DNA of 64,000 bases, from the NCBI RefSeq assembly GCF_044647545.1, contig NZ_CP172818.1. One strand, 5' to 3'. Within the stretch, counting starts at the first letter, position 1. The number at the start of each line of letters is the position of its first letter. Source of the DNA: Escherichia coli. GTDB taxonomy: Bacteria; Pseudomonadota; Gammaproteobacteria; Enterobacterales; Enterobacteriaceae. Below the pieces are notes generated by a model, which was not told where the DNA came from, ran no database searches, and worked only from the letters and a program-made list of their open reading frames with translations. Shown in pieces: positions 1 to 64,000 of this stretch. Position numbers and translations under genes: made by a program.

Positions 1-32130: not shown

Positions 32131-32658
32131 ATGATTTTTCTCATGACGAAAGATTCTTTTCTTTTACAGGGCTTTTGGCAGTTGAAAGATAATCACGAAA
32201 TGATAAAAATCAATTCCCTGTCAGAGATCAAAAAAGTAGGCAATAACCCCTTCAAGGTTATCATTGATACCTATCACAATCATATCCTTGATGAAGAAGC
32301 GATTAAATTTCTGGAGAAATTAGATGCCGAGAGAATTATTGTTTTGGCACCTTATCACATCAGTAAACTAAAAGCTAAAGCGCCTATTTATTTTGTCAGC
32401 CGCAAAGAAAGTATCAAAAATCTTCTTGAGATTACTTATGGTAAACACTTGCCCCATAAGAATTCACAATTATGTTTTTCACATAATCAGTTCAAAATTA
32501 TGCAACTGATTCTGAAAAATAAAAATGAAAGCAATATCACGTCGACGCTCAATATTTCGCAACAAACATTAAAGATTCAGAAATTCAACATTATGTACAA
32601 ACTGAAACTAAGACGTATGAGCGACATCGTCACCCTGGGTATCACATCTTATTTTTAG
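32131..32658 (+). CDS. gadE: LuxR-family acid-resistance master regulator GadE
   Basis: Within ORF 32053..32658; start at MIFLMTKDSFLLQGFWQL gives 175 aa; about 800 bp AT-rich leader upstream. Confidence 0.9.
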   Translation: MIFLMTKDSFLLQGFWQLKDNHEMIKINSLSEIKKVGNNPFKVIIDTYHNHILDEEAIKFLEKLDAERIIVLAPYHISKLKAKAPIYFVSRKESIKNLLEITYGKHLPHKNSQLCFSHNQFKIMQLILKNKNESNITSTLNISQQTLKIQKFNIMYKLKLRRMSDIVTLGITSYF

Positions 32659-32996
32659 TCAGGACATAAGCAACTGAAATTGATGGCTGGCATGACGAGG
32701 GATGCAGATGCTGATTTCATTACCCCCGGTGATTACTAAAGGAGAGGCGAAAACGACTTTATTCCCCTGGTATATGTATCCACCAGTAGAACCCTTCGTT
32801 GCCCGAATGCTGGCAGGAACTGTTGGCAGAACGGCAACATTTTTTTTGTCGTTGACCTCACCATGTCGATCACTGTGCCTGTATCCCACCTTACTGGCTG
32901 ACAACCCCACTATGCCGCTGGTCTGTAAATCCCTCATATCTCTCCTCGCGCGCAATTTAAAGAACCGTTATTTCTCAAGAATTTTCAGGGACTAAA

Positions 32997-34154
32997 ATGA
33001 ACAGAAGAAGAAAGCTGTTAATACCGTTGTTATTCTGCGGCGCGATGCTCACCGCCTGCGATGACAAATCGGCGGAAAACGCCGCAGCCATGACGCCTGA
33101 GGTCGGTGTCGTCACACTCTCCCCCGGTTCGGTCAATGTGTTGAGCGAATTGCCCGGTAGAACCGTTCCTTATGAAGTTGCCGAGATACGTCCCCAGGTG
33201 GGCGGTATTATCATTAAACGCAACTTTATCGAAGGCGATAAAGTGAACCAGGGCGATTCGCTGTATCAGATTGATCCTGCACCTTTACAGGCCGAGCTGA
33301 ACTCCGCCAAAGGCACGCTGGCGAAAGCGCTCTCTACCGCCAGCAATGCCCGCATCACCTTTAACCGCCAGGCATCGTTGCTGAAGACCAACTACGTTAG
33401 CCGTCAGGATTACGACACCGCGCGCACCCAGTTGAATGAAGCAGAAGCCAATGTCACCGTCGCCAAAGCGGCTGTTGAACAGGCGACGATCAACCTGCAA
33501 TACGCGAATGTCACCTCGCCGATTACGGGCGTCAGCGGGAAATCGTCGGTGACCGTCGGCGCACTCGTTACCGCTAATCAGGCAGATTCGCTGGTTACCG
33601 TACAACGTCTGGACCCGATTTATGTCGATCTCACACAGTCGGTGCAGGATTTCTTGCGCATGAAAGAAGAGGTCGCCAGTGGGCAAATCAAACAGGTTCA
33701 GGGCAGTACGCCAGTACAGCTCAATCTGGAAAATGGTAAACGTTACAGCCAGACCGGCACGCTGAAATTCTCCGACCCGACGGTGGATGAAACCACGGGC
33801 TCCGTGACGTTACGGGCGATTTTCCCCAACCCAAATGGTGACTTGCTGCCTGGCATGTATGTCACGGCATTAGTGGATGAAGGTAGCCGCCAGAATGTAT
33901 TACTGGTGCCGCAGGAAGGCGTCACCCACAACGCCCAGGGTAAAGCAACGGCGCTCATTCTGGATAAAGACGATGTCGTGCAGCTACGCGAAATCGAAGC
34001 CAGCAAAGCCATCGGCGACCAGTGGGTTGTCACCTCTGGCTTGCAGGCTGGCGATCGGGTGATCGTTTCCGGTTTGCAACGCATTCGTCCGGGTATCAAA
34101 GCACGAGCAATTTCCTCCAGCCAGGAAAACGCCAGCACCGAATCGAAACAATAA
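32997..34154 (+). CDS. mdtE: RND efflux membrane fusion protein MdtE
   Basis: 385-aa ORF with lipoprotein signal (LLFCGAMLTAC) and HlyD-like sequence. Confidence 0.9.
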   Translation: MNRRRKLLIPLLFCGAMLTACDDKSAENAAAMTPEVGVVTLSPGSVNVLSELPGRTVPYEVAEIRPQVGGIIIKRNFIEGDKVNQGDSLYQIDPAPLQAELNSAKGTLAKALSTASNARITFNRQASLLKTNYVSRQDYDTARTQLNEAEANVTVAKAAVEQATINLQYANVTSPITGVSGKSSVTVGALVTANQADSLVTVQRLDPIYVDLTQSVQDFLRMKEEVASGQIKQVQGSTPVQLNLENGKRYSQTGTLKFSDPTVDETTGSVTLRAIFPNPNGDLLPGMYVTALVDEGSRQNVLLVPQEGVTHNAQGKATALILDKDDVVQLREIEASKAIGDQWVVTSGLQAGDRVIVSGLQRIRPGIKARAISSSQENASTESKQ

Positions 34155-34178
34155 CGTTGCAGGCTTAAGGGGACTTTC

Positions 34179-37100
34179 ATGGCTAACTATTTTATTGATC
34201 GCCCGGTTTTTGCCTGGGTACTTGCCATTATTATGATGCTTGCAGGCGGTCTGGCGATCATGAACTTACCGGTTGCGCAGTATCCGCAGATTGCGCCACC
34301 GACCATTACCGTCAGCGCTACCTATCCAGGTGCCGATGCGCAAACGGTAGAAGACTCGGTCACTCAGGTGATTGAGCAAAATATGAATGGGCTTGATGGC
34401 CTGATGTACATGTCTTCAACCAGCGATGCGGCAGGTAATGCCTCCATCACTCTGACCTTCGAGACGGGGACATCGCCTGATATCGCACAGGTTCAGGTGC
34501 AAAATAAACTGCAACTCGCTATGCCTTCATTACCTGAAGCGGTGCAGCAGCAGGGGATTAGCGTCGATAAGTCGAGCAGTAATATCCTGATGGTAGCGGC
34601 ATTTATTTCTGATAACGGCAGCCTCAACCAGTACGATATCGCGGACTATGTAGCGTCTAATATCAAAGACCCGCTAAGCCGTACCGCGGGCGTTGGTAGC
34701 GTACAGCTCTTTGGTTCCGAGTACGCCATGCGTATCTGGCTGGACCCGCAAAAACTCAATAAATATAACCTGGTACCTTCCGATGTTATTTCCCAGATTA
34801 AGGTGCAAAACAACCAGATTTCCGGTGGTCAACTGGGTGGCATGCCACAGGCGGCAGACCAGCAACTGAACGCCTCGATCATTGTGCAGACGCGTCTGCA
34901 AACGCCGGAAGAATTTGGCAAAATCCTGTTGAAAGTTCAGCAAGATGGCTCGCAAGTGCTGCTGCGTGATGTCGCCCGCGTCGAACTTGGGGCGGAAGAT
35001 TATTCCACCGTGGCGCGCTATAACGGCAAACCTGCTGCGGGGATCGCCATCAAACTGGCTGCCGGAGCAAACGCCCTGGATACCTCGCGGGCAGTCAAAG
35101 AGGAACTGAACCGTTTATCGGCTTATTTCCCTGCAAGCCTGAAGACGGTTTATCCTTACGACACCACACCGTTTATCAAAATTTCTATTCAGGAAGTTTT
35201 CAAAACGCTGGTTGAGGCTATCATCCTCGTCTTCCTGGTCATGTATCTGTTTTTGCAGAATTTCCGCGCCACAATCATCCCGACGATTGCCGTACCGGTG
35301 GTTATTCTCGGGACGTTTGCGATCTTGTCGGCGGTCGGTTTCACCATCAACACGTTAACTATGTTCGGGATGGTGCTGGCGATAGGGTTACTGGTGGATG
35401 ACGCCATCGTGGTGGTGGAGAACGTCGAGCGTGTCATTGCGGAAGATAAGCTACCGCCGAAGGAAGCGACGCATAAATCGATGGGGCAGATCCAACGTGC
35501 GCTGGTCGGGATTGCCGTTGTTCTTTCCGCAGTGTTTATGCCGATGGCCTTTATGAGCGGTGCAACCGGGGAGATCTACCGCCAGTTCTCCATCACGCTG
35601 ATCTCCTCCATGCTGCTTTCAGTATTTGTGGCAATGAGCCTGACCCCTGCCCTGTGCGCCACCATTCTGAAAGCCGCGCCGGAAGGCGGTCACAAACCTA
35701 ACGCCCTGTTCGCACGCTTCAACACGCTGTTTGAAAAATCAACTCAGCACTATACCGATAGCACCCGCTCGCTGTTGCGTTGTACCGGTCGCTACATGGT
35801 GGTCTACCTGCTGATTTGCGCCGGGATGGCGGTGCTGTTCCTGCGTACGCCGACCTCTTTCTTACCAGAAGAGGATCAGGGGGTATTTATGACCACCGCG
35901 CAGTTACCTTCCGGTGCCACCATGGTTAACACCACGAAAGTGCTGCAACAGGTGACGGATTATTATCTGACTAAAGAGAAAGATAATGTTCAGTCGGTGT
36001 TTACCGTTGGCGGCTTTGGCTTCAGCGGCCAGGGGCAAAACAACGGCCTGGCGTTTATCAGTCTCAAGCCGTGGTCTGAACGTGTCGGTGAGGAAAACTC
36101 GGTTACCGCGATCATTCAGCGGGCAATGATTGCGTTAAGCAGTATCAATAAAGCCGTCGTCTTCCCGTTCAACTTACCCGCGGTGGCTGAACTGGGTACC
36201 GCGTCAGGTTTTGATATGGAACTGCTGGACAACGGCAATCTGGGGCACGAAAAACTGACCCAGGCGCGAAACGAGCTGTTATCACTGGCAGCGCAATCAC
36301 CGAATCAGGTCATCGGGGTACGCCCGAACGGCCTGGAAGATACGCCGATGTTCAAAGTGAACGTCAACGCTGCGAAAGCCGAGGCTATGGGGGTGGCGCT
36401 GTCTGATATCAACCAGACAATTTCCACCGCCTTCGGCAGCAGCTACGTGAACGACTTCCTCAACCAGGGGCGGGTGAAAAAAGTGTATGTCCAGGCAGGC
36501 ACGCCGTTCCGTATGTTGCCGGATAACATCAACCAATGGTATGTACGCAACGCCTCTGGCACGATGGCACCGCTTTCTGCCTATTCGTCTACCGAATGGA
36601 CCTATGGTTCACCGCGACTGGAACGCTACAACGGCATCCCGTCAATGGAGATTTTAGGTGAAGCGGCGGCCGGGAAAAGTACCGGTGACGCCATGAAATT
36701 TATGGCAGACCTGGTCGCTAAACTTCCGGCAGGCGTCGGCTACTCATGGACCGGACTGTCGTATCAGGAAGCGTTATCCTCAAATCAGGCTCCCGCGCTG
36801 TATGCCATTTCACTGGTCGTGGTGTTCCTCGCCCTCGCCGCACTTTATGAGAGCTGGTCAATTCCGTTCTCGGTGATGTTGGTTGTACCGTTAGGCGTCG
36901 TTGGCGCATTAATGGCCACCGATCTACGCGGCTTAAGTAATGACGTCTACTTCCAGGTTGGTTTGCTGACCACCATCGGGCTTTCCGCCAAAAACGCCAT
37001 CCTGATTGTCGAATTTGCCGTTGAGATGATGCAGAAAGAAGGGAAAACGCCGATAGAGGCAATCATCGAAGCGGCGCGGATGCGTTTACGCCCAATCCTG

Positions 37101-37292
37101 ATGACCTCTCTGGCCTTTATTCTCGGCGTGCTGCCGCTGGTTATCAGTCATGGTGCCGGTTCTGGCGCGCAAAACGCGGTAGGTACCGGCGTGATGGGCG
37201 GGATGTTTGCCGCAACAGTGCTGGCAATTTACTTCGTTCCGGTCTTTTTCGTTGTAGTGGAACATCTCTTTGCCCGCTTTAAAAAAGCGTAA
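34179..37292 (+). CDS. mdtF: RND efflux pump MdtF (AcrB family)
   Basis: 1037-aa ORF, AcrB-like 12-TM transporter, directly downstream of mdtE. Confidence 0.9.
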
Positions 37293-37654
37293 CGTGTAAA
37301 TGAGAGTAAGGTTGAACGTGAGGGTTCAGCCTTACTCTTTCCTGCTAACCATTCACCACTCAACAACCAGCTAACCGTCAGGAATACCAGGCTTAGTACA
37401 CAGCACTGAAAGTAGAAACCACTCCAGCCATTCGTCATCAATTTAAACAACACAATACTGACCCACATTCCCGTAATCGTATGAATTGTCAGCTTAATAA
37501 TCCCAAACATGCCGAGTCTTTTCCTCCTGAAAATACCTATACCGCCTGGCAAACTGCGAAAGAGAACTAGCCGGTAGCCCGGCAGAAATCATCAGGGAAG
37601 AGTTTCACATGAAGCAGGTGTGAGATCCTGACCAATATTCAAATGCAAAATATG

Positions 37655-38383
37655 TCAGGAAAAGGTACCTGGCGAATGTTGCGCAAACTGATGTGGCGTT
37701 ACACCATAATATTGTCGAAATGTGTTTATAAAGTACGACGTACTGCTATAGCCACATTTTTCCGCAATAGTATGCAGAGGAATTTGACGTAACTCGAGTA
37801 ATCGTCTGGCCATCGACATCCTGGAGGCGAGTAATATTTTACTGAAACAGGTATTTTCATCCTGCAACTTTTTTTTGATGAGACTCTCGCTGGTATACAT
37901 TCTTTCCGCAATATCGCGCAGATACCAACGTTTGGCGATATCAAAGCTAATAAGGCGTTCAACTTTTCCTGAAACAGTACTGATACTATTGAAAAGTAAG
38001 GGGATCAGTTCTTTCTTATGAGAAAACATCGATAAACAGGAAAGATAGAGCATTTTGCTCAATATCGGCGAATTTACCCCGGAGTCATTGAAACTATCAA
38101 AAATCGCCGTCACCAGCGGCATGGGGGGTGACTGGTTAATTAACAGACGGTCTTTGCTATGTAACCCTAAATTGCGTGGTATCTGACGAATATTTTGTAA
38201 GTAATGGCAAACTGTCAGCTCATCGATATCCAGTCGTCGTGTATCCGGTGAACAAAACGCAAAATCGTCTGCCAAATTTTTATCCAGTAACAGGATACTC
38301 TCGTTATGCAACGATATTTTTTGCTGTTCATGATGAATATCGAATGAACGACGAACGAGGATCACCGAGCAGACATGAGTCAT
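37655..38383 (-). CDS. gadW: AraC-family regulator GadW
   Basis: 242-aa ORF with C-terminal AraC-type HTH; synteny with gadX. Confidence 0.9.
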   Translation of the reverse strand: MTHVCSVILVRRSFDIHHEQQKISLHNESILLLDKNLADDFAFCSPDTRRLDIDELTVCHYLQNIRQIPRNLGLHSKDRLLINQSPPMPLVTAIFDSFNDSGVNSPILSKMLYLSCLSMFSHKKELIPLLFNSISTVSGKVERLISFDIAKRWYLRDIAERMYTSESLIKKKLQDENTCFSKILLASRMSMARRLLELRQIPLHTIAEKCGYSSTSYFINTFRQYYGVTPHQFAQHSPGTFS

Positions 38384-38629
38384 GACTATCCCTTATATTT
38401 CATTGCTGCGATTATTTCAATTTCAGTATACTAATGAAATGATGCCTGACTGTTTCTTAGCGCAAAAACTGCCAGATTTGGTAGGACCAAAATTTATCCA
38501 CAAAGTAGTTTTGCATAACAGTTAATTGATAATAAGTAAATGCAACACGAATATATTTTCGCACAGCGTATAGCTTATGTTTATAAAAAAATGGCTGATC
38601 TTATTTCCAGTAAAAGTTATATTTAACTT

Positions 38630-38735
38630 ACTGAGAGCACAAAGTTTCCCGTGCCAACAGGGAGTGTTATAACGGTTTATTAGTCTGGAGACGGCAGACT
38701 ATCCTCTTCCCGGTCCCCTATGCCGGGTTTTTTTT
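38630..38735 (+). ncRNA. gadY: GadY small RNA, antisense to the gadX 3' end
   Basis: Sequence ACTGAGAGCACAAAGTTTCCCGTGCCAACAGGGAGTGTTATAACGG...CCGGTCCCCTATGCCGGG followed by T8 matches my recollection of GadY; lies on the strand opposite gadX/gadW and ends at a terminator abutting the gadX stop. Confidence 0.75.
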
Positions 38736-38751
38736 ATGTCTGAGTAAAACT

Positions 38752-39576
38752 CTATAATCTTATTCCTTCCGCAGAACGGTCAGTGCCGTAAAAATTCCCT
38801 TGCGCAGCCATACTTGCCGCCGGGCCACAGTTCGGTAATTCCTGCGCCGATCGCTCCTGATACTCTGTGGGCGTCATCCCATAATAATTTCGAAAAACGT
38901 AAATGAAATACGACACGCTGTGATATCCACAGGATACTGCAACTCGCTTAATTGAAACCCCATATATAACAATAAGTTGTAAAGCACGCTGCATCCTACA
39001 CTCAGTAAGCAACTGTGAATATGACGTACCTTCTTCGCGCAATTTTTTCTTTAACAGGCTTGGACTCATCAACAATTCGCTAGCGATTCGGGCTAATGTC
39101 CACTCATGGGCGATATTATTATTGATGACCGTACAAACTCGTGTTCGCATATTCGGTTGCAACACGTTCAGAAGTAACGGTATAAACTGCGTATCCTCAA
39201 GAAAAACAGATAACAACGCAAAGATTAATGCCCTTTTACGTAGCATTTCTGCATAGCGAAGATTCTTATTCTGCGACAGTTGCGCAACTTCCTGAAAAAC
39301 AGGAATATCTCTGGTACAGTGATGAACGAGTAATGAAGGAACTTTTTTATGTGCATGAAGTTTTAATGCCTCCTCCTTGAGCATCGGGAGAAATAATGAA
39401 AGCGTGTCTCTTGAAACTAATACGAAATTCTCAACACACTTATCCACTTGAATTTGGCTTGCATCCGCAAAAACCAGATCACCGCCATTAAAATAGCGAT
39501 ATTCACCATTAACCATGGTGAGAATATATTTATGTCTTGCGTACGCAATTAGACAATTACCATGTAGTGGTTGCAT
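38752..39576 (-). CDS. gadX: AraC-family regulator GadX
   Basis: 274-aa ORF MQPLHGNCLIAYARHKYILTMVNGEYRYF... with AraC-type HTH. Confidence 0.9.
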   Translation of the reverse strand: MQPLHGNCLIAYARHKYILTMVNGEYRYFNGGDLVFADASQIQVDKCVENFVLVSRDTLSLFLPMLKEEALKLHAHKKVPSLLVHHCTRDIPVFQEVAQLSQNKNLRYAEMLRKRALIFALLSVFLEDTQFIPLLLNVLQPNMRTRVCTVINNNIAHEWTLARIASELLMSPSLLKKKLREEGTSYSQLLTECRMQRALQLIVIYGVSIKRVAVSCGYHSVSYFIYVFRNYYGMTPTEYQERSAQELPNCGPAASMAAQGNFYGTDRSAEGIRL

Positions 39577-39944
39577 AGTTGACTTAATATTACATAAACA
39601 TATTACTGTTTATTAATGTAGCACGCCGCCCTCTTAAGTCAAATTGATTGATAAATAAATTTAAACGAAGCGGGAGAACAGGATGATAATGTGTGATGTT
39701 CTACGGGCAGGATGACTGGATTTATAATACAAAAACGTGTTTAAGAACGCAGGGAAATTAATAGTAAGCAAATAATCCCTTTTCGTTACATTAAATATAA
39801 TCGCTACATTTAATAAACATTCATATAACATATATCTTATCAACACGATGAATAGACAGCCAATATATTATTGCGATTAATAAGCAACCGAATGCCCAGC
39901 TGTTTTTTAAAGGTTGGGCATTCGGTTTTTACAACGTTATGTTA

Positions 39945-41345
39945 TCAGGTATGTTTAAAGCTGTTCTGCTGGGCAATACCCTGCAGTTTCGGGTGGTCGC
40001 TGAGATATTTCAGGGAGGCTTTGTAGTCTTCCAGCAACAGTTCAGCAAAGTCCATTTCGAAGCCGCGACGACACATAATGCGCATCACCACGATGTCAGT
40101 GGCTTCACCGCCGAGAGTGAAGGCCGGAACCTGCCAGCCGCGCAGACGCAGACGTTCAGAGAGGTCGTAGAGGGTGTATCCTGGATCTTCACCATCTTTC
40201 AGTTTGAAGCAAACCGCCGGGATGCCTTCGTCCGGGCGACCGGTACAGATGAACTCATACGGCCCCAGTTTGGCGATTTCATCCGCCAGATAAGCGGCAA
40301 CCTGGTAGGAAGCGTTCTGTACTTTGGTATAGCCTTCACGACCGAGGCGCAGGAATTCATAGTACTGTGCAATCACCTGACCCGCCGGGCGGGAGAAGTT
40401 GATGGCGAAAGTACCAATCTGACCGCCGAGGTAGTCAACGTTGAACACCAGTTCCTGCGGCAGCGCTTCTTCATCACGCCAGATAACCCAGCCGCAGCCC
40501 AGCGGAGCCAGACCGAATTTATGGCCTGAAGCACTGATCGATTTCACACGCGGCAGGCGGAAGTCCCAGACGATATCCGGGGCGACGAACGGTGCCAGGA
40601 AGCCACCGCTGGCGGCGTCGATGTGCATGTCGATGTCGATACCGGTGTCGGCCTGGAATTTATCCAGCGCATCGTGCAGCGGCTGCGGGAACTCATAGTT
40701 ACCGGTGTAGGTCACGCCGAAAGTCGGCACCACGCCGATGGTATTTTCGTCGCAGGCTTCAATCATGCGTTTCGGGTCCATAAACAACTGACCGGGGCGC
40801 ATAGGGATCTCACGCAACTCCACATCCCAGTAGCGGGCGAATTTATGCCAGCAGATTTGTACCGGACCGCACACCAGGTTTGGTTTATCCGTTGGTTTGC
40901 CTGCGGCTTCCATACGCTTGCGCCAACGCCATTTCATCGCCATCCCGCCGAGCATACAGGCCTCGGAAGAACCAATGGTGTTGGTGCCAACGGCCTGACC
41001 ATTTTTCGGTGCAGGCGCATGCCACAGATCGGCAACCATGTTTACGCAACGCAGGTCGATTGCAGCGGATTGCGGATATTCTTCTTTGTCGATCCAGTTT
41101 TTATTGATCGACAAATCCATCAATTTATGGACGTTTTCGTCGTCCCAGGTCTGGCAGAAAGTGGCCAGGTTCTGACGAGCGTTGCCATCAAGATATAATT
41201 CATCATTGATAATCTGAAATGCAACATCATCGCGCATTTCGTGCAGCGGAAATCGTTTTGACTCCGCGATAGTAGAAATGGCCTTTGCACCAAAACGTGA
41301 ATCGAGTAGTTCTGAGCGGAAATCCGTTAACAGCTTCTGGTCCAT
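39945..41345 (-). CDS. gadA: glutamate decarboxylase A (PLP-dependent)
   Basis: ORF 39945..41408; start at [40 protein letters not shown] gives 466 aa; PLP-lysine region [10 protein letters not shown]. Confidence 0.95.
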
Positions 41346-41424
41346 TTCGAACTCCTTAAATTTATTTGAAGGCAATAAAAAAGTAGGATTTATCCGCAAT
41401 GGAAGCAAGGCATTACAGGCTTAA

Positions 41425-41444
41425 TTTAAATAACAAAATCCTAA
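41425..41444 (-). promoter_or_regulatory. GAD box (GadX/GadW binding site) upstream of gadA
   Basis: Minus-strand sequence TTAGGATTTTGTTATTTAAA matches the 20-bp GAD box as I recall it, about 80 bp upstream of the gadA start. Confidence 0.7.
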
Positions 41445-41555
41445 GCAGAAAAACGACCTTTTATAATATAAACATTTAATATGATAATATTAAAAACAGA
41501 CTTTATTATCGTAATAAAAATCGCCCAAACACTCCTGTTCGGGCGATCAAATTAA

Positions 41556-42953
41556 TTATTGTTTATCCTGCATATACGGCGTGTAAACCCCGTTCAGACT
41601 GTGCAGGAAAGCTACGATATCATCCACATCCTCCTGCGGCAGCTCTTTGCCTACCTGATAGCGCAGCATCAGTTTCACCGCCCCGTCCAGCGTCGGCACG
41701 TCACCGCGATGGAAGTACGGTGCCGTTAAAGCAACGTTACGTAAACCGGGTACTTTCTGACGCAATTTATCACGCTCTTCTTTAGTAACATTCATACGAC
41801 CAATATCCGCCGCCGTAATTTCACCAAAGTTAAAGTCTTTTTTCAGCCCCAACGGTTCAAAGGAACGTCCGCCGAGAATAATACCACCATGACAAGTTGC
41901 ACATTTATTATCTTTAAATAATTGATAGCCTTTTTTCTGTTGCGCCGTCAGAGCATTCTCATCTCCACGCAACCATTTATCAAATGGGGAATCCGGCGTA
42001 ATTAATGTTTTCTCAAATTCAGCAATGGCATCAGTAATATTTTCGCCACTGAAACCTTGCGGATAGACTTCGAGGAACTGCGCTTTAAGCTGCGGATCTT
42101 TTTCCAGCTTAGCAATAATTTCGTCCCAGGATTTCGACGCCATTTCAATCGGGTTCAACGGCGGTCCACCAGCCTGATCCTGCAATGTTGCCGCACGACC
42201 ATCCCAGAACTGCTCAACGTTAAATACTGAGTTAAATACCGTCGGCGCGTTAATCGGCCCCACTGCGCCACCAACACCAATCGATGTTTTTCTGCCATCG
42301 ACGCCCCCCGCATTCAACGCATGGCAATGAGCGCATGAAATGGTGCTATCAGCCGATAAACGGGGATCGTGATACAGCGCAAAACCCAACGCCACTTTTT
42401 GCGCATCGGTAGGCAGTTTTTGCGGGATGGGCTGCACCGGTTCATTGCGATGCTCCGGAGCAGTATCATTGCTGGCGTAATATTCCGCGCGCTGTTTTGC
42501 AATCCAGGCCAGTATTTCCGCCCGCTCTTCATCACTCACCTTACCCGCCCAGTGTAGCGCGGTATAACGCGTTGGCGGCATAGTTTCATACTGCATCACC
42601 CATTCAATCTTATTCAGATCGCTTTGCGAAACGGGTTTATTAGCCAGCAGAGCCGCACGCACGGCCTCGAGGTTAAAAGATTTATATCCAAGCTTTATGT
42701 CGTAATCCATCAACTGTTTCGCGCCGGGAATATAATAATAGGCGGGTAATTCTGCCGAAGGTGTATGGCAATAGTCGCATCCTTTTTCACGGAGAAAGCC
42801 TAAAACCTTATTATTTTCACTGACAGCAGATGCCTGAACATCGGCCTGTTTACTGCGTTTATTATCGTGGTACCACACATAACCAGATAACCCTAAATAG
42901 CAAATCGCGACGCCAGCCAGGCCGATCGCGGTAATACGTGAGACCATTTTCAT
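41556..42953 (-). CDS. yhjA: di-heme cytochrome c peroxidase YhjA
   Basis: 465-aa ORF with CxxCH heme-binding motifs (CDYCH, CAHCH, CATCH). Confidence 0.9.
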   Translation of the reverse strand: MKMVSRITAIGLAGVAICYLGLSGYVWYHDNKRSKQADVQASAVSENNKVLGFLREKGCDYCHTPSAELPAYYYIPGAKQLMDYDIKLGYKSFNLEAVRAALLANKPVSQSDLNKIEWVMQYETMPPTRYTALHWAGKVSDEERAEILAWIAKQRAEYYASNDTAPEHRNEPVQPIPQKLPTDAQKVALGFALYHDPRLSADSTISCAHCHALNAGGVDGRKTSIGVGGAVGPINAPTVFNSVFNVEQFWDGRAATLQDQAGGPPLNPIEMASKSWDEIIAKLEKDPQLKAQFLEVYPQGFSGENITDAIAEFEKTLITPDSPFDKWLRGDENALTAQQKKGYQLFKDNKCATCHGGIILGGRSFEPLGLKKDFNFGEITAADIGRMNVTKEERDKLRQKVPGLRNVALTAPYFHRGDVPTLDGAVKLMLRYQVGKELPQEDVDDIVAFLHSLNGVYTPYMQDKQ

Positions 42954-43060
42954 TATTCTTCCCTCACGGTGGTGAGTTATTGTGACCCAGAAAATTTTCC
43001 AGAATGCTGCAAACGTCTCTGCGAGACAAAGCCATCATAAAAAACAGGGAGATATGCTTT

Positions 43061-43074
43061 TTGATAGGAATCAA
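43061..43074. promoter_or_regulatory. FNR-type binding site upstream of yhjA
   Basis: TTGATAGGAATCAA is a perfect TTGAT-N4-ATCAA palindrome about 108 bp upstream of the yhjA start. Confidence 0.55.
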
Positions 43075-43327
43075 TCAATTACATGAATATAAACTATCAA
43101 TAAGATAGCCAGTGCCTATTACCCAGATCAGGAATGGCATATCATGATTGCGGCGAGAGCAGGATTGAATGTTCTGAAAATGAAAAACAACACGAAATCC
43201 GTATTTTTATAAATTCCATTGATATTAGTGCGTTATATTTTTTGGCAGGTTAATAAACGTGATCCACCGCACGCTTTGTCGCCCACCAGGCGGAGCGAAT
43301 GACTACCCTTAAAGAAAAGCCCGATAA

Positions 43328-45007
<1,680 letters not shown>

Positions 45008-45057
45008 TATTTTTACAGCCAGCCGCTAACTTCCTGCTGGCTGTAAAATTATCCTCT

Positions 45058-45660
45058 TCAGGAGGAGATATTTAACATCATTGCCGCCTGGGTGCGATTT
45101 TTCACTTCCAGACGGCGATACAGGGATTCCAGATGCGCTTTTACCGTTCCGGTACTGATATTCAGCGCCCTGCCGATCTCCTTATTTGATTCGCCCGCCG
45201 CTAACATGGTTAAAATCTCCCGCTGGCGGGCGCTTAACGATTTGAGATCTTTAATGTCCTTTTCCGGCGTCGTCCGCCAGTCTCCAGGCAGAAACATCAT
45301 CCCCATCGCCGCACTATTTACCGCCAACGCAAATGTCTCGACGGTTGAATCACGAGGCACAATGGCCAGCACATTAAAATGGATAACTTCCTGTAACCAC
45401 CGTTTATTGCAATCCGTCGCCGTAATTAACACCTTAATCTCAGGAAATTGCACCACGGTTTTTTGCAGCAACCAGTAGCAAAACTCACCATCCTGATCGC
45501 CATCGAGCATCACTAAGGCTTCAGGGTAACTTTCCAGCTTTTGCCATAACTCGTCTGCCTGACTGGCCCCCTGAATACTCACTCCTGGAATACGCTGCTG
45601 TAAACTGATTTTCATTCCATGAATAAATATTGACTGCCTGTCAAACATGACTATTTGCAT
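45058..45660 (-). CDS. yhjB: LuxR/FixJ-family response regulator-like protein YhjB
   Basis: 200-aa ORF with C-terminal LuxR-type HTH (EILTMLAAGESNKEIGRALNISTGTVKAH). Confidence 0.85.
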   Translation of the reverse strand: MQIVMFDRQSIFIHGMKISLQQRIPGVSIQGASQADELWQKLESYPEALVMLDGDQDGEFCYWLLQKTVVQFPEIKVLITATDCNKRWLQEVIHFNVLAIVPRDSTVETFALAVNSAAMGMMFLPGDWRTTPEKDIKDLKSLSARQREILTMLAAGESNKEIGRALNISTGTVKAHLESLYRRLEVKNRTQAAMMLNISS

Positions 45661-46179
45661 AACTGAATCTCCACCTGAATATGTTAAAAAGACTTAAGTA
45701 GTGGAAGGGTATTACCCGCGAGAAAAAATAAGAATTCGTCATTTGGCGGTGGCCATTCTACAGAGATGACGCGTAGAAAATAGTTGCCGATATAAATAGT
45801 TACAGCTAAACGCCTGAAATTACATGTCGAGGGCACTATTTAAAACAATTTTGCGGATTTCCTTATATTGATGGTTAGTACGCATGCAATTAAAAATGAA
45901 ACTCCGCGACCACAAGCAAAAATAACAAATGGCAATGAGACAAAAATAAGCACAAATGGCCAACACGTCCTCTGTTCACTTTAAAGGGAATCGCTGAAAA
46001 AAACGCTCTATTTAGGGAAATTCACCTTTCTCATAAAGCTATTCCGCCCTTTTCCTGCTGGGAAATCGCCACATTCGTCATGACAACATTGTGAAACCCG
46101 GCATTAGATGTTAGAAAAAACAATAAACATTGCGATATTCGCGTTACTGTTTCGCTGTGAACAACAATCGGTCAAAGAA

Positions 46180-47079
46180 ATGGATAAAATTCACGCAATG
46201 CAGTTGTTCATCAAAGTCGCGGAGCTGGAAAGTTTTTCCCGCGCGGCGGATTTCTTTGCTTTGCCAAAGGGAAGTGTTTCGCGCCAGATACAGGCACTGG
46301 AACATCAACTTGGCACCCAGCTTCTCCAGCGCACTACGCGACGGGTCAAACTCACGCCAGAAGGCATGACCTATTATCAACGGGCAAAAGATGTGTTGAG
46401 TAATCTCAACGAACTGGACGGTCTGTTTCAACAGGATGCCACCAGTATCAGCGGTAAATTACGCATCGACATCCCGCCAGGAATCGCGAAAAGCCTGTTA
46501 CTGCCGCGTCTGTCGGAATTTCTCTATCTGCATCCGGGAATTGAGCTGGAGCTGAGTAGCCATGACCGTCCGGTAGATATTCTTCATGATGGTTTTGATT
46601 GCGTGATACGCACTGGCGCGTTACCGGAAGATGGCGTTATCGCCCGTCCCCTCGGCAAACTGACCATGGTCAACTGTGCCAGTCCGCACTATCTGACGCG
46701 CTTTGGTTATCCGCAAAGCCCCGACGATCTGACTTCGCACGCAATAGTGCGTTACACACCGCACCTGGGTGTACATCCGTTAGGTTTTGAGGTTGCCAGC
46801 GTTAATGGCGTCCAGTGGTTTAAGTCTGGCGGCATGTTGACGGTAAACAGTAGCGAAAACTATCTCGCCGCCGGTCTTGCCGGTCTGGGGATTATTCAGA
46901 TCCCGCGCATTGCCGTGCGCGAAGCCCTGCGTGCCGGGCGGCTTATTGAAGTATTACCTGGCTACCGTGCCGAGCCGCTCTCCCTTTCGCTGATTTATCC
47001 GCAGCGTCGGGAGCTTTCCCGGCGTGTAAACCTGTTTATGCAGTGGCTGGCTGGCGTAATGAAAGAGCACCTGGACTGA
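46180..47079 (+). CDS. yhjC: LysR-family transcriptional regulator YhjC
   Basis: Within ORF 46108..47079; start at MDKIHAMQLFIKVAELESFSRAA (LysR N-terminal HTH) gives 299 aa. Confidence 0.85.
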   Translation: MDKIHAMQLFIKVAELESFSRAADFFALPKGSVSRQIQALEHQLGTQLLQRTTRRVKLTPEGMTYYQRAKDVLSNLNELDGLFQQDATSISGKLRIDIPPGIAKSLLLPRLSEFLYLHPGIELELSSHDRPVDILHDGFDCVIRTGALPEDGVIARPLGKLTMVNCASPHYLTRFGYPQSPDDLTSHAIVRYTPHLGVHPLGFEVASVNGVQWFKSGGMLTVNSSENYLAAGLAGLGIIQIPRIAVREALRAGRLIEVLPGYRAEPLSLSLIYPQRRELSRRVNLFMQWLAGVMKEHLD

Positions 47080-47127
47080 CCGACTATACTTTTTAAGAAT
47101 GACCACGACAGAAGGACAAAAGAGCGG

Positions 47128-48141
47128 ATGACGCAGGAAAACGAGATCAAACGTCCCACCCAGGATCTGGAGCACGAGCCGATTAAGCAGTTGGATAATA
47201 GCGAGAAAGGCGGCAAAGTTAGCCAGGCGCTGGAAACCGTCACCACTACTGCCGAGAAAGTCCAACGCCAACCGGTTATTGCGCACCTGATTCGCGCAAC
47301 AGAGCGCTTTAACGATCGGCTGGGTAACCAGTTTGGTGCGGCTATCACCTATTTCTCATTTTTGTCGATGATCCCGATTTTGATGGTGTCGTTTGCCGCA
47401 GGGGGCTTTGTGCTGGCCTCCCATCCGATGTTGCTACAGGATATCTTCGACAAAATTCTGCAAAACATCAGCGATCCGACGCTAGCCGCCACGTTGAAAA
47501 ACACCATCAACACCGCCGTTCAGCAGCGTACTACCGTAGGGCTTGTCGGCCTGGCGGTGGCGCTTTATTCCGGCATCAACTGGATGGGTAACCTGCGTGA
47601 AGCGATTCGCGCCCAGTCACGCGATGTCTGGGAACGCTCGCCGCAAGATCAGGAGAAGTTCTGGGTAAAATATCTGCGTGATTTTATTTCGCTGATTGGT
47701 TTGTTGATTGCGCTGATTGTGACGCTTTCGATCACCTCGGTTGCCGGTTCGGCGCAGCAAATGATTATTAGCGCCCTGCACCTGAACAGCATTGAGTGGC
47801 TGAAACCGACGTGGCGGTTGATTGGCCTGGCGATTTCCATCTTCGCCAACTATCTGCTTTTCTTCTGGATCTTCTGGCGCTTGCCGCGCCACCGTCCGCG
47901 CAAAAAAGCCCTGATTCGCGGAACATTTCTGGCTGCGATTGGTTTTGAAGTGATTAAAATCGTGATGACCTACACCCTGCCATCGCTGATGAAATCCCCC
48001 TCTGGCGCAGCATTTGGTTCCGTGCTGGGGCTGATGGCGTTTTTCTACTTCTTCGCCCGTTTGACGCTGTTTTGCGCGGCGTGGATTGCCACCGCCGAAT
48101 ATAAAGACGACCCGCGAATGCCGGGGAAAACGCAGCGGTAA
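47128..48141 (+). CDS. yhjD: inner membrane protein YhjD (YihY/BrkB family)
   Basis: 337-aa ORF, hydrophobic, conserved position. Confidence 0.85.
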   Translation: MTQENEIKRPTQDLEHEPIKQLDNSEKGGKVSQALETVTTTAEKVQRQPVIAHLIRATERFNDRLGNQFGAAITYFSFLSMIPILMVSFAAGGFVLASHPMLLQDIFDKILQNISDPTLAATLKNTINTAVQQRTTVGLVGLAVALYSGINWMGNLREAIRAQSRDVWERSPQDQEKFWVKYLRDFISLIGLLIALIVTLSITSVAGSAQQMIISALHLNSIEWLKPTWRLIGLAISIFANYLLFFWIFWRLPRHRPRKKALIRGTFLAAIGFEVIKIVMTYTLPSLMKSPSGAAFGSVLGLMAFFYFFARLTLFCAAWIATAEYKDDPRMPGKTQR

Positions 48142-48530
48142 TTCAATGATAATCCTGATTTAAACGCCTATACGGTACGATCATCCCCTCGCCCCTTCGT
48201 GGAGAGGATTAGTGATACAAGCCAGCCAGAGACCAGGCAACGACATGCACATAACCACCTGAAACTACATCTCTTCAGGAGCAAACAATTTCATACCAAC
48301 TCATAACCCCAGCATATAAATCCAGTTGGTAACTTTTATTTAACCTGAAACCAGTTTTATCCACTATTTATAAAATTATGTGAAGCATTTCATAGAAGAA
48401 AAATCACTGGCCTAAACATTATCCCCTTTTTGCCTGGTTTTTGACCATTTCCGCGATTTGTTACACATTGAAATATCACTTTTGCTGTGCGTAATATGGC
48501 TATTCGTTAGCCAAAAAATAAGAAAAGATT

Positions 48531-49853
48531 ATGCAAGCAACAGCCACAACACTCGACCACGAGCAAGAATACACGCCGATCAACTCGCGTAATAAAGTCC
48601 TTGTCGCCTCTCTCATTGGCACGGCCATTGAGTTCTTCGACTTTTACATTTACGCCACTGCGGCCGTTATTGTGTTTCCGCATATCTTCTTCCCGCAGGG
48701 CGATCCAACGGCAGCAACGCTACAGTCGCTCGCCACCTTCGCCATCGCCTTCGTCGCGCGCCCCATTGGCTCTGCCGTTTTTGGTCATTTTGGCGATCGC
48801 GTTGGGCGTAAAGCGACGCTGGTCGCCTCGTTGCTAACGATGGGGATTTCGACCGTGGTGATTGGTCTGCTGCCGGGCTATGCCACGATTGGTATTTTCG
48901 CCCCGCTGCTGCTGGCACTGGCTCGATTTGGTCAGGGTCTGGGCTTAGGCGGCGAATGGGGCGGAGCGGCGCTGCTGGCGACTGAAAACGCCCCACCGCG
49001 CAAACGTGCACTGTATGGCTCCTTCCCGCAACTGGGCGCACCGATTGGCTTCTTCTTTGCCAATGGCACTTTCTTGCTGCTTTCCTGGCTACTGACCGAC
49101 GAGCAGTTTATGAGCTGGGGCTGGCGTGTGCCATTTATCTTCTCGGCGGTGCTGGTCATTATCGGTCTGTATGTTCGCGTGTCGCTGCATGAGTCGCCGG
49201 TGTTTGAGAAAGTCGCTAAAGCGAAAAAACAGGTGAAGATCCCGCTGGGTACGCTGCTGACCAAACATGTTCGCGTAACCGTACTGGGTACGTTCATTAT
49301 GCTGGCAACCTATACGCTGTTTTACATCATGACGGTCTACTCTATGACCTTTAGTACCGCCGCCGCGCCAGTTGGGCTTGGCCTGCCGCGTAACGAAGTG
49401 TTGTGGATGCTGATGATGGCAGTGATTGGTTTTGGCGTGATGGTGCCAGTCGCCGGATTACTGGCTGATGCCTTTGGTCGCCGTAAAAGCATGGTAATCA
49501 TCACCACGCTGATCATCCTGTTCGCGCTGTTCGCCTTTAACCCGTTGCTCGGTTCTGGCAACCCGATTCTGGTTTTTGCCTTCCTGCTGCTGGGGTTAAG
49601 TCTGATGGGGCTGACCTTCGGTCCGATGGGCGCGCTGTTACCAGAGCTGTTCCCGACAGAAGTGCGTTACACCGGAGCATCGTTCTCTTACAACGTAGCG
49701 TCGATTCTCGGGGCTTCCGTTGCGCCGTATATCGCAGCCTGGTTGCAGACTAACTACGGGTTAGGTGCGGTGGGGTTATATCTGGCGGCGATGGCTGGCT
49801 TGACGTTAATCGCCCTGCTGCTGACCCATGAGACGCGACATCAGTCGTTGTAA
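48531..49853 (+). CDS. yhjE: MFS transporter YhjE
   Basis: 440-aa ORF, 12-TM MFS-like sequence. Confidence 0.85.
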   Translation: MQATATTLDHEQEYTPINSRNKVLVASLIGTAIEFFDFYIYATAAVIVFPHIFFPQGDPTAATLQSLATFAIAFVARPIGSAVFGHFGDRVGRKATLVASLLTMGISTVVIGLLPGYATIGIFAPLLLALARFGQGLGLGGEWGGAALLATENAPPRKRALYGSFPQLGAPIGFFFANGTFLLLSWLLTDEQFMSWGWRVPFIFSAVLVIIGLYVRVSLHESPVFEKVAKAKKQVKIPLGTLLTKHVRVTVLGTFIMLATYTLFYIMTVYSMTFSTAAAPVGLGLPRNEVLWMLMMAVIGFGVMVPVAGLLADAFGRRKSMVIITTLIILFALFAFNPLLGSGNPILVFAFLLLGLSLMGLTFGPMGALLPELFPTEVRYTGASFSYNVASILGASVAPYIAAWLQTNYGLGAVGLYLAAMAGLTLIALLLTHETRHQSL

Positions 49854-49863
49854 TAAGAGTGAA

Positions 49864-50025
49864 AAGCCTGATGCGCTACGCTTATCAGGCCAGAATTTCC
49901 ATACAATATATTGAATTAGCAAGGATTTGTAAGCCGGAGGCGTTCACGCCGCATCCGGCATGAACAAAGCACACTTTGCCAACAATCTAAATCTGTTTAA
50001 TTGCCGGATGTCAGACATCCGGCAA
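49864..50025. repeat. REP/BIME extragenic palindromes between convergent yhjE and yhjG
   Basis: gcctgatgcgctacgcttatcaggcc, gccggaggcgttcacgccgcatccggca and hairpin ttgccggatgtcagacatccggcaa. Confidence 0.55.
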
Positions 50026-50031
50026 TTATCA

Positions 50032-52092
50032 TCACTTCTTCATCTGCGACAAAATTGTCCTGCACTGATTAGCCTCCCCTTCGGAAGGTGAGATCAGCGC
50101 CAGTAACGCCGCCGCCGGTGTTACCAGCGTTGCCAGTGCCGCCGCAACGGCTCCGCGAGCAATCAACGGCCCGGCTTTCACCCCAGCCTGCGGATTTTTA
50201 AACGTCCCACGTACATACAGCGGCGAACGCAATGTGATAATCCGAATCCCTTTACTCTCCGGATCAATAGTCAAATCCAGCTGTTCCGAAGCAAAACTTG
50301 CCGTACCGGTAACGTTAATCAACGCGTTCTCAGTATCGAAAGCAAAAATCTGCGGGCGCGCCACGCCGTTGGCAATATCCAGATTCGCCGCCGCACAGTT
50401 CACCCGCACCTCATCATCACCAAATATCGCACCGACAATGTAGTTACCGACATTCAGCCCGACAATCTCCATCAGGTTGCGGCTCACCAGCCCGTCATTC
50501 ATCAGCAGTTTCAGGTTGCCGTTACTGTTGCCTAAAAGCGCCGCCACCGAGTTACCGCTACCGCGTAGTTCCGCGTCACCGTTCATTTCCCCCAGCGTCT
50601 TCTGCATCAGTTCCACATCGGGCATCAGTTCTTTCAGTTTCAGTCGACGAGCCTGAATATCTGCCCGCCCTTGCATCGGTTTTTTATCACCTTCCAGATG
50701 AATATTCGCCGCAATGCTGCCGCCCGCCATGCCAAATTTCAGCGGTTGCAGGCGCAGGTCAGCATTTTTGAGGATGATATGAGTAGAAAGATCGCTAATC
50801 GGCAGGCTACTGCCATGCTCAATGCGCCGCCCTTTGAAGCGAACATCGGCATCCATAACGTCCCATTTATCGGTTTCGAAGCGGTCATAAGGCAGCACTT
50901 TGCCCGCAGGCTGAACGCTTTTTTCACCCTTCTTCTGTTCAGACCGTGTCGACTTTTCAGCTCCTTTCCCGGAATCAACGCCAATCAACGGTCCCAGGTC
51001 CGCCAGCCGCAATTGCCGCGACTCGACATCACCTTCCAGTTTTGGTCGTGGCTTGCCGGTGGTGTAGACCAGAGAACCGTGGATATCGCTATCGCCAATG
51101 CGCCCATTAAAGCCGCGATAATCAAAGACCGACGATTTTTCAGTGTCGATTTTCGCTACCAGCCGACCATCCGTTTCAAACGGCGGGGTATCGGGCAGCA
51201 GAACGCCCGTCAGTTCATAGAGAGCACCCAGCGAATCGCCAGAAAATTTAAGCCGTAAATCGACACCCCCCATCTTCATTGGGTCATTCACAACGCCATC
51301 AAAAGCAACACGGGTGTTACCAGAGCGGAAATCAGCCTGTACCGGAAACGGCGTCCCTTCGCCACGCAGCGCCAGCATACCGCCTATTTTTCCCGTACCC
51401 GTGAGCGGTTCACCGTTATAACGTCCCTGCGCCTTCAGGCCAAAAACGTAATCGCCCACCTTTTCTTTATCCGCTTTACCTTTCGATCCAGTAACTTCGC
51501 TGAACGGCAGCGGCTTGCCTAACGGATCAACAAAAATCTCCAGATCCGCTTTGCTTACTTTGTCATCAATCGCGATCCGCCCTTGATCGAACAGAATATT
51601 ATCCAGCCGAAACGACCACGCCGACGGCTTTGCATTCGCGTCTTTGTTGTCATCGCTGGCAAGATTAAACGTCCAGTTATTGTTCTTTTCGGAGAGGCGA
51701 ATCAGGCGCGCGTCGGGCTTTTCGAGCTTGATCCACGGCAACCAGACCGTTTTGGTCAGCAGCGCCAGCGGGGCCAGCGTCGCTTCTACTCGCGGCAAAT
51801 GCACCATTGTGACTTCGGGAATATCCGGTGGATTGCCAAGAATGATGTCTTCCGCGTGTACATGGGGCCACGGCACCCAGCTGCGCCAGCCAGTTTCTTG
51901 CTTTTGCCGCTCCCACACCACGCCCAGATCGCCACGGATAGCGAACGGACGATTCAACTCCGCAGAGACTTTCTGGTTGATGGTCGGTTTGAGTCGATTC
52001 CAGTCAAAAGTTGCAATCAAAATGATCGCCACGACAATCAACAACAAGAAAGCCCCTGAAATCGCAGCGGTTATTTTGCCTGCCTTGCTCAT
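50032..52092 (-). CDS. yhjG: AsmA-family outer-membrane biogenesis protein YhjG
   Basis: ORF 50032..52107 (691 aa); the likely start at MSKAGKITAAISGAF (52092) gives 686 aa, but the upstream Met at 52107 is also possible. Confidence 0.8.
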   Translation of the reverse strand: MSKAGKITAAISGAFLLLIVVAIILIATFDWNRLKPTINQKVSAELNRPFAIRGDLGVVWERQKQETGWRSWVPWPHVHAEDIILGNPPDIPEVTMVHLPRVEATLAPLALLTKTVWLPWIKLEKPDARLIRLSEKNNNWTFNLASDDNKDANAKPSAWSFRLDNILFDQGRIAIDDKVSKADLEIFVDPLGKPLPFSEVTGSKGKADKEKVGDYVFGLKAQGRYNGEPLTGTGKIGGMLALRGEGTPFPVQADFRSGNTRVAFDGVVNDPMKMGGVDLRLKFSGDSLGALYELTGVLLPDTPPFETDGRLVAKIDTEKSSVFDYRGFNGRIGDSDIHGSLVYTTGKPRPKLEGDVESRQLRLADLGPLIGVDSGKGAEKSTRSEQKKGEKSVQPAGKVLPYDRFETDKWDVMDADVRFKGRRIEHGSSLPISDLSTHIILKNADLRLQPLKFGMAGGSIAANIHLEGDKKPMQGRADIQARRLKLKELMPDVELMQKTLGEMNGDAELRGSGNSVAALLGNSNGNLKLLMNDGLVSRNLMEIVGLNVGNYIVGAIFGDDEVRVNCAAANLDIANGVARPQIFAFDTENALINVTGTASFASEQLDLTIDPESKGIRIITLRSPLYVRGTFKNPQAGVKAGPLIARGAVAAALATLVTPAAALLALISPSEGEANQCRTILSQMKK

Positions 52093-52161
52093 CGTTCGCT
52101 TCCTCATATTCTTCCTGTGCCAGTCCTAAAGATAGTCCAGCCAGGCGGAAAATGAGGCAGC

Positions 52162-52929
52162 TTATAGCGCCAGAACCGCCGTATTCAGCGTTTCTATCGG
52201 TGCCGGGCGTGAAAGAAACCAGCCTTGTGCGGCGAATGCGGGCGAGTTCTGTACATCGCGCCACTCTTCCGGCGTTTCTACGCCCTCGACGATCACCCCA
52301 CGACAATAGCGATTCATGAGATGTAAAAGCTGAGAAAAGAGTGTGCGTCCTTCCGGCGACTGACGCAGCATCACAAACAGTTCTCGCGCGATTTTGATGT
52401 AGTCATAACGCACTTCACTTAGTGCAGAGAAATTTGCCATCCCGGTACCAAAATCATCCAGCCACAGCGGGCCAAATTCACACATCGAGGCAAAGGTTGA
52501 ATCTTTCGGCAGACGGATATGCTCCACCAGTTCGAAACGCAGCCAGGGAAGACGCTCAATCTGGCGCAGGATTTTTGGTTGCTGACGCAGGGCGATGAGC
52601 GTAGGGCCATCAATATTGACCGATGCCAGCAGGCCGTGCTCTATAAAGAAGTCGGCTTTTTGCGCCAGCAAATCAATCTGCTCTTTCACAACCTCCATCC
52701 GATGGCTAACGGTGATTTCAGTAAAATAGCGATCCGGCGGCAGGCGTTGCGAAGGGTTCAAGGGATGCGTGACCACCGTTAATAGCTCCACGGCCATTAA
52801 CCGTCCGCAGGTTTGATAGATCGGCTGCCAGGTGTAAGCACGCTCACACTGCAACCAAAAACGCCGTTCCTGCAAGCTCTCGATGCTTGCTTCAGGGTTG
52901 CTTATTCGCTGGATAACCTGCCTTATCAT
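52162..52929 (-). CDS. pdeH: c-di-GMP phosphodiesterase PdeH (EAL domain)
   Basis: Within ORF 52162..52974; start at MIRQVIQRISNPEASIESL gives 255 aa; EAL-domain sequence. Confidence 0.85.
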   Translation of the reverse strand: MIRQVIQRISNPEASIESLQERRFWLQCERAYTWQPIYQTCGRLMAVELLTVVTHPLNPSQRLPPDRYFTEITVSHRMEVVKEQIDLLAQKADFFIEHGLLASVNIDGPTLIALRQQPKILRQIERLPWLRFELVEHIRLPKDSTFASMCEFGPLWLDDFGTGMANFSALSEVRYDYIKIARELFVMLRQSPEGRTLFSQLLHLMNRYCRGVIVEGVETPEEWRDVQNSPAFAAQGWFLSRPAPIETLNTAVLAL

Positions 52930-53075
52930 CAAAGATGTCCTGTGTTTAAAAGTGATGCTGCCCGGACTCGACAAAGATTATCGGCGCGCAAGGGCAGAAC
53001 TTTACCGCCTGGCCGGGGTAAATTTCCCTACTCCACAACGGAATCTTTCAGGAATACGTTCTGGCTCAAAAAAAT

Positions 53076-53092
53076 AATGGAACACTGTTTTA
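53076..53092. promoter_or_regulatory. candidate KdgR operator upstream of kdgK
   Basis: Near-palindrome TGGAACACTGTTTTAAT resembles the KdgR half-sites (GAAACA / TGTTTC), about 70 bp upstream of the kdgK ATG. Confidence 0.35.
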
Positions 53093-53160
53093 ATATGGTT
53101 GACCAGCAAACCACCACAGCGCAAACTAACGCTAATTTTTTACAGATCAGGTTCACGACT

Positions 53161-54090
53161 ATGTCCAAAAAGATTGCCGTGATTGGCGAATGCATGATTG
53201 AGCTTTCCGAGAAAGGCGCGGACGTTAAGCGCGGTTTCGGCGGCGATACCCTGAACACTTCCGTCTATATCGCCCGTCAGGTCGATCCTGCGGCATTAAC
53301 CGTTCATTACGTAACGGCGCTGGGAACGGACAGTTTTAGCCAGCAGATGCTGGACGCCTGGCACGGCGAGAACGTTGATACTTCCCTGACCCAACGGATG
53401 GAAAACCGTCTGCCGGGCCTTTACTACATTGAAACCGACAGCACCGGCGAACGTACGTTCTACTACTGGCGTAACGAAGCCGCCGCCAAATTCTGGCTGG
53501 AGAGTGAGCAATCCGCGGCGATTTGCGAAGAGCTGGCGAATTTCGATTATCTCTACCTGAGCGGGATTAGCCTGGCGATCTTAAGCCCGACCAGCCGCGA
53601 AAAGCTGCTTTCCCTGCTGCGCGAATGCCGCGCCAACGGCGGAAAAGTGATTTTCGACAATAACTATCGTCCGCGCCTGTGGGCCAGCAAAGAAGAGACA
53701 CAGCAGGTGTACCAACAAATGCTGGAATGCACGGATATCGCCTTCCTGACGCTGGACGATGAAGACGCGCTGTGGGGTCAACAGCCGGTGGAAGACGTCA
53801 TTGCGCGCACCCATAACGCGGGCGTGAAAGAAGTGGTGGTGAAACGCGGGGCGGATTCTTGCCTGGTGTCCATTGCTGGCGAAGGGTTAGTGGATGTTCC
53901 GGCGGTAAAACTGCCGAAAGAAAAAGTGATCGATACCACCGCAGCTGGCGACTCTTTCAGTGCCGGTTATCTGGCGGTACGTTTGACGGGCGGCAGTGCG
54001 GAAGACGCAGCGAAACGCGGGCACCTGACCGCAAGTACCGTTATTCAGTATCGCGGCGCGATTATCCCGCGTGAAGCGATGCCAGCGTAA
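53161..54090 (+). CDS. kdgK: 2-dehydro-3-deoxygluconokinase
   Basis: Within ORF 52813..54090; start at MSKKIAVIGECMIELSEKGADVKRGFGGDTLN gives 309 aa; PfkB-family sugar kinase. Confidence 0.9.
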   Translation: MSKKIAVIGECMIELSEKGADVKRGFGGDTLNTSVYIARQVDPAALTVHYVTALGTDSFSQQMLDAWHGENVDTSLTQRMENRLPGLYYIETDSTGERTFYYWRNEAAAKFWLESEQSAAICEELANFDYLYLSGISLAILSPTSREKLLSLLRECRANGGKVIFDNNYRPRLWASKEETQQVYQQMLECTDIAFLTLDDEDALWGQQPVEDVIARTHNAGVKEVVVKRGADSCLVSIAGEGLVDVPAVKLPKEKVIDTTAAGDSFSAGYLAVRLTGGSAEDAAKRGHLTASTVIQYRGAIIPREAMPA

Positions 54091-54185
54091 AAGCAGCATA
54101 TGCAAAAGGCTGGATAGAGTGTTACCCCCCTATCCAGCTCATCCATAAATACCTGATGGTTGTGCTAACTCATCACCATCAGGCA

Positions 54186-55682
54186 TTACTGTACAGGTGG
54201 AATATCCGTCACTTCAGGATGTACGTCATCCGTGGCGACAGATGTGGCGGCAGCCGCAGTCGATGGGGCCATGATTTGATCCCAGGCCGCCTGCAACGCT
54301 TTCATGTTAAATTCCGGCTCGCCTTTCGGCTGCAGCAGTATTAACGCCATATCATTCGACAACTGCTGACGCAGATCCTGATTTAACATCTCCACCGTCA
54401 GGCTGTTAAGGAAATCCTGACGCAGTTTCTGATATTGCTCCGGCGCGATATCGACGACCTGATTTTGCAACGAACGCATCCGCTGCCCCATCAGAATATC
54501 GGTATCAGCTCGCGCATAGGCGGCAAACAGTTTCTGCAGCTCCAGTTTCTTTTGCGCCACTAACGCATTGAACTCTTCTTCCGGCAGACCTTTATCGCGA
54601 ACCTTCGCCAGTTCACGCGCCACCAGATTAAGGTTGCTGTTCAGCTTGTCGTTTGGTGATTCGATGTTGATGGCACACTGCGCACGCAGATACAGCACAC
54701 GACAGTCAAATCCAAGACCGATGTCTTTACTGTTACTGGCGCTTAACGCTTGCTGAACATGCCAGAACAGCGCCTCACGGGCCAGGTCCGCACGCCAGTA
54801 GCGCAGCAGTGCGGCTGATTCACGAATCGGCTGCCACGGCGTATCCCACATGATAGATAGCCGGTCCTGACGCACCGCGTCGGTCATAATACTCACCGCT
54901 TCCGCACGCAGCGGAGAAAGCGTCGGCACCGGAGCCGGTGTTTCACGTTTGCCTTTCAGTTCGCCAAACGTTTTATTGATTTGGTCGACGACCGAGCGCG
55001 CATCCACGTTTCCCACCACCAGCAGCGTCATTGCATCCGGGGTGTACCATTTCTGATAGAAATCTTTAATCTTTTCCGCTTCAACGGGTTGTTTCAGCGG
55101 ATCGGCAGGATCGTGACCTAACAAGGTTGATCCTTTCAGACGATAACGCCACCAACCCTCTTTAGTATCGGCAGGCCAGGTTGCCACCATGTCCTGACTT
55201 TGCAACGCATGGTTGATGGTTTCTGGCGTGATTGTCAGTTTGCCAGTGGCATTTGCCAGATAAGAGAGCGCTTCTTTCAGCAAGTCGTTACGGTTATTGG
55301 GCAAACTCAGATTAAACAGCGTGGTGTCATAAGAGACAATTACCGGCGGCATCGGGCGTTTAGGGTCGATCCCCTGTTGCCACAATGAACGCGCCTGTGC
55401 TGCTTCAAGGCCACCGCTTTGCGTTAACGCAATACGAGGGATGGCGTGGCTGTAACCGCTCTGTTGTGTACTTTCGGCGAGCGAACCGGTATTAACCAGC
55501 AGGCGAATTTCAACACGATCGCTGGGACGCTGGGGCGTGGTCAGCACTTGCCACTGTAAACCGTTGGAAAGCGTCCCCTGTTGCCATGCTGGATCAGGCT
55601 GGAGCGCATCTGCCTGCACATAGCCAGCAGTGGCCATCATCAGCAAACCGCCCGCTAAAAGTCGAATTTTTGTGCCCTGCAT
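54186..55682 (-). CDS. yhjJ: M16-family zinc peptidase-like periplasmic protein YhjJ
   Basis: 498-aa ORF with N-terminal signal peptide. Confidence 0.85.
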   Translation of the reverse strand: MQGTKIRLLAGGLLMMATAGYVQADALQPDPAWQQGTLSNGLQWQVLTTPQRPSDRVEIRLLVNTGSLAESTQQSGYSHAIPRIALTQSGGLEAAQARSLWQQGIDPKRPMPPVIVSYDTTLFNLSLPNNRNDLLKEALSYLANATGKLTITPETINHALQSQDMVATWPADTKEGWWRYRLKGSTLLGHDPADPLKQPVEAEKIKDFYQKWYTPDAMTLLVVGNVDARSVVDQINKTFGELKGKRETPAPVPTLSPLRAEAVSIMTDAVRQDRLSIMWDTPWQPIRESAALLRYWRADLAREALFWHVQQALSASNSKDIGLGFDCRVLYLRAQCAINIESPNDKLNSNLNLVARELAKVRDKGLPEEEFNALVAQKKLELQKLFAAYARADTDILMGQRMRSLQNQVVDIAPEQYQKLRQDFLNSLTVEMLNQDLRQQLSNDMALILLQPKGEPEFNMKALQAAWDQIMAPSTAAAATSVATDDVHPEVTDIPPVQ

Positions 55683-55901
55683 GTGAACCCCTGATCAACT
55701 ATCCTGGTAATAAAAAACTGCCCGTTGTCGGTCAGTCTAAATGACGTTAAAAACACTTCGTGTTAGACCGCAAGAACATGAAAATGTCACGGAAGAAGTG
55801 AAATAAACCTGAACTCACCCAGGTGGTAAGTTCAGGCACAGGGGTCAATTATGCGCAAACACCCGCACTCGGGGAAGGGAGTGCGGGCATAAGTGGTGAG
55901 A

Positions 55902-57224
<1,323 letters not shown>

Positions 57225-57370
57225 TTATGGGGTACCTGCGGCCTTAAAATAACACCCAGACAACATCACAGAAATGTACCTGGATCATAATTGAAACAAA
57301 AAGGTTAAAAAGTTTGAGCTGGCTCGCACAAACCAGCACTTTTTAAAGTTTTGTAATCAGTTTGGGGTAG

Positions 57371-64000: not shown

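Follow-up and report, generated by a model that had tools for sequence, protein, structure and literature searches.

The + strand at 38630-38735 of the window (the whole 64,000-nucleotide stretch of DNA that was analysed) is almost certainly the gene for GadY, the cis-encoded antisense small RNA of the acid fitness island, and none of the observations speaks against it. The sequence-only reading had proposed GadY here, with a start at 38630, and had named an Rfam search beforehand as the test that could refute it. When the whole window was searched with Rfam 15 at gathering thresholds, four matches were obtained, and GadY (RF00122) ranked first (38627-38740, + strand; 150 bits, E 8.3e-32; the gathering score of the family is 45). 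The match spans model positions 1-114 of 114, is not truncated, and has zero mismatches to the consensus. Comparison with the known GadY sequence by BLAST gave the same answer: 106/106 nt are identical to the ncRNA gadY, b4452, of K-12 MG1655, and by this identity the proposed start is the annotated 5' end. A score of 150 bits combined with 100% identity to a characterised gene is far beyond chance.

The element is already known; it was described in 2004, is listed in Rfam, and is annotated in K-12. In PMC3050690 and PMC5686845, it is given as an RNA of 105 nt, accompanied by 90- and 59-nt forms with a common 3' end. The identity and boundaries of the gene, its terminator, its geometry relative to gadX, its conservation, and its omission from automatic annotation were all observed directly, and the features of the locus are collected in Table 1.

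Table 1. Features of the gadW-gadY-gadX region, in window coordinates
Feature	Position	Strand	Basis
gadW, AraC-family regulator, 242 aa; co-oriented with gadX and downstream of it	37655-38383	-	ORF list; RefSeq annotation
ATGGCTGA, match to the AppY-binding motif ATGSCWGM	38591-38598	+	Regular-expression match; overlaps the gadY -35 region
Weak -35-like hexamer CTGATC (3/6 vs TTGACA)	38595-38600	+	Read from the sequence; 17 bp from the -10
-10 hexamer TATATT (5/6)	38618-38623	+	Read from the sequence; separated by 6 nt from the annotated 5' end
GadY sRNA	38630-38735	+	RF00122 at 150 bits; 100% identity to K-12 b4452
5' compound stem-loop with outer, middle and inner helices	38630-38676	+	Minimum-energy fold, in agreement with the Rfam consensus
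Second stem-loop UAGUCUG-GAGACGG-CAGACUA, 7 pairs	38681-38701	+	Fold and Rfam
GadY intrinsic terminator: 6-pair G+C-rich stem with 7-nt loop (38709-38727), T8 (38728-38735)	38709-38735	+	Scan, fold, Rfam structure
Spacer from the GadY T-run to the gadX stop, ATGTCTGAGTAAAACT, 16 nt	38736-38751		Least conserved stretch of the locus
Predicted gadX 3' UTR / start of gadX-gadW intergenic transcript	38630-38751	-	Geometry, lack of a - strand terminator, K-12 dsRNA; 38630-38735 perfectly complementary to GadY
gadX, AraC-family acid-resistance activator, 274 aa	38752-39576	-	ORF list; RefSeq annotation of FDAARGOS_497 and K-12

Gene order, annotation and the K-12 counterpart

In a megablast search of complete E. 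coli genomes, window positions 38400-38900 were 100% identical to FDAARGOS_497, whose record names mdtF, gadW, gadX, gadA, and ccp; the window therefore comes from the acid fitness island of a non-K-12 strain. The gene order, mdtF / gadW / gadY / gadX / gadA, with gadW, gadX, and gadA on the - strand and mdtF on the + strand, is that of the E. coli island. The ORF list places a 1037-aa ORF upstream (34179-37292, +) and the start of a glutamate-decarboxylase-like ORF at 39945 on the - strand. GadY lies between gadW and gadX on the opposite strand, and its 3' end is a Rho-independent terminator near the stop codon of gadX (TAG, read in reverse complement from 38752-38754); both features characterise the family. 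The tail-to-tail, cis-antisense arrangement that had been read from the sequence was thus borne out, the RNA converging on gadX.

The K-12 locus is closely similar. In the curated record, b4452 occupies 3664864-3664969 of NC_000913.3 (+ strand, 106 nt) and gadX 3664986-3665810 (- strand), leaving the same gap of 16 nt as in the window, and in an alignment of the gadW-gadX intergenic region every column of 38546-38760 is identical. The likeness to GadY of K-12 (IS183; RF00122; b4452) covers all 106 nt and the promoter region from 38546 on, and it extends to the terminator, the 16 nt before the gadX stop, and the genes on either side. There is no difference inside the RNA, whereas gadX and gadW of the window are 93.9% and 97.0% identical to their K-12 counterparts. 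Being syntenic and identical in sequence, the window gene is an orthologue of b4452.

It had also been noted that ORF-based annotation misses the gene. This is the case: the RefSeq/PGAP record of FDAARGOS_497 shows only the five protein-coding genes given above, and in the listed PGAP records no annotated feature covers the GadY match, whereas the curated K-12 record has gadY. One example of a PGAP E. coli record with an identical GadY sequence and without a gadY feature is NZ_CP033850.1 (locus L001). The automatic RefSeq records of this strain and of most E. coli genomes therefore lack a gene that regulates the main circuit of acid resistance (GadX to gadA/gadBC). The practical value of the finding lies in annotation; as the discovery of an ordinary, known element it carries little weight.

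A small protein, rather than a non-coding RNA, could be imagined as the product, since short + strand ORFs of 28 aa (38540-38626) and 31 aa (38577-38672) border on or run into the region. Both ORFs, however, begin upstream of the 5' end at 38630, and no ORF of at least 20 aa was found inside 38630-38735 on either strand. On the latter ground a small protein was rejected, and we regard its probability as negligible.

Promoter, terminator and predicted fold

The gadY promoter scored below the threshold of a simple sigma-70 consensus scan, and the + strand matches that the scan did give, at 38370-38399 and 38857-38885, are misplaced for driving GadY. The promoter position given here was assigned manually, with the annotated 5' end and sequence conservation as guides. 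The sequence GTTATATTT around the -10 element is invariant in 8/8 Escherichia sequences (alignment columns 27-35), and the AppY-type motif is nearly invariant among Escherichia species. In the 2004 description by Opdyke, gadY was reportedly sigma-S dependent; the weak -35 element and the failure of the sigma-70 scan would fit this published dependence. An AppY motif, ATGSCWGM, overlapping the gadY -35 element is described in PMC10057817.

Only one terminator-like site was found in a scan of both strands of 38300-38900: the + strand stem-loop CCCGGTCCCCTATGCCGGG at 38709-38727, which is followed by T8. The distance from the T-run to the gadX stop, which had been put at about 16 nt, is exactly 16 nt (38736-38751).

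The predicted fold of GadY is no more stable than that of shuffled sequence (z = -0.73), and the fold of the - strand region gave z = -1.92 against shuffles; neither value settles the matter. When eight Escherichia sequences (six of them distinct, and all very alike) were placed on the Rfam structure, 97% of cells paired and 25/28 pairs were invariant; of the three variable pairs, one goes from A-U to G-U and the other two are disrupted in certain species. Neither the second hairpin nor the terminator varies among the Escherichia species sampled. None of the 28 pairs changed on both sides in these eight sequences, covariation being uninformative because the Escherichia GadY sequences are too alike. 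The fold, a prediction, is taken from Rfam and thermodynamics only, and the comparative data speak neither for nor against it.

Antisense pairing with the gadX transcript

Read past the gadX stop, the - strand carries AGUUUUACUCAGACAU, then A8, the hairpin, and finally AAGAGGAUAG. The hairpin stands 25 nt beyond the stop and can form on both strands, with T8 flanking it on one strand and hence A8 on the other, so one may ask if the stem-loop at 38709-38727 is a bidirectional terminator that chiefly ends gadX transcription. We consider this very improbable. On the - strand, the A-run precedes the hairpin, and what comes after it, AAGAGGAUAG, holds no U-tract; the scan of 38300-38900 gave no - strand intrinsic terminator; in K-12, double-stranded RNA reaches 107 nt beyond the stop of gadX (PMC7373196), and PMC5029454 describes a gadXW co-transcript. 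The bidirectional terminator was rejected on account of the missing U-tract. As the hairpin is not followed by a U-tract and the - strand has no terminator of its own, gadX transcription should run through the whole complement of GadY towards gadW.

The sequence-only reading had the 3' end of GadY complementary to the gadX 3' UTR. This is correct, but too narrow: because GadY is cis-encoded, all 106 nt are complementary to a - strand RNA that continues past the gadX stop. Overlap of GadY with the opposite transcript in the window is implied by the geometry and the missing - strand terminator, the extents of the two transcripts being those of the K-12 literature. Published K-12 coordinates in U00096.2 were converted to U00096.3 by the addition of 1,977 bp, which we take to be the difference between the two. 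The same offset is consistent with the fragment coordinates of PMC3050690 when these are set against the K-12 annotation. An abundant cluster of RNase III-derived, p19-captured double-stranded RNA, assigned to gadY and located at 3,662,902-3,662,980 of U00096.2 (PMC7373196), converts to GadY nt 16-94, or 38645-38723 of the window. By these converted coordinates, most of GadY is found as a duplex in vivo in K-12 (PMC7373196). An overlap of at least 30 nt between the GadY and gadX RNAs in K-12 is given in PMC3050690.

The left edge of the double-stranded cluster, 38645, coincides with the 5' end expected of the 90-nt form of GadY if its 3' end is 38734. From this coincidence of ends, the 90-nt form might come from RNase III cutting of the duplex.

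Several consequences of pairing are described for K-12. In PMC5029454, gadXW is processed into separate, more stable gadX and gadW transcripts by RNase III and a further endonuclease, the target of GadY in the later literature is the gadX-gadW intergenic part of gadXW besides the gadX 3' UTR, and the effect of GadY is positive, consisting of processing and stabilisation and not of repression. Stabilisation of gadX mRNA by GadY is likewise given in PMC3050690 and PMC5686845. The two genes are convergent and their transcription units overlap, an arrangement in which collision of converging polymerases, in place of RNA-RNA pairing, could be thought to underlie the effect. Such transcriptional interference would, however, lower gadX expression, and GadY raises it; moreover, plasmid-borne gadY acts in trans on chromosomal gadX (PMC3050690), which supports a diffusible GadY, such an RNA being enough for the effect. 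We give interference hardly any credence, even less than the bidirectional terminator.

The published account of pairing, cleavage, and stabilisation appears, by analogy with K-12, to be the best supported. In the strain of the window it would operate as follows. GadY would be transcribed towards gadX from its own promoter (-10 at 38618-38623, weak -35, AppY-type motif at 38591-38598) and would end at its intrinsic terminator, leaving 16 nt to the gadX stop, while the gadX transcript, meeting no terminator there, would continue past its stop towards gadW. GadY would accumulate in stationary phase or in mild acid, as in the K-12 literature, and would pair with the gadX 3' UTR and with the intergenic RNA that leads on to gadW, immediately downstream of the gadX stop. 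RNase III, together with at least one further endonuclease, would then cleave the duplex, again as in the K-12 literature, and the resulting separate gadX and gadW messages would be more stable than the full-length transcript. GadX would rise and, in stationary phase or mild acid, activate the glutamate decarboxylase genes gadA and gadBC. Transcription, sigma-S dependence, Hfq binding, cleavage, and stabilisation in this strain are thus expectations drawn from the K-12 literature. The account running from GadY through gadX to gadA/gadBC is published (PMC3050690, PMC5029454, PMC10057817, and PMC7286202).

GadY resembles other chromosomal cis-antisense RNAs that RNase III processes together with their targets, such as RyeA/SdsR, SraG opposite rpsO-pnp, and lambda OOP/cII, in that a short RNA lies opposite its target, a perfect duplex is formed, and RNase III is involved (PMC5029454, PMC5415839). 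It differs from them in pairing with a 3' UTR or intergenic region and in raising its target, the outcome for most of the others being repression or destabilisation.

Conservation, roles beyond gadX, and other RNAs of the window

Of 5426 complete E. coli genomes, 5412 carry GadY at 99% identity or more, always on the chromosome and usually in a single copy; the remaining 14 have no match, and at least one genome has it in two places. A 501-bp query that included the flanks (38400-38900) was 95-99% identical in most E. coli genomes. GTDB species representatives were scanned with a 20-mer from the second hairpin, which recovered six Escherichia loci, E. albertii and E. whittamii among them. Paenibacillus harenae and a Lachnoclostridium MAG also came up in the scan and were rejected as carriers, BLAST showing that only the 20-mer was common; these are chance matches. 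Segment identities to the window are listed in Table 2.

Table 2. Identity of segments of the locus to the window (reference) in seven comparison genomes, K-12 and the six Escherichia loci; numbers of differing columns in brackets
Segment	K-12	MOD1-EC7003	SCPM-O-B-8794	E. coli E69	E1V33	E. whittamii	E. albertii
gadW CDS	97.0% (22)	94.4% (41)	92.6% (54)	86.1% (101)	77.2% (166)	75.6% (178)	73.5% (193)
Intergenic upstream of promoter	97.6% (5)	92.2% (16)	86.9% (27)	83.0% (35)	71.8% (58)	70.4% (61)	67.6% (67)
GadY promoter (38590-38629)	100% (0)	92.5% (3)	92.5% (3)	87.5% (5)	87.5% (5)	87.5% (5)	85.0% (6)
GadY	100% (0)	100% (0)	100% (0)	99.1% (1)	97.2% (3)	98.1% (2)	91.7% (9)
16-nt spacer	100% (0)	75.0% (4)	62.5% (6)	56.2% (7)	25.0% (12)	25.0% (12)	35.3% (11)
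gadX CDS	93.9% (50)	50.0% (432; deletion)	90.5% (78)	76.4% (197)	73.1% (224)	75.0% (209)	74.0% (216)

GadY is the best-conserved segment of the locus, at 92-100% identity among Escherichia species; in the three most distant genomes, the gadW and gadX coding sequences stand at 73-77% and the upstream spacer at 68-72%. Between 18 and 34 changes would be expected in GadY in the four most distant genomes, and 1-9 are present (binomial P from 6e-8 to 7e-14); the test is a crude one, in which the upstream spacer serves as a neutral proxy and may itself be constrained. A purely cis-antisense role does not require exact conservation of GadY, because complementarity is kept whatever the sequence. The sequence may serve a second, sequence-specific function, with Hfq-bound targets in trans, in recognition by the endonuclease that cuts the gadXW-GadY duplex or by processing enzymes more generally, or in both ways; we put this forward tentatively, as somewhat short of an even chance. 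That GadY is so much better conserved than the protein-coding genes around it gives a modest hint of sequence-specific functions apart from its pairing with gadX, and does not point to a new system.

A stronger version of the idea makes GadY mainly a trans-acting, Hfq-dependent sRNA of unlinked targets, its overlap with gadX being secondary. We think this unlikely, though likelier than the other alternatives weighed here. The 106 nt are near-invariant while flanking genes differ by about 25%, and pairing in cis leaves this conservation unexplained; in Escherichia sp. MOD1-EC7003, GadY is 100% intact next to a gadX cut down to its last 76 codons. Against it stands the position of GadY, which is kept across Escherichia species with a spacing of 15-18 nt to the gadX stop (15 nt in E. 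whittamii and 18 nt in E. albertii, where the gadX-like ORF is of 271 aa). The overlap region was reportedly required for the effect of GadY on gadX mRNA in the work of Opdyke in 2004. PMC3050690 also has this region as needed for the effect. On the other side, GadY is described as Hfq-binding, with SdiA mRNA reported as a target (PMC11300174), and it is listed as 'trans-acting' in PMC7373196. Roles in trans and in cis are compatible with each other, and the antisense action on gadX remains our preferred reading.

In MOD1-EC7003 (L008:1-1900), gadA ends at 1223 and is followed only by the last 76 gadX codons (1547-1777); this genome lacks the gadA-gadX spacer and the 5' two-thirds of gadX, and GadY occupies 1793-1898 on the - strand of the locus. 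The gadX identity of 50% in this genome was rejected as a measure of divergence, the deletion having left the 3' third only.

The least conserved part of the locus (38736-38850) adjoins the near-invariant GadY; it comprises the spacer together with some 100 nt at the 3' end of the gadX CDS, where the C-terminal tail of GadX is encoded. BLAST alignments of gadX to E. albertii, E. whittamii, E69, and E1V33 begin only ca. 100 nt from the stop. In E69, GadY (L004:11874-11980) differs from that of the window solely by one extra A in a single-stranded A-run near the 5' end (CACAAAG to CACAAAAG), and the flanks are 76-86% identical to the window.

Other small RNAs were matched elsewhere in the window. 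An Rfam match to ES205 sRNA (RF02754; 32776-32847, +, 105 bits), which ends in a hairpin and a U-run, is located ~118 nt downstream of a gadE-like ORF (32053-32658) and upstream of mdtE (32997-34154); we take it to be GadF, an sRNA from the gadE 3' UTR. Two full-length, tandem matches to AgrB (RF02891, 'ArsR-gov region gene B') were found at 14881-14965 and 15113-15196 on the + strand (103 and 108 bits). These presumably correspond to agrA/agrB, the antisense RNAs at the dinQ toxin locus, and form another non-coding pair that would escape ORF-based annotation.
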